Assembly (NCBI GenBank): GCA_036012475.1
Contig: DASCPI010000012.1
Span: forward strand, 3,934 to 67,933
Length of the DNA: 64,000 nt
Reading direction: 5' to 3'
Source of the DNA: Candidatus Pelagibacter sp.
GTDB taxonomy: Bacteria; Pseudomonadota; Alphaproteobacteria; Pelagibacterales; Pelagibacteraceae
In this document: positions 1 through 64,000 of the stretch, one piece after another
How the letters are laid out: each line of letters starts with the position of its first letter
Position numbering within the stretch: the stretch's first letter is position 1
Program-made: the position numbers and the translations under genes
The notes under the pieces: generated by a model
Told to the model about the DNA's origin: nothing
Seen by the model: the letters and a program-made list of their open reading frames with translations, nothing else
Database searches by the model: none

Positions 1-968
1 GCTCTTCTTCCTTCAATAGATGCAATTAAAGCTGTTTCTTCACCACAAATATAAGCTCCTTGACCAATACAAATATTTAAATCAAATGAAAAATTTGTTC
101 CTAAAATATTTTTTCCTAGAAGTTTTGAATTTTTTAAAGCATTTATTGAACCATTAATTGATTCAATTGATTTAGGATATTCACCACGGATATATAAAAC
201 ACCTTCATCACTTCCAATTACATACCCACAAATTATCATTCCTAACAGAACTTTTAATGGTTGAACTTCTAATAGGTATCTATCAGAAAAAGCTCCAGAA
301 TCTCCCTCATCAGCGTTACAAACTACATATTTTTTTTCCGATTTTTCTCTACTACAAAAATCCCATTTCATTCCCGTAGGAAAACCTGCTCCACCTCTTC
401 CACATAAGTTTGAATTAGTAAGAGATTTAATTATTTCTTTTTTTTCAGTATTTATAAATTTTTCTAATAATTTTTTAAACTGATCTATGTTTAAAAGTTT
501 TTCATCCATTAAAAAATTTGTTGAAGCAAAACTTTTAGAAGTAAATTTTTTCTGTTTGATATTTTCACCTTTTATGATTTGATCGATTTTATTTATATCT
601 TCACCGGCATAATTTTCACCATCATAATGAAAAGCATGATTTTCATAACAATAACCCAAGCAAAACATTGTTCCTACTTTATCTTTACCTAGTTTACTTT
701 CTAATTTATTTTTTAAACTTTTTTGAGTTCCAGCACACATACATGCGCTTCCATTACAAATGAATGCTTTTTTTTCTCTATGATTGGGTCTTAAAAATTC
801 ATAGAAGCTCTCAGCTCCATGAGCAGTTGAAACTCCCATATTGTATTTTTCAGCTAAAGCTTTCATGCCTTCATCTTTTTTAGATTTTAAAGATGTTTCG
901 GAAATTTTTTGAAATAAATTATTTTTTAAACCGATTCTTCCAGAAAGTTTGCTAATATTTTTAGACAT
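1..968 (-). CDS. NAD-dependent formate dehydrogenase flavoprotein subunit, NuoE/NuoF (FdsG-FdsB)-like; runs off the window's left edge
   Basis: Not in the ORF track. Manual translation from ATG at 968 (MSKNISKLSG...) gives 2Fe-2S-like CNGSACMC and CLGYC, then NuoF motifs GRGGAGFPTGMKW, NADEGD and GQGAYICGEETAL. Directly downstream of fdhD. Confidence 0.88.
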   Translation of the reverse strand, partial: MSKNISKLSGRIGLKNNLFQKISETSLKSKKDEGMKALAEKYNMGVSTAHGAESFYEFLRPNHREKKAFICNGSACMCAGTQKSLKNKLESKLGKDKVGTMFCLGYCYENHAFHYDGENYAGEDINKIDQIIKGENIKQKKFTSKSFASTNFLMDEKLLNIDQFKKLLEKFINTEKKEIIKSLTNSNLCGRGGAGFPTGMKWDFCSREKSEKKYVVCNADEGDSGAFSDRYLLEVQPLKVLLGMIICGYVIGSDEGVLYIRGEYPKSIESINGSINALKNSKLLGKNILGTNFSFDLNICIGQGAYICGEETALIASIEGRR

Positions 969-975
969 TAAAGTC

Positions 976-1812
976 TTATAATATAATTCTTTCTTTATTT
1001 GTATAAATATTAAAACTACTATTTTTTACAAAACCTAAAAGAGTCATTCTAAAATGCTTTGCGAGATCTATAGCAAGACTTGTAGGAGCGCCAACTCCAG
1101 CCATAACTCCTATGCCTGACATTAATCCTTTTTGAACTAATTCAAAATTTAGCCTTCCAGAACACGCAATGAATTGAGAGCTGTTATCAATTAATTTTTT
1201 TTTATGAACATGGCCAATAACTTTATCTAAAGCATTATGTCTTCCGACATCTTCTCTTGTTGCTATTACTTTTCCAGCATTATCAATTAATGAACTTGCA
1301 TGTATTCCGCCTGTTTTTGAAAACCCAGATTGTTCAGTCATTAATAATTCTGAAGATTTCATTATGGTTTCTTTTTTAATTTTTGGAAAAGATAAATTTA
1401 ACTTTTCATTTTTAATTACCTTAACTGTATCCAGAGAAGTTTTTCCACAAACTCCACACGATGAGTTTGTTAGAAAGTTTCTTTTTAACTTACCAATATC
1501 AATATTTTTTATGTTATCAATAGTAGCTTCAATTTTGTTTTGAATATTGTAGTCTCCAACTTTTTCTCCTTGTTTTTTTACTTTTACTAACTGGCTAATA
1601 TTTTCTATTATTTTTTCATTAAAAAGAAACCCTGTAATAAGATCCTCGTCATCACCTGGAGTTCTCATTGTAATAGATAAATTTTCTGTCTGCCAATTTC
1701 CATTCTTATTAAATCGTAGATTCATTTCTAGAGGCTCTTCCACAGATACATGATCTTTTATTTCCTCTATTTTATTTTCTTTAATTTTTATGACGTTGTA
1801 CTTTATGTCCAT
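976..1812 (-). CDS. fdhD: Formate dehydrogenase accessory sulfurtransferase FdhD
   Basis: Motifs VEEPL, TMRTPG, SSCGVCG, TGGIHA, EDVGRHNALDK, GAPTSLA. Confidence 0.95.
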   Translation of the reverse strand: MDIKYNVIKIKENKIEEIKDHVSVEEPLEMNLRFNKNGNWQTENLSITMRTPGDDEDLITGFLFNEKIIENISQLVKVKKQGEKVGDYNIQNKIEATIDNIKNIDIGKLKRNFLTNSSCGVCGKTSLDTVKVIKNEKLNLSFPKIKKETIMKSSELLMTEQSGFSKTGGIHASSLIDNAGKVIATREDVGRHNALDKVIGHVHKKKLIDNSSQFIACSGRLNFELVQKGLMSGIGVMAGVGAPTSLAIDLAKHFRMTLLGFVKNSSFNIYTNKERIIL

Positions 1813-2277
1813 TTACAAAGGGTATTTCTTTTTTAATATAAGTCGATTTAAAATTACTCCAAAAACCAATATTATCAATGAGCCAATGATTATTGGGCTT
1901 ACTAAAAAATCAAATGATACATTACCCATTATTACTATAATAGGATTTGCACCAGCGGGCGGATGAACTACATTCAATAATATCATTAAAGCAGTAGCAA
2001 AACCCATAGCTAATGGAATAAGTAAATAAATTGGCAGAGGCAGAATATACAAAAATATAATACCAACCACCGAAGTTAACAAATGTCCGAAAAAAATATT
2101 TTTTGGTTGTGAAAAAGAGCTTTCCGGATATCCAAAAAGCAAAACCATTGAAGATCCAAAAGATGTTATCAAAAAAAGACCAAATTCTGTTTTATATGTA
2201 AGTAAAGCGAGAACACCAACTGTTACAGCAGAAAATAATCCAGCTAGAACTGATTTTTTAATATCAACTTTTTTCAT
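1813..2277 (-). CDS. HPP family membrane protein
   Basis: Hydrophobic; SFGSSMVLLFGYPES, SQPKN and HPPAGA motifs. Confidence 0.85.
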   Translation of the reverse strand: MKKVDIKKSVLAGLFSAVTVGVLALLTYKTEFGLFLITSFGSSMVLLFGYPESSFSQPKNIFFGHLLTSVVGIIFLYILPLPIYLLIPLAMGFATALMILLNVVHPPAGANPIIVIMGNVSFDFLVSPIIIGSLIILVFGVILNRLILKKKYPL

Positions 2278-2282
2278 TTTTT

Positions 2283-2681
2283 TTATGATTTTAGTGCTTT
2301 TGTAAGAGTTTTAAAAGGTAGCAACAAACATTCTTTTCTAGAAATATTTTTTTTGTTAAATATTTTGTTAAAAACTAACCACTCTTTTGGAAAAATAACA
2401 TTTTCTTTTTCAAAAAAAGTTTCTGCTACTTTTGATAAATTTTTTACATTTGATATTGTTTTGTTTATTGAGTTTCTAGACAACAAGCTCACTGAAGCCT
2501 GACAATAAACACAAGATTTACATTGATATCCAAAATCAACAATATTATCTTTAACCACTTTTACACTAACTTCCATTTCATCACCACAAATTGGATTTTT
2601 TAGTTTTGAATTATGAGTTTGATTTTTTAAGATTTTATTATTGTCTGTATTAGACGCAATTTTTAAAATTTCTAAGTCCAT
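2283..2681 (-). CDS. IscU/SufU/NifU N-terminal-like protein
   Basis: NPICGD, CVYCQAS and RKECLLLP cysteine pattern. Confidence 0.75.
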   Translation of the reverse strand: MDLEILKIASNTDNNKILKNQTHNSKLKNPICGDEMEVSVKVVKDNIVDFGYQCKSCVYCQASVSLLSRNSINKTISNVKNLSKVAETFFEKENVIFPKEWLVFNKIFNKKNISRKECLLLPFKTLTKALKS

Positions 2682-2724
2682 TTATATTCTTTAATTCAAT
2701 AATTAATGTTTTATATTTGTTTTT

Positions 2725-3336
2725 ATGAGCGAAAACAATATTTTAGGCGTCGTATTAGCAGGTGGTAAATCTAAGCGATTTGGTGAAGACAAAAGTGAAG
2801 TTAAATTAGATGGTAAAACTTTACTGGAACACACTTTGGATAAAATTAAATTTAAATTTAATACAATTATAATTGTGTCAAACAATAAAATTGTAAAAGA
2901 TTGTATTACTATAAAAGATTGTATTGGTGGCCAGCTTGGTCCTTTAGTTGGGGTTTTGTCTGCAATGAAGTGGATAAAAAAAAAAAATTATTCTCACGAA
3001 TGGATTCTCACATTTCCCTGTGATACGCCTTTTTTTAATATTTCTATAATTGATAAATTTATTGAAGCCTCAAAATTAAAAGATAGTTTATTATATTTTG
3101 TTAAGTCAAAGGATAAAAGACATAATATTTTTGGTCTATGGTCAATAAAATTAATTGAAACTTTAGAAAAAGATATAATAGAAAATGATCATAGAAAAGT
3201 AGAAAAATGGGCAAATAAAGTTGGAGTTAAAACAATTAATATACCTTATGTTAATATAGATCAATTTTATAATATTAACACCAAGAAAGATTTTGTAGAA
3301 GCAGAAAAAATTTTAATAAAATACAAAAATGATTGA
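2725..3336 (+). CDS. mobA: Molybdenum cofactor guanylyltransferase
   Basis: LAGGKSKRFGEDK, GPLVG, PCDTPF and NINT motifs. Confidence 0.93.
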   Translation: MSENNILGVVLAGGKSKRFGEDKSEVKLDGKTLLEHTLDKIKFKFNTIIIVSNNKIVKDCITIKDCIGGQLGPLVGVLSAMKWIKKKNYSHEWILTFPCDTPFFNISIIDKFIEASKLKDSLLYFVKSKDKRHNIFGLWSIKLIETLEKDIIENDHRKVEKWANKVGVKTINIPYVNIDQFYNINTKKDFVEAEKILIKYKND

Positions 3337-4573
3337 ATACAAAAAAGCTAAAAAAATACTCTTGAATTCAAAAATAAAAATTCAAAATGAAATAATTTTT
3401 GCAAAAAACTCTTTGAACCGAGTGTCCGCGAAAAATATATTTTCTCCAACCAATTATCCTGCTGGAAATAATGCAGCTTTTGATGGTTTTGCAATAAATT
3501 CAAAAGAAACAATTGGATTAACCAATAAGAATAAGAAAAAGTTTAGAATTATAAAAATAATAGCAGCTGGAGATAACCCAAAAATAAAAAATGTTAGAAA
3601 ATATTGTACAGCAGAAGTTATGACCGGTGCTCTAATTCCAAAACAATTTGATACCATTATCCCAGTAGAGAAAATTAATTATTATCCAAATAAAAAAAAA
3701 CCAAAATTTATAATAATAGAAAAAAAAATTACCAAAAATAACTATGTAAGATTTATTGGCTCTGATTATAAGAAAAGCGAACAGGTAGTTTCAATAGGTG
3801 AAATTATTAATCCTTCACATATACTAGCATTTAAAAGCCTTGGCATTGAAAGAATTTTGGTCAAGAAGAAACCCGTAATAGTTTTTTACTCAACAGGAAA
3901 CGAAATCTCAGAAAAAACTAATATACCAGACTGGAAAGTTAGAAATTCAAATAGCTATTACATAAAATCTTTATCAAACAATTTATTTTTTAACGTTATA
4001 GATGGAGGCATTTTGAGAGATAAAGATGACAAGTTATTTAAAAAACTAATTATTAAAAATTTTAAATCTAAATATGACATTATAATAACTAATGGAGCAG
4101 TTTCGGCTGGTAAATTTGATTTTGTACCGAAAATCATTAAAAATTTTAAACTGTCAAATCATTTTAAAGGTGTTGCTATAAGACCTGGAAAACCCATAAT
4201 ATTTGCAAAATTTAAAAATAAAAACAAATCTTTTTTTGGTTTACCAGGCAATCCCATATCATCAGCTGCATGCTTTAAGTTTTTTGTTTATCCTTATCTA
4301 AGATTGATTTTGAACATGAAAAATGAAAAACCGTTTAAGGCAAAACTAAAAAATAGCTATTCAAAAAAAAAGAATTTTACTAGATTTTTAAAAAGCAAGG
4401 TTGTTATAAACAAAAAAGGAGTTTTGGAAGTAGAGGTGCTAAAAGGTCAAGAATCTTTCAAAATTAAATCATTCATAAGAGCAAATGCATGGGCTTTATT
4501 TAGGAGTGGAAAATCTACTTTTAAAAAAGGGGAATTAATCGAATGCTTTAATCCTTTAGGTGTTCAACAATAA
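3329..4573 (+). CDS. moeA: Molybdopterin molybdenumtransferase
   Basis: AFDGFA, VMTGA, STGNE, RPGKP and GLPGNP motifs. Confidence 0.93.
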   Translation: MIEYKKAKKILLNSKIKIQNEIIFAKNSLNRVSAKNIFSPTNYPAGNNAAFDGFAINSKETIGLTNKNKKKFRIIKIIAAGDNPKIKNVRKYCTAEVMTGALIPKQFDTIIPVEKINYYPNKKKPKFIIIEKKITKNNYVRFIGSDYKKSEQVVSIGEIINPSHILAFKSLGIERILVKKKPVIVFYSTGNEISEKTNIPDWKVRNSNSYYIKSLSNNLFFNVIDGGILRDKDDKLFKKLIIKNFKSKYDIIITNGAVSAGKFDFVPKIIKNFKLSNHFKGVAIRPGKPIIFAKFKNKNKSFFGLPGNPISSAACFKFFVYPYLRLILNMKNEKPFKAKLKNSYSKKKNFTRFLKSKVVINKKGVLEVEVLKGQESFKIKSFIRANAWALFRSGKSTFKKGELIECFNPLGVQQ

Positions 4574-4615
4574 TTTTTATTGTAGTAAACTTAATTTCCC
4601 ATTAAATATCTCAAA

Positions 4616-5521
4616 ATGTTTGATTCAAAAAATGAAAAATTGGCAATACCTCTGGTTCTTATAGCGGGCCTATTTTGGTCTTTTGGACCACTAGTAGTTC
4701 GAAATATTGATGATGCCAACACTATTCCTTGGCAATATCTTTTTTCAAGAGGACTAGTAATTTTTCTTTTGTTAAATATTTATTTAATTTTTAATGAAGG
4801 GTTTGATTTTTATAAAAATTATTTAAGAATAGGAATATCAGGAATAATTGGAGGCATTGGATTAGGGACTGCAAATATAACTTTTATCTGGTCAATCACT
4901 AATACAACTGCTGCAATTACACTATTATGTTTGGCGGCTATGCCTTTTATTACTGCCTTATTAGGTTTTTTGTTTTTAAAAGAAAAAATATCAATAGGTA
5001 TTTGGATGGCAATATTTACCGCATGCATAGGAGTTGCTATCATGGCAATTGGAAGTTCTTCTTTAGGATCTGTTAATGGCTTAATATTTGGTCTTGCATC
5101 AGCATTTGGATTTTCAATTTTTTCAGTTTCATTAAGATGGAGAAAAGAAACTCCCAAATTTACCACAGTTGCTATTGCTGGCTTATTCTGCTGTTTATTT
5201 TCGTTTGTAATTATTGTTCAAAATGATTTAGACTTTCTCTCATCAAGTAAAAACGAAAGTTTGTTTGCATTACACGGAACATTAGTTTGTTTAGGTTTAA
5301 TTTTATATTCAATAGGATCTAGAGTAATACCTGCTGCAGAATTAACTCTTTTATCTTTAACAGAAGTAATAGGAGGAATTTTTTGGGTATGGATTCCAAT
5401 TTTAGGCATAAACGAAATACCATCCAACAATACTATAATTGGTGGATTTTTAATATTTATGGCAATTATTTATTACAGTTTGGTAATAAAAAACAATAGA
5501 AGATTTATTGGTTTAACTTGA
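4616..5521 (+). CDS. DMT/EamA family transporter
   Basis: About 10 hydrophobic segments in 301 aa; EamA-like FLFLKEK and LLSLTE pattern. Confidence 0.8.
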   Translation: MFDSKNEKLAIPLVLIAGLFWSFGPLVVRNIDDANTIPWQYLFSRGLVIFLLLNIYLIFNEGFDFYKNYLRIGISGIIGGIGLGTANITFIWSITNTTAAITLLCLAAMPFITALLGFLFLKEKISIGIWMAIFTACIGVAIMAIGSSSLGSVNGLIFGLASAFGFSIFSVSLRWRKETPKFTTVAIAGLFCCLFSFVIIVQNDLDFLSSSKNESLFALHGTLVCLGLILYSIGSRVIPAAELTLLSLTEVIGGIFWVWIPILGINEIPSNNTIIGGFLIFMAIIYYSLVIKNNRRFIGLT

Positions 5522-5569
5522 AATAGATTTCCATTTGGACCAAGGCATAATATTATTAAAGGTTAGTTA

Positions 5570-6685
5570 ATGAGCAAAGAAAAAATTATTGTTAATAGTT
5601 GGAATGAATGGGATCCATTAAAACATGTAATAATTGGCAAAGCAGATGGAACTTGTATTCCAGCGCCAGAACCAGCATTAGATGCAAAAGTTCCGGAAGA
5701 TTCAGATATGAGAGGTCAATTTGGACCAAGAACAAAAGACGCCATCGACAAAGCAAACCAACTATTAGATGACTTTGCAAATATTTTAGAAAAAAAAGAA
5801 ATAAAGGTAGATAGACCAACACCAATTGATTTTAATCAACCAACATCCACACCAGATTGGAAATCTGAAACTATGTTTGGGTGTATGCCTCCAAGAGATG
5901 TAATTTTAACCGTAGGTAACGAAATGTTAGAAGCAACTATGAGTTATAGATGCAGATGGTTTGAATATTTATGTTACAGACCATTGCTTAAACATTATTA
6001 TAATTCTGATCCTAACATGAGACATGAATCTGCTCCAAAACCAAGACTAACTGACGAAGATTATAGAAAAGATTATTTATCTGACAAAATAGGAATACCT
6101 AAAAGATTAGAATGGACTGAACAAAAGTTTTTTGTAACTACAGAGGAAGAACCATTATTTGATGCTGCAGATGTTTTAAGATTTGGAAAAGATTTGATTG
6201 TTCAACATGGTTTTACAACAAATTTAAAAGGAATAGATTGGATAAAAAGACATTATAAAGAGCATAGAGTTCATGCAGTTAATTTTCCAGGAGATCCATA
6301 CCCAATTCATATTGATGCAACATTTACTCCTATTAAACCAGGATTGATTATTAACAACCCTCAAAGAAGATTGCTTAAAGAGCAAAGAAAACTATTTGAA
6401 AAAAATGATTGGAAAATAATTGATGCAGCTCAACCTGCGCATAATGCACCACCAGAGCTATGTTATTCTTCAGTATGGCTTTCGATGAATGTTTTAGTAT
6501 TAGACCCTAAAACAGTATGTGTTGAAAAAAGCGAAGTTTATCAAGCTGAACAATTAGATAAATTAGGAATGGAAGTTATACCCGTTGAAATGAGAGACGC
6601 TTATGCATTTGGAGGTGGACTTCATTGTTGTACTGCAGATGTTTATAGAGAAGGGAAGTTGGAAGATTATTTTCCAAACCAATAA
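5570..6685 (+). CDS. Amidinotransferase (L-arginine:glycine / inosamine-phosphate amidinotransferase family)
   Basis: NSWNEWDPL, PRD, FDAAD, HID and GGGLHC motifs, giving the Asp-His-Cys triad. Confidence 0.88.
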   Translation: MSKEKIIVNSWNEWDPLKHVIIGKADGTCIPAPEPALDAKVPEDSDMRGQFGPRTKDAIDKANQLLDDFANILEKKEIKVDRPTPIDFNQPTSTPDWKSETMFGCMPPRDVILTVGNEMLEATMSYRCRWFEYLCYRPLLKHYYNSDPNMRHESAPKPRLTDEDYRKDYLSDKIGIPKRLEWTEQKFFVTTEEEPLFDAADVLRFGKDLIVQHGFTTNLKGIDWIKRHYKEHRVHAVNFPGDPYPIHIDATFTPIKPGLIINNPQRRLLKEQRKLFEKNDWKIIDAAQPAHNAPPELCYSSVWLSMNVLVLDPKTVCVEKSEVYQAEQLDKLGMEVIPVEMRDAYAFGGGLHCCTADVYREGKLEDYFPNQ

Positions 6686-6738
6686 ACTAACTTGGATTTT
6701 TTTTGTTCATACAACCTAAAACCTTGTTTTATCTCAAA

Positions 6739-6761
6739 TGTCTCTAGTCGTGTCTCTAGTC
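6739..6761. repeat. Short tandem duplication, TGTCTCTAGTC x2 (12-bp period)
   Basis: Read directly at 6739-6749 and 6751-6761. Confidence 0.8.
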
Positions 6762-6765
6762 TCCT

Positions 6766-6801
6766 ACATAATCCTATAATCAAGATCCCTAAAAGTTTTT
6801 T
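6766..6801 (-). repeat. Copy 1 of a degenerate 36-bp direct repeat (partner at 10922-10957)
   Basis: Minus strand aaaaaacttttagggatcttgattataggattatgt; 31/36 identical to copy 2 by manual alignment. Confidence 0.8.
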
Positions 6802-7739
6802 CTATATTTTTCTAAACAATTCCAAATATCAACACTCAAATCTATTCCTGATAAATCTTTGAAATTTTTTAACCCTGTTGGAGAAGTAATGTTTATATCT
6901 CCAATTAAATAATTTGAAATAAGATCAATGCCAGCAAATAAAATATTATTTTTTTTTAAATAATTCGCTACACTTTTTGCAATAATTATTTCTTTTTTGT
7001 TTAATATAGTTTTAATGGCTCTTCCACCTTGACTAAGATTACTAATAATTGAACCTTTTTTTGGAACGCGTCTTATTGCTCCTTTTACTTTTCCATCGAT
7101 TATGAAAATTCGCTTATCCCCATGTTTAATTTGAGGCAAAAATTTTTGTACCATTACATGATCATTTTTATTTAAATATTTTAGTATTTTACTTCTATTT
7201 GTTCTATTAGTGACGAAAAAAATGCTATTTCCACCAAAACTATGAGTTGGCTTAACAACTATTTTTTTATATTTTTTTTTAAATTTTTCTATTTCTGTTA
7301 TTTCTTTTGTAAAAAGAGTGGGTGGCATAAATTTAGCAAAACTCATAGAACAAAGTTTTTCAGGTATATTTCTAACAGCGACTGGATCATTTAATATTTT
7401 TGTTGTATTTGATATTTTTTCTAACAAAAAAGTTGCTGTGATATAATCCATATTAAAAGGAGGATTTTGTCTCATTAAAATGAATTGAACTTTGGAAAGA
7501 TTTAGTTTTTTTGTATTTTTAATTGTATAAAATTTCTTTTTATTTACATCAAATTCAACTTCTTTACAAAAAGCAAAAACTTTATTATTTAAAAATATTA
7601 AATTTTTTGTTTGATAGTAATATATTTTATAATTCCTCCTTTGTGCTTCCAAAGCCAGTAATAAAGTTGTATCTGTTTTTCTATTAATTAAGCGTAATGG
7701 GTCTCCTTGAATGGCAACTATTTTATCAATTTTTTTCAT
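6789..7739 (-). CDS. gshB: Glutathione synthetase
   Basis: DTTLLLALEAQRR, MRQNPPFNMDYI, PEKL, GDKRI, NITSPTG. Start placed at the MKKIDK ATG. Confidence 0.93.
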   Translation of the reverse strand: MKKIDKIVAIQGDPLRLINRKTDTTLLLALEAQRRNYKIYYYQTKNLIFLNNKVFAFCKEVEFDVNKKKFYTIKNTKKLNLSKVQFILMRQNPPFNMDYITATFLLEKISNTTKILNDPVAVRNIPEKLCSMSFAKFMPPTLFTKEITEIEKFKKKYKKIVVKPTHSFGGNSIFFVTNRTNRSKILKYLNKNDHVMVQKFLPQIKHGDKRIFIIDGKVKGAIRRVPKKGSIISNLSQGGRAIKTILNKKEIIIAKSVANYLKKNNILFAGIDLISNYLIGDINITSPTGLKNFKDLSGIDLSVDIWNCLEKYRKNF

Positions 7740-9027
7740 ATAGAAAATCAAATGATTTATTATTTTTAAAACTCTCTATTGCAATCTCAGCTTTTGTTTT
7801 ATTATTCATCAATATATTTTTTATGCTACTTAAAAATATTGTCTCATCAATTTCTTTTGTATTTTTAATGGATCTTTTGTGAAGACCTTCTTCAGATAAT
7901 TTTAAGAATATTTTTCCCCATTCCAAAAGAGATTTGTTTTTTATTAAAGTATTTAATCCTTTCTTTGGGGCTTCTTTATATGCATTTAAAACTTCTTTAA
8001 CATTCCAATTTTTGATCACATCCAAAGCAGCATCTAGATTTTCATAAAGAAGACCTAAATAGAAAGCGGGTCCAGCACAATGGCAACTCCATTCGCAAGT
8101 ATCTAAAGATCTTATTTCTAAATATTTTTTTAAGCGCACTTCAGTAAATATAGTTGATAAATGATTTTGTAAATCTTTATTAGAAGGTCTTTTATTCCTT
8201 AATTTTTTTATTTTTCCTTCCATAAAATCTTTGAAGGTTTTGTTTTTAACATTAAAATGTTTATTTTTACTAACCAAAAATAATAAAGGGGTGTTTATTG
8301 TGATATCGGCATATTTTTCAAAATCCATTCCTTCAAGATAGTTTTTGGGTAAGCCGCTTCTAGAGGTGTTTTGCCATACTCTTGATCGATAGGATAAATA
8401 TCCATTAAGTTTATTTTCTTTAAAAGGAGAATTGGCAAAGATTCCAATAGATAATGGAACCAAGTTCGAAATTAATTTAAATTTTTTACTAAAATCTTTT
8501 TCAGATATGTAATCCAAATTTATTTGTGTTCCTGCAGTTTGATACATCATTTCTAAACTGAGTTTTCCATTTTTGGGCATTTCTCGTGTCATAATTTCAT
8601 ATCTTTGTTTTGGTGTTTTAGGTACATTTTTTATTTTTGAAATAGGATCAAAACTCATAGACATCATTTTAATATCTAAACTTTTGCAGGCTTGTTTTAA
8701 TTCATTTAAAAATTTGTATGATTCATCACATGATAAATGTAAAGAATTTAGCTTTGCCCCAGACAGTTCTATCTGGTTACCTGGTTCTAAAGTAATACTT
8801 TGCTTTTTTTTAAACAAAGATATAGTTTTTTTTCCTTCTTTAACTGGTTTCCAGCCAAATCTGGTTAAATAATTAAATAATTTTGTTACAGTAGAAAAAT
8901 TTATTCTTTTATTTGAATTTTTTTGAAATAAAAATTTTTCATGTTCAACACCAATATTTAATTGGTTTTCATTTTTACAACCATTTTTAAAATAGTTAAT
9001 AATATCGATCTTAGATCTTATAGACAT
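7726..9027 (-). CDS. gshA: Glutamate-cysteine ligase (alphaproteobacterial/plant type)
   Basis: IGVEHEKF, ITLEPGNQIELSGA, PKQRY, QINLD, ANSPF, EVRLKKYLEIR. ATG at 9027 preferred to the track's 9066. Confidence 0.92.
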   Translation of the reverse strand: MSIRSKIDIINYFKNGCKNENQLNIGVEHEKFLFQKNSNKRINFSTVTKLFNYLTRFGWKPVKEGKKTISLFKKKQSITLEPGNQIELSGAKLNSLHLSCDESYKFLNELKQACKSLDIKMMSMSFDPISKIKNVPKTPKQRYEIMTREMPKNGKLSLEMMYQTAGTQINLDYISEKDFSKKFKLISNLVPLSIGIFANSPFKENKLNGYLSYRSRVWQNTSRSGLPKNYLEGMDFEKYADITINTPLLFLVSKNKHFNVKNKTFKDFMEGKIKKLRNKRPSNKDLQNHLSTIFTEVRLKKYLEIRSLDTCEWSCHCAGPAFYLGLLYENLDAALDVIKNWNVKEVLNAYKEAPKKGLNTLIKNKSLLEWGKIFLKLSEEGLHKRSIKNTKEIDETIFLSSIKNILMNNKTKAEIAIESFKNNKSFDFLYEKN

Positions 9028-9040
9028 ATTTATTTTAAGA

Positions 9041-9083
9041 ATTTTTCTAAAATTAACCACACTCAAATCTATTCCTGATAAAT
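9041..9083 (-). repeat. Duplicated fragment of the gshB 3' end
   Basis: 9059-9083 (acactcaaatctattcctgataaat) is identical to 6832-6856; 9041-9051 matches 6806-6816. Confidence 0.88.
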
Positions 9084-9857
9084 TTAAATTGAACGAGGTT
9101 CAACAATTTTAGGAATTTCAAATAGTCGCCCATATCCTTTAACGGTTAGAGTTACATTGATTCGGCGCAAGCAACTCCACATCATTGCTTGATTAGAGCA
9201 AATAACTGGTTTATTAGTTTCTTCCTCAATTTCCTGAAGAATATCAATGGTGCGTATTCCACCGCAACTGATAAAAATTGCATCTGCTTCAGGTCTGTCG
9301 AGTGATAATGCAAATTCTTTTATATAACTAGGAGTAATCTTGCCCATTATAGAACCATCATCAATTTGCATTCCTTGAATATCAAGAACATTAAATCCTT
9401 GATTATTCATGAAGCGATATTCCAACTTATTAATTTCGTCAATATAAGGCGTGGCAACAACAATAGATTTTGCATTTAAAGCGCGAAGTCCATCAATAAC
9501 ACCCGTTACCAATGTCATTGGTTGTGATTTTGGAGCGCCAAGACGTATTTGTTCAGCAACTGCATGCTCGCCAATAACAATTGAACCCGAGGTACATGCA
9601 TAACAAATTAAATCAGGTGGAGCATCAGGTTGGATTAGAGAAGCTGCATTAGCCATTGTATCTATATGTTTACGAAGACCTTCGACAGTAATTTCGTTAG
9701 GACTCGCGACAGGGGCAACAGATATTGAAACACCATCAGGAGCTAGAGTGTGGAGATTTTCTTGCATAACCGTGTCGGTTGCCATAACAACAAACCCCAA
9801 AGAACCAAGATGTCCATAAGTGTTACCATACTGAACTTGATGATAAATATTTTTCAT
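9084..9857 (-). CDS. Asp/Glu racemase superfamily protein (maleate isomerase / arylmalonate decarboxylase / EutA-like)
   Basis: YACTSGS, ATPY, FISCGG and SNQA motifs; two putative catalytic Cys. Confidence 0.85.
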   Translation of the reverse strand: MKNIYHQVQYGNTYGHLGSLGFVVMATDTVMQENLHTLAPDGVSISVAPVASPNEITVEGLRKHIDTMANAASLIQPDAPPDLICYACTSGSIVIGEHAVAEQIRLGAPKSQPMTLVTGVIDGLRALNAKSIVVATPYIDEINKLEYRFMNNQGFNVLDIQGMQIDDGSIMGKITPSYIKEFALSLDRPEADAIFISCGGIRTIDILQEIEEETNKPVICSNQAMMWSCLRRINVTLTVKGYGRLFEIPKIVEPRSI

Positions 9858-10003
9858 GTTTTCTTTTTCTGTTTTTCAATTTCTCCAAGATAACAAGGAC
9901 TCGAATAAAGAGGTTTAATTATTTTCTTATTACGCGCTCCTGCTTTTCTATCTATACGTCTGGGAGATTTATTAGTGTACATCAATTTTCTTTTAAAAGT
10001 CAT
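9854..10003 (-). CDS. Unannotated 49-aa protein
   Basis: MTFKRKLMYTNKSPRRIDRKAGARNKKIIKPLYSSPCYLGEIEKQKKKT*; its stop overlaps the racemase start (ATGA) and it fills the gap after the GNAT gene. Confidence 0.55.
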   Translation of the reverse strand: MTFKRKLMYTNKSPRRIDRKAGARNKKIIKPLYSSPCYLGEIEKQKKKT

Positions 10004-10018
10004 TTTTTCTTCTTTTTT

Positions 10019-10471
10019 TTATCTATTATTAATTATCATCCGAAATGGAATCATGGATGAACGATTAAATTTATGTTGTTTATAAAATTTTTGTGCTCGT
10101 ATATTTATTTTATCTGTAAGTAAAGTAATTCGTTTGCATCCTTTCTCGGTTGCATATTTTACGGCATGATCTAATAGCATTGAACCGATCCCTAACTCTC
10201 GTTCGTTAGGAGAAACAACCATGTCTTCAAGTAAAGCAACTCGTTCGCCTAATGCTGTTGATACTGTATACAAAAGTATGACCATTCCAATTATTTTTTC
10301 GTTTTTCTTGGCAATAAAAATATTACCGCTATTATTATTGTTGAGTATCATTTCTAGTCCACGACTTTGCGTTTCATGATCGGGTTTAAACTCAACTTCT
10401 TGAGAAAACAGATAATCAAGAAGAGTGCACAATACAGGAATATCTGACGTTGTAGCTATTTCTATTTTCAT
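10019..10471 (-). CDS. GNAT family N-acetyltransferase
   Basis: LEDMVVSPNERELGIGSMLL acetyl-CoA motif A; AQKFY. Confidence 0.88.
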   Translation of the reverse strand: MKIEIATTSDIPVLCTLLDYLFSQEVEFKPDHETQSRGLEMILNNNNSGNIFIAKKNEKIIGMVILLYTVSTALGERVALLEDMVVSPNERELGIGSMLLDHAVKYATEKGCKRITLLTDKINIRAQKFYKQHKFNRSSMIPFRMIINNR

Positions 10472-10542
10472 GACTAAAACTTATCTCAATACTATAGGAT
10501 TTTGTAGGAAGAAACTGTTAAAAACACTAAACAAACATAAAT

Positions 10543-10679
10543 TAATTGAGTATTTTTATTTGAACTCAATTATTGAGAAGGGGGTCGCTCTTAAAGCGAA
10601 AGCTCCTAAGAGCTCCCCTATAAATGCCTCGTAGGCAAATCCATAATAATGGATCTCTTTTTTTACTAACTACTCAATT
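10543..10679. ncRNA. Candidate multi-hairpin structured RNA (strand and class unknown)
   Basis: GC-rich patch with five perfect short stems, a following T7 run and a 9-bp outer inverted repeat (details under findings). Confidence 0.6.
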
Positions 10680-10701
10680 CACAATTTATTAATTATACCA
10701 A

Positions 10702-10742
10702 CTAAGTATAAGGTGGTGATAATTTCATAAACGCACCTCCTT
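10702..10742 (-). promoter_or_regulatory. Perfect Shine-Dalgarno (AAGGAGGT) plus 8-codon ORF MKLSPPYT; possible leader peptide
   Basis: SD at 10742-10735, 6-nt spacer, ATG at 10728, TAG at 10704-10702. Confidence 0.45.
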
Positions 10743-10903
10743 TGTAGTAAATTAATGCTATCATTATCAAACTGAAAAAGATTGATTGAAATCAATTATT
10801 TAAATGTTAAATATTGTTATAATTAATCCTATAAACTAATGCCGAGTTTCTGGCAGCAGCTATAAAAGGTGTCCGACTTTTTTTTTGACTTTGATTTATC
10901 TCT

Positions 10904-10960
10904 CTAGTTGCAAGTTATCTCACACAATCCTATAGCCAAGATTCCTAAAAGCTTTTTCAT
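10904..10960 (-). pseudogene. Signal-peptide-like gene stub MKKLLGILAIGLCEITCN*, containing repeat copy 2 (10922-10957)
   Basis: ATG 3 nt after the NnrU stop; basic N-terminus and hydrophobic core, then an early stop. Confidence 0.5.
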
Positions 10961-10963
10961 AAA

Positions 10964-11515
10964 TTAAAAAATTGCCATCCCAGCAATATATTTATGAAAA
11001 TAAACTATGATAACATAGACAAACAAACCAATAATAACAACCATAACATCTTTGGTTGAACTATAATTTACAGAGCTGTTAACCGTTAAAACTTTTTTAG
11101 AAAAAATAATGTCAATTAAAGCGTATAATCCAAAAGAAGCAAACAACAGGATAGATCGCAAATCACCATTAGCAATCAGATGGACAAAAGACCAAATGAT
11201 TATTCCAATAAGCATAGGATGTTTAGTAAATTTTTTGATGTTCGTTTGCATATTTGTAGCAACAAGCAAAACTATAGAAATTGGCATCAACATTAATGCT
11301 ATTGCTTTACTGTAAGGTAAAGGCTCCCATATCGGATAAAAATGTGCGTGACTAAATCCATAAATAATAAACAAAAGCCCAACTAAAGAAATTAATGAGA
11401 ATAGCCCTTTGTATTTGTTCTCACCAATTTTATTAATCAAAATTTTTTTTAGAGGAGAAATTGGAACCAAATGAATAATAAAAAAAATTATGATTCCTAA
11501 TATAAGAAAATTCAT
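10964..11515 (-). CDS. NnrU family membrane protein
   Basis: YKGLFSLISLVG, KHPML and HLIANGD motifs. Confidence 0.85.
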   Translation of the reverse strand: MNFLILGIIIFFIIHLVPISPLKKILINKIGENKYKGLFSLISLVGLLFIIYGFSHAHFYPIWEPLPYSKAIALMLMPISIVLLVATNMQTNIKKFTKHPMLIGIIIWSFVHLIANGDLRSILLFASFGLYALIDIIFSKKVLTVNSSVNYSSTKDVMVVIIGLFVYVIIVYFHKYIAGMAIF

Positions 11516-12846
11516 TTTTTTTCAGTATTTGAAAGATCCACTCCAGTTTCAGGATCAAGCTCTATTCCTGCTGGAGTAATGTTTCTTGGAAGAGGAGTAA
11601 ATGTATTATCTGGGTTTTCAGCAACTTGTCTTCTTGCCATCCTGTACAAACCAAACGAACTAATAATTATGTGAAAACCAATCAAGTATACAAAATACCC
11701 ATTAGGTCCTAGTTTATCCATCACAATAGAGCAAAATAAAGGTCCTCCCATTGCTCCTAATCCAAAAACAATTTGTAAACCTCCTCCAGCAGCAACAAAT
11801 TTTTCTTTTGGAACAAAATCATTTGTATGAGCAAGGTTTAATGAAAAAATACAAAGCGTTATACCTGCATAAACTGTTATAATAATAAAAAAATATAACT
11901 TACTTGTTCCAGCATAAGTCAGTAAGTTAAAGTCTTGAAATATATTTATATTTAAAAGCATATGTAGCGCATTTAAATTAAAAAGCTTATCTCCTGATAT
12001 AAAAATTAAAATCAAACAAAAAGCAGCACTAAATAAATTACATAAGACTATTACAATTCTTCTATTATATTTGTCTGAAAGATATCCCACAGGACCTTGA
12101 AAAAAAGCTCCTGCTATTGTTGTTAAAAAAAGTAATATCGAAATTTCAAAAAGGGAGAAATTAATTTTTGTGGCATATACAGCAAACATTGCAAATAATG
12201 CAGAATAAATTGCACCTGTGCAAAATGAACTTACTGCACCTAAAGGAGAAATTTTATAAAGCTCTATTAAATTTAAAGTGCCAATTTTTTTAAATTTTGG
12301 TGCAGGACGTTTTGTAAGCAAAATAGGAACTAAAGCTATAGATAATAAAATAGAAACTAAAATAAATGGTTTAAAACTTGTTGGATCATCAAAATTTAAT
12401 AAAAGTGCTCCACAAGCTAAACCGAAGTAATTTATGATCATGTATACGGAAAGCAATTTTCCTCTAGTTCTATTATTAGCTCTATCATTAAGCCAACTTT
12501 CAGCTACGATGTAACAACTTACTAAACTTAGTCCTGTCAAGAATCTTCCTAATGTCCAAACAATAGGATTTACATATGTTGCAATAATTAAAATACTTAA
12601 TGATGCTGTTGAGGCAAAAGCAGCAAAAACTCTAATATGACCCACTCTTGACACCATGTTAGGAGTTAAATTAGAACCAACGAAATATCCTATAAAATAT
12701 CCTGACATCATTATTCCGGTGGATAAAGAACTAAAGTTTTCTATTACAGATCTTACTCCCATTAGATTACCCTGAAGTCCATTAGCAAGCAGAATTATTC
12801 CTATTCCAGTAAATAAAGCCCAGGTGCTTTTTAATATCTTTCCCAT
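11512..12846 (-). CDS. MFS transporter (YcaD-like)
   Basis: RVGHIRVFAA, ESWLN, RGKLLSVY and LSDKYNRR motifs. ATG at 12846 preferred. Confidence 0.87.
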   Translation of the reverse strand: MGKILKSTWALFTGIGIILLANGLQGNLMGVRSVIENFSSLSTGIMMSGYFIGYFVGSNLTPNMVSRVGHIRVFAAFASTASLSILIIATYVNPIVWTLGRFLTGLSLVSCYIVAESWLNDRANNRTRGKLLSVYMIINYFGLACGALLLNFDDPTSFKPFILVSILLSIALVPILLTKRPAPKFKKIGTLNLIELYKISPLGAVSSFCTGAIYSALFAMFAVYATKINFSLFEISILLFLTTIAGAFFQGPVGYLSDKYNRRIVIVLCNLFSAAFCLILIFISGDKLFNLNALHMLLNINIFQDFNLLTYAGTSKLYFFIIITVYAGITLCIFSLNLAHTNDFVPKEKFVAAGGGLQIVFGLGAMGGPLFCSIVMDKLGPNGYFVYLIGFHIIISSFGLYRMARRQVAENPDNTFTPLPRNITPAGIELDPETGVDLSNTEKK

Positions 12847-12897
12847 TTTTTCAGTGAGTATGCTTTTTGTATAAAAAAGCAAGTAGTTAATTTTCTA

Positions 12898-13758
12898 TTA
12901 TGTTTTTTTTAAGGCTAGAAAGGAATGAATTGCTATGGTTATAATGATTACCACACCGCCAATGATTGTTTCTATACTTGGCTGCTCTTTAATAACTAAC
13001 CATACCCAAAAAGGTCCTAAGACTGTCTCTAGTAAGAAGAACAAATTGACTTCAGCTGCTGTAATATATCTTGGAGCTAATGTTATTAAAACAAAAGGTA
13101 TCGCTACACAAAATACACACATGGTAGGAACGATTAAGAAGTCATTCCCTTTAATGCTTAGATCGTCTACAAAAAACAAACATATTAGGGCAATTATAAG
13201 CTTAGCAGTCATTGCCGAAGGAATTAAATTAGCACTCTTCTTTTTAGACCTTATTATTACAGCGCCGGCAGCAAGACCCATGGCACAGATAAATCCATAA
13301 ACATTTCCTTTAACATCTCCTTTTTCGAATGAATCAATAAAAATGTAAATTACAGCCAATGTTGTAATTGTTATAGCCATCCATGTTTTTTTATCTGGAA
13401 ACTCTTTGAGAAAAACAAAGCTAATTAACGCCGACAGCATAGGAGCAAGACTTACCATTATTAGTGTATTAGCTACATTTGTGTTTTCTATAGATAATAC
13501 AAACAAGATGTTGGTTACAATGAATGTACAAATGTAACCTATACCGTGCCATCCGTTTTCTATTATTGAATAAAAAAGTTTACTTTTTTGAATAATTAAT
13601 AGACCAATAAAAACAACAATAAAAGGTATAAAACCTCGGTAAAATATTAAATTCCAAGACTCAACATTGGACAATCTAATAAGCAAACTATCAGGAGTAA
13701 TAAACATTATTGCTGTAAAAGCCAATAAAGTTCCTTTTTGTTGATCGGCAAGTTTCAT
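12898..13758 (-). CDS. DMT/EamA family transporter
   Basis: Multi-pass hydrophobic; ITPDSLLIR, FLKE, LLETVLGPFWVW. Confidence 0.82.
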   Translation of the reverse strand: MKLADQQKGTLLAFTAIMFITPDSLLIRLSNVESWNLIFYRGFIPFIVVFIGLLIIQKSKLFYSIIENGWHGIGYICTFIVTNILFVLSIENTNVANTLIMVSLAPMLSALISFVFLKEFPDKKTWMAITITTLAVIYIFIDSFEKGDVKGNVYGFICAMGLAAGAVIIRSKKKSANLIPSAMTAKLIIALICLFFVDDLSIKGNDFLIVPTMCVFCVAIPFVLITLAPRYITAAEVNLFFLLETVLGPFWVWLVIKEQPSIETIIGGVVIIITIAIHSFLALKKT

Positions 13759-13820
13759 ATAATTTTTTATATATATTTTTTGCTCTTGCTTTCATACTGA
13801 TCTTTTGGTAATTTGTCATT

Positions 13821-13875
13821 AAGCGCTGATTTAAGTCGAATTGCGGGGCGTTTTTGAAAAACCTGCTAAATAGAT
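13821..13875 (+). ncRNA. SAM-II riboswitch aptamer
   Basis: aagcgc-tgatttaa...ttgc...gcgttt...aaaa..gctaaa fits the SAM-II H-type pseudoknot consensus; lies upstream of bhmT. Confidence 0.85.
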
Positions 13876-13886
13876 GTTTCATATGA

Positions 13887-13914
13887 GCCACCTATTTTCA
13901 GGTGGTTTTTTTTT
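13887..13914 (+). terminator. Intrinsic terminator between the two SAM aptamers
   Basis: gccacct / aggtggt stem followed by a T run. Confidence 0.85.
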
Positions 13915-13932
13915 AACTTTTATAAAAAAACC

Positions 13933-13985
13933 AGGGTATTTAAACAAATTGTGTGCCCCACATACGTCAAAGCACTAAAAAGGAT
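13933..13985 (+). ncRNA. SAM-V riboswitch overlapping the bhmT ribosome-binding site
   Basis: gggt-atttaaac...ttgtgt-gccc...agcactaaaaagga fits the SAM-V consensus; ends just before the ATG at 13992. Confidence 0.85.
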
Positions 13986-13991
13986 AAAAAA

Positions 13992-15062
13992 ATGACTACA
14001 GATAAAAAAGGAAATTTAATTGATAGATTAAATACAGGGCCAGTAATTTGTGCGGAAGGATTTCTTTTTGAAATAGAAAGAAGAGGCTACATGTCATCAG
14101 GAGAGTTTGTTCCAATGGTTTCTTTGGATCACCCAGAAGCATTAGAAAATTTACATAGGGATTTTCAACATGCGGGCTCTGATATAGTTCAAGCTTTTAC
14201 TTATAATGGACATAGAGAGAAAATGCGTGTGATTGGCAAAGAAGAACTATTAGAACCATTAAATAGATCAGCTTTAAAAATCGCAAAAAAAGTTGCTCTC
14301 GATACACCAAAAGGAATTAAACCTAATTTGATGGCAGGTAACATTTCTAATTCAAATATTTGGAACGATAAAGATACTAGTCAAAACAAAGAAGTTGAAA
14401 AAATGTTTTCTGAAATGATTGGATGGGCTGTTGATGAAGGTGCGGATATTTTGATTGGTGAAACTTTTTACTATGCCGAAGAAGCCTACACAGCTTTGAA
14501 AGCAATGAAACAATCAGGACTTCCTAGTGTTATTACAATTGCTCCTATGGGTGAAAACATTATGAGAGATGGCGTCTCCATTTTAGACACTTGCAAAGAG
14601 TTAGAACAAAGAGGAGGGGATGTAGTGGGCATGAATTGTTTTAGAGGCCCTAATACCATGATGCCTTATCTTAAAGAAATTAGAAAAGCTTTAAAATGTC
14701 ATGTAGCAGCTTTGCCTATTAATTATCGAACAACAAAAGAACATCCTACTTTTTTTAATCTACCAGATAATAATGGATGTGCATGTCATACACCTCACAG
14801 AACTCCATTTCCTACAGCATTAGATCCAATGCAATGTAATAGATATGAAATTGGAAAATTTGCAAAAGAAGCATTTGATCTTGGTATAAATTATTTAGGT
14901 GTTTGTTGTGGAGCAAATCCAATGTTGATTAGAGAAGTTGCAGAAGCGGTTGGTTTAAATGTTCCAGCTAGCAAATATAAAGAAAATATGTCTAGTCATT
15001 TTTTGTTTGGAACTCATGAAAGAATTGCAAAATATCAGAAAGATTATAAGGACAAAGCTTAA
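13992..15062 (+). CDS. bhmT: Betaine-homocysteine S-methyltransferase
   Basis: AEGFLFEIERRGY, GMNC and GVCCG zinc ligands. ATG at 13992 follows AAGGA; the track's GTG at 13953 lies inside the riboswitch. Confidence 0.88.
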   Translation: MTTDKKGNLIDRLNTGPVICAEGFLFEIERRGYMSSGEFVPMVSLDHPEALENLHRDFQHAGSDIVQAFTYNGHREKMRVIGKEELLEPLNRSALKIAKKVALDTPKGIKPNLMAGNISNSNIWNDKDTSQNKEVEKMFSEMIGWAVDEGADILIGETFYYAEEAYTALKAMKQSGLPSVITIAPMGENIMRDGVSILDTCKELEQRGGDVVGMNCFRGPNTMMPYLKEIRKALKCHVAALPINYRTTKEHPTFFNLPDNNGCACHTPHRTPFPTALDPMQCNRYEIGKFAKEAFDLGINYLGVCCGANPMLIREVAEAVGLNVPASKYKENMSSHFLFGTHERIAKYQKDYKDKA

Positions 15063-15074
15063 TTTGAATAAGGT

Positions 15075-16556
15075 TTAATTGTTTGAAGCTGTACTTAATA
15101 AAGATAATTGAGTTACTTCATCATCTCCAAGATTGTCAATTGGTTTAACAGGATAATCGCCAGTAAAATAATGATCTGTAAGTTGTGGGTAAGTAATATT
15201 TCTTTTTTCAAATCCCATAGCTCTGTACATTCCATTAATAGATAAAAATTTTAAAGATTTTGCATTAATATATTCACAAATCTCATTATTGTTTTTATTT
15301 GCTGCTAAAAGCTCTTTTTTTGTAGGTGTATCTATACCATAAAAATCAGGAAATTTTATTTCTGGAGAAGCGATTCTAACATGAACTTCTTTAGCTCCAG
15401 CATCATAAAGCATTTTAACTATTTTATGACATGTAGTTCCTCTCACAAGAGAGTCGTCTATGAGAACTATTTTTTTATTTTTTATAGTTGATTTATTTGC
15501 ATTCAACTTTAACTTAACACCAAGACTTCTAATTTTTTGAATAGGTTCAATAAAAGTTCTGCCAACATAATGGTTTCTTATTATTCCTAAATCAAAATTT
15601 CTTTTTACGTATTGACCATAACCAATAGCGGCAGCATTTCCAGAATCTGGAACTGGGACTACTAAATCCGCATCTATATCAGATTCCTTAGCTAATTCTT
15701 TGCCAAAATCTTTTCTATATTCGTAAGCACACTTGCCATTTAAAATACTGTCTGGTCTTGCAAAATAAATATATTCAAACACACACGGTCTTTGTTTTTT
15801 TTCAGGAAAAGGTTTAATGCTTTTTAATTCATTGTTTTCAATGCAAACAATTTCACCATTTTCAACTTCTCTCACATATTTTGCTCCAATAATGTCTAAC
15901 GCACAAGTTTCAGAAGCAAATATATATGATTTATTTAATTTCCCGATAACCAAAGGTCTTATTCCAAACGGATCTCTTGCACCAATCAGAGTGTTTTGAG
16001 TCAAAAAAACTAGAGCATAAGCACCTTGAATTTGAAAAAGAGCGTCAATAATTTTGTCAATTTTTTTCTCTCTTGTTGATTTTGCAATAAGTTGAATAAT
16101 AGTTTCAGTATCGGATGTGCTATAAAAAATTGCTCCAGATTCAACTAATTTATTTCTTAAAGTTATAGCGTTAGTTAGATTGCCATTATGTGCAACTGCT
16201 ATTCCACCTGTATTAGTATCAGCAAAAAAAGGCTGAACGTTTCTTAAAGTTGTACCACCCGTTGTGCTATATCTATTATGGCCAATAGCATATTCGCCAG
16301 GCAATTTTTTTAATACTTTTTCTTTATTAAAATTATCTCCAACTAGACCAAATCTTTTCTCAGAGTGATAATTTTTTCCATCGTAAGAAACAATACCACA
16401 TCCTTCCTGTCCTCTATGTTGCAATGCATGTAGACCTAAAGCAGCAAGGGTAGAGGCATCCACGCTATTGCTTATACCAAAAACTCCACATTCTTCTTTT
16501 AGTTTTGGGTTATATATCTTTAATTTTTTCTTTTGATTCTTTATATTTTTTTTCAT
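15075..16556 (-). CDS. purF: Amidophosphoribosyltransferase
   Basis: EECGVFG, QHRGQEG, GHNRYST, CVFEYIYFARPDS, DDSLVRGTT. Confidence 0.97.
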   Translation of the reverse strand: MKKNIKNQKKKLKIYNPKLKEECGVFGISNSVDASTLAALGLHALQHRGQEGCGIVSYDGKNYHSEKRFGLVGDNFNKEKVLKKLPGEYAIGHNRYSTTGGTTLRNVQPFFADTNTGGIAVAHNGNLTNAITLRNKLVESGAIFYSTSDTETIIQLIAKSTREKKIDKIIDALFQIQGAYALVFLTQNTLIGARDPFGIRPLVIGKLNKSYIFASETCALDIIGAKYVREVENGEIVCIENNELKSIKPFPEKKQRPCVFEYIYFARPDSILNGKCAYEYRKDFGKELAKESDIDADLVVPVPDSGNAAAIGYGQYVKRNFDLGIIRNHYVGRTFIEPIQKIRSLGVKLKLNANKSTIKNKKIVLIDDSLVRGTTCHKIVKMLYDAGAKEVHVRIASPEIKFPDFYGIDTPTKKELLAANKNNNEICEYINAKSLKFLSINGMYRAMGFEKRNITYPQLTDHYFTGDYPVKPIDNLGDDEVTQLSLLSTASNN

Positions 16557-17055
16557 TTGGGAATTCTTTAACTAAGTAATTACTACCTTTTTCAACATAT
16601 GGAAAGGTCCAAGATGATTTGGTATTTAATGGCCAATTATTATAATTATAGAAGATATTAACAGTTGCAAAAATACAAACACAAATAACATACCCTCTTA
16701 AAAACCCAAAAAAGAAACCAAATACTGTATCTAATTTTCCAAGTCCTGAAAATTTAACAGCTTTACTTATTCCTTTATTAATCATAAGTATCAAAAATAT
16801 AACCACAATAAATATTCCAACACCCAAAATAATATCTAAAATATATTCATTATCTATAATATCACTCACATAAGGTTTTATTCTTGGAAATAAAATTAAC
16901 GTAATAACATATGCTAGAAGCCATTTTGCAGCCGCAAGTATACTCAAAACAAATCCTTGTCTTGAGCATTTAATCAAAGATAGCAATGTAATTATTATAT
17001 AAATTAGGTCAAACACGACTATATTTTCATATAGATCTTTAAGATATTCAACCAT
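16510..17055 (-). CDS. cvpA: CvpA family membrane protein
   Basis: Directly upstream of purF; LDTVFGFFFGFLRG motif. Confidence 0.85.
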   Translation of the reverse strand: MVEYLKDLYENIVVFDLIYIIITLLSLIKCSRQGFVLSILAAAKWLLAYVITLILFPRIKPYVSDIIDNEYILDIILGVGIFIVVIFLILMINKGISKAVKFSGLGKLDTVFGFFFGFLRGYVICVCIFATVNIFYNYNNWPLNTKSSWTFPYVEKGSNYLVKEFPNEKKYKESKEKIKDI

Positions 17056-17057
17056 TG

Positions 17058-19508
17058 TTAGTTATTTTCCACGCCGAAAGGTTTTATGATTAGAATTAGC
17101 TTAGGAAGTAAAGTTAAAACTGAAGTCATTGCTAACAACATTGCTATTCCTGTAAAAACACCAAAATAAATAGTAGGTATAAAGTTTGAAAAAACTAAAA
17201 TAGAAAATCCGAAAACAATTGTTATAGAGGTATTTAGTATTGCGGTACCAACTGTTGAGTGACAGAGTTTAAGTGTTTCGTGATATTTTTTGTTTAAAGA
17301 AAATTCTTCTTTAAATCTATAGATGTAGTGAATACTATTATCCACTGCAATGCCGATGGTAATTGCAGCTATGGTGATTGTCATCATATCGAGAGGTATT
17401 CCAAGCAAACCTATAATTCCTAAAATAAAAAAAGCAGCAATAAAGTTTGGCGCTACGCCAATTAAAGATAACGTTAAATTTCTGAACAATATTAAGAACA
17501 TTGCAAAAATGCCCACCATAACAAAACCAAGTGTTAAAATTTGAGACTTAAATAAACTTTGCAATAAATTATTAAACAATATTAAAACGCCAGCCAATTT
17601 ATATTCATCTTTTTTTAAATTAAGCTTGTTTTCAAGATCGTATTCAATTTTTTTAATTAACTTGTTTCTTCTAAGTTCTTTTTTTGAATCGATTATTCTT
17701 AAATTAATTCTTGCTTGGTTGTCTTTAATAGATATATAAGGATCTATAATCTCTTTTTTTATAGAATCTGGTATTTTGCTGTATAAAACACCCATTTCTA
17801 ATGTTCCAAGTTCTTTGTTATTATTTAATTTTTTAGCTACTTGTAAAATTGAAGAAAATGATAGAACTTTTCCTACACTATCTAAACTATCAAGATAGTT
17901 GTGAACTTTCTCAATTTTGTCTATTTTATTTTTAGTAAACCAATATTTTTCACCGTTCGAATTTTCATCTTCATCCCAGTCATCGAAATCATCATCTTTT
18001 TTCACTTCTTCAGTTTTTGTAGGAAATTTTAATATTATTTCCAAAGGAGTTGTTCCTCCAAGTTTGTCATCTATTAACTTCATTCCTTTATATATTTCAG
18101 TATTTTTTTTAAAATAATTTATAAAGCTATTTTCTACTTCTAATTTATTTATTCCAAATATGCTTAATATTATTATTAAAAAAGTTATTGAAAAAATAGT
18201 TTTTGAATTATTTATTGAAGTGTTAGCGAAAAAATTTGTAATTATAGATTTATTGGTATCTTTTATTTCAATTTTATCTTTAGATAAAAAATTTAAAATA
18301 GTAGGCAACAAGGTGAAAGTAACTATAAATGATGTTATTAAACCTAAAGTCATCATCCATCCAAAATCAATAACAGGTTTTATTTCACTAAAAATTAATG
18401 ACAAAAATGCGCATATTGTTGTCAAGACTGTGTAAAGAATCGGCCAGAACATTTTACCCGATGTAATTAAAATTACATCTTGATTTGAGAGGTTGGGTTT
18501 TTCTTTTCTGATCTGAATATACCTAACACTTATATGAATATTCATGGCCATTGTTAAAATTAGCATTAGTGCAATGAAGTTAGATGAAATTACTGTTACT
18601 TTCCAACCCAACAACCCAAGAAGCCCAGTCATAATTACGACAGCAAAAAAACAACTGCTAAGTGGAACAATTATCCAAAGCAACTTTCGAAATACAAACC
18701 AAAGAGTACCAACTATAAATAAAAAAACCCCTGCACCAAACACTGCAATATCATTTTTGATAAATGACATCATGTCATCAGCGATCATAGGAATTCCTCC
18801 TAAATGAATTTTTCCTGCTGTATTATAATTTTGAATTAATTTTCTAATTTCTAGTATATTTTTGTGATTTTTTTTCTTGGTTAATGTTTTGTAGTTTTCA
18901 AATTCTGCAATGAATTGATCATAATTTAAAACTTTTTCTTTATTATTTATTTTTTCTTTAAACTCATTATTTTTTTTAATTAAATTTTTTAATTTTTTAT
19001 CTTCTTTAATGTTAACAATAATACCAGTTGTTGTACCATCTTCGCTAATAACAAAATTTCTAAATACTGGACTATTTAGAATTTCGTTAAAACCTCTATT
19101 TTTATCAACATCTTTGTTTTTTAATGTTACAAAATTTCTCAACCTTTCGGATAAAGGTTTATTTGAATTTTCTAATAGAGGAATATCTAATATTGTAATA
19201 ACGCTATGAACCCAATCTAAATTTTGAATATCATTCTTAAGATTTAATAAATTGTTTATTGAACTATCAGAAATAATACTTTCTTTTGGAGCGAAGGTTA
19301 ATATTAGAAACTCTTTTGCCCCATATCTATCAGTAACTTCTCTTAAATAATTTAGATCAGGATCATTTTCTATTAGCAGCGTATCAGAAGAAGCATCTAA
19401 TTTAAAATCTTTGGTGTAATAACCAAAAAATAACAGACAAAATATTAATAAAGTTAATATGGTTTTTGGTTTTTGGATAACAGAATTTTGATATAAACGT
19501 GCAAACAT
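17058..19508 (-). CDS. MMPL/RND family transporter
   Basis: Two-repeat membrane topology; TTICAFLSL, IGIAVDNSIH, FGFSILVFSNFIP. Confidence 0.85.
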   Translation of the reverse strand: MFARLYQNSVIQKPKTILTLLIFCLLFFGYYTKDFKLDASSDTLLIENDPDLNYLREVTDRYGAKEFLILTFAPKESIISDSSINNLLNLKNDIQNLDWVHSVITILDIPLLENSNKPLSERLRNFVTLKNKDVDKNRGFNEILNSPVFRNFVISEDGTTTGIIVNIKEDKKLKNLIKKNNEFKEKINNKEKVLNYDQFIAEFENYKTLTKKKNHKNILEIRKLIQNYNTAGKIHLGGIPMIADDMMSFIKNDIAVFGAGVFLFIVGTLWFVFRKLLWIIVPLSSCFFAVVIMTGLLGLLGWKVTVISSNFIALMLILTMAMNIHISVRYIQIRKEKPNLSNQDVILITSGKMFWPILYTVLTTICAFLSLIFSEIKPVIDFGWMMTLGLITSFIVTFTLLPTILNFLSKDKIEIKDTNKSIITNFFANTSINNSKTIFSITFLIIILSIFGINKLEVENSFINYFKKNTEIYKGMKLIDDKLGGTTPLEIILKFPTKTEEVKKDDDFDDWDEDENSNGEKYWFTKNKIDKIEKVHNYLDSLDSVGKVLSFSSILQVAKKLNNNKELGTLEMGVLYSKIPDSIKKEIIDPYISIKDNQARINLRIIDSKKELRRNKLIKKIEYDLENKLNLKKDEYKLAGVLILFNNLLQSLFKSQILTLGFVMVGIFAMFLILFRNLTLSLIGVAPNFIAAFFILGIIGLLGIPLDMMTITIAAITIGIAVDNSIHYIYRFKEEFSLNKKYHETLKLCHSTVGTAILNTSITIVFGFSILVFSNFIPTIYFGVFTGIAMLLAMTSVLTLLPKLILIIKPFGVENN

Positions 19509-19533
19509 TTAACAACAAAATATATATTTTAAT

Positions 19534-20952
19534 TTAGCTATTTTGGATATCTTTAAATTTAGTAAACATAGCTTCAAATTCTAACATCAAGTTACCAGTG
19601 GGGCCGTGTCTTTGCTTGCTTATCAGAATTTCAGCTAAATTAGAAACTTCATTCATTTTTGCTTGCCATTCTGCATGTTCCACGGTAGCTGGTCTGGGTT
19701 CTTTTCTTTCAAGATAATAAGCTTCTCTATAAACAAACATTACAACATCCGCATCTTGTTCTATAGATCCCGATTCTCTTAAATCAGAGAGTTGGGGTTT
19801 TTTATCATCTCTATGTTCCACTGCTCTTGATAATTGAGATAATGCCAAAACAGGCACCGAAAGCTCTTTTGCTAATGCTTTTAAACCTTGAGTAATTTCA
19901 GAAATTTCCTGAACTCTTCCATCTTTTGTATTTATAGCTCTCATTAATTGAATATAGTCAACAACCACCATATCAAGTCCGAATAGCCTTTTTATTCTTC
20001 TTGCTCTATTACTTAATGCAGCAATACTAATTGCAGGAGTTTCATCGATAAACAAAGGCAGCTCAGAAATATTTTTTGAAGTTTCAATGAATTTATCAAA
20101 TTGTTCATCCGAAATTCTACCTCTTCTTATGTCATTTGATTTAATTCTACATTGTTCTGCCAATATCCTTGTTGACAATTGTTCAGAAGACATTTCAAGT
20201 GAAAAAAATGCAATAGAAGTTTTTTTTTCACTTTCTTGAATTTTTCTAGCAGCATTAAAAGCTATATTTGTAGCCAAAGCTGTTTTTCCCATTGAGGGTC
20301 TTCCTGCAATAATTATTAAATCTGATTTATGTAAACCACCAAGTCTATCATCAATATCTGTTAAACCAGTAGGAACACCTACTATACCTTCTTCATTTTT
20401 ATATGCATTTGAAGCCATTTCAATTGTAAACTTCAAAGCTTCATCAAATTTTACTAAAGAAGAATTAAAGGATCCCTTTTCTGCTAGGTCAAATAATAAT
20501 TTTTCAGAGTTTTCTATTATATTTTGCCCACTAAGGTTCACATCTTTTAACTTTGCTGAGTCTATAGTGTTTTCAGAAATTTTAATTAACTCTCTTCTTA
20601 CAAACATATCGTAAATTATTTTTGAATATTCGATAGCTTGTCTTGAGGATGTAGAAAATTTTGTAATTTTTACCAAATAATCAGGTACGTCAAGATCATC
20701 TTTTTCATTTTCAAAATAGTTTTTTAAAGTTATTGGATTTGCCAACATTCCTTTAAAAACAAGGTTTTCAATGGCGCTAAAAATTTTTTGGTGCATTGGA
20801 TCAAAAAAGTTATTACTTGAAATAATTGTGCTAATATCATCAAATATTTCATTTGAAACTAAAATTGTACCAATTACTGATTGCTCAGCTTCTATATTAT
20901 TTGGAAGTTCTTCAAAATTATTTTTAACTATGTTTAATTTTTTGTTAATCAT
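19534..20952 (-). CDS. dnaB: Replicative DNA helicase
   Basis: EAEQSVIG, GRPSMGKT, FSLEMS, DYIQL, SDLRESGSIEQDAD, KQRHGPTG. Confidence 0.98.
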   Translation of the reverse strand: MINKKLNIVKNNFEELPNNIEAEQSVIGTILVSNEIFDDISTIISSNNFFDPMHQKIFSAIENLVFKGMLANPITLKNYFENEKDDLDVPDYLVKITKFSTSSRQAIEYSKIIYDMFVRRELIKISENTIDSAKLKDVNLSGQNIIENSEKLLFDLAEKGSFNSSLVKFDEALKFTIEMASNAYKNEEGIVGVPTGLTDIDDRLGGLHKSDLIIIAGRPSMGKTALATNIAFNAARKIQESEKKTSIAFFSLEMSSEQLSTRILAEQCRIKSNDIRRGRISDEQFDKFIETSKNISELPLFIDETPAISIAALSNRARRIKRLFGLDMVVVDYIQLMRAINTKDGRVQEISEITQGLKALAKELSVPVLALSQLSRAVEHRDDKKPQLSDLRESGSIEQDADVVMFVYREAYYLERKEPRPATVEHAEWQAKMNEVSNLAEILISKQRHGPTGNLMLEFEAMFTKFKDIQNS

Positions 20953-21026
20953 AGTAAAAAAATTATATAAAAATCTGATTAATACAATAAATATTATTTA
21001 TTGGGGAAAAAATTGTATAAGTTTAA

Positions 21027-21485
21027 CTATTGAGCACTTTCTAGTTGCTCTACTTTTATGTTTATTTCTGCTTGAACATTTGAATGTAAATTAATTTTAA
21101 CTTTAAAGTTTCCTAATGATTTAATTTCTTTCTCAAGTTGTATCATTGAAGGTTTTATTTCGAGTTTATCTAATTTTAATATTAGTTTTGATATTTCTGT
21201 TGGTTTAACAGAGCCATACAATTCGTTTTTTTCTGTACTTAATTTTTTAACCAAGTATTCCTTTTTATTAATTTTTTCGTAAATAGTTTTTGCATCTTTT
21301 TTTTTCTCTTGATCTTTTTTGTTTAGTTCATTTTTAATTTTTTCAACTTCTTTAATATTTTCCTTTGAGGCATATAGTGCTTTTTTTGAAGATATTAAAT
21401 AGTTTCTAGCAAATCCTCTTTTTACATCAATGATATCTCCAATTGATCCAATTTTTAAAAAATTTTCTAATAAAATAACTTTCAT
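21027..21485 (-). CDS. rplI: 50S ribosomal protein L9
   Basis: MKVILLE, VKRGFARNYL, LYGSV. Confidence 0.96.
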   Translation of the reverse strand: MKVILLENFLKIGSIGDIIDVKRGFARNYLISSKKALYASKENIKEVEKIKNELNKKDQEKKKDAKTIYEKINKKEYLVKKLSTEKNELYGSVKPTEISKLILKLDKLEIKPSMIQLEKEIKSLGNFKVKINLHSNVQAEINIKVEQLESAQ

Positions 21486-21760
21486 TAAATTAGTGCAAGG
21501 TTTCTGGCTCTCTTAATTGATAGAGATAATTCTCTTTGTTTTTTTTGGCATACAGATGTAATTCTTGAAGGTAATATTTTTCCATTTTCTGAAGTATATC
21601 TTTTTAATAATTTTATATTTTTGTAGTCAATAATAGGAGCTTCTTTTCCTGAAAGAGGGCAATTTTTTTTAAATCTATATTTTTGAGGCTGAAAAATACT
21701 TAACTTAGCAAAATTGCTTTGTTTGTATTTTTTTTTGTTATTTCTTTTTTTTTTTACCAT
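21485..21760 (-). CDS. rpsR: 30S ribosomal protein S18
   Basis: [23 protein letters not shown]. Confidence 0.96.
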
Positions 21761-22113
21761 TGTTTTTTGTTTTTTGTTTCTTGGTTTTTTTCTTTATTAG
21801 AAAAATAGTTGGTATCTAAATCAAATTTTTTTACTCTTATCGTCATATATTTTAAGAGATTTTTATCAATTTTTTCATTTTTTTCTAACTCAGAAACAAT
21901 CTCACTTTTACCTTTTATTTTAAAATGAATGTAATTACCTTTTTTATTTTGATTAATAATATAAGACAAATCTAACAAACCCCAATTTTCAGTTTTGATC
22001 AAATCTCCTTCTAGTTTTTTAACTATCTTTGAATATTTTTCTATAAGTTGCTTTATCTGACTAGGATTTATGTTTTGTTTTGCTATTATAGTATGTTCGT
22101 ATAAATTCATCAT
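21754..22113 (-). CDS. rpsF: 30S ribosomal protein S6
   Basis: YEHTII, ENWG, LSYII; rpsF-rpsR-rplI order. Confidence 0.93.
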
Positions 22114-22198
22114 TATTATTCTTTTATAAAATGTGAGGATATACTATTATAATTATTTAATTACAACACAAAAAACCACGTTTAAATTATAATTTTTA

Positions 22199-23131
22199 AT
22201 GTTTTCAGTTATCTTTCCAGGCCAAGGTTCACAATCTGTAGGAATGGTAAAAGAATTGTATAATAAATTTAAGTTAGTCAAAGAACTATTTAACCAGGCG
22301 GACGAAATATTAAAGCTTTCTATTACCAAATTAATTTTGGAAGGCCCTAAAGAAGAATTAGACCAAACAGAAAATACACAACCAGCAATATTTTTAGTTG
22401 GTTATTCAATATTTCAATTAATGAAAAAAAATTTCGGCATAAATTTAAATAAAGCAAGTTATTTTGCTGGTCATTCTTTAGGAGAATATACTGCACTAGC
22501 TTGTGCTGAGACATTAAGTTTTTCAGAAACTTTAAGACTGCTAAAAATAAGAGGCAAATCTATGCAAGAAGCTGTACCCAAAGGAGAAGGAGGAATGGTT
22601 GCAATCCTTGGAAGTACACCCGAGACAATAGAAAAAATTATTATTGAAAATAGTAATAATTTTAAATGCTATATTGCAAATGATAATTCAAACGGACAGC
22701 TAGTTGTAAGTGGAAAAATAAATGACTTGGATATATTAATAAAACATTTAAAAGATAATAATATTAAAAGCATAAAATTATCTGTAAGCGCACCATTTCA
22801 CTGTAAACTTATGAGTAACGTAACTAAAATTATGCAAAATGAAATTCAAAAATGTGATTTTAAAAATCCAAAAAATACATTAATATCAAATGTAACAAAC
22901 CAAGAAGTTAACGATGCTTCTTTACTGAAAGAGTTGTTGGTCAAACAAATTGAAAGCAGAGTTCGTTGGAGAGAGAATGTTAATTTTATGTTAGAAAAAA
23001 AAATAAATCAATTTATAGAGATTGGACCAGGTAAAGTTTTATCAGGACTAGTTAAAAGAATAGATAAAAATGCTGTTGCAAACTCTATTAATTCTGAAGA
23101 AGATATTAAAAAAATAAATATCAATGATTAA
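22199..23131 (+). CDS. fabD: Malonyl-CoA:ACP transacylase
   Basis: FPGQGSQ, GHSLGEY, SAPFH, EIGPGKVL. Confidence 0.97.
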   Translation: MFSVIFPGQGSQSVGMVKELYNKFKLVKELFNQADEILKLSITKLILEGPKEELDQTENTQPAIFLVGYSIFQLMKKNFGINLNKASYFAGHSLGEYTALACAETLSFSETLRLLKIRGKSMQEAVPKGEGGMVAILGSTPETIEKIIIENSNNFKCYIANDNSNGQLVVSGKINDLDILIKHLKDNNIKSIKLSVSAPFHCKLMSNVTKIMQNEIQKCDFKNPKNTLISNVTNQEVNDASLLKELLVKQIESRVRWRENVNFMLEKKINQFIEIGPGKVLSGLVKRIDKNAVANSINSEEDIKKININD

Positions 23132-23858
23132 TTTTAAGAATAAGAAAATTTTAATCACCGGTGCTTCAGGAGGAATTGGGAATGCGCTGGTTAAAAAGTT
23201 TGTTAATTTGGAAGGAAATGTCTTGGCTACAGGTACTAAAACTGAGAAATTAGATGCTTTAAAAAAAAATTTTCCTAATATAAGTATTTTAAAATTTGAT
23301 ATATCTGATCATTCTAAAATAGAAAAATTTATAGAAAATGTTTCATCGCAATTAACTGGTCTGGATATTTTAATTAACAATGCTGGGATAAACATGGATA
23401 ACTTGTCATTAAGAATGAAAGAAGAAGAATGGAGAAAAGTAATTGATATAAACTTAGGATCTACATTTTTACTGTGTAAGTATGCGATAAAGAAAATGCT
23501 AAAAAATAAATATGGAAGAATAGTAAATATTACTTCAATAGTTGGCCATACAGGAAATTTAGGACAAGCTAACTACGCAGCATCCAAAGCTGGTATAATT
23601 GGCATGTCAAAAAGCTTAGCAATAGAATATGCAAAAAAAAATATTACAATTAATTGTGTTTCTCCAGGTTTTATTCAATCTAAAATGACCGACAATATTG
23701 TTGAAAGTATTAAATCAGTCTTAACTTCTAGAATCCCGATGGCCAGACTAGGTACTGGGGAAGATGTATCAAATACTGTAGCTTTTCTATCATCTGATAC
23801 CGCATCATATATTACTGGAGAAACTATACATGTTAATGGCGGCATGTATATGGGTTGA
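23124..23858 (+). CDS. fabG: 3-oxoacyl-ACP reductase
   Basis: TGASGGIG, NNAG, YAASK. Confidence 0.96.
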   Translation: MINFKNKKILITGASGGIGNALVKKFVNLEGNVLATGTKTEKLDALKKNFPNISILKFDISDHSKIEKFIENVSSQLTGLDILINNAGINMDNLSLRMKEEEWRKVIDINLGSTFLLCKYAIKKMLKNKYGRIVNITSIVGHTGNLGQANYAASKAGIIGMSKSLAIEYAKKNITINCVSPGFIQSKMTDNIVESIKSVLTSRIPMARLGTGEDVSNTVAFLSSDTASYITGETIHVNGGMYMG

Positions 23859-23903
23859 CAAAACTGAGTATTAATTTATTAACGAATTAAACAAAGGAAC
23901 AAA

Positions 23904-24143
23904 ATGTCAGATGATATTTCAAACAAAGTAAAAAAAATAGTTGCGGATCACTTGGGTATAGAAGAAGCAAAAGTTACGGAAGAATCTAGTTTTATAGATG
24001 ACTTAGGCGCAGATAGTCTAGACACGGTAGAGTTGGTTATGGCATTCGAAGAAGAATTTGGAGCAGAAATTTCAGACAATGAAGCTGAAAAAATTCTAAC
24101 TGTTGGTGATGCAATTAAATTTATAGAGAATAGTAAAAAATAG
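23904..24143 (+). CDS. acpP: Acyl carrier protein
   Basis: [20 protein letters not shown]. Confidence 0.98.
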
Positions 24144-24153
24144 TTTTTAACAA

Positions 24154-24786
24154 ATGTCTTCAAAAGAAGATGGGGCAATGATTGTTTTATCATCCCCTTC
24201 AGGAGCGGGGAAAACCACACTTACGAAATTGCTTTCAAAAAATAATAATTATTTGATATCAGTATCGCACACAACTCGCAAGCCGAGAATAAACGAAGTA
24301 GAAGCGGAAGATTATTTTTTTGCAAAAGAAGATCAATTTAAATCTTTAATTAAAAAAGGTGAATTTTTAGAATATGCAAAAGTTTTTAGCCATTTTTATG
24401 GTACCAGCAAATCTTTTGTAATTAACAATCTAGAAAAAGGAAGTAGTGTAATTTTTGATATTGATTGGCAAGGAACCAAGCAAATAAAAGAAAAAAAATT
24501 AAAATACAAGTTAATAACTTTTTTTATATTGCCCCCAAGCAAAAAAGTTTTATTTGAGAGACTATCCAATCGAGACATGAAAGATAAACTTATTATTGAA
24601 GAACGAATGAGACAATTTAGTAAAGATATCTTGCATTGGGCAGACTATGACTATGTAGTTATAAATGATAATTTAGAAAATTGTTATAATGAAGTGAACA
24701 ATTTAATTAAATCTGAGATGGATAAAATCAGCAATTTTTATGATGTTGATTTGATAAAAAAACATATTAATCAATTAACTAATTAA
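24154..24786 (+). CDS. gmk: Guanylate kinase
   Basis: [25 protein letters not shown]. Confidence 0.96.
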
Positions 24787-25566
24787 ATCTTCATATTCTT
24801 TTGTAATTTCGAAATAATTTAAAGGACTTAAATTTTGAGGTCTTAAGTTAATATCTAATTTAAGTTTTTCTAAAATCATATCTGGTTTTTTAAAAATTTG
24901 CTTTAAAGGATTTTTAATCATTTTTCTTCTTTGATTAAAAAAAACTTTAGTTATTTTTTCAAGATTATAAGGTTTTTTAATATTAAAATATTTTTTTTTA
25001 GGCTCAAAGCTTAATAATGTGCTATTTACTTTAGGCTTTGGAAAAAAACAATTAGGACTTATATCAAATTCTTTTTTAATATTCATCCGCCAATTAGAGA
25101 TAATTGATAATCTACCATAGTTTTTTGAATTTGTTTTTGCCATTATTCTATCAGCTACTTCTTTTTGAAACATTAAAATAAGTTTTTTGCATGATTGAAA
25201 TTTTTTATTGTCTGTAATCCATTTAATTAAAATTTCTGTTGAAATGTTATATGGCAAATTTCCGTATACGATAACTTTTTCATTTGAAATATCATTTAAT
25301 TCAAAATTAAGAACATCTTTGTTAATGATATTTATTTTATTATTAAATTTTTTATATAGGAGTTTTACTAAATTATAATCTTTCTCAATTACAAAAAAAA
25401 TTTTTGGATTTTTTTTTAAAATAAATTCTGTCAAATTTCCTGTACCCGGGCCGATCTCAAGAACTAGATTATTGTCTTTAATATTTCCAACTTCAACTAT
25501 AGCTTTTATTATATTTTTATCTGATAGAAAATTTTGCCCTAAACTTTTTTTTGGTTTAATTTTCAT
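24775..25566 (-). CDS. rsmA: 16S rRNA adenine dimethyltransferase
   Basis: [27 protein letters not shown]. Confidence 0.96.
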
Positions 25567-26542
25567 TTAATTTTTTTAAAAAAAGTAAAGCTTCTTTAAG
25601 GCTTGTTGGGTCAGATTTTTTTTTACCCAACATTTGATTATTTGTTCCATGATCTGGAGAAATTCTAATAAAAGGTAAACCTAAAGTAATGTTTATTGCG
25701 TTGAAATTGTATAAAGTTTTTAAAGGTGTTATGACTTGATCATGATACATTCCAATAACAACATCAAATTTTTTTATATTATTTTTAGTAAATAAAGTAT
25801 CTGCTGGAAATGGGCCTTTAACTCTTAGGTTCTTTTTTTTGGCTCTTTTAATAGCGGGCTTAATTATTCTGTCTTCTTCGCTGTTTTTAAAATTTGATTC
25901 GCAATGAGGATTTAAACCAGTAACAGCAAACCTTGGAATTTTTTTTAAATTATTTTTATAAAATTTATTAATTTTAATTATTTTTTTTAATATTTCATTA
26001 GATGAAATTTTTTTAGGAACATTTTTTAAAGGTATATGTGTAGTAATTGGGCATACCGAAAGAAATTTATTGTAAATTAACATTACTTCATCATTTTTTT
26101 TGTCAGTTTTATGAGATAAATATTCAGTAATTCCATTATACTTGCCTTGAAGAAAGTGTTTTTTGGAGACAGGTCCATTTATTAGAGCAAATCCTAATTT
26201 TTCTTTCATTATATTTATTGCAATATCAAAACATTCTTTAATATATTTGGAAGATTTATTTGTAATTTTGCCAAATGGTTTTTTTAAATTTAATTTAACG
26301 TCAATTAAATTAATTTTATTATTATTTAATTTAGCATTTGTTATTTCACTTTTTTTTATTAAGTTAATTTTATAAGAGCAATTCATTTTTTTCATTTGCA
26401 TTTCAATGATATTTTTTGAGCCAATTAATATTATTGGAATTTTATATTTTTTGTAAAAACTTGATTTAAAAATTTTATAAAAAATTTCCGAAAATATACT
26501 ATAGGGTTCTCCAGAAACTATTATTATAGGTTTATTTTTCAC
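25556..26542 (-). CDS. pdxA: 4-hydroxythreonine-4-phosphate dehydrogenase
   Basis: TTHIPL, GLNPH, GPFPADT, MYHDQ, SPDHGT. Confidence 0.93.
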   Translation of the reverse strand: MKNKPIIIVSGEPYSIFSEIFYKIFKSSFYKKYKIPIILIGSKNIIEMQMKKMNCSYKINLIKKSEITNAKLNNNKINLIDVKLNLKKPFGKITNKSSKYIKECFDIAINIMKEKLGFALINGPVSKKHFLQGKYNGITEYLSHKTDKKNDEVMLIYNKFLSVCPITTHIPLKNVPKKISSNEILKKIIKINKFYKNNLKKIPRFAVTGLNPHCESNFKNSEEDRIIKPAIKRAKKKNLRVKGPFPADTLFTKNNIKKFDVVIGMYHDQVITPLKTLYNFNAINITLGLPFIRISPDHGTNNQMLGKKKSDPTSLKEALLFLKKLNEN

Positions 26543-27461
26543 TTATTGTTGAATTTTTTTTTATTTTTTTAAAATATATTTCAGAGAAATTTTTTAGTTG
26601 AGAATTTTTTTCATTCTCAATTTTTTTTTTAAATTCCCTGTCATAATTTAAATTTATCATTTCCATTTTTTTATCATTTATTTTTATAATTAAAAATCCC
26701 CCAGGAACAGTGATTGGTTTGCTATGGTTACCAATTTTTAAATTTATTATTTCTTTTTTGACAGTTTCATTTAATTGTGATTCACTTATCCATCCCACCT
26801 CTCCACCTAATTTGGCAGAATCAGACACACTATATATATTGGCTGTATTGTTAAATCCTATTTCTAAAATACTTTTTTCAATTATTTTATATTCTTTTTT
26901 AAGCTTTTCATAATTGTCTGCAACAAATAAAATTTCTGAAATAAAGTATATGCTTTGTTCTTTACGATCTAAAATATTTTTTTTTATTTCTTTTTTAACT
27001 TCTAATTCATTAATTTCAATTCTATTTGCAAACTTTTTATATATCAAGTCATTCCAGGCAGCTTCTATACTAATTTTCTTTTCTATTTCTTCAAAATTCA
27101 AATTATATTTTGATAAATAATTTTTAAATTCATTTATATTTTTCATTCCCATTTTTTTATAAAAAACAGAAATAATTTTATCAATGAATTTATTTTTTAT
27201 ATTTAAATTAAAGTGCCGATTTAATTCGGCTTCTTTAATTTTTTCTCTTATTATCGAATCTTTAGCTAACTTCATAACTGTTTCTTTATTAACATTTTGA
27301 AGGCTTGGACTTAAAGCAATAAGATAACGATACTCGTTATCAATATCATAATTAGTTATTACATTATTGTTAACTTTTAAAACTACATAGATTTCATTAG
27401 AATAGGCACACCAAATAAAAAAAAAATTGAAAAAAATTAATATTGAAAGAAATTTTTTCAT
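26532..27461 (-). CDS. surA: SurA-like chaperone/PPIase
   Basis: Signal peptide, ITNYDI, SAKLGGEVGW; position between lptD and pdxA. Confidence 0.82.
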   Translation of the reverse strand: MKKFLSILIFFNFFFIWCAYSNEIYVVLKVNNNVITNYDIDNEYRYLIALSPSLQNVNKETVMKLAKDSIIREKIKEAELNRHFNLNIKNKFIDKIISVFYKKMGMKNINEFKNYLSKYNLNFEEIEKKISIEAAWNDLIYKKFANRIEINELEVKKEIKKNILDRKEQSIYFISEILFVADNYEKLKKEYKIIEKSILEIGFNNTANIYSVSDSAKLGGEVGWISESQLNETVKKEIINLKIGNHSKPITVPGGFLIIKINDKKMEMINLNYDREFKKKIENEKNSQLKNFSEIYFKKIKKNSTISEK

Positions 27462-30098
27462 TTATTTAGGAATTATATTTTTCGTTTCATACGAACCAAG
27501 CGGAACAATTGTTAAAGAAAAGAAAAGTTGTTCCGTAGGTTTTAGGTCATTGTCATTATAATATTCTTTATTGTATTCTATCGCTGCTGTTAAACAGTCA
27601 TTTTGGTAACGATAAATTAAGTCATAATATTCTGTTAAATCAATTTTTTTATTTTTTCTAGTTGAAAAAGAAATTGAATTACTTTCATCAAAAGTATATG
27701 AAGTTGTATTCTGTAAATAATTTTCATCTCCTATATTATCTTTTTCTTCAATATACTTAAAAGATGTTACAAAATTATTTACTTGAAATTTAGCAGTTAT
27801 GTCGTGATATTTAAATTGGTCCATACCATTATCTACAGTGAAGTTATAACTTGAACTAAAAAAATTATTTGGCTCGACCTCAATATGCCCAACTATATCA
27901 GAGCTTTTATTTCCCAAAGAGCTTGAAGTAGGAATATCTTCATTAATCTCATCTCTAAATGCAGTCGCCAAACTTAATTCAAAAACATCCTTAGAAGTAT
28001 TACCTTCTTTTTCTTTTCTAGATTTTTTATATTCAGCACCAACTGTTAAAGACTGTCCACTTTCTACCGTATTGGCAAAACCAATTCTATCTAATGAAAA
28101 AATGTTATTTATATCAATTCTTCTATCTTCATTTTTTAAATTTTTCATCTGGGTTGGACTGTATCTCAATGATATTTTAGGAGTTAAGTAATTATTAAAA
28201 TTTATACCTTCTCTAAGTAATGGATAAGATGACTCAAAAATAAATGCCGACAGTAATTCCGTTTTTAAATTGTTTGAAATTTTTGCTGAGTTGTTTCCAT
28301 CAGAGTTGACGTTTTTTAACAAGACATTGTAATTATTTTTAATTCCATTTGCTAAATATTTATCATCTGATTTATATAATAAATCATTAATTATTTGAGC
28401 TTCTAATATATTAGTATCGTAAATGTGTTGAGAACCCGATGAACTGAATGTCAACGTTCCATTTAATGTATCATATTTTTTTATATTTTTATTTAAGCTA
28501 TAACTTGGAAGAATAAATTCATATCTATCACTATTCGATTTATCTAATTTTTCATAAATTTCAACTGAAGCATTTAAATCTAAATCTTCTTTATTTGCTG
28601 TTAAATTTATAAATGAATTTAATGTAGAAACTCCTTCAGAACTTCCTTCGCCTCCAAAGAGTGGAGAATCTAAATCAAATAATTTTAAATAAGTATTATT
28701 CGAAGTTTTTTGTAATTGAATTTCAAGATTACTTATATCAAAAATAGGCATATCAAGATCAATAATTGAATTAGAGAAAAAATGACTTCGTGCGTCGTTC
28801 TTGTCGGCTTCAGAAGAATCATGACCTTGAGTTAAACTAAAATCAAAAATATGATTAGCTTTTTTGCTTACTCGTCTGTATTCACTTTGAATTGAAAATT
28901 TATTATCAGTAAAAATTCTAGGTTTAAAAGTCAAATCTTCTTTATCAGACATCACATAAAAATATGGAATATAAGCCGAAGAACCTAAATTTTGCGATTC
29001 TCCAATTTGTGGAGTTAAAAAACCAGATTGGCGTTTAACTGTGGGGTCGGGATGAAAAAAAAATGGATAATATAGGACAGGTACATCATAAATTTTTAAC
29101 CATGCATTTTTATAATAAATTGTTTTTTTATTTTTATCATGTCTTGCTTCTTTTGCTTCAATTATCCAAGGAGGACATTTTTCGTCAGGTCTTTTTTTAC
29201 AAGTAGTAAAAACACCCTTAGAAACAGTAGTTTCATTTCTGTTTGAGTATGCTTTATTACCTTTTAATCTTGGATCGTTATCTATATTTCCAAAAGTATC
29301 TTTTTTAAAATTTACACTAAGATCTTTACCATGTAGTTCGTTTGTTTCAACATTTACAAAAACATCTTCAAAAGAATATTTATCTTTATTATCAGACTCT
29401 AAAGTAACTTTATTACCTCTAAGTAGTTTCTTATCACTTAAATATCTAAATTTTTCAGCTGTGTAAAAATTATTTATTGTGTCTTCAAAAGTAGTAAACT
29501 TTTCAGAAGAAAATTCTTTTTTATTTCTTAGCCAAACAATATCTTTAGAATTTATTGTATATTGTTTTTCAATAACTATTCTAGTTTTTCCCTCAGTAAA
29601 AATTTTTTCTTGATTTCTTATATAAATTATTTTTTCCGCTTCAGTAAAAACATTGTTTAAATTATCATCCACCTTCACATTTTTGTTTGCAGTATATTTT
29701 GAATCTTGTTTACTATATTCAAGTTCATCTGCTTCAATGGAAATTTTTTTCAAACTATCAAGGGCTTTGGAATTTCCTTTAGCAGTATAAACAAAAGTTA
29801 TTTTATTAAAAAAAAGCTTATCAGCTTTGATAATAACTTTGTTTAAGAGATCTATCCCTTGGGCATTGCCTTCAGCTGAAAGAATTTTAGTTGTTTTGTT
29901 ATATTCAAACTTATCAGCAATAATTTCCGTGCTATTATCTATAACAGCTTTGCCACCCTTATAAGCCTTTAAAATATTTCCATTTTCGAAAACTTCAATT
30001 TCTGGTGTTTCAAAAATTATTTCTTCACCAAAAACTATTTTTATTGGCAAGAAACAAAAAATAATAAATAGAAATGATAAAATTTTTTTATTTTTCAT
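27462..30098 (-). CDS. lptD: LPS assembly protein LptD
   Basis: FTTC...CPPW, HPDPTVKRQSGFL, C-terminal YQNDC; lptFG-lptD-surA-pdxA-rsmA synteny. Confidence 0.92.
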   Translation of the reverse strand: MKNKKILSFLFIIFCFLPIKIVFGEEIIFETPEIEVFENGNILKAYKGGKAVIDNSTEIIADKFEYNKTTKILSAEGNAQGIDLLNKVIIKADKLFFNKITFVYTAKGNSKALDSLKKISIEADELEYSKQDSKYTANKNVKVDDNLNNVFTEAEKIIYIRNQEKIFTEGKTRIVIEKQYTINSKDIVWLRNKKEFSSEKFTTFEDTINNFYTAEKFRYLSDKKLLRGNKVTLESDNKDKYSFEDVFVNVETNELHGKDLSVNFKKDTFGNIDNDPRLKGNKAYSNRNETTVSKGVFTTCKKRPDEKCPPWIIEAKEARHDKNKKTIYYKNAWLKIYDVPVLYYPFFFHPDPTVKRQSGFLTPQIGESQNLGSSAYIPYFYVMSDKEDLTFKPRIFTDNKFSIQSEYRRVSKKANHIFDFSLTQGHDSSEADKNDARSHFFSNSIIDLDMPIFDISNLEIQLQKTSNNTYLKLFDLDSPLFGGEGSSEGVSTLNSFINLTANKEDLDLNASVEIYEKLDKSNSDRYEFILPSYSLNKNIKKYDTLNGTLTFSSSGSQHIYDTNILEAQIINDLLYKSDDKYLANGIKNNYNVLLKNVNSDGNNSAKISNNLKTELLSAFIFESSYPLLREGINFNNYLTPKISLRYSPTQMKNLKNEDRRIDINNIFSLDRIGFANTVESGQSLTVGAEYKKSRKEKEGNTSKDVFELSLATAFRDEINEDIPTSSSLGNKSSDIVGHIEVEPNNFFSSSYNFTVDNGMDQFKYHDITAKFQVNNFVTSFKYIEEKDNIGDENYLQNTTSYTFDESNSISFSTRKNKKIDLTEYYDLIYRYQNDCLTAAIEYNKEYYNDNDLKPTEQLFFSLTIVPLGSYETKNIIPK

Positions 30099-31167
30099 TT
30101 AATCTGATTAATCCGATTGAGCTGATTAAAATTAAAATAATCAAGGGCAACCATACTGATAGAATTATAGGTATTTTTCCAGTTTCACCTAGCAAACCTG
30201 AGAAATAATTAACATAATATATTATAACTGATAACGTGATGCCCAAAATAACATTAAAAATTTTACTTTTTTTATATTTTGAATTGAACATGATAATCCC
30301 TGATAAAAGGGTCATTATTGCTAAATAAACAGGTACAGAAAAAATTTTATTTTCATATACTTTAATCCCCACCGTTGAATAACCTAATTTTTTATAATCT
30401 TTTTTTAACTTATTTAATTTCATCAAAGACATTGATGAAAGATTAGAAAACAAATTGTTGATTATTTCTATATCAAAGTTGCTATTTAAATTAACAGATT
30501 CTAATTTATTTGTAGTATTTTTTTTAGTAATAAATGGATTATTAATGTTCCACTTTTTTGATTTAATATTTACTTCTTCACTTTCGATAACTTGCAATAA
30601 GTTAAAATTTTTATCAAACTGTATTATAGATACATTTATTAATAGATCGTTGTTTATTTTATCGGCGTTTGTTATATTTATTGTTCCATTAACCTCATCT
30701 CTTATCCACAACCCATTTTCAGTTATAACAGCTAAATACTTGTCATCAGATGTAAATTGATTTTTTTTTAAAAGATATTGACTCTTTAGTTTTGATGAAA
30801 AAGTATAATAACCAAATATTAGAAACAATCCTACAATAAAAGAAAACAATACCATTATACGCAAAATTTGATTGTTAGTTATCCCAGTGTATTTGAAAAT
30901 AGATAATTCACTTTTGTTTATTAGTTTAATAAAAAATAACAAAGTAGAAATTAAAAAAATAAAAGGAAGTATGTCAAAAATAATAGATGGAGCATTAAGT
31001 AAAGCTAAAAATATTGGGTAATAACCAGTGACATTTTCTTCTCTTAAAAAATTTATTTCTTCAAACAAATTTATTATAAGTATTAAAGAAAAAAAAACTA
31101 AAATCACTTCTATCAAAGTTTTTGAAAATAAAAGTAAAATATATTTTTTATAAGTGTTAAGAATCAT
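30088..31167 (-). CDS. lptG: LPS export permease LptG
   Basis: YjgP/YjgQ topology; GLWIRD; second gene of the pair. Confidence 0.85.
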   Translation of the reverse strand: MILNTYKKYILLLFSKTLIEVILVFFSLILIINLFEEINFLREENVTGYYPIFLALLNAPSIIFDILPFIFLISTLLFFIKLINKSELSIFKYTGITNNQILRIMVLFSFIVGLFLIFGYYTFSSKLKSQYLLKKNQFTSDDKYLAVITENGLWIRDEVNGTINITNADKINNDLLINVSIIQFDKNFNLLQVIESEEVNIKSKKWNINNPFITKKNTTNKLESVNLNSNFDIEIINNLFSNLSSMSLMKLNKLKKDYKKLGYSTVGIKVYENKIFSVPVYLAIMTLLSGIIMFNSKYKKSKIFNVILGITLSVIIYYVNYFSGLLGETGKIPIILSVWLPLIILILISSIGLIRLNEK

Positions 31168-32318
31168 TGATTAATTAAATTAGGTTTTTTTAATTTAAAT
31201 TTTATATATAAATAGATGACTATTAAAAATAAAATAGGCAAAGTGAATATATGAATATTTTGAATAATTTTTGTAGAAGAATATTTTATTGAAATCTCAG
31301 AAATAATTATTGTAATTACTCCTAAAATAAATAATCCAAATTTATATTTGAAATATTCATAATCATCTTTTGATTTAATTATAATAAGACAAGCAATCAA
31401 ACATAATGGCAATAAGTAAAAAGGTGATATCAATCTTTTAAAAATTTCTTGAAAAGAATTTTTTAAATTTTCTGGTATACAGTTGTTTAATTTTTTTTTA
31501 GTTATCAAAACATTAAAAATATAAGCATTGTTAATGTTTTTTAATCTAATGACACAATTTAAAACATTATAAGTTCCAATTTCTTGAATTTTAGGATGAG
31601 TGGTTGTTTTAGTTGTAAATTTTGAAAGATTAATCTCAGTTTTTGAAAATTCAAAAGAATTTACTTTTTTGTTATTATTGTTAATTATTTTTCCATCAAA
31701 AAGCAATAAAGTACTTTTATTATCATATTTTTGTATTTTTCCTTCTTTAGCAAATATTGTTTGAGATTTATTTTTTTCAATTTTTTCTTTTAAAAAAATA
31801 TTTTTTAAATTTCCTTTATTATCTTTCTCTTCAACAAAAATTGTTAAATTTTTTACAACATCTATAAATTTTTTTTCCTGTATTATCGAAGAAAAAAGAT
31901 CAACATTAGATCCTCTAATATAAGATCTTGCTTTGTCTAAAGTTGTTGGAACAACATATGTTGTTAATAATAGTTGTAATATTAGGTAAAATATTGAAAA
32001 TTTTAATAGTACATTTACAAATTCAATTTTTTTTATTCCTATAGTCCAAAAAATAATTAATTCATTTTCATTTTCATATTTCAAAATTATGTAAAATAAA
32101 CTAATAAAATAAATGAATGGAAGAATTTTGCTAAATATCTTTGGAAGACTTAATAAAGTATATAGAAAGTATACTTTAAATCCATGACCGTCTTCTGTGA
32201 CGATATCTAAAAAATTTACTGCTTGAATTACCCATACTATTAAAGAAATACTTATAGAAACAAGCAAAAAAAATTGAAAAACATCCTTTGCAAATTTTTT
32301 AAAAATCAATTTTTTCAT
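31164..32318 (-). CDS. lptF: LPS export permease LptF
   Basis: VWVIQAVNFLD, ENELIIFWTIG; divergent from pepA. Confidence 0.85.
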   Translation of the reverse strand: MKKLIFKKFAKDVFQFFLLVSISISLIVWVIQAVNFLDIVTEDGHGFKVYFLYTLLSLPKIFSKILPFIYFISLFYIILKYENENELIIFWTIGIKKIEFVNVLLKFSIFYLILQLLLTTYVVPTTLDKARSYIRGSNVDLFSSIIQEKKFIDVVKNLTIFVEEKDNKGNLKNIFLKEKIEKNKSQTIFAKEGKIQKYDNKSTLLLFDGKIINNNNKKVNSFEFSKTEINLSKFTTKTTTHPKIQEIGTYNVLNCVIRLKNINNAYIFNVLITKKKLNNCIPENLKNSFQEIFKRLISPFYLLPLCLIACLIIIKSKDDYEYFKYKFGLFILGVITIIISEISIKYSSTKIIQNIHIFTLPILFLIVIYLYIKFKLKKPNLINQ

Positions 32319-32376
32319 TGAAATATGACAATTTTGAACATATATAACATTTCAACCTAAAGTATATATGTAATCT

Positions 32377-33840
32377 ATGAGTGTTCAAGTTGTCTATAAA
32401 AATAAAGCTAAATCAGGCAATCTAGGTGTAATTGCTTTATTTGCTGATGAAAAATTTCGAATAAAAAATACAAAAGATTTTTTATCAAAAAATGAAACTT
32501 CTTATATTGAAAGAATTATAAAAAATAAAAAAAATACTAAAGAAAATATTGTTTCTTTTAACATAAACGAAAAAACTACTGTTATTTTAATATCATTAAA
32601 AAAAGACTCTAAAAGTTTTGATATAGAAAATTTAGGTGCAGTATTTTATAATTTTATAAAAAAAAATTCCTTTAAAGACCTATCTATAATTAGCCAAAGC
32701 GTGAAAAGTAAACCTGAAAAAGATTTTATAGGTCGTTTTATTCATGGTTTAAAATTAAAATCATATGAATTTAATATATATAAATCAAAAAAAATAAAAA
32801 ATATAATAACAATTGATATAATTGGAAAACAAAGTGGCACAGCATTAAAAAATAAATTAAAATTTAAAGCTTTAGAAGAAGGAACAAATTTTACTAGAGA
32901 TTTAGTTTCAGAACCAGGAAATATACTGCATCCAGATGAATATGCTAAAAGATTACTTAAATTAAAAAAACATGGATTAAAAGTTACAGTATATGATGAG
33001 AAAAAATTAAAAAAATTAGGATTAAATGCTTTAGTAGGAGTAGGTCAAGGAAGCATAAGAGGTTCTTACCTTGTAACTATTGAATGGAATGGATCTAAAT
33101 CAAAATCAAAACCATTAGCATTTATAGGAAAAGGTGTTTGTTTTGATACAGGAGGTATTTCTTTAAAACCAGGAAGGTTTATGGAAGAAATGACATATGA
33201 CATGGCAGGTTCAGCTGTTGTAGCAGGATTAATGAAAAACTTTGCTATAAGAAAAGCAAAAATAAATGTTGTTGGAGTCGTTGGACTTGTTGAAAATATG
33301 CCAGGTGGAAATGCTCAGAGACCTGGTGACATAGTAAAATCCTATAGTGGAAAAACAATAGAAATTTTAAATACTGATGCAGAAGGAAGATTGGTTTTAG
33401 CAGATGCATTAAGTTTTACTGAAAAGAAATTTAAACCTAATTTTATGATTGATTTAGCAACTTTAACTGGAGCTATTATTGTATGTTTAGGAGAAGAGTA
33501 TGCTGGACTTTTTTCAAATAATGATGATATTTCAAAAAAAATATTTGACGCTGGAGAGAAAATAAATGAAAAAGTTTGGCGATTACCTCTTCATAAAAAT
33601 TATGATAAACTTATGGATTCCAAAACTGCTGATGTACAAAATATAAATTATGCTGGTGGAGCAGGTTCAATTACTGCTGCACAATTTTTACAGAGATTTA
33701 TTTTAAATAAAACTCCTTGGGCTCATTTAGATATAGCTGGAATGGCTTTTTCAAAAAAAGCATCAAACTTAAATCCCAGAGGTGCTACTGGATTTGGCGT
33801 AAGGTTATTAAATAAATTTGTGGAAGAAAACTATGAATAA
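32377..33840 (+). CDS. pepA: Leucyl aminopeptidase (M17)
   Basis: GKGVCFDTGG, DMAG, NTDAEGRL, ATLTGA, HLDIAG. Confidence 0.96.
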   Translation: MSVQVVYKNKAKSGNLGVIALFADEKFRIKNTKDFLSKNETSYIERIIKNKKNTKENIVSFNINEKTTVILISLKKDSKSFDIENLGAVFYNFIKKNSFKDLSIISQSVKSKPEKDFIGRFIHGLKLKSYEFNIYKSKKIKNIITIDIIGKQSGTALKNKLKFKALEEGTNFTRDLVSEPGNILHPDEYAKRLLKLKKHGLKVTVYDEKKLKKLGLNALVGVGQGSIRGSYLVTIEWNGSKSKSKPLAFIGKGVCFDTGGISLKPGRFMEEMTYDMAGSAVVAGLMKNFAIRKAKINVVGVVGLVENMPGGNAQRPGDIVKSYSGKTIEILNTDAEGRLVLADALSFTEKKFKPNFMIDLATLTGAIIVCLGEEYAGLFSNNDDISKKIFDAGEKINEKVWRLPLHKNYDKLMDSKTADVQNINYAGGAGSITAAQFLQRFILNKTPWAHLDIAGMAFSKKASNLNPRGATGFGVRLLNKFVEENYE

Positions 33841-34243
33841 TATTGAACAAACATTATCAATTATTAAACCAGATGCTATTGAGAGAAACTTAGAGAATGA
33901 AATAAAAAAAGAGTTTATTAATAAAGGTTTTAAAATAGTAAAAGAAAAAAAAATCCAACTAGCAAAATCTGAAGCAGAACAATTCTATAAAGTTCATGAA
34001 ACAAAACCTTTTTACAATGATTTATGTACTTATTTATCTTCAGGACCAATTATAGTTATGGTTCTCGAAAAAGAAGGCGCAGTGATGGCTAATAGAGAGC
34101 TTATGGGAGCTACAGATCCAAAAAAAGCTGAAGAGGGAACTCTTAGGAAAAAATTTGGTGTTTCAATTGATAAAAACTCTGTTCATGGATCTGATAGTGT
34201 AGAGAATACTAAAATAGAAATTAATTTTTTTTTTAAAAGTTAA
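33833..34243 (+). CDS. ndk: Nucleoside diphosphate kinase
   Basis: EQTLSIIKPDA, GATDP, NSVHGSDS. ATG at 33833. Confidence 0.97.
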   Translation: MNNIEQTLSIIKPDAIERNLENEIKKEFINKGFKIVKEKKIQLAKSEAEQFYKVHETKPFYNDLCTYLSSGPIIVMVLEKEGAVMANRELMGATDPKKAEEGTLRKKFGVSIDKNSVHGSDSVENTKIEINFFFKS

Positions 34244-34818
34244 TTAAAAATTTTCTTAATAGCCCTGGGATATAGCTTATGTTCTTCTCTAAGAATTTTT
34301 TTTCTTAAAGTATTTTCTTTATCAGCTTTGCTTATTTTTATTTTTTTTTGTAATATTATTTTTCCAGAGTCCAGTTTAGTTGTAACGTAATGGACAGTGC
34401 AGCCTGAAAATTTTTCATTATTTTTCAGGACTCTTTTATGTGTATCTAAACCCTTATATTTTGGAAGCAAAGAAGGATGTATATTCACTGCTTTACCGTT
34501 AAACTTCTTAAGAAAATTATTTGATAAAATTTTCATGAAGCCAGCGAGACAAATAAATGTGATTTTTTTTTTTGTTAGTAGTCTTATGATTTTTTTTTCA
34601 GATTCTTTTTGTTTAATAAAGTTAAATGTTTTTTTTTCAATTTTTTGTTGCTTAGCATATTTTAAACCTTTTGCGTTTTTGTTATTAGAAATAACTAAAT
34701 TTATAGAAATTGGCGAATTTTTTTTAGAAGAAAATTTAATTAAGTTTTTTAAATTTGAGCCAGTTCCAGATATAAATACCGCTGTTTTGACTTTATCAGG
34801 ACCAATTGATTTTTTCAT
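34240..34818 (-). CDS. purN: Phosphoribosylglycinamide formyltransferase
   Basis: SGTGSNL, LAGFM, NIHPSLLP, LDSG. Confidence 0.96.
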   Translation of the reverse strand: MKKSIGPDKVKTAVFISGTGSNLKNLIKFSSKKNSPISINLVISNNKNAKGLKYAKQQKIEKKTFNFIKQKESEKKIIRLLTKKKITFICLAGFMKILSNNFLKKFNGKAVNIHPSLLPKYKGLDTHKRVLKNNEKFSGCTVHYVTTKLDSGKIILQKKIKISKADKENTLRKKILREEHKLYPRAIKKIFN

Positions 34819-35824
34819 TTAATTTTATTTTATTTTTTCCAGAAATAATTTTACCAATAATATAAGGCTCATATTCTCTCGAAAAAAATTTTTTTATTTT
34901 TTTTAAATTTTTAGATTGAATTATTATACAGAAACCAACTCCGCAATTGAAAGTTTTTAGCATTTCTTTGTCACTAATTTTATTTTTTCTTAACCATTTA
35001 AATATTTTTTTAGTTTTTATGTTATTAAGATTTATTTCCGCAGTTAATCCTTCTGGTATAATTCTTTTTATGTTATCAGATAAGCCGCCGCCAGTAATAT
35101 TGGCACATCCAATAATTAAGTTATATTTTATTAAACTTAAAATTTCTTTAACATAAATTTTTGTTGGTTTTAATAATTCTTTATTCAAGAATTTATTTTT
35201 TTTTATATTTATATTTTTTTTTTTTAAGATATGTCTGACTAAAGAATAACCATTTGAATGAATTCCACTAGAGGGAATAGCTAAAATTAAATTGTTTTTT
35301 TTAATTTTTTTTTTTTGAAGAATTTTGTTTTGATCTACTATTCCTATTGAAAAACCAGCTATATCAAATTTACCACTTTCATAAGTACCTGGCATTTCAG
35401 CTGTTTCTCCACCAACTAGTTCGCAGCCCGAAATATTACAACCTTTTATAATACCTTTTACTATTGATTTAAGCTTGGCTAAATTAATTTTGTTAATTGA
35501 TATGTAGTCAAGAAAAAGAAGTGGCTTAGCACCTTGAACTATTAAGTCATTCACACACATAGCAACAAGATCTATCCCAATGGTATCATATTTTTTTAAT
35601 AGATTTGCTATCTCGATTTTTGTACCAACACCATCGGTGCTTGCAACTATCTTTGGTTTTTTAATATTTTTTGGAATGCTAGATATAGATCCAAAACCAC
35701 CAATATTTTCAAAACTTTTATTTTTTTTATTTTTTTTCGAAATTTTAGATATAAATTTAACAAATTTGTCTGAAGCTGCAATATTGACGCCACTTTTTTC
35801 ATATGTAAATTTATGTTTATTCAT
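34796..35824 (-). CDS. purM: Phosphoribosylformylglycinamidine cyclo-ligase
   Basis: TDGVGTK, GGETAEMPG, SSGIHSNGYS, TFNCG. Confidence 0.97.
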   Translation of the reverse strand: MNKHKFTYEKSGVNIAASDKFVKFISKISKKNKKNKSFENIGGFGSISSIPKNIKKPKIVASTDGVGTKIEIANLLKKYDTIGIDLVAMCVNDLIVQGAKPLLFLDYISINKINLAKLKSIVKGIIKGCNISGCELVGGETAEMPGTYESGKFDIAGFSIGIVDQNKILQKKKIKKNNLILAIPSSGIHSNGYSLVRHILKKKNINIKKNKFLNKELLKPTKIYVKEILSLIKYNLIIGCANITGGGLSDNIKRIIPEGLTAEINLNNIKTKKIFKWLRKNKISDKEMLKTFNCGVGFCIIIQSKNLKKIKKFFSREYEPYIIGKIISGKNKIKLNEKINWS

Positions 35825-35841
35825 TATTATTAAGGTTAAAT

Positions 35842-36921
35842 ATGATTTTTAAATATAAATTAGAAATAGTAAAAAAGTTTTTTAAATTTATTTTCTTCTT
35901 AGTCATTTTTTTTAACTCTATAGTGATTTCAAAATTACATGCTAATTCATTTAATATAAACGAAATAGAAGTTTCTGAAGACTTTAATTTAGATTTTAAT
36001 AAAAAAAAGGTCTTTGATAAAGCATTTGAATCGGCTTTTTTTCAATTAATTTCAACCATAATTGTTTCAAACGACATTAAAAAAATAGAAAAAACAAATT
36101 TATTTACAATAAAAAGTTTAATTGATTCTTTTAATGTAAGTGACGAAAAATTTTTTGAAAACAAATATTATGCAAAATTTAATGTTACTTTTAATAAAAA
36201 AAATACTTACAGATATATTGAGTCAAAAAATATTTTTCCTTCAATGCCGAAAAAAATGGACCTGTTGCTTTTACCCTTGCTAATTAATAGGAAAGAAAAC
36301 GAACTAGTTTATTTTGGAGAAAACCCAATTTACAATAATTGGAATAAGTACAAAAAAAATTACCATTTGTTAAATTATATTCTTCCAAACGAAGATATTG
36401 AAGATATACAAATTTTTAATAACAATGTGGAGTTAATCGAAGAGTATAATTTTGAGAACATTGTTAAAAAATACGATCTAGAAGACTATATAATATCAAT
36501 TATTTACCAAAACCAAAATCAAATTAATGTTTTGTCAAAGTTACAACTAAAAAATCACTACAAAATTTTTAATATCAGTTATAACGATTTAGATCTTAAC
36601 GAAGATAAATCTATTTCAAGATTTATATTCGATTTAAAAAATATCTACGAAGATGAGTGGAAAAAATTAAATTTAATAAACACTTCAATTCAATTACCTA
36701 TAACTTTTTCTTTGTCATCCAAGGATTATGATAAAATTGAATTGTTTGAAAAGACTTTAGAAAATTTAGATTTAGTTTCAAATTTTATGATATTATCTTT
36801 TAACAACAAAGATATTTTATATAGAGTTATTTATAATGGATCACCAGATAAATTTTTTAAAGAAATAGAAACTTTAGGATTAAATCTTGAAAGAAATAAT
36901 CAAACTTGGAAGATTAAATGA
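35842..36921 (+). CDS. Conserved exported protein (DUF2066-like position between purM and hda)
   Basis: Signal-like N-terminus; synteny; DEWKK motif. Confidence 0.6.
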   Translation: MIFKYKLEIVKKFFKFIFFLVIFFNSIVISKLHANSFNINEIEVSEDFNLDFNKKKVFDKAFESAFFQLISTIIVSNDIKKIEKTNLFTIKSLIDSFNVSDEKFFENKYYAKFNVTFNKKNTYRYIESKNIFPSMPKKMDLLLLPLLINRKENELVYFGENPIYNNWNKYKKNYHLLNYILPNEDIEDIQIFNNNVELIEEYNFENIVKKYDLEDYIISIIYQNQNQINVLSKLQLKNHYKIFNISYNDLDLNEDKSISRFIFDLKNIYEDEWKKLNLINTSIQLPITFSLSSKDYDKIELFEKTLENLDLVSNFMILSFNNKDILYRVIYNGSPDKFFKEIETLGLNLERNNQTWKIK

Positions 36922-37580
36922 AAGATTTAAATCAGCTATTATTAAAATTTGATTTGAAACAAAATTATAAAAATGAGGACTTTTATGTAAATAAAAGTAA
37001 TTTTTTTGCATTTAGTTTAATTGAGAAGTGGCCTAAGTGGGAAAAGAACATATTAAACGTATATGGCGAAAAACATTGTGGTAAAACACACTTATCAAAT
37101 ATATTTAATAAAAAACATAAAGCTTTTAAAATGCAAGCAAATGAGTTTAGCCATGAAAATTTAAAAGAATTTAAGGTTTTTGAGAATTTAATATTGGATG
37201 ATTTTGATGAAAATATTAATGAAAAGCTAATGTATACTTTGTTTAATGTGGCCGATCAGGATAACAAATTTATTTTGATTAATTCATTGATTCCAATCAA
37301 TGAATTAAATTTTAAACTTCAAGATTTTATATCTAGATCAAAAAATTGTATTTTCGCTAAAATTGAAAATCCTGACGATGAATTAATGTTTGCGATTTTA
37401 CTAAAAAATTTTTCAGATAGGCAAATTAAAGTCGATAAAAAACTTATAGATTTTATTATTAAACACATTGATAGATCTTATGGAAAAATATATGAATTTG
37501 TATATAAACTTGATGAAATCAGTTTAAAAAAAAAGAAATCTATTGATTTCAAAATTATTAAAGAAGCATTGAAGGTTTAA
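36918..37580 (+). CDS. hda: DnaA-homologous Hda/HdaA protein
   Basis: QLLLKF clamp-binding motif, GEKHCGKTHL P-loop, DFISR. Confidence 0.8.
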   Translation: MKDLNQLLLKFDLKQNYKNEDFYVNKSNFFAFSLIEKWPKWEKNILNVYGEKHCGKTHLSNIFNKKHKAFKMQANEFSHENLKEFKVFENLILDDFDENINEKLMYTLFNVADQDNKFILINSLIPINELNFKLQDFISRSKNCIFAKIENPDDELMFAILLKNFSDRQIKVDKKLIDFIIKHIDRSYGKIYEFVYKLDEISLKKKKSIDFKIIKEALKV

Positions 37581-37581
37581 A

Positions 37582-39366
37582 TTGCATAAATATAGAACAC
37601 ATAACTGCAGTGAGTTAAATATAAATAACAAAGAACAAAAAATCATTTTATCTGGCTGGGTTAATAAAAAACGAGATCATGGGAACCTATTATTCATTGA
37701 TTTACGAGATAATTACGGTCTGACTCAATGCGTTATTGATAAAAGCAATAGTTTTTTTAAAAATTTAGAAAAATTGCAATTAGAAAGCGTTATAAAAGTT
37801 GAAGGAATTGTTGTGGCCCGTACTAAGGATACTATTAACTCTGAATTAAAAACAGGAGAGATTGAAGTCAAAATAGAATCATTTGAAATTCTTGGTCATT
37901 GTAAAGAACTACCTATGCCTGTTTTCACAGATCAAGAATATGCTGAAGAAATTCGATTAAAATATAGATTTTTAGATTTAAGAAGAAAAAAAATTCATGA
38001 AAATATTATTTTAAGATCAAAAGTAATTGAATTTATAAGATCTGAAATGACGAAATTTGGATTTTTAGAATTTCAAACTCCAATCTTAACATCTTCGAGC
38101 CCAGAAGGGGCACGAGATTTTTTAGTTCCAAGCAGACTAAACCCAGGAAAATTTTATGCTCTTCCACAAGCCCCACAACAATTTAAACAATTAATTATGG
38201 TAGCAGGTTTTGATAAATATTTTCAAATAGCACCTTGTTTTAGAGACGAAGACGCACGTGCAGACAGAAGTCCTGGAGAATTTTATCAACTTGATTTGGA
38301 AATGTCTTTTGTAGAACAAGAAGATATTTTTGAAGTAGTAGAAAAATTAATGGTTAATCTTTTTAGAAAATTTTCAAACAAAAAAATGAAATACCAAAAA
38401 TTTCCTAAAATTAAGTTTGAAGAAGCTATGACAAAATATGGAACTGACAAACCTGACTTAAGAAATCCATTAATTGTATCTGACTTGACGGAAATTTTTA
38501 CAAGAGATGATGTTAAATTTGAAATTTTCAAAAAGCTTGTAAAATCAGGATCTTTTGTAAGAGCAATAGTTACTAAAAAAACTAAAGACAAACCAAGAAG
38601 TTTTTTTGATGGAATTGATAAATGGGCCAAAGAAGAAGGTGCCTCAGGTCTTGCATATTTTACATTTGAAAAAAATAATAAAATTTCTGCAAAGGGCCCA
38701 GTAGGAAAATTGTTTTCAGAAGAATCATTGAAAGAAATTATGAAAATAACTTCTGCAGAAATAGGTGACAGTATTTTTTTAGCTTGTGCACCAACTAATG
38801 AAGTGAAAAAAATTATATCTTTAGCTAGAGATAAGATAGGCAAAGAATTAGAAATAATTGACGAAAACGAATTTGCTTTCTGTTGGGTAGTAGATTATCC
38901 AATGTTTGAGAAAGACCAGATAACTAAAAAAATTAAATTTAGTCACAATCCTTTCTCAATGCCCCAGGGAGATATTAAGAAAATTGATTTCAATAATCCA
39001 TTAAATATTAAGGCTTATCAATACGATATTGTATGTAATGGAGTAGAATTATCTTCTGGCGCAATTAGAAACCATATACCAGAACTTATGTATAAATTAT
39101 TTTCAATTGCAGGTTATGATAAAAAACAAGTAGATGAAAAATTTAGCGGAATGATTAATGCTTTGTATTATGGTGCTCCTCCACATGGAGGAATAGCCCC
39201 GGGGATTGATAGAATTGTTATGTTGTTAGCAGAAGAAAAAAATATTAGAGAAGTAACTATGTTTCCAATGAACCAAAATGCTCAAGATTTAATGATGAAT
39301 GCTCCATCAAATATAAATTCTGATCAATTAAAAGAATTAAACTTATCTATAAATAAAAAAAAATAA
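37582..39366 (+). CDS. aspS: Aspartate-tRNA ligase (probably non-discriminating)
   Basis: YRTHNC, RDHG (His typical of the non-discriminating type), PEGARDF, CFRDED, PPHGG. TTG start. Confidence 0.97.
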   Translation: MHKYRTHNCSELNINNKEQKIILSGWVNKKRDHGNLLFIDLRDNYGLTQCVIDKSNSFFKNLEKLQLESVIKVEGIVVARTKDTINSELKTGEIEVKIESFEILGHCKELPMPVFTDQEYAEEIRLKYRFLDLRRKKIHENIILRSKVIEFIRSEMTKFGFLEFQTPILTSSSPEGARDFLVPSRLNPGKFYALPQAPQQFKQLIMVAGFDKYFQIAPCFRDEDARADRSPGEFYQLDLEMSFVEQEDIFEVVEKLMVNLFRKFSNKKMKYQKFPKIKFEEAMTKYGTDKPDLRNPLIVSDLTEIFTRDDVKFEIFKKLVKSGSFVRAIVTKKTKDKPRSFFDGIDKWAKEEGASGLAYFTFEKNNKISAKGPVGKLFSEESLKEIMKITSAEIGDSIFLACAPTNEVKKIISLARDKIGKELEIIDENEFAFCWVVDYPMFEKDQITKKIKFSHNPFSMPQGDIKKIDFNNPLNIKAYQYDIVCNGVELSSGAIRNHIPELMYKLFSIAGYDKKQVDEKFSGMINALYYGAPPHGGIAPGIDRIVMLLAEEKNIREVTMFPMNQNAQDLMMNAPSNINSDQLKELNLSINKKK

Positions 39367-39368
39367 TT

Positions 39369-40196
39369 TTATTTCTTACCTTTAAGGTTAATTTTGATAT
39401 CAGAGAGGTCTACCAAATTTTTCTTATAATTGCTTCTTACAAAACCTTTACTCGTTATATCTTTCACAATTTTTAAAAGTGTATTTTGTCCATCAAATTC
39501 TTCTTCATCTTTTTGATTTACATCTTTTCCACCAATTGAAGGTGTATGCGCTAAATCTTCTCTATTTAGATAAGATATTGCAAGCTCTCTAAATATATAA
39601 TCTAAAATTGATGAAGCACTTAAGATACGGTCATTTCCAGCAACTTTACCAGAAGGTTCAAACTTTGTATCAACATACGCATTTACAAACTCATCAAGAG
39701 GAACTCCATATTGAAGACCAAGAGATATTGCTATAGCAAAATTGTTCATTAATGCTTTTACTAATTCGCCTTCTTTACTTGTATCAATAAAAATTTCACC
39801 TATCTTACCATCTTCATATTCTCCCGTATGAAGATATACTTTATGGTTTCCAATAGAAACTTTTTGTATATAACCTTTTCTTCTATCAGGCATACTAAAA
39901 CGTTTTCCAACACCTTCATTTATTTTTTTTTCAAATTTTTGATTAACATCGTTAGAAACAACTTTTGGTTTAGTTGTTTCTTTAATAACTTCGTTATTTA
40001 TTATTTTGTTTTCAGTACCAATTACGTTTTTGCTTAGGTTCTTAGTTTTTCTATTATCAAGTTTAACATCTAATATTTCAAACTTTCCGTCATCTCTTTT
40101 TTCAAGATTTGCTAACTCTTTTTCGTTAACATCTTCTAAGTAATGAGTTACTTTAAAACTGCATGTATAATATGTTTCTACTAGATATTTAGCCAT
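39369..40196 (-). CDS. Stand-alone C-terminal (TSCPD-like) domain of class II ribonucleotide reductase NrdJ
   Basis: [55 protein letters not shown]; only 275 aa. Confidence 0.8.
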
Positions 40197-40309
40197 TGTT
40201 GTTCCTTAAATAAATTTTTTAAGTATTCAGATAATTAATATATATACATTTAATAATTTTAGTCTAATTTATTTTTTACAATTTAAAATTGAAAAAAATT
40301 GTAAAAAAG

Positions 40310-40669
40310 ATGTTGACATTTTTTAAACAAATATTTGTTTGGTGGAATCAGCAAACACTTGGAACAAGAATTCAAACAATTTTGTTTGGAAAATTTGTTG
40401 GAAAAGATTCGTTTGGAAACAAATATTACGAAAGCAAAAATGGCAAAAGATGGATAATTTATAATAGCGAAATTGAAGCCACGAAAATTCCTGATGACTG
40501 GTATTCTTGGATGCATCATACAAAAAATAAAATTGAAAATTTACATAATTTAAAAAAATATGAATGGCAAAAAAAACACCTATCTAATCAAACAGGAACA
40601 GATAAATCTTACCATCCAAACAAAGAAAACAATGAAATCAATAAAAAATATAAGCCTTGGAAAAAATAA
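40310..40669 (+). CDS. NDUFA12-like (17.2 kDa) NADH dehydrogenase accessory protein
   Basis: VGKDSFGNKYY, RWIIY, IPDDWYSWMH, NQTGT. Confidence 0.9.
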   Translation: MLTFFKQIFVWWNQQTLGTRIQTILFGKFVGKDSFGNKYYESKNGKRWIIYNSEIEATKIPDDWYSWMHHTKNKIENLHNLKKYEWQKKHLSNQTGTDKSYHPNKENNEINKKYKPWKK

Positions 40670-41042
40670 TTTTATATTAATATTGCTAAGTTTAAGTTTA
40701 TTTTTGTCAGTTGCAAAATCTGAAGTTAATACAAAAAATCGAAATGAAGAAAAATTTGTTGAAATTAAAATATTAGACAAAGTAAGCTCAAAAAATAGCA
40801 AATTAGAAATTGAATTGGGCAAAGAAACCAAGTTTAAAAATTTGTTAATTAAAGCGTTGAAATGTAAAAATTCAGAATTTGATGATAATCCTGAAGTAAC
40901 TGCCTATTTACAAGTCAAGGATAGTAGCAATAAAAGTAATGATGAGGTATTTGTGTTTAACGGTTGGACTTTCTCATCAAGTCCATCAGTTAGACCCTTT
41001 GATCATCCTGTTTACGATATTTGGTTAACTAAGTGTTATTAG
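40632..41042 (+). CDS. DUF2155 family exported protein
   Basis: LDKVS, FNGWTFSSSPS, HPVYDIW; start position uncertain. Confidence 0.82.
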   Translation: MKSIKNISLGKNNFILILLSLSLFLSVAKSEVNTKNRNEEKFVEIKILDKVSSKNSKLEIELGKETKFKNLLIKALKCKNSEFDDNPEVTAYLQVKDSSNKSNDEVFVFNGWTFSSSPSVRPFDHPVYDIWLTKCY

Positions 41043-41045
41043 ATA

Positions 41046-42383
41046 TTAGATAATTTTTTCATTATCCAACCAACTTACATTAAAATTCGAATCTAAAAAT
41101 TTTTTATGAGTTAACAATTTTTTGTGAAGTTCTATTGTAGTTGTTATTCCTTCGATCACAAATTCATCCAAAGAACGTATCATTCTTTGAATTGCTTCAC
41201 TTCTGTTTCTTCCATGGCAAATCAGTTTACAAACCATACTGTCATAATAAGGAGTTATGTTACAACCCTGATAGATTGCACCATCTACTCTAGTTCTAAA
41301 ACCTGATGGTAGATGACATATGCCAATAGTTCCTGGAGAAGGTTGAAAGTTTTTACTTGGATCTTCAGCGTTAATTCTACATTCAATAGCATGCCCTCTT
41401 GGTTTAATATCTTCCTGTGATAACGCTGTGTCCCCAGAATTTGCGATAAATATTTGTTCTTTAATAATATCTATACCAGTAACCACTTCTGTGATTGGGT
41501 GTTCTACTTGTATTCTTGTATTCATTTCTAGAAAAAAAAATTTTCCGTCCTCGTATATAAACTCTACAGTACCCGCACCTTCATATCCAATTTTGGTTAC
41601 CATGTTAACTGTTTTTTCAAATAAATCTTTTCTAATTTCATTAGTCAAAAGTGGGCTGGGAGTTTCTTCAATTAGTTTTTGATGTCTTCTTTGAACTGAA
41701 CAGTCTCTTTCATGTAAGTGAACAGTTCTATTTTTTCCAGATAAGATTTGCACTTCAATATGTCTTGGATTTTGAAAAAATTTTTCTATATAAACCTCAT
41801 CATTTCCAAAATATTTTAGAGCTTCAGTTTTTGCAGAAGAAAAAGACAAATCAAAATCTTTTTCATTATGTACAATTTTCATTCCTTTTCCACCACCACC
41901 ACCTGCAGCTTTAATAAGTATTGGAAAACCTATTTTTTTAGATATTTCTTTTGCTTGTTTTAAATCTGAAACTCCATTTTCTGAACCTTCTATAACTGGT
42001 AAGTTATATTTTTTTGCAATTTTTTTTGCTTCAATTTTATCTCCCATCATTTTTATTAATTTTGAAGAAGGACCAATAAACTTTATTTTATTTTCCTCGA
42101 GAATTTTTGCAAAATTTGCATTTTCAGATAAAAAACCATAACCAGGATGAACAGCTTCAGCGTTAGTTAGTTGAATTGCTGACATTATTGCTGATATATT
42201 TAAATAACTATTTGCCGGCTGGTGAGAACCAATACAAACACTTTCATCTGCCAATCTTACATGCATGCTATCTTTATCAACAGTAGAGTGAACAGCTACA
42301 GTCTGAATACCCCATTCTTTACAAGCTCTAATTACTCTAACAGCAATTTCACCGCGATTAGCGATCAATATTTTTTTAAACAT
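41046..42383 (-). CDS. accC: Acetyl-CoA carboxylase, biotin carboxylase subunit
   Basis: ANRGEIA, HPGYGFLSEN, GGGGKGM, EMNTRIQVEH. Confidence 0.97.
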   Translation of the reverse strand: MFKKILIANRGEIAVRVIRACKEWGIQTVAVHSTVDKDSMHVRLADESVCIGSHQPANSYLNISAIMSAIQLTNAEAVHPGYGFLSENANFAKILEENKIKFIGPSSKLIKMMGDKIEAKKIAKKYNLPVIEGSENGVSDLKQAKEISKKIGFPILIKAAGGGGGKGMKIVHNEKDFDLSFSSAKTEALKYFGNDEVYIEKFFQNPRHIEVQILSGKNRTVHLHERDCSVQRRHQKLIEETPSPLLTNEIRKDLFEKTVNMVTKIGYEGAGTVEFIYEDGKFFFLEMNTRIQVEHPITEVVTGIDIIKEQIFIANSGDTALSQEDIKPRGHAIECRINAEDPSKNFQPSPGTIGICHLPSGFRTRVDGAIYQGCNITPYYDSMVCKLICHGRNRSEAIQRMIRSLDEFVIEGITTTIELHKKLLTHKKFLDSNFNVSWLDNEKII

Positions 42384-42739
42384 TATCCAAGAATGATTAA
42401 GACTTGATCATATTCTACAGGCTGACCATCTTCTACTAAGATTTTTTTAACAACACCATCCATTGAAGAAGGAACATGGTTCATTGTTTTCATTGCCTCA
42501 ACTATCATTATAGTTTGGCCTTTTTTAATTTTATTTCCAATAGAAACAAAAGGTTTCGCTCCTGGTTCAGGAGCAGTATATACCGTGCCAACTATAGGAC
42601 TCTTTACTACTGTTTTTGAAATTTCTATTTCTTCTTCAACAGGGTCATTGTTGTCGAAAATATCTTCACCTTTTAAAGATTTTTTTAAATTTTCTAATGT
42701 ATCAATTAATTTTTTAATTATTTTCTTATCAATTTCCAT
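42383..42739 (-). CDS. accB: Biotin carboxyl carrier protein (short form)
   Basis: SPIVGT and EAMKTMN biotinylation motif. Confidence 0.93.
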   Translation of the reverse strand: MEIDKKIIKKLIDTLENLKKSLKGEDIFDNNDPVEEEIEISKTVVKSPIVGTVYTAPEPGAKPFVSIGNKIKKGQTIMIVEAMKTMNHVPSSMDGVVKKILVEDGQPVEYDQVLIILG

Positions 42740-43175
42740 TTGATGTCAATTCATGCATTGCATTTATGGCCAAAATATAACCGTGAGCTCCCAATCCACA
42801 AATTATTCCAGTTACAACGCTACTTATCATGGATTTATGTCTAAATTTCTCTCTTTTGAAGATATTTGATATGTGAAGTTCAATACTAGGTTTTTTAAAA
42901 ACTACTAAAGCATCATGAATAGCAACCGAGGTATGAGTGAACCCAGCAGCATTAATTATTAAACCGTCATATTTTTTTCTTGCATCTTGTATTAGCGTTA
43001 CAATTTCACCTTCAATATTAGATTGAGTAAAATCAATATTGATTCCTAAATTTTTGGAATATTTGATACATTCATTTTTTAAATCTTCATATTTTATGGA
43101 GCCATATTGCGATTGTTCTCTTTCTCCTAATAGATTAAGATTTGGACCATTAATAACAATAATATTATTTTTCAT
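42729..43175 (-). CDS. aroQ: Type II 3-dehydroquinate dehydratase
   Basis: NGPNLNLLGERE, HTSVA, ELHISN. ATG at 43175. Confidence 0.95.
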   Translation of the reverse strand: MKNNIIVINGPNLNLLGEREQSQYGSIKYEDLKNECIKYSKNLGINIDFTQSNIEGEIVTLIQDARKKYDGLIINAAGFTHTSVAIHDALVVFKKPSIELHISNIFKREKFRHKSMISSVVTGIICGLGAHGYILAINAMHELTSNGN

Positions 43176-43191
43176 TGAACCTTTATATATT

Positions 43192-43410
43192 ATGAAAAAA
43201 ATAAATAAAATAAAAATTAAACTAAATGGAAAATATATTAAAATACAAGACAAAATTACTTTGCTTAATTTAACAAAAAAATTCAGAGTACCAGTAAAAA
43301 AGGTGGCTATTGAGTTAAATCAGACAATAGTAAATAAAAAGTCATTGAATAAAATTAAAATAAAAAAAAATGACAAAATTGAAATAGTTCATTTTATTGG
43401 TGGAGGTTAA
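43192..43410 (+). CDS. thiS: Sulfur carrier protein ThiS
   Basis: IKLNG...VAIELN...[10 protein letters not shown]-terminus. ATG at 43192. Confidence 0.93.
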
Positions 43411-44186
43411 TGACAAAGATAGACAACTTGATAATTGCAAAAAGAAAATTTAAATCACGTTTAATAGTAGGAACTGGTAAATATAAAAGCATGAAGGAAT
43501 GCGCGAGGTCTGTAAAATTATCTGGTGCAGAAATCGTTACAGTGGCGGTAAGAAGAGTTAATATAGTTGATAAAAAAAAACCATTATTAATGGATTATAT
43601 TGATCCAAAAAAAATAACCTATTTACCAAACACCGCTGGTTGCTTCACTTCCGAAGAAGCTCTTAGAACACTTAGATTAGCAAGAGAAATAGGCGGTTGG
43701 AAACTGGTGAAGCTGGAAGTTTTAGGAGATAAAAAAACACTTTTTCCAGACATGATAGAAACTTTAAAATCAACTGAAATTTTGTCAAAAGAAGGTTTTA
43801 AAGTTATGGTTTATTGTAGTGACGATCCGCTCATGGCTAAAAGATTAGAAAACTGTGGAGCTTCTGCTATTATGCCATTAGCAGCACCTATAGGATCTGG
43901 ACTTGGAATTCAAAATCAAACAAATATTAAAATAATAAGAAGCCAGACAAATCTTCCATTAATTATAGATGCTGGTTTAGGACAATCTTCGGATGCCGCA
44001 ATAGCAATGGAGTTAGGGTGTGATGGTATTTTGGTAAATACAGCTATAGCTAAAGCCAAAGATCCTTTCAAAATGGCAGTGGCTATGAAATTTGCTGTCT
44101 TAGCTGGGAGACAATCATATTTATCTGGTAGAATTAGTAAATCTATATATGGCAGTGCGTCTTCGCCTGAAAAAGGTAGAATTTAA
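43410..44186 (+). CDS. thiG: Thiazole synthase
   Basis: [34 protein letters not shown]. Confidence 0.97.
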
Positions 44187-45943
44187 TTTTTTTTTTTGTA
44201 AAATTTTTTTTTGTAAAATTTTTTTTTGTAAAATTTTTTTTTTTTACTAATATTTATATTTTTGTCATCTGATAATTTTGATTTTTTTAATGGTGTTAAA
44301 GATTCTATTTTTTCTATAATCTTTTTAGATTTATTTTGGAACTCAATGATATGATCGGGAACAATCAAAGAATTATCATTAACAATTTCAATTTTTATTT
44401 TATTTTTTTTTTCAAAATATTTTACATCTTCCAAAAAGTTGTTATTTATATAGGTGTTAATTTTTTCGCATACTTTTATTTTAACATTTTTTGATTTATT
44501 GCTTATTGATTTTAGTTCAACAGTTTTCAATAACTTTAAAGCAAAAGATTCGTTTGTTAATACTATATCCCATTTTACTGCGCTCTCTCTTAAGCGCTGT
44601 CTTGACATTTCAAGCAATCCAAAAGTGCTGATTCTTCCAATTTGAATTCTTGCTCTATCTAATCTACATTTTTCTTTTAATTTCCTTTCAATTAATCTTC
44701 TATTTCCAAAACTATACATGTCAATAAAGTCAATAATTATTAGTCCAGATAGATCTCTAATTTTTATTTGTCTTGATATTTCTTCAGCAGCTTCTAGATT
44801 TGTATTTAAAGCAGTGCTTTCGATATTTTTTTGTTTTATAGATTTTCCTGAGTTCACGTCTATCGAAACCAATGCTTCCGTAGGGTTTATGACCAAATAT
44901 CCTCCAGAAGCCAGCTTAACTTGTGTTTCAAAAATTTCATTTAACTTGTTTTCTATATTTTCTTTTACGAATAACGGAATTTTGTCTCTATATTTTTTTA
45001 CTTTTTTAACAAATTTTGGCATTAAAAGTTTCATAAAATTCTTAGCTTTCTGATAACCTTCATTACCTTCAACTATGACATTTTTTGTATCTTCATCGCA
45101 CATGTCTCTTAAAGTTCTTTTAATTATTTCGCTTTCATGATGAATCAATGATGGCGCCATTGAATTTATTGCAGTTTCTTTAATGGAATCCCAAATTGCT
45201 AATAAATTTTCAAGATCATAATTGATTTCATTTTTTGTTTTGTTCGAACCAGCGGTTCTTACTATAATTCCCATTTCTTTAGGGATTTCAATTTGATTTA
45301 AAATAGTTCTGATTTTTTTTCTTTCAGAAGGATTAAAAATTTTCCTTGATATACCACCTCCTTTTGGAGTATTTGGCATAAGCACTATATACTTGCCAGC
45401 TATTGAAATAAAAGTGCTTAGAGCCGCTCCTTTAGAACCTCTTTCGTCCTTTAATACCTGTACAAGTATTACTTGATTGGGCTTAATAACTTCTTGAATT
45501 TTATATCTTTTATTTGGATATTTTTTTTCAACATTAATATTTTCGTCATTTTCATAACTTTCTATTTTTTTTTCTACAGGATCTTCCGCTGTTAAATTTC
45601 CTTCACTTAAATTTTTCTCTTCTAGTTGTTCACTTTCTTTCAATAATTTTTCTCTAGCAAATTTTTCCTCTTTTTTAATTTTTTCAAGATCGCTGAGTGG
45701 TATTTGATAATAATTGGATTGAATATCGTTAAAAGATAAGAAACCATGTCTTTCTTTACCGAAATCAACAAATGCAGCCTGTAAGGATGGTTCTACACGA
45801 CTTACTTTTCCCAAATAAATATTATTTTTTACTAAGTTGCTCTTTAAGCTTTCATACTCATAATCTTCGATGTTGCCATTTGATTTAAGCACAACTCTAG
45901 TTTCATTAGGACGCGAAGCATCAATATACAAATTCTTTTCCAT
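44183..45943 (-). CDS. rne: Ribonuclease E/G family endoribonuclease
   Basis: [54 protein letters not shown]. Confidence 0.93.
44187..44245 (-). repeat. 15-bp tandem repeat x3 encoding (KKKFY)3 at the RNase E C-terminus
   Basis: gtaaaa at 44198, 44213 and 44228, separated by T9 runs. Confidence 0.9.
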
Positions 45944-46029
45944 ATTTTTTTGATTTTTATTTCCATTATAAATTCTGTTTAATTTTGATGCCTTAACTTT
46001 AACAAATTCATAAGTTAAATAAAACTAAA

Positions 46030-48369
46030 ATGAATAATTTTTTTAGAAAATTAGCATTGTTATCTATGGTTGGAATATTAATAGTGTTTGTAACAGTAAT
46101 TGCTATTTTATGGGGATATTCAAACAAACTGCCAGATTATAAATTTTTGAAGAGCTATAAACCTCCAGTTTCAAGCAAAGTTTATGCTGGGGAAGGTCAA
46201 CTAGTTAGTGATTTTTCAAAAGAAAAAAGGATTTTCGTTCCATATAATGTAATTCCACCAAAAGTAATCAATTCATTTTTGTCAGCAGAGGATAAAAACT
46301 TTTTTTCACACCCAGGAGTTGATGCAAAAGGTGTTATTAGAGCAACTATAAACAATATTTCGAATGTTATTTATTCAAAAAGACTGGAAGGAGCTTCAAC
46401 AATTACCCAGCAGGTTGCAAAAAATTTTTTACTTAGCAACGAAATTAGTATAAATAGAAAAATTAAAGAAGCTATTTTAGCTTTTAGAATAGAAAGAGCA
46501 CTTTCAAAAAAAAGAATTTTAGAACTTTATTTAAATCAAATATATTTAGGACAAGGAGCATACGGAATAGCTTCAGCAAGTTTAGAATATTTTAACAAAC
46601 CTATCAGCGAACTAAATTATGCTGAATCAGCATTGCTAGCGGCTCTACCCAAAGCTCCCAGTAAATACAATCCTTATAAGAATCCTGAACTTGCAAAATT
46701 TAGAAGAAATTTGGTATTAAAAAATTTATTAGATAACAACTATTTAAAAAATGAAGACTACATCAAATTAATTAATATGAAAATTAAATTAAAAAAAAGA
46801 AAAAAAATTTTTCTTGAAGACACAAGGTATTATGTTGAGGATATAAGAAAATATGTGGTAGATAAATTTGGCTTTGAAAAAGTATATAAGCAAGGTTTAA
46901 ATATTAAAACACCTTTGAATTTAGAATTGCAAAATATAGCTACTATTTCTCTTAGAAAAGGTTTAGAGAGATATGATAAAAGAAAAGGGTGGAGAGGGCC
47001 ACTAACTAATAAAAAAAAATTAGATAATTGGAATAACAATCTGGAAAAATATAAATTAGAAAAATCGATTGGTTGGCAATTAGCAATTGTTAATAAAATA
47101 AACAAGTTTAATGCACATATTAAAACTATTAAAGATTTGGAAGGAGTTATTGATTATGGAAATATTTCTTGGACAAAAAAAGAATTTGACGAACTATTTA
47201 AAGTTGGAGATGTAATTTATGTTAAAAAAATTAAGGATGATAAATATGAATTAAAACAACTTCCCAAAGTTAACGGCGGAATAGTTGTAATGGATCCATT
47301 CACTGGTAGAGTTTATGCTTTATCAGGAGGTTTTAGTTTTAAAAAAAGTGAATTTAATAGAGCCTCACAAGCTCTAAGACAACCTGGTTCAGCATTTAAA
47401 CCTTTTATTTACGCTTTAGCTTTAGAAAATAATTTTTCTCCAAACACTTTAATATTAGATGCTCCATTAGTATTAGAGCAAGGTTCAGATTTGAAAATGT
47501 GGAAACCAGAAAATTATGGAAAAAAATTTTATGGACCTTCTACACTTAGAATGGGTTTAGAAAAATCAAGAAATTTAATGACAGTAAGAATAGCACAGGA
47601 AATTGGAGTTGACAAAATAGCTAATTTTACTAAACAGCTCGGCATATATGAGAATCCTCAAGAACTTTTATCAATTTCTCTTGGTTCTACAGAAACAACC
47701 TTGTTGAAACTAACTTCGGCATACTGTTCATTTGTTAATGGGGGAAAAAAAATCACTCCTATTTTAATTGATAGAATACAAGATTCAGAAGGAGTGACAT
47801 TTTTTAATACTGAAACCAGATCTTGTAAAGATTGTGATCACATTTCGTATTTTAGTGATTTTATCCCCAAGATTTCTGACAACTTTTACCAAGTTATTTC
47901 ACCTCAAACAGCTTACCAAGTGACTTCTATGCTTGAAGGTGTAATTAAAAGAGGTACTGGAAAACGTCTAAGATATCTTAATCTAGATATAGCCGGAAAA
48001 ACAGGAACAACAAACAAGAATACTGATACTTGGTTTGTAGGATTCACTTCAAAGCTTGTTATAGGAGTATATGTTGGAATGGATGAACCAAAATCTTTGG
48101 GCCGATATGAAACAGGAGCAAAAACAGCAATGCCAATTTTCAAAGATTTTGTTAAAAAAGCTATAAAAAAAAAAGATGCGAGACCATTTAAAGTGCCACC
48201 AGATATTTCTATGATGGTTGTTGAATCTGTAACTGGTAAAAGAGCTAACTTTGGGTCTAAAGAGACAATCATAGAGGTTTTTAAAAAAGAAAAAATTGAT
48301 ACTGATGCTATGTCATTTGGAAATATTAATGATAGATTAAACAATAATAATATATTAAAGTTTTATTAA
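46030..48369 (+). CDS. mrcA: Penicillin-binding protein 1A
   Basis: EDKNFF, GASTITQQ, RKIKE, SAFK, SRN, KTG motifs. Confidence 0.95.
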   Translation: MNNFFRKLALLSMVGILIVFVTVIAILWGYSNKLPDYKFLKSYKPPVSSKVYAGEGQLVSDFSKEKRIFVPYNVIPPKVINSFLSAEDKNFFSHPGVDAKGVIRATINNISNVIYSKRLEGASTITQQVAKNFLLSNEISINRKIKEAILAFRIERALSKKRILELYLNQIYLGQGAYGIASASLEYFNKPISELNYAESALLAALPKAPSKYNPYKNPELAKFRRNLVLKNLLDNNYLKNEDYIKLINMKIKLKKRKKIFLEDTRYYVEDIRKYVVDKFGFEKVYKQGLNIKTPLNLELQNIATISLRKGLERYDKRKGWRGPLTNKKKLDNWNNNLEKYKLEKSIGWQLAIVNKINKFNAHIKTIKDLEGVIDYGNISWTKKEFDELFKVGDVIYVKKIKDDKYELKQLPKVNGGIVVMDPFTGRVYALSGGFSFKKSEFNRASQALRQPGSAFKPFIYALALENNFSPNTLILDAPLVLEQGSDLKMWKPENYGKKFYGPSTLRMGLEKSRNLMTVRIAQEIGVDKIANFTKQLGIYENPQELLSISLGSTETTLLKLTSAYCSFVNGGKKITPILIDRIQDSEGVTFFNTETRSCKDCDHISYFSDFIPKISDNFYQVISPQTAYQVTSMLEGVIKRGTGKRLRYLNLDIAGKTGTTNKNTDTWFVGFTSKLVIGVYVGMDEPKSLGRYETGAKTAMPIFKDFVKKAIKKKDARPFKVPPDISMMVVESVTGKRANFGSKETIIEVFKKEKIDTDAMSFGNINDRLNNNNILKFY

Positions 48370-49467
48370 TGGATAATAGTTTCACAAATATTAAATTAGA
48401 AATCGAAAAGATTAACTTAAGAATTAAGGAGTATCTTTGAGAAAAACAATATTTATTCAAAATTAGAAAAAAACAATTCAAAAATGCTGGAAGCTACTTT
48501 TTGGCAGGACAAAAATAAAGCTCAGAAAGTAATCAAAGAAAAGAAATTTCAAGAAGATTTGATTAATTCCTACGATTATTCAATTAAGCAATGTACTGAA
48601 ATTTCAGAGCTATTTGATTTAGCTGTTGAGGAAAACAATACTACAGTAATTAATGATTCGTTAAAAAGTATTGAAGATTTAAAAGTAAAAGCAAAAAAAA
48701 ATGAGACGAAATGTTTTCTCTCAAACGAGTCAGATGGTTTTGACACCTATATAGAAATTCATGCTGGAGCCGGAGGCACCGAAAGTCAAGATTGGGCTGA
48801 AATGTTGAGAAGAATGTATATGAAATGGTCTTCTAATAAGGAATTTAAATTTCAAATAATTAGTGAGCACAAAGGGGATGGGGCTGGCATAAAATCTTCA
48901 ACAATAAAAATTGTAGGAGATTATGTTTTTGGATTATTAAAATCTGAGTCAGGAATACATAGACTTGTAAGAATTTCCCCATTTGATTCCGGAGCAAGGA
49001 GACATACTAGTTTTGCTAGTGTTTGGGTTTATCCAGTTGTTGATGAAAATATTGATGTTGAAATTGTGGAAAAAGATTTGAGAGTTGATACTTATCGATC
49101 TAGTGGTGCAGGAGGCCAACATGTAAATACTACTGACAGTGCTGTTAGAATTACACATATTCCTACAAAAATAGTTGTTCAATGTCAAAATGAAAGATCG
49201 CAACATAAAAATAAAGAAACATGTATGAACATGCTTAAGGCAAGACTATACAATTATGAGTTAAAGAAAAAGGAAGACCAAACAAAAAATATAAAAGATT
49301 CAAAGCCAGATATTGGATGGGGACATCAGATCAGATCATATGTTTTACATCCCTACAGAATGGTTAAAGATAATAGAACAAATCATGAGAGCTCTAACCC
49401 AGATAAAGTATTAGATGGAGATTTGGATGAGTTTTTAGAAAGTAATCTTTATAATTTAAATGGTTAG
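48369..49467 (+). CDS. prfB: Peptide chain release factor 2, with programmed +1 frameshift
   Basis: ATG at 48369 runs in frame to CTT-TGA (48435-48440); the +1 frame continues into the tracked ORF with SPF and GGQ motifs. Confidence 0.95.
48427..48441 (+). promoter_or_regulatory. prfB frameshift cassette (internal SD AGGAG, TAT, CTT TGA)
   Basis: aggagtatctttgag read directly. Confidence 0.92.
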
Positions 49468-51676
49468 ATTTATTAAATTTTTTATTTATTCAATTTTAAT
49501 TTTATTTGTCATTTTAGTTTTTTTGGCAATTTTTCTTTCAAAGATTGGGCTAGAAACTAAAAGATTTAATCCTTTAATTATCGAGCAAGTAAAAAAATAT
49601 AATGAAAATCTTAATTTAGATATTAATAAAGTAAAAATTTATATTTCTATAGACAGTTTAACTAACCCAAAAATAAGAATTAGCACCAAGAATCCAATAT
49701 TAATTTTAGGTAGGAATAAAATAGAACTTAAGTCTATAGACACTAGAATCGATATTTTATCGTATTTTAAAGATAATTTTATAATAGAAGAATTTGAGAT
49801 ATGGACCAAAAACAACAAAATCAAGGACTTAATTTCAATTGCCTCATTGGAACAATCATCATTAATTATTTACAATGTATTTATCAAAGGGGGCTATGCC
49901 AGCATAAATAGTTCTATAAAATTTGATGAAAATGGAAAAATAACTGATTATAAATTAAGCGGTCAAGTTAAAGACGTAAAACTAAAATACAACGAGAAAT
50001 ATTCTTTTGGAAATATTAATTTTGATTTTACTCATCAGAAAAATGAAACTTCAATAAAAAATGCTAATTTCTATCATAAAAAAATAAAACTTTTATCTGA
50101 TAAAATAATTATAGTTACAGACTTTGATGATAAAAAAATAGTAACTGGAGACATTAGAATCGAGAAAAATACTATAAATTTAAAACTATTTAAAGATATA
50201 TTCGAAAATAATTTGTATTTTGTTGATGATCAAGAAATTACTGTTGAAATAAAAAATAAATTTTCTTTCACGTTACAAAAGGAAAAAATTAAAGCACTAA
50301 AACATTTATCAAAAATAGATTTGGATAGTGTTAGTTTGAAACCAAAAATTAATTTACTAAAAAATTATTTTAGTAATTATAACGATTCTATTTTGTTAAA
50401 AAATAATTCAATAACATTAAAATATGAAAATAAAAATTTAAATATAGAAGGTGAAAGCGACTATTCTTTAGGTGCATCTTTTGACAAGATTGAATATAAA
50501 ATTAATAAAAAAAATAATAATTACGATTTTCTAACACTAATAAATTTTGATAGCAATCTTATAAAAATTAAGCCTATTAGTTACAGTAAAGAAAAAAATA
50601 AAAAATCAAATTTAAAATTAAAAGGCTCTTATAAAAAAAATAAAGTAAAATTTAATGAAATTATTTATAATGAAGGTTCAAATTTTTTTGAAGTTAAAGA
50701 TTTAATTTTAAATAATAAATTCAAAATACGAGATTTAAAAAAAGTTAAGGCAAGCTATTTAAATACTAATAATAAAAAAAGTGAATTTGATATAAAGAAA
50801 GATTCAACTCATTATAATTTAAATGGTCTTTCTTTTGACAGCTATAAACTTATTAACGATATGCTGCTTTCAGATAATGATAAAAGTTTTTTAGATAATT
50901 TTGATTTAAAAGATGGAACTAAATTAAATATTAATATAAATAAAGTATTTTTAGATGAAGAAAATTTCTCTAAAAATTTATTTGGTGAATTAATTTTTAA
51001 AAATAATAAAGTTCATAGCTTAAACCTAACCTCTGAGTTTGAAAATAATGAAAAATTTAATCTTGATGTAAAAACACTGAAAAATAAACAAAAAATTACA
51101 TCATTTTATTCTGATAACGCCGAACCTTTTATTAAACATTATAAGTTTATAAAGGGTTTCAAAAAAGGAAAAATTGATTTTTATTCAATTAAAGAAAACA
51201 GCATATCTAATTCCAAATTAAATATTTTTGATTTTAAAGTTAAAGAAATGCCAGCTTTAACTAAGCTATTATCGTTGGCCTCACTACAAGGTATTGCTGA
51301 TCTTATGACGGGCGAAGGAATAAGATTTAATGAGTTTGAAATGAATTTTAATAATAAAAATAAACTTATGACTATTAATGAAATATATGCACTAGGACCT
51401 GCGATATCAATTTTAATGAGTGGATATGTTGAGAGTAATAAATTAATTAGTTTAAGAGGCACATTGGTTCCAGCCACAACATTAAATAAAGTAGTAGGAT
51501 CTTTGCCTTTAATTGGAAATATTTTAGTAGGAAAAAAAACAGGAGAAGGTGTTTTTGGAGTTAGTTTTAAAATAAAAGGTCCTCCAAAAAAACTTAAAAC
51601 AACTGTTAATCCAATTAAAACTTTAACACCTAGATTTATAACTAGAACTTTAGAAAAAGTAAAAAAACCAAACTAA
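49460..51676 (+). CDS. AsmA-like/YhdP-like periplasmic protein
   Basis: N-terminal anchor; C-terminal GTLVPA, LPLIGNIL, GVFGVSF, VNPIKTLTP. Confidence 0.75.
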   Translation: MVRFIKFFIYSILILFVILVFLAIFLSKIGLETKRFNPLIIEQVKKYNENLNLDINKVKIYISIDSLTNPKIRISTKNPILILGRNKIELKSIDTRIDILSYFKDNFIIEEFEIWTKNNKIKDLISIASLEQSSLIIYNVFIKGGYASINSSIKFDENGKITDYKLSGQVKDVKLKYNEKYSFGNINFDFTHQKNETSIKNANFYHKKIKLLSDKIIIVTDFDDKKIVTGDIRIEKNTINLKLFKDIFENNLYFVDDQEITVEIKNKFSFTLQKEKIKALKHLSKIDLDSVSLKPKINLLKNYFSNYNDSILLKNNSITLKYENKNLNIEGESDYSLGASFDKIEYKINKKNNNYDFLTLINFDSNLIKIKPISYSKEKNKKSNLKLKGSYKKNKVKFNEIIYNEGSNFFEVKDLILNNKFKIRDLKKVKASYLNTNNKKSEFDIKKDSTHYNLNGLSFDSYKLINDMLLSDNDKSFLDNFDLKDGTKLNININKVFLDEENFSKNLFGELIFKNNKVHSLNLTSEFENNEKFNLDVKTLKNKQKITSFYSDNAEPFIKHYKFIKGFKKGKIDFYSIKENSISNSKLNIFDFKVKEMPALTKLLSLASLQGIADLMTGEGIRFNEFEMNFNNKNKLMTINEIYALGPAISILMSGYVESNKLISLRGTLVPATTLNKVVGSLPLIGNILVGKKTGEGVFGVSFKIKGPPKKLKTTVNPIKTLTPRFITRTLEKVKKPN

Positions 51677-51677
51677 A

Positions 51678-52724
51678 TTATTTTTTTAAAATAGTTAAAT
51701 GACCCATTTTTCTTTTTGGCTTGATTTCTTTCTTTAAGTAATCAAAGAAAAATTCATTGTCAGAAAATTTTTTGTCTTTATAGATAAGAATATCATTTCC
51801 AATCAGATTTATCATTTTGGCATCGAATAATTTTTTAGTTTCTTTTCTTTTTAAACCACAAACAGCTCTAATATGATTTTCAAATTGGCTAATGTTATGA
51901 GAATTTATTGTCAGATGTCCAGAATTATGAACTCTAGGAGCAATTTCATTTACAAATAAATTATCTTTTTTATCTACAAAATATTCAACACATAAAGTTC
52001 CTATAAAATCAAGTTCTTCAGCAATATGCTTTGCCCAGTTTTTTGATTTTTTTAGTATTTCATCACTTATTTCTGCTGGAATTTTAGAATTTTTTAGTAT
52101 TTGATCATCATGAACATTCTCGATCGGTTCATATATTTCATATTTTTGATTTCCAAATCTTGTAACTATAACTGAAATCTCTTTTTTTAAATTAATAAAT
52201 TTTTCTATAATGTACTCTTTGTTGTAATCAAGATTAATCTCTTCAAGTTCTTTCATTGAATTTATTTTGTACTGGCCTTTACCATCATATCCAAAAGTAG
52301 AAGTTTTAATAATACCAGGTACAAAATTTGTTTTGGATTTTAATTCTTTATCATTTTTAATAGAATCATATAAAGTTGTTCTAAAATTACATTTATTTAT
52401 AAAATCTTTTTCATAAAGTCTGTGTTGTATTATTTTATTGATACTAGGTTTAGGTAAAACTTTTTTTACTTCATTGATTTTATTTAGTGTTTCAAAAGGA
52501 ATATTTTCAAATTCAAATGTAACCATATCTACCTTTTCAACAAATTCATTAATTTTATCTTCGTCATTATATTTTCCAAAAACAAAATTGTCCGAAAATT
52601 TTTGCGCTGGCGCATTTTGATCGTCAGAAAATATTACAGTTTCTATATTTATTTTTTTAGCAGCACTTGCTAACATACTACCTAATTGTCCTCCACCAAT
52701 TATACCAAGAGTGCATTTAACCAT
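51678..52724 (-). CDS. purK: N5-CAIR synthetase
   Basis: GGGQLG, TFEFEN, GYDGKGQ, NEIAPRVHNSGH, RKMGH. Confidence 0.96.
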   Translation of the reverse strand: MVKCTLGIIGGGQLGSMLASAAKKINIETVIFSDDQNAPAQKFSDNFVFGKYNDEDKINEFVEKVDMVTFEFENIPFETLNKINEVKKVLPKPSINKIIQHRLYEKDFINKCNFRTTLYDSIKNDKELKSKTNFVPGIIKTSTFGYDGKGQYKINSMKELEEINLDYNKEYIIEKFINLKKEISVIVTRFGNQKYEIYEPIENVHDDQILKNSKIPAEISDEILKKSKNWAKHIAEELDFIGTLCVEYFVDKKDNLFVNEIAPRVHNSGHLTINSHNISQFENHIRAVCGLKRKETKKLFDAKMINLIGNDILIYKDKKFSDNEFFFDYLKKEIKPKRKMGHLTILKK

Positions 52725-52725
52725 C

Positions 52726-53220
52726 TTACTTAGGTTTTTTCTTAACAGATCGTGTTTGTTTATTTCTCCAAAGATTTAAATTTTTTCTAGATTTTGGATC
52801 GATTAAAGAAATTATTGATGCAGCAAACAAACCAGCATTTATTGCTCCATCTTTTCCTATGGCAACAGTGCCCACTGGAATTCCTTTAGGCATTTGAACT
52901 ATTGATAAAAGACTATCTAAGCCTTTTAATTTTTTACTTTCTATAGGAACCCCAATCACTGGTATTTTTGTTAGGGCTGCGATCATTCCTGGTAGGTGCG
53001 CCGATCCACCTGCACCAGCGATAATAACAGAGATATTATTTTTCTCAGCCATTTTTGCAAATTTGTACATTCTGTCTGGAGTACGATGTGCAGAAACTAT
53101 CTTTATTTCATGCTTTATTTTTAATATTTTTAGTATTTTTTTGCAGTATTGCATCGTGGAGTAATCAGACTGACTACCCATTACAATTGAAACTTTGTGA
53201 TCTTTTTTCTTAACCGACAT
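52726..53220 (-). CDS. purE: N5-CAIR mutase
   Basis: [25 protein letters not shown]. Confidence 0.97.
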
Positions 53221-53269
53221 TTATATCTTTTAATATCAAAAAATTAGTTACTAATATATATCTAATCTA

Positions 53270-54238
53270 ATGAAATATAGAATTGATAATCTTCAATATT
53301 GTAATTGGTCTAGAGATATATTTCAAATAAATAGAAAAGCCAATTTGGATGCGGTTCATGTAACTATAGTTTATCATGAAGATTATAATGAATTTATTCA
53401 AAGAACCAAAGAGTGGGATAAGTTTTTTAACGAAAATTCTGATCTAATTTTTTTAGGCAAAAATTTTAAAGATATAGAAAAGGCAAATTCAGAAAAAAAA
53501 ACAGCTATTTTTTTTGGTTTTCAAAATTGTTCTCCAATAGAAGATAATATAGCTTTAGTAGAAAAAGTTCATGAGCATGGATGTAGATTTATGCAACTTA
53601 CTTACAACAATCAGTCTTTACTAGCCACTGGTTGCTACGAAAAAAACGATAGTGGTGTTACAAATTTTGGCAGAGAAGTAATTAAAGAAATGAACAGAAT
53701 AGGTATAGTAATAGATATGTCGCATTCTGCAGATAAAAGTACATTTGATGCAATTGAAATAAGTAAAAAACCAATAGCGATTACTCATGCAAACCCATCT
53801 TTTTGGCATGAAGCGATTAGAAATAAATCAAACGATTTATTAAAAGTTTTAGCAAATAGTGGTGGAATGTTGGGATTGTCATTGTATCCACATCATTTAA
53901 AAAATGGATCTAATTGCACTTTAGAAAATTTTTGTGAAATGACAGCAAAGACAGCAGAAATCATGGGAGTTAAAAATATTGGCATAGGTTCAGATTTGTG
54001 CATCAATCATCCAGACAGCGTTGTTGAATGGATGAGGAATGGAACTTGGTCTAAGACAAAAAATTATGGAGAAGGTTCAAAAAACAAACCAGAATTTCCA
54101 AAACAGCCGAATTGGTTTTTAGATGCAAGAGGTTTTAACAACTTAGAAATTGGTTTAAAAAAAGTTGGTTTTAGTATTGATGAAGTAAACGCAATTTTAG
54201 GTAATAATTGGTATAATTTTTACCGGGATTTGCTTTAA
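53270..54238 (+). CDS. Membrane-dipeptidase (M19)-family amidohydrolase
   Basis: QLTYN, EMNRIGIVIDMSH, THAN, IGIGSD, ILGNNW. Confidence 0.85.
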   Translation: MKYRIDNLQYCNWSRDIFQINRKANLDAVHVTIVYHEDYNEFIQRTKEWDKFFNENSDLIFLGKNFKDIEKANSEKKTAIFFGFQNCSPIEDNIALVEKVHEHGCRFMQLTYNNQSLLATGCYEKNDSGVTNFGREVIKEMNRIGIVIDMSHSADKSTFDAIEISKKPIAITHANPSFWHEAIRNKSNDLLKVLANSGGMLGLSLYPHHLKNGSNCTLENFCEMTAKTAEIMGVKNIGIGSDLCINHPDSVVEWMRNGTWSKTKNYGEGSKNKPEFPKQPNWFLDARGFNNLEIGLKKVGFSIDEVNAILGNNWYNFYRDLL

Positions 54239-54280
54239 ATCAATGATTAATTCTATAAAAATTGAAAAATAAAGATGTAA

Positions 54281-55966
54281 TTGAGTTATAAACAATTGAA
54301 CGAATTAAATATAAAACTTAGAAGTCCAGCTGAAGTGATGAAACTTTCTAGATTAGGATCATTTCATCAATCTAAACTTTCCTTTTTAAGAAGTTTTATA
54401 AAAGAATTTAAAGATTGGAATTATAAAAGAAATGTATTTGATCTTGATAAAGATGGGTATGGGATTGCCGTATATTCACTTGAAAAGAACAAAAAAAACT
54501 ATTCATTAGTCTGTTTTGCAAATTATTTAAATTCTGAAGAAAGGTCAGATAGAGTAATAGCAAATAAATGGGATACAACATTTGTTTTACACGATGGAAT
54601 TCCAACTTTAGAGGATTTGGAACGTTTAAAAAAAAATGTTCCCAAACAAGAAGCTGGTAGAGTAACATATAAAGAGCTTTCTTTAGCTAGAGCAAACAAG
54701 TCAGTTAGAATTTTTGATCACGTGGTTGATTCTCTTAGCCAAGGAAAACAACCTGACAAAAAATTATTGAGTAAAGTAGGTTATTTGTATCGAACAACTG
54801 CAGTTTACGGATCAGGAAAATGTGGTTTGGCAGATCGCTTCAGAATTAAAAATAGAAAGGAAATTTGTGGTCCATTCAGACTGGAAATGATGTTAGTTTA
54901 TTTAGTTCGTCAATTTACTTTTGATCAAGTCAATCATATTGCAAAATTAAAAAATCCAAATAAGGCGATGAAGCTTAACAACGATATCGCAAGAAACCTA
55001 GGTATTGGAAATTCAACAGGTTTGGGATTGGCGCCATTTATTATAAATCACCCTATTCTTTTAAATAACTGGATCTATTGCAGAGAAAAGGCATTAAAAG
55101 AAATTAGATCTATAGAAAAGATCAAGGTTAAAGATTTTAACATTTTTCTAGATTGTTTGAACAGATCAAAGGTAAATATTAATACCTGGTTAACCGAAAG
55201 CGATTATCAAAAAAATAAAATTAAATCATTAAAATCTGACTTGAAAAAATTTAATCATTATTTAGAAAAAAATTGTTCAGTTAAAACTCAGTATTTATGG
55301 AATGAAATTTATACATGGGCTGAATCAAAACTTAGCATTGAGGGCATTGAATATATTGTTTCAATGATTATGGAACCTTATAACAATATCGTTGATCCTT
55401 TAATTAATGAAATGAGTGCAGAAGAAGAAAAATATTTTACTATTCCAGCTCACAGAAAACTTAAAGAAGTTAAAAAAATTATTGAAAACAATTATAAATT
55501 TTTAATTAAGATTGATTATGAAGATAAAAAAAATATAACTAATTTTTGGTTTATATCAAAAAATAAAGCAGAACCTCGAATAGCTAATAGACATCAGGAA
55601 CATGGCTCTGAATTAGAACAACCTTTGGCAATTGGACGTGATGTAAAACAGCTTTATCATAGAATATTAAAAGCAAATCAAAATAATACTGTTGCAGAAT
55701 TTTTATTATATAATGATGATTTAAGGCATATAGTCAGAAGGGTTTTTATTGTAGAACAATTTCCCTATTCTGAAATACAAGATAATATAATTGGAGCTTC
55801 ATTAGTTCCTATAGATTTGTTGAGATTGAAGCTTTCTTTTTTTGGATCCAATAAATTTGATCCAAAATCAGATAAATGGTTAAGAATAAATATGTACCAA
55901 GGAGCTCCGCTACCACAGGAGTTAAAATCTTCAAACGATACATGGATTTATAATTCTTTGAGTTAA
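54281..55966 (+). CDS. Uncharacterised 561-aa protein
   Basis: Long ORF with TTG start; enzyme-like blocks RSDRVIA, RANKSVR, RTTAVYGSGK, GIGNSTGLG. Confidence 0.75.
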   Translation: MSYKQLNELNIKLRSPAEVMKLSRLGSFHQSKLSFLRSFIKEFKDWNYKRNVFDLDKDGYGIAVYSLEKNKKNYSLVCFANYLNSEERSDRVIANKWDTTFVLHDGIPTLEDLERLKKNVPKQEAGRVTYKELSLARANKSVRIFDHVVDSLSQGKQPDKKLLSKVGYLYRTTAVYGSGKCGLADRFRIKNRKEICGPFRLEMMLVYLVRQFTFDQVNHIAKLKNPNKAMKLNNDIARNLGIGNSTGLGLAPFIINHPILLNNWIYCREKALKEIRSIEKIKVKDFNIFLDCLNRSKVNINTWLTESDYQKNKIKSLKSDLKKFNHYLEKNCSVKTQYLWNEIYTWAESKLSIEGIEYIVSMIMEPYNNIVDPLINEMSAEEEKYFTIPAHRKLKEVKKIIENNYKFLIKIDYEDKKNITNFWFISKNKAEPRIANRHQEHGSELEQPLAIGRDVKQLYHRILKANQNNTVAEFLLYNDDLRHIVRRVFIVEQFPYSEIQDNIIGASLVPIDLLRLKLSFFGSNKFDPKSDKWLRINMYQGAPLPQELKSSNDTWIYNSLS

Positions 55967-55968
55967 TT

Positions 55969-56580
55969 ATGAAAACTTTAAATGAAATTGACACAACGGC
56001 AAAAAAAGCCTCAAAAGCGGCAGGTTTTTCTTGGGGTATAGCTGAAGAAATAGGTAAATCCATAGAAAGTTTAGAACTATTTGGTCTTCCGGGAGTAATA
56101 AATTTAAACTTATACCTAAAAAAAGTAAAAAAAAAACATCCAGAAAAATTGTATAAAATAGAAAAAGAAAATAGATTGAAGAATAAAGAATTGTGTCCTA
56201 TTTATTGTGGTGTAGCCTTTCTAGACAAATGTAGACAGCTAGAAACATTACAATCCATCAAATATTATAATGTAAGCTATCCTTTATTAATTTTACCTTT
56301 TATAATCAAAACTTCTGAACTTTTAGAAAAAAAAATATTAATTGAATACAACAATTCTAGTTTTCTGCTTAACTTTAATAGATTTATTTTTTCAAAAAAT
56401 TTAAATAAACAAGTTGATTCATTAGCAAAAGAAATAAGAATAGAATTTTTGGAAAATAAAGATTCTTTTTCAGAACAAAATTGGAAAGAATTATATAAAC
56501 TTTCAGAGGAAACTTTTGTAGAAGAATCGGAAAGCTCAAAAACAAAAGGTGCTGGGGCTGGATTAATAGATAATGACTAA
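55969..56580 (+). CDS. DUF3726-like protein
   Basis: LNEID..AKKA..AAGFSWGIAEE N-terminus and GAGAGLIDND C-terminus. Confidence 0.72.
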   Translation: MKTLNEIDTTAKKASKAAGFSWGIAEEIGKSIESLELFGLPGVINLNLYLKKVKKKHPEKLYKIEKENRLKNKELCPIYCGVAFLDKCRQLETLQSIKYYNVSYPLLILPFIIKTSELLEKKILIEYNNSSFLLNFNRFIFSKNLNKQVDSLAKEIRIEFLENKDSFSEQNWKELYKLSEETFVEESESSKTKGAGAGLIDND

Positions 56581-56743
56581 AGATTTTGAAGATAAACCAT
56601 TAAAAGAAAAAGACTTAAAAGATTTAAATAATTGTTGTGAAGAGTGTAAAAAAGAAGATGAAAGTGTTTCTCAGAATTTGATTTTAACAGGATTTAAAAT
56701 CTGCAAATCTTGCAGAACATCAAAAACTGTCTTTCCTATCTAG
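56573..56743 (+). CDS. Unannotated 56-aa CxxC-CxxC (zinc-ribbon-like) protein
   Basis: MTKDFEDKPL...CCEEC...CKSC...VFPI*; overlaps the upstream gene by 8 nt and the convergent gene's stop. Confidence 0.68.
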   Translation: MTKDFEDKPLKEKDLKDLNNCCEECKKEDESVSQNLILTGFKICKSCRTSKTVFPI

Positions 56744-57285
56744 CTATAAGAACTTATTGGTAAAGCTTCCATCTTACTCATTACGAATGAAATAGAAACT
56801 ATAGCAATTATTAGAAAAGATAAAAAAACTACTCCTAAAGATTTAAAGTTAGATTTTAGATTTAAAATTTGTTTAGTTGATATTATTAAAGATGCAAAAA
56901 TCCAAAATTGAGTAAGAAAAATAATTGGAATAACTAACTCTGGGGTAACTGCAAAAAATCTTATTAAACCTGGTGCATGGGCATAACCAACTCCAATTAA
57001 AACTTTTTTAAAAGAAACATTGGTTTCTTTATCAGGAAAAATTTTGACACCTATTACATAGATGAATAGTGCCCAAACTAACCATGTTAAAATTGCAGTT
57101 AAACCAGAAATTCCAATCGATGTTTTAATAATTGTATTAGCTGCAACTGCACCCGCTATTCCATCAAGAATCATTATTAAACCAGCAAAATATATTCCAG
57201 CTTCACCAAAATTTTTATTATTTCTATAAAGGTTTTTGTCTAATTTTAACGATGAAAAAATTATATTTAAAAATTCAGTAAACAT
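56740..57285 (-). CDS. YIP1-like membrane protein
   Basis: About five hydrophobic segments; GVGYAHAPG. Confidence 0.65.
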   Translation of the reverse strand: MFTEFLNIIFSSLKLDKNLYRNNKNFGEAGIYFAGLIMILDGIAGAVAANTIIKTSIGISGLTAILTWLVWALFIYVIGVKIFPDKETNVSFKKVLIGVGYAHAPGLIRFFAVTPELVIPIIFLTQFWIFASLIISTKQILNLKSNFKSLGVVFLSFLIIAIVSISFVMSKMEALPISSYS

Positions 57286-57292
57286 TATTGTT

Positions 57293-57320
57293 TATTTGAG
57301 GGATAATATCCCCCAAAATA
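57293..57320. terminator. Small hairpin after the GcvT-like gene
   Basis: gggat-aat-atccc core with imperfect extension. Confidence 0.35.
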
Positions 57321-57324
57321 TTTT

Positions 57325-58683
57325 TTAGCCAGCTACAACTTCTCTTGTATTTGCGTTGTGAGATTCTTTAAAAGGAATATCAACTACTATAGCATCCACA
57401 GGCTTTCCTGGAGTATCTGAATATTTTTCTGGTAAATGAACCTTATATTTAGTTCCAACCTTGCCTTTTGGCATGCCATTTGCATTTAATGTTCTATCAT
57501 AAGGAACATAACCCATTGCTATATTTTGTTTCTTTTCTGGATGATACCAAGGAGAAGTAATAAATCCTACAGGTTCTCCCCCTCTTTCATTTGAAATCAA
57601 CCAAAAGTCAGGTGCATATTCTTCAATTGGTTTTCCACCTAATTCTAGTCCAACTAATTGAAGTTTATATGGTTTTTTTCCAGATTTTAAATCAGCTTTC
57701 ATTTTTTCTAATGAAGATTTACCAACATAGTCACCTTTTTTATTCCATTCACCTTTTCCAGATAATGAAACTTGATAACCAAGATTACATTGAAAAGGAT
57801 TATGTTGTTGATCCATATCTTGTCCCCAAGAAAGAATTCCAGCTTGAATTCTTCTATGGTGAGCAGGAGCAATAACCATCAGGTTATGTTTTTTACCTGC
57901 ATCAAGAACTGCATTCCACATATCATCTGCATATAAAGTTGCATTTCTTAAATATATTTCATATCCAGCTTCTCCTGAGAAACCAGATTGCGAAATAACA
58001 CAACTTCTCCCAGCAACTTTAACTTCAGCCAAACCATAGAAAGGCATGTTATCTAAATCAACTTGATCACCAAGCAAATCTTTCATTAGTGCTTTTGATT
58101 TAGGTCCTTGAATTTGTACTGGACAAGCATCAATTTCTTCGATTGTACAATTAAATTTTCCATCAGCATTAACACCCTGAAGATACATACCAATATCAGA
58201 GTCTGATAGCGAGAACCAAAACTCATCTTTTGAAATTCTAAGAAGAATTGGATCATTTAAAACCCCGCCATAAGCATTACATAAAATTACATATCTAGCT
58301 CTCATTGGTGAGATTTTAGTTGCATCTCTAGTTATTACGTAGTCAGTAAATTTTTCTGCATCAGGCCCTTTAACTCTTATTTGTCTTTCAACAGCAACGT
58401 TCCACATTGTAACATGATTAACAATTGCATCATATTCCACCATTGCTCCACCATCTTCTGGCTTAACATAACCTCTTGGATGGTAAATACGATTGTATAC
58501 TGTTGCTCTCCAACAACCAGCTTGCATTGATAAATGCCAATAGGGAGATTTTCTTACTCTTGTTGAAATTAACATTTCAACTTTAGTAGGTCCACTTTGT
58601 CTTAAGTTATATGGAACTTCACGATCAGATTGATCAACAGAAGTTACATGTTTTAGTTTAGTATAATCAAATTCATTAGACAT
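57325..58683 (-). CDS. GcvT/DmdA-family folate-dependent aminomethyltransferase/demethylase
   Basis: VYNR..HP, WNVAVERQI, GPDA, NDPILLR, QIQGP, SGFSGEAGYEIY, RIQAGILSWGQD. Confidence 0.87.
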   Translation of the reverse strand: MSNEFDYTKLKHVTSVDQSDREVPYNLRQSGPTKVEMLISTRVRKSPYWHLSMQAGCWRATVYNRIYHPRGYVKPEDGGAMVEYDAIVNHVTMWNVAVERQIRVKGPDAEKFTDYVITRDATKISPMRARYVILCNAYGGVLNDPILLRISKDEFWFSLSDSDIGMYLQGVNADGKFNCTIEEIDACPVQIQGPKSKALMKDLLGDQVDLDNMPFYGLAEVKVAGRSCVISQSGFSGEAGYEIYLRNATLYADDMWNAVLDAGKKHNLMVIAPAHHRRIQAGILSWGQDMDQQHNPFQCNLGYQVSLSGKGEWNKKGDYVGKSSLEKMKADLKSGKKPYKLQLVGLELGGKPIEEYAPDFWLISNERGGEPVGFITSPWYHPEKKQNIAMGYVPYDRTLNANGMPKGKVGTKYKVHLPEKYSDTPGKPVDAIVVDIPFKESHNANTREVVAG

Positions 58684-59404
58684 ATTTGTTCTCCATCAAC
58701 CACTTGTTTGTTTCCTTCAAGTCGCCGAATGTATAAATGTGGAAGAAATCAGTATGCGATTTAACTTTCCCAATTAAATCATTTGGGTCTTTAGGTTTCA
58801 TTAAATCTAACGCCTTAGCAAAATTAGATTTAAGAAAATTTAAGGAATTTTTTGCACCAACAATATTAGCAAATTTTATCAAGCTCGTTATTTTTAGTGG
58901 TCCAGTAATTCCAACATGAACTGGTATTTTTTTTTTAGAAATAAAATCTATGATCAACCGCGAATCTAATAACCATTGTGTTACTATATAGTCAGCGTAA
59001 GGCTTTTTATCTTTCATAGCTTTTTCTAATTTGGAATCGGATATATCAGGACTCCCCTCAGGATGTCCAGCGATTCCTATCTTAAGTCCTTCAAAATATC
59101 CAGTCTCCAAAATCTGAATTGAACTATCAAAAACACCGACGGGTTCACGACTTCCTCCGATCACTAAAGCTTGTTTGACCCCTAAATCTTTACATCTAGA
59201 AACGTAGTCATTTAGTTGAGCTTCATCAGTGATTGAACGAGCTGGAAAATGCGGAACTGGGTTAAAACCTTTTTTGACTAAATCTCCAGCTTTTTGGACT
59301 GTTTTGGTATAGTCGTCACCCGGCAACATAGTAATGTAAACATCTTTTATAGGAGGCAAAGTTTCTAGGTCAACATGAGGACCAATTTCTAGTGAGAAAT
59401 TCAT
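58676..59404 (-). CDS. metF: Methylenetetrahydrofolate reductase-like protein
   Basis: PVPHFPAR, IAGHPEG, IVTQW, HIYTFG. ATG at 59404 preferred. Confidence 0.78.
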   Translation of the reverse strand: MNFSLEIGPHVDLETLPPIKDVYITMLPGDDYTKTVQKAGDLVKKGFNPVPHFPARSITDEAQLNDYVSRCKDLGVKQALVIGGSREPVGVFDSSIQILETGYFEGLKIGIAGHPEGSPDISDSKLEKAMKDKKPYADYIVTQWLLDSRLIIDFISKKKIPVHVGITGPLKITSLIKFANIVGAKNSLNFLKSNFAKALDLMKPKDPNDLIGKVKSHTDFFHIYTFGDLKETNKWLMENKYV

Positions 59405-59633
59405 TGCCGGATAATTATCTATTTTAAAAAGCCTGTCTACAAAAATCATTCTTTAAACCTGTTAAAATTAGATGTAATATTTTCAAACTATGGAAAGCGT
59501 TAAGCAGAAATATCAACTAGGATTTTCGTTTAATATAATTTGTTGCACTGTCTTTAAACAGCCAATAATTAGAGAATCGTAAGATTGCCTCCTAACAAAA
59601 CACACTTCAAAATAACAAAATAAGGGGGTTTTA

Positions 59634-60838
59634 ATGAAGCAAGATGTTACAAAGGATTTGTCAGAAATAGTAGATATAAAAAAAATTGAAATAGTTAAGA
59701 AATCTATAACTGAATCGCATGGTTTACCTAACGAATGTTATACAGATGAAGAATATACAACAATTGAAAGAAAAAAAATATTCGAAGAAAAATGGTCAGT
59801 TATTGGAGTAGCAAATTCAGTTCCAAACCCAGGAGATGCAAGACCCTTTGATTTATTTGGTATTCCTTTAATAATTTTAAGAGATAAAAAAAATCAAATA
59901 AAAGTTTTTCACAATGTTTGTAGTCATAGAGGATATAAAATATTACAAAAACCTAAAAAAATTAATAATGTAATTAGATGTCCTTATCATTCATGGGCAT
60001 ATGATTTTGACGGAAACCTAGTAGCAACTCCACATATAGGAGGAATGAATAAAAATGAAGCTGAAGGTTTTGATAAATCGTGCAATAAACTTAAAGAAGT
60101 TAGATCTTATGTATGGTTAGATTTAATATTTGTTAACATTTCAAATAATGCAGAATCTTTTGAAGAATATATTAAACCATTAAGTGATCGTTGGTCTAAA
60201 TTTTGGACCAAAGAAGATCAAAAATTAATTAGACATCCGAAAGATCATGGTTACTTTCAACTAAAAGTAAAGTGCAATTGGAAATTTGCTATCGAAAATT
60301 ATTGTGAAAGCTATCATTTGCCATGGGTTCATCCAGGATTAAACTCATATTCAAAATTGAGCGATCATTATCATATTGAAAGTGATCTAAATAGATTTGC
60401 TGGACAAGGGACAATGGTTTACGATCCAAAATACAAATCGTCAAAAAAATTTCCATGTTTTCCTAATTGGCCAAAGAAAAAAAAAAATTTGCGGAATATG
60501 TGGCTCTTTTCCCAAATGTAATGCTAGGAATACACAAAGATCATTATTATGCTTACTGGCTGGAACCAATAAACCATGCTTACACATTAGAACATATGGA
60601 AGTTTATTATGTTGGCGACGAAGCTGCTTATTCTGGCAAATATAAAGAAATTAGAGAAGAAAACTGCAAACTATGGTTAGGAGTTCAATCAGAAGATATG
60701 AACATCATTGAAGGTATGCAAGCAGGAAGAAACTCTCCTTCATATAATGGAGGAAATTTTTCACCAGTAATGGATACACCAACTCATAATTTTCATAAAT
60801 GGGTTGCAACGAATTTAACGGAGCTATTAAATAGATAA
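59634..60838 (+). CDS. Rieske oxygenase alpha subunit (choline monooxygenase-like), split by a frameshift at an A11 run
   Basis: CSHRG...CPYHSW, NWK...ENYCESYH...VH in the first frame; LFPN, SED...EGMQAG in the second frame. Frames join at 60477-60487. Confidence 0.85.
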
Positions 60839-60844
60839 TATTAA

Positions 60845-62080
60845 ATGAGATTTAATAGAAAAATTGTTCCTCATTCAAAACCTACGCAAAATTTTATAAC
60901 CAAAAAAAGATTAAGAGAAGATGAAATAAATTTTGGTAAACTTAGATCTTATAGACTTGATAGAGTTAAAAAAGAATTAGAAAAAAATAATTTAGAAGCA
61001 TGCATATTATTTGATCCAGTAAACGTTAGGTACGCTTTAGACACTACAAATATGAGCGTTTATAATATGCATAATCTCACTAGATATTGTTTTGTTCCAG
61101 TTAATGGACCAGTAATACTATATGAGTATTTCAATTGCGAAGGCTTAGCTAGCCATTTGAATTTAATAAACGAGATAAGACCAGCAATAACTTGGGATTA
61201 TTTTAGTAATGGCGATCAAGCAAGTTCACAATTAAAAAAATGGATTAATGAAATTAAAGATTTATCAAATTCTTATTTTAAAAGTAAAAAAATTGCAATT
61301 GATGTTATTAATGGTCCAGCAGTAACAGCTTTAAATAAAGAAAATATTCAAGTAGTAGATGCTAAATTAATTCTTGAACAAGCAAGAGTTATCAAATCTG
61401 CTGAAGAGTTAAAATGCATGAAAGCCGCAATAGAAGTTGCTGAAATTGGTGTTACAAAAATGCGTAATGAATTAAAAGCTGGGATGACAGAAGATGAATT
61501 ATGGTCAATTTTACATAAAACAAATATTGAACACGGAGGAGAATGGATTGAATGTAGGATTTTATCTTCAGGAGAACGAACAAATCCATGGATGCAAGAA
61601 AGCAGCAACAAGATTATTAAAAGAGGAGAAATCGTATCATTCGATACTGATATGGTCGGCCCTTATGGATATTGTGCTGATATATCAAGAGCTTTTGTTG
61701 AAGGTCATAAGTTTAATGAAGATCAAAAAAAATTATATTTGATGGCTGTCGAACATATCAATTACAATGCAGAATTAATTAAACCTGGCTTACCATTTAA
61801 AGAGTTCACTGAAAAATCATGGAAACTTCCAGAAGAATATTATGGAAATAGATATTCATGCATGTTACATGGAATCGGTCTTTGCGATGAGTGGCCACAG
61901 ATAAAATACCCAACGGATGGTGGTCAAATAGAAGGCCATTTTGAAAAAAAAATGACCATTACAATTGAATCATATATCGGAAAGACTGGAGGTAAAGAGG
62001 GAGTTAAGTTAGAACAGCAATATCTTGTAGGTGAAAATAAGCTTGAATTACTATCACATCATCCGTTAGAAGAAGTTTAA
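60845..62080 (+). CDS. M24 metallopeptidase-fold enzyme, DddP-like
   Basis: FDPVNVRYA.DTTNM, GGEWIE, RTNPW.QE, FDTD, DISR, HGIGLCDEWP, KLE. Confidence 0.82.
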   Translation: MRFNRKIVPHSKPTQNFITKKRLREDEINFGKLRSYRLDRVKKELEKNNLEACILFDPVNVRYALDTTNMSVYNMHNLTRYCFVPVNGPVILYEYFNCEGLASHLNLINEIRPAITWDYFSNGDQASSQLKKWINEIKDLSNSYFKSKKIAIDVINGPAVTALNKENIQVVDAKLILEQARVIKSAEELKCMKAAIEVAEIGVTKMRNELKAGMTEDELWSILHKTNIEHGGEWIECRILSSGERTNPWMQESSNKIIKRGEIVSFDTDMVGPYGYCADISRAFVEGHKFNEDQKKLYLMAVEHINYNAELIKPGLPFKEFTEKSWKLPEEYYGNRYSCMLHGIGLCDEWPQIKYPTDGGQIEGHFEKKMTITIESYIGKTGGKEGVKLEQQYLVGENKLELLSHHPLEEV

Positions 62081-62487
62081 TGAAAATAATTTTAATAATG
62101 GGCCTGCCAGGGGCCGGTAAAACAACTTTAGCAAATGAATTAGCTACTTTAGTTAATTCAAAAAGATTGAATGCAGATGAAGTTAGAAGAGCGGCTAATG
62201 ATTGGGATTTTTCAGAAGAGGGCAGAAAAAGACAAGCTAAAAGAATGTCTGATTCAGCGTTTAAAATAAAAAGTGAAGGAAGCAATGTTATTGCTGATTT
62301 TATTTGTCCCACGACAGAAGCAAGAAAATTATTTCCTGCAGATTATATAGTTTGGGTCGATACGATTAAAAAAGGAAGATTTGAAGATACAAATCAAATG
62401 TTTGTAAAACCTGAAAAATATGATTTTCATGTGACCACACAAGATGCTAAGCTATGGGCATCAAAAATTGCAAAGGATATTAAATAA
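62080..62487 (+). CDS. Short adenylylsulfate-kinase-like P-loop kinase
   Basis: GLPGAGKTT, NADEVR, WDFSEEGR, ADFICP. Confidence 0.78.
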   Translation: MKIILIMGLPGAGKTTLANELATLVNSKRLNADEVRRAANDWDFSEEGRKRQAKRMSDSAFKIKSEGSNVIADFICPTTEARKLFPADYIVWVDTIKKGRFEDTNQMFVKPEKYDFHVTTQDAKLWASKIAKDIK

Positions 62488-62861
62488 TGTCTTACCAATG
62501 GGATAATAAAAAACCAACTACTCAGATGTTGGGGAGGTGGCAGCCATTTCACGATGGTCATTACGCATTATTTGAAAAAATTATTAAAAAAACCGGTCAA
62601 GTTTGCATTCAAATTAGAGATGTTCAAGGAATAGATGATAATCCATTTGATTTTGAAACAGTTAAGAAAAACATCGAAAAAAAACTAAACACAAAATATG
62701 AAGGTAGATTTAAAATTATACTAGTACCTAATATAACTAACATTTGTTACGGAAGAGGCGTTGGTTATAAAATAGAAGAGATAGTTGTGCCTGAAGAAAT
62801 ACAAAAAATCTCAGCTACAAAAATAAGAGCCAAAATGAGAGAAGACGGTAAGCTGGAATAA
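62487..62861 (+). CDS. Small HxGH nucleotidyltransferase (cytidyltransferase-like)
   Basis: GRWQPFHDGH, YGRGVGY, ISATKIR. Confidence 0.78.
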   Translation: MSYQWDNKKPTTQMLGRWQPFHDGHYALFEKIIKKTGQVCIQIRDVQGIDDNPFDFETVKKNIEKKLNTKYEGRFKIILVPNITNICYGRGVGYKIEEIVVPEEIQKISATKIRAKMREDGKLE

Positions 62862-63017
62862 GAGTTGATGGTTTGGCTGATTAAATGATTAAAAAAATAT
62901 CCATATATGGAAAAGTACTTCCAATTCATCGCTGCGATATGAAATATAAGAGATGAATAATTAGTTAATCTTCAAAAGCTAAGAAAAAAATATAAAAATA
63001 AGATAATAAGATAATTG

Positions 63018-64000
63018 GTGACTCAAATAAATAATCTAGAAGACATAGTAAAAAATGGTCTTTGTATTGGATGTGGGTTTTGTCAGAGTATTACTGGAAA
63101 AGATTCTATTGAAATTTCAATGTCATTAAAAGGTAGATTAGAACCCAAGGAAGTAAAAAAAATATCATCTGAAACATTTAATAAAATATTAAATACTTGT
63201 CCAGGTGTTATTGCTGAAGGTCTTCCAAAAGAACAAGTTGATTCAAAAACAAAACATGATTTAGTTTGGGGCTATTATTTAACTTTATGTTATGCATGGT
63301 CTACTGATAGTAAAATCAGATTTGAAAGTTCAACTGGTGGATTGTTAAATGGTTTATCTCTTTACTTACTAGAGTCAAAAAAAATAAAATTTATTATACA
63401 TACTGTAGCGGACCCTCAAAAACCAATGAGAAGTATATCTAAGTTTAGTTACAACAGAGATGATTTATTAAATTGTGAGAGCTGTTCAAGATATGGACCC
63501 GCATCACCACTAGATAAATTTCATGAAGCTTTAAACCTAAATGAACCTTTCGTTTTTGTTGGTAAGCCTTGCGATATTGGCGCAATAAGGCAGTTATCCA
63601 AAACAGATGAAAGAGTTAAAAAGTTATGTAAATATTTGTTAACTTTGGTTTGTGGAGGTTCAACAGAATTCACAAAATCGCAGGATTTTATCGAAAGTTT
63701 TAATGTCAAAGAAGATGAGTTAACTACTTTTAGATACAGAGGATTTGGAAATCCAGGAAGAATGTATATCAAAACAAAAGATGGAAGAGAGCATGATCGT
63801 TTATACAATTCTTTTTGGGGAGAGGAATCTACCTGGCGAGTTCATTTTAGATGCAAAATTTGTCCAGATGCAATAGGAGAAAGTTCTGACATTGCAGCAC
63901 TAGACACTTGGAGAGGAGGCTCGCCAAAAGGTGAAGATGAAGGTTTTAATGCAGCAATTGTTAGAACAAAAAATGGATTGGATTTATTAAATGAAGCTTC
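63018..64000 (+). CDS. Coenzyme F420 hydrogenase/dehydrogenase beta-subunit (FrhB) family Fe-S flavoprotein; runs off the right edge
   Basis: Not in the ORF track. From GTG at 63018: CIGCGFC, CPG, STGG, SRYGP, VGKPC, LVCGG, YRGFGNPG, RCKICPD. Confidence 0.82.
   Translation, partial: MTQINNLEDIVKNGLCIGCGFCQSITGKDSIEISMSLKGRLEPKEVKKISSETFNKILNTCPGVIAEGLPKEQVDSKTKHDLVWGYYLTLCYAWSTDSKIRFESSTGGLLNGLSLYLLESKKIKFIIHTVADPQKPMRSISKFSYNRDDLLNCESCSRYGPASPLDKFHEALNLNEPFVFVGKPCDIGAIRQLSKTDERVKKLCKYLLTLVCGGSTEFTKSQDFIESFNVKEDELTTFRYRGFGNPGRMYIKTKDGREHDRLYNSFWGEESTWRVHFRCKICPDAIGESSDIAALDTWRGGSPKGEDEGFNAAIVRTKNGLDLLNEA

What the first reader, a model, noticed from the sequence alone, without database searches (positions are those of the whole stretch)
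10543..10679. Candidate novel structured RNA with a three-way junction and alternative outer pairings
Seen: AGGGG(10579-83)/CCCCT(10615-19) encloses TCGCT/AGCGA (10585-99) and AGCTC/GAGCT (10601-14). TGCCT/AGGCA (10625-37), ATCCAT/ATGGAT (10639-54) and a T7 run follow. AATTGAGT at 10544-51 can pair with either 10564-71 or 10672-79. This occupies a ~490-bp gap in a window where most gaps are under 100 bp. I do not recognise it as a tRNA or a known riboswitch. Inference: a small RNA (plus strand, ending at the T run) or a cis switch 5' of the GNAT operon (minus strand).
Basis: partly seen in the sequence, partly recalled or inferred. Interest (0 to 1): 0.72.

Follow-up and report, generated by a model that had tools for sequence, protein, structure and literature searches.

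The report
SAR11 sORF-2 micro-gene RNA (PPDT)
These hairpins are the back half of a conserved, free-standing mini-gene of the ocean bacterium Pelagibacter, published in 2019 as 'sORF-2' with no known function: a very strong ribosome-binding site, an 8-codon reading frame and three hairpins that likely hold ribosomes rather than switch a neighbouring gene.

Summary
The element lies on the minus strand at about 10748-10579.

It is not in Rfam 15, but it is the sORF-2 motif of Stav et al. 2019 (PPDT peptide, SAR11, same neighbours). This scan reported it before in another genome.

Covariation supports two of the hairpins. The three-way junction (3.7 kcal/mol above the best fold) and the outer AATTGAGT pairings (1 of 54 homologs) are not conserved. 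In 46 of 54 homologs a convergent gene ends right behind the element, so a GNAT switch is unlikely.

Added here: a sigma70-like promoter just before the SD, presence in 94 of 151 SAR11-order genomes, and metatranscriptome contigs confined to a homolog in 3 of 8 runs, one of them a 122-nt cycle. Function is inferred only: most likely a ribosome-holding RNA.

The parts
10755..10763 (-). Predicted extended -10 promoter element (TG-n-TAGCAT). The -35 is poor in the window; predicted start near 10748
   Evidence: Sequence. The closest relative L053 has TTGAAA-17-TAATAT at the same place. 38 of 54 homologs carry TTG[AC]nn-16/18-TAnnnT, against 4.9% of shuffles. Inferred, not mapped in this genome.
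10735..10743 (-). Very strong Shine-Dalgarno site (AAAGGAGGU)
   Evidence: Pairs with the SAR11 16S tail at -13.2 kcal/mol; the best of 689 crude gene calls of 100 aa or more in this genome is -11.0, and 0 of 689 have AGGAGG
10702..10728 (-). Micro-ORF MKLSPPYT-stop (TAG); family consensus M-x(1-6)-PP[DE][TI]-stop. The window has Tyr for Asp
   Evidence: an in-frame ATG in 54 of 54 non-redundant homologs (49 by script, 5 read from the printed rows); PPYT also in 7 of 11 metagenome loci of this subtype
10711..10718 (-). Pro-Pro codons (CCACCU), which can pair back on the SD with one central mismatch
   Evidence: RNAalifold consensus helix of nearly invariant pairs; probability about 0.65 in the window fold and 0.3; above 0.5 in only 10 of 54 homologs, while the same bases pair downstream in 30 of 54
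10671..10708 (-).
   Evidence: Pair probabilities 0.75-0.98 in the window; weaker or different in other members of the subtype
10657..10670 (-).
   Evidence: linker composition across homologs A 863, T 437, G 187, C 187
10637..10656 (-).
   Evidence: 99.6% of cells paired in 37 homologs (much of it fixed by my search pattern); 4 of 7 pairs change on both sides once distant homologs are included (alignment fitted to the model)
10625..10637 (-).
   Evidence: Pair probability about 1 in the window; a 3-5 bp hairpin of varying sequence in the single-sequence folds shown; not in the RNAalifold consensus and not counted for covariation
10579..10619 (-). Hairpin H3: one long stem with a 1x3 internal loop and a C(UUUC)G cap; likely terminator or 3' end
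   Evidence: Helices 99.5% and 95.4% paired; 41 double-sided changes over the whole model, 0 of 500 shuffles as high. In two distant homologs it is a plain hairpin followed by U6 (L197, L198)
10544..10571 (.).
   Evidence: Only in the window and two metagenome copies identical to it over the printed stretch (L157, L162); missing from 9 other full-length loci of the subtype, one more is truncated
10019..10471 (-). GNAT acetyltransferase gene, about 105 nt downstream on the same strand; a neighbour, not a fixed partner
   Evidence: Pfam PF00583, E 8e-20; replaced by a pentapeptide-repeat gene or another gene in close relatives

Best explanation
It is the window's copy of the SAR11 sORF-2 motif, a free-standing minus-strand RNA gene of about 170 nt that likely works by loading a ribosome and keeping it there. 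Shown from sequence: an unusually strong SD, a 5-10 codon ORF kept in frame and ending Pro-Pro-(Asp/Glu)-(Thr/Ile)-stop, a rare stop context, an A-rich spacer and hairpins H1-H3. Inferred: a sigma70 promoter starts the RNA a few bases before the SD; ribosomes initiate efficiently, slow at Pro-Pro-Asp and again at a UAG-C stop, and so dwell on the RNA; H1-H2 protect it or bind a protein; H3 ends transcription and is usually shared with a convergent gene. The peptide would be a by-product, and the output would be titration or storage of ribosomes (or of EF-P or a release factor). Identity as sORF-2 is about 0.97; the confidence below is for the mechanism.
For: Identity: Stav 2019 supplement text and Table S1. 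Frame kept in 54 of 54 homologs while N-terminal length and residues vary freely, so translation is selected but most of the peptide is not. SD stronger than that of any of 689 gene calls in a genome where only 24 of 689 have even GGAG. TAG/TAA followed by C in 45 of 54 homologs against 27 of 689 genes. PPD was found only among pausing PPX motifs in E. coli lacking EF-P (PMC4140641, passages); EF-P is present in 5 of 5 genomes. No fixed downstream gene, no Hfq in 5 genomes, no mRNA target above shuffles. In homolog L037 the promoter predicts a start at 2418-2419, and the X10 contig's joint returns to 2419. High-depth contigs confined to the element in X6, X7 and X10.
Against: No translation or stalling was measured. 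With EF-P present PPD may not pause. The window has PPY, and two distant homologs end PPA or PPT. The first Pro codon is never CCT or CCC (0 of 53, against 45% genome-wide), so the Pro-Pro may be an RNA-level constraint (pairing with the SD). That weak termination follows from a C after the stop is recalled from E. coli work, not tested. The RNA evidence is from contigs of a homolog, which cannot rank expression or show strand; 4 of 8 runs were flat (X1, X8, X11, X19) and X9 had no cover over most of the element. Homologs are related, so counts are not independent. At least two closed Pelagibacter genomes (G219, G350) show no match.
Confidence: 0.42

Rival explanations
1. Dual-function base-pairing sRNA, as Stav et al. 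suggested. The anti-SD-like Pro-Pro segment or the linker would pair with target mRNAs when no ribosome covers it, so translation of the micro-ORF would switch the sRNA off.
For: Free-standing and conserved. The Pro-Pro codons resemble the 16S anti-SD and have nucleotide-level constraints. Two alternative folds of the 5' half are predicted.
Against: Best duplex with any of 689 start regions was -14.6 kcal/mol, worse than all 30 shuffled seeds (-16.8 to -23.0; genome 77% complete, one seed tested). SD sites are rare in this genome. No Hfq in 5 genomes.
Confidence: 0.25
2. The 5-10 aa peptide is the product and acts in trans through its C-terminal PPDT; the hairpins only stabilise and end a tiny mRNA.
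For: Strong SD, frame kept, synonymous variation at Asp (GAT/GAC), Thr (ACT/ACA) and stop (TAG/TAA) codons, conservative Asp/Glu change.
Against: Length varies from 5 to 10 aa and the N-terminal residues are free. Three conserved hairpins and a fixed stop context exceed what a plain mRNA needs.
Confidence: 0.17
3. Attenuator-like cis element: ribosome behaviour on the leader would control read-through past H3, into GNAT in this genome or as antisense into the convergent gene elsewhere.
For: Leader peptide plus hairpins is the layout of an attenuator. In the window's subtype the next gene is on the same strand wherever one can be read. The U tract after H3 is weak in most Pelagibacter copies.
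Against: No antiterminator pairing between the ORF region and H3 in the consensus. Downstream genes are unrelated and 46 of 54 are convergent. Even in the subtype the next gene changes, and lies about 35 to 300 nt away.
Confidence: 0.12
4. A plus-strand RNA with a three-way junction, ending at the T7 run and switching between outer pairings.
For: The pairings exist and the plus strand folds at z -3.7 to -3.8. The hairpins followed by a T run could end convergent transcripts in other genomes.
Against: Junction not favoured or conserved, outer repeats private to this genotype, strand tests favour minus. No plus-strand gene leads into the element in the window.
Confidence: 0.03

Closest known systems
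sORF-2 motif (Stav et al. 2019, BMC Microbiol 19:66, PMC6429828; Fig. 6a, Table S1, supplementary text)
   Same: SAR11-only; short ORF with conserved PPDT next to hairpins; diverse flanking genes that point toward it; the listed neighbours (3-hydroxyisobutyrate dehydrogenase and SMR upstream, DUF952 and cytochrome c convergent) all recur in my homologs.
   Different: The window's copy reads PPYT and has a same-strand GNAT gene behind it. The parts of the paper I read give no promoter, start site, expression data or mechanism. I could not see the figure itself.
Ribosome-mediated attenuators and arrest leaders (TrpL, TnaC, MgtL; recalled)
   Same: Short leader ORF with a strong start, followed by hairpins; Pro codons or a slow stop as the likely sensor.
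   Different: No regulated downstream gene and no conserved antiterminator.
Dual-function sRNAs (SgrS/SgrT, rnTrpL/peTrpL; recalled; review PMC12310071 seen as a search listing only)
   Same: One small transcript with an ORF and structured RNA, free-standing.
   Different: ORF far shorter; no Hfq in 5 genomes; no target found.
SAR11_0636, rhtB, pntA, bablM motifs (Meyer et al. 2009, PMC2704228, parts 2-4 of 8 read)
   Same: SAR11 intergenic structured RNAs; SAR11_0636 has a three-stem junction and variable neighbours.
   Different: No Rfam match to any of them in the window or in 15 homolog loci; their descriptions mention no ORF. That paper's Table 1 lists a 335-bp gap between SAR11_0785 (+) and qacH (-) with no motif named, which by gene order (L033) is probably this element.

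Membership tests
sORF-2 motif (Stav 2019) | Short ORF with a conserved PPDT | tested here: met
   Window MKLSPPYT (one change); the nearest relative L053 reads MKLSPPDT; PPDT in most homologs
sORF-2 motif (Stav 2019) | RNA hairpins next to the ORF | tested here: met
   H1 and H3 supported by pair counts, H2 by single folds
sORF-2 motif (Stav 2019) | Confined to SAR11 | tested here: met
   All 56 titled loci with the full unit are Pelagibacter, Pelagibacteraceae or Pelagibacterales; the 24 titled loci without it are other taxa. 0 of 150 other genomes drawn from the class with model R1, which also missed one SAR11 copy that R2 found
sORF-2 motif (Stav 2019) | Diverse flanking genes, often pointing at the element; named neighbours | tested here: met
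   46 of 54 convergent within 60 nt; DUF952, cytochrome c', SMR and 3-hydroxyisobutyrate dehydrogenase family confirmed by Pfam. The window itself is an exception.
sORF-2 motif (Stav 2019) | Match to the authors' alignment or consensus drawing | not testable with these tools
   Figures are not held and the motif is not among the Rfam 15 hits
Transcription attenuator | A regulated gene downstream on the same strand, conserved across members | tested here: not met
   5 of 54 same strand, with different genes
Transcription attenuator | Antiterminator that competes with the terminator | tested here: not met
   None in the consensus fold; H3 forms in the single folds shown
Riboswitch or any Rfam 15 family | Covariance-model score at the gathering threshold | tested here: not met
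Hfq-dependent base-pairing sRNA | Hfq in the host and a pairing target | tested here: not met
   Hfq 0 of 5 genomes, control rings in 5 of 14; no target above shuffles
Arrest peptide | Ribosome stalls on the ORF in a sequence-dependent way | not testable with these tools
   Needs toeprinting or Ribo-seq

The most novel reading that the evidence does not exclude
SAR11 makes an abundant RNA of about 122 nt that begins at its own Shine-Dalgarno site, loses its 3' hairpin, is closed into a circle and traps 70S ribosomes at a Pro-Pro-Asp-Thr-stop minigene: an RNA-based ribosome store in a genome that otherwise hardly uses SD sites. The circle rests on one contig in one metatranscriptome (run X10, joint 2540 to 2419 on homolog L037, depth 546) and may be a library artefact such as template switching at the GGGG that precedes the joint.
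Probability: 0.08. Interest if true: 0.85.

Novelty: new member of a known kind. Interest (0 to 1): 0.36.

Why it matters
SAR11 genomes are among the most streamlined known, yet most Pelagibacter genomes searched (83 of 107) keep this roughly 230-nt unit, promoter included, while its neighbours change. It was flagged in 2019 and I found no follow-up in the held library. If it is a ribosome-holding RNA it would be a new form of translational control in the most abundant marine bacteria. The anatomy found here makes that testable with a toeprint and a Northern blot. As a discovery it is not new.

Tried and rejected
Rfam, window and 15 homolog loci: only chance-level hits at the element. tRNA/tmRNA: none. 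Consensus scan: no terminator-like site, and promoter-like sites not above shuffles, 8 against 5.0 +/- 2.2. Repeat or MITE: no second copy in this 77%-complete genome, and the would-be terminal repeats are private. Phage origin: 0 hits for two exact patterns in viral contigs. Hammerhead ribozyme: considered by eye, the core motif (recalled) is missing. Stop-codon read-through or recoding: stop type varies (TAG, TAA, TGA) and the stop-to-H1 distance keeps no frame, 22/15/10 over the three phases in the 47 of 54 parsed. Rho-loading linker: C equals G, no C-rich bias. mRNA target scan: negative. Of the 63 BLAST-type matches I kept 11 places in 10 other genomes; the rest that I looked at were AT-rich chance matches. 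Runs X1, X8, X11 and X19 were flat over the homolog and X9 lacked cover over most of it; that RNA cover stops before H3 is a missing-cover observation and may come from poor priming in a strong hairpin. Papers: 'sORF-2'+'SAR11', 'PPDT'+'Pelagibacter' and 'psRNA'+'Pelagibacter'+'metatranscriptom' gave 0 papers; 'PPDT'+ribosome+stop codon+peptide gave one unrelated listing. These searches cover main texts of the held library only, so supplements and subscription papers may hold more. Passages of PMC5069720, PMC9976891 and PMC11890864 did not bear on the element. The nhmmer and aragorn steps timed out.

Full report
Observation. The 492-nt gap between GNAT (10019-10471, minus) and NnrU (10964-11515, minus) is the largest of 64 in the window. 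Both strands fold far better than shuffles. Rfam 15 has no family here; its only gathering-level hit in the window is a SAM-V riboswitch at 13925-13988.

Homologs change the boundaries. A DNA search of 301 genomes of the genus gave 11 real places in 10 other genomes among 63 mostly chance matches. 87 of the 119 carry a PP-x-x-stop ORF upstream. All 56 of these that show a title are SAR11, and the 24 titled loci without the ORF are other taxa. A covariance model matched 94 of 151 genomes of the order: 83 of 107 in the window's genus, 5 of 5, 2 of 2, 2 of 2 and 1 of 2 in four other genera, and none in five genera holding 32 genomes. A first model found nothing in 150 other genomes drawn from the class, but it also missed one SAR11 copy, so its reach is limited. 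Two exact patterns found nothing in viral contigs. The tallies include one no-match genome flagged unpublished.

Structure and strand. On 37 sequences under 93% identical, the consensus is H1 and a long H3 with a 1x3 internal loop: 97.8% of cells paired and 41 double-sided changes, with 0 of 500 shuffles as high. My search pattern fixed most of H1 and the 5' arm of H3, so invariance there is not evidence; the 3' arm of H3 was free. With six distant homologs included, 13 of 21 pairs change on both sides (that alignment is fitted to the model). H2 appears in single-sequence folds but not in the consensus. The junction lies 3.7 kcal/mol above the hairpin in the window, and no homolog samples a multiloop above 2%. 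The outer repeats occur together only in the window's genotype. The minus strand is favoured by consensus energy (-23.2 against -14.9) and by 63 G-U against 8 A-C cells.

The micro-gene. Of 160 loci examined, 157 parsed and 54 were non-redundant. All 54 have an ATG in frame with the Pro-Pro and the stop, with peptides of 5-10 aa (49 by script, 5 read from the printed rows). Distant copies read MSPPET, MSPPEI, MNPPA and MNPPT. 38 of 54 have a sigma70-like promoter whose -10 ends 7-16 nt before GGAGG, against 4.9% of shuffles. The SD pairs with the SAR11 16S tail more strongly than that of any of 689 crude gene calls; a 75-aa ATP synthase c-like gene below my length cut-off also has AAGGAGG. The stop is TAG or TAA followed by C in 45 of 54, against 27 of 689 genes. 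The first Pro codon is always CCA or CCG, which points to an RNA-level constraint as well; these codons can pair with the SD or with bases after the stop.

Context. In 46 of 54 homologs a convergent gene ends within 60 nt of H3; 3 have a convergent gene further off and 5, the window among them, a same-strand gene. The convergent genes are unrelated: DUF952, a hexapeptide-repeat protein, aminotransferase, cytochrome c', sodium:solute symporter, methyltransferase, SOUL, FolD, a photolyase-related protein. In the window's own subtype (L053 and 11 metagenome loci) the next gene is on the same strand where one can be read, but it changes between GNAT, a pentapeptide-repeat gene and a 394-412 aa gene.

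Expression. I could test only a homolog (L037, element 2416-2589) against contigs of 8 of the 22 runs listed. In X6 and X7 (one study) and X10 (another), short contigs confined to the element have depth 96-546 against 5-18 for neighbouring contigs. X1, X8, X11 and X19 are flat, and X9 lacks cover over most of the element. X6 and X7 show what I recall as Illumina adapter sequence joined at 2427, and X7 also at 2542. X10 has one contig that closes a 122-nt cycle from 2540 to 2419, and 2418-2419 is where the promoter predicts the start. Contig depth cannot rank genes or give strand, so this is a hint of a discrete RNA, not proof. The cycle may be a library artefact.

What is known. Stav et al. 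2019 (PMC6429828; I read section 7, selected passages, part 1 of 4 of Table S1 and part 1 of 4 of the supplementary text) describe sORF-2: 802 examples in SAR11, a short ORF with conserved PPDT beside hairpins, attenuator-like but with diverse flanking genes pointing at it, possibly a trans-acting sRNA plus sORF. Every feature I could test is met. This scan reported the same family in another genome. I found no follow-up in four searches of the held library.

Mechanism. Nothing ties the RNA to a downstream gene, Hfq is missing from 5 genomes and no target beat shuffled seeds. What is conserved is what sets how often a ribosome loads and how long it stays: the SD, the frame, Pro-Pro-Asp, which in E. 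coli lacking EF-P occurs only among pausing motifs (PMC4140641, passages), and the stop context. All functional steps are inferred.

Verdict. Interest 0.36.

Noticed in passing
window 13925-13988 (+): SAM-V riboswitch (Rfam RF01826, 50.3 bits) at the start of a homocysteine S-methyltransferase gene; known for SAR11.
   Followed up: no
window 10904-10960 (-): Short frame MKKLLGILAIGLCEITCN-stop right behind NnrU; resembles the start of the 169-aa pentapeptide-repeat gene in L152 and has weak look-alikes elsewhere in the genome; probably a decayed gene that accounts for part of the long gap.
   Followed up: partly
window 10840-10890: Second GC-richer patch in the gap followed by T9 on the plus strand; no Rfam hit; possibly another gene remnant.
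   Followed up: no
L037 2419-2540 (run X10): One contig closes a 122-nt cycle from inside the GGGG at the foot of H3 back to the predicted start site, depth 546: circular RNA or template-switch artefact.
   Followed up: partly
L053 1-2792, L153, L156, L158, L160: The closest relatives of the window's copy sit among genes that do not look like typical SAR11 genes to me (a 394-412 aa protein starting MTNKTIEIMAPAGS, an outer-membrane-like protein, an ABC ATPase); L158 also has an NnrU-like gene. Island cargo or another host; not tested.
   Followed up: partly
G147, G217, G310, G347, G348, G379, G383: These genomes hold two copies of the element at distant places, of two sequence types where I read both (G147: PPDT and PPEI).
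   Followed up: partly
whole genome G000: SD use is low: GGAG before 24 of 689 and AGGAGG before 0 of 689 crude gene calls. The 16S tail in four relatives reads GGAUUACCUCC, one change from the motif I searched with.
   Followed up: partly
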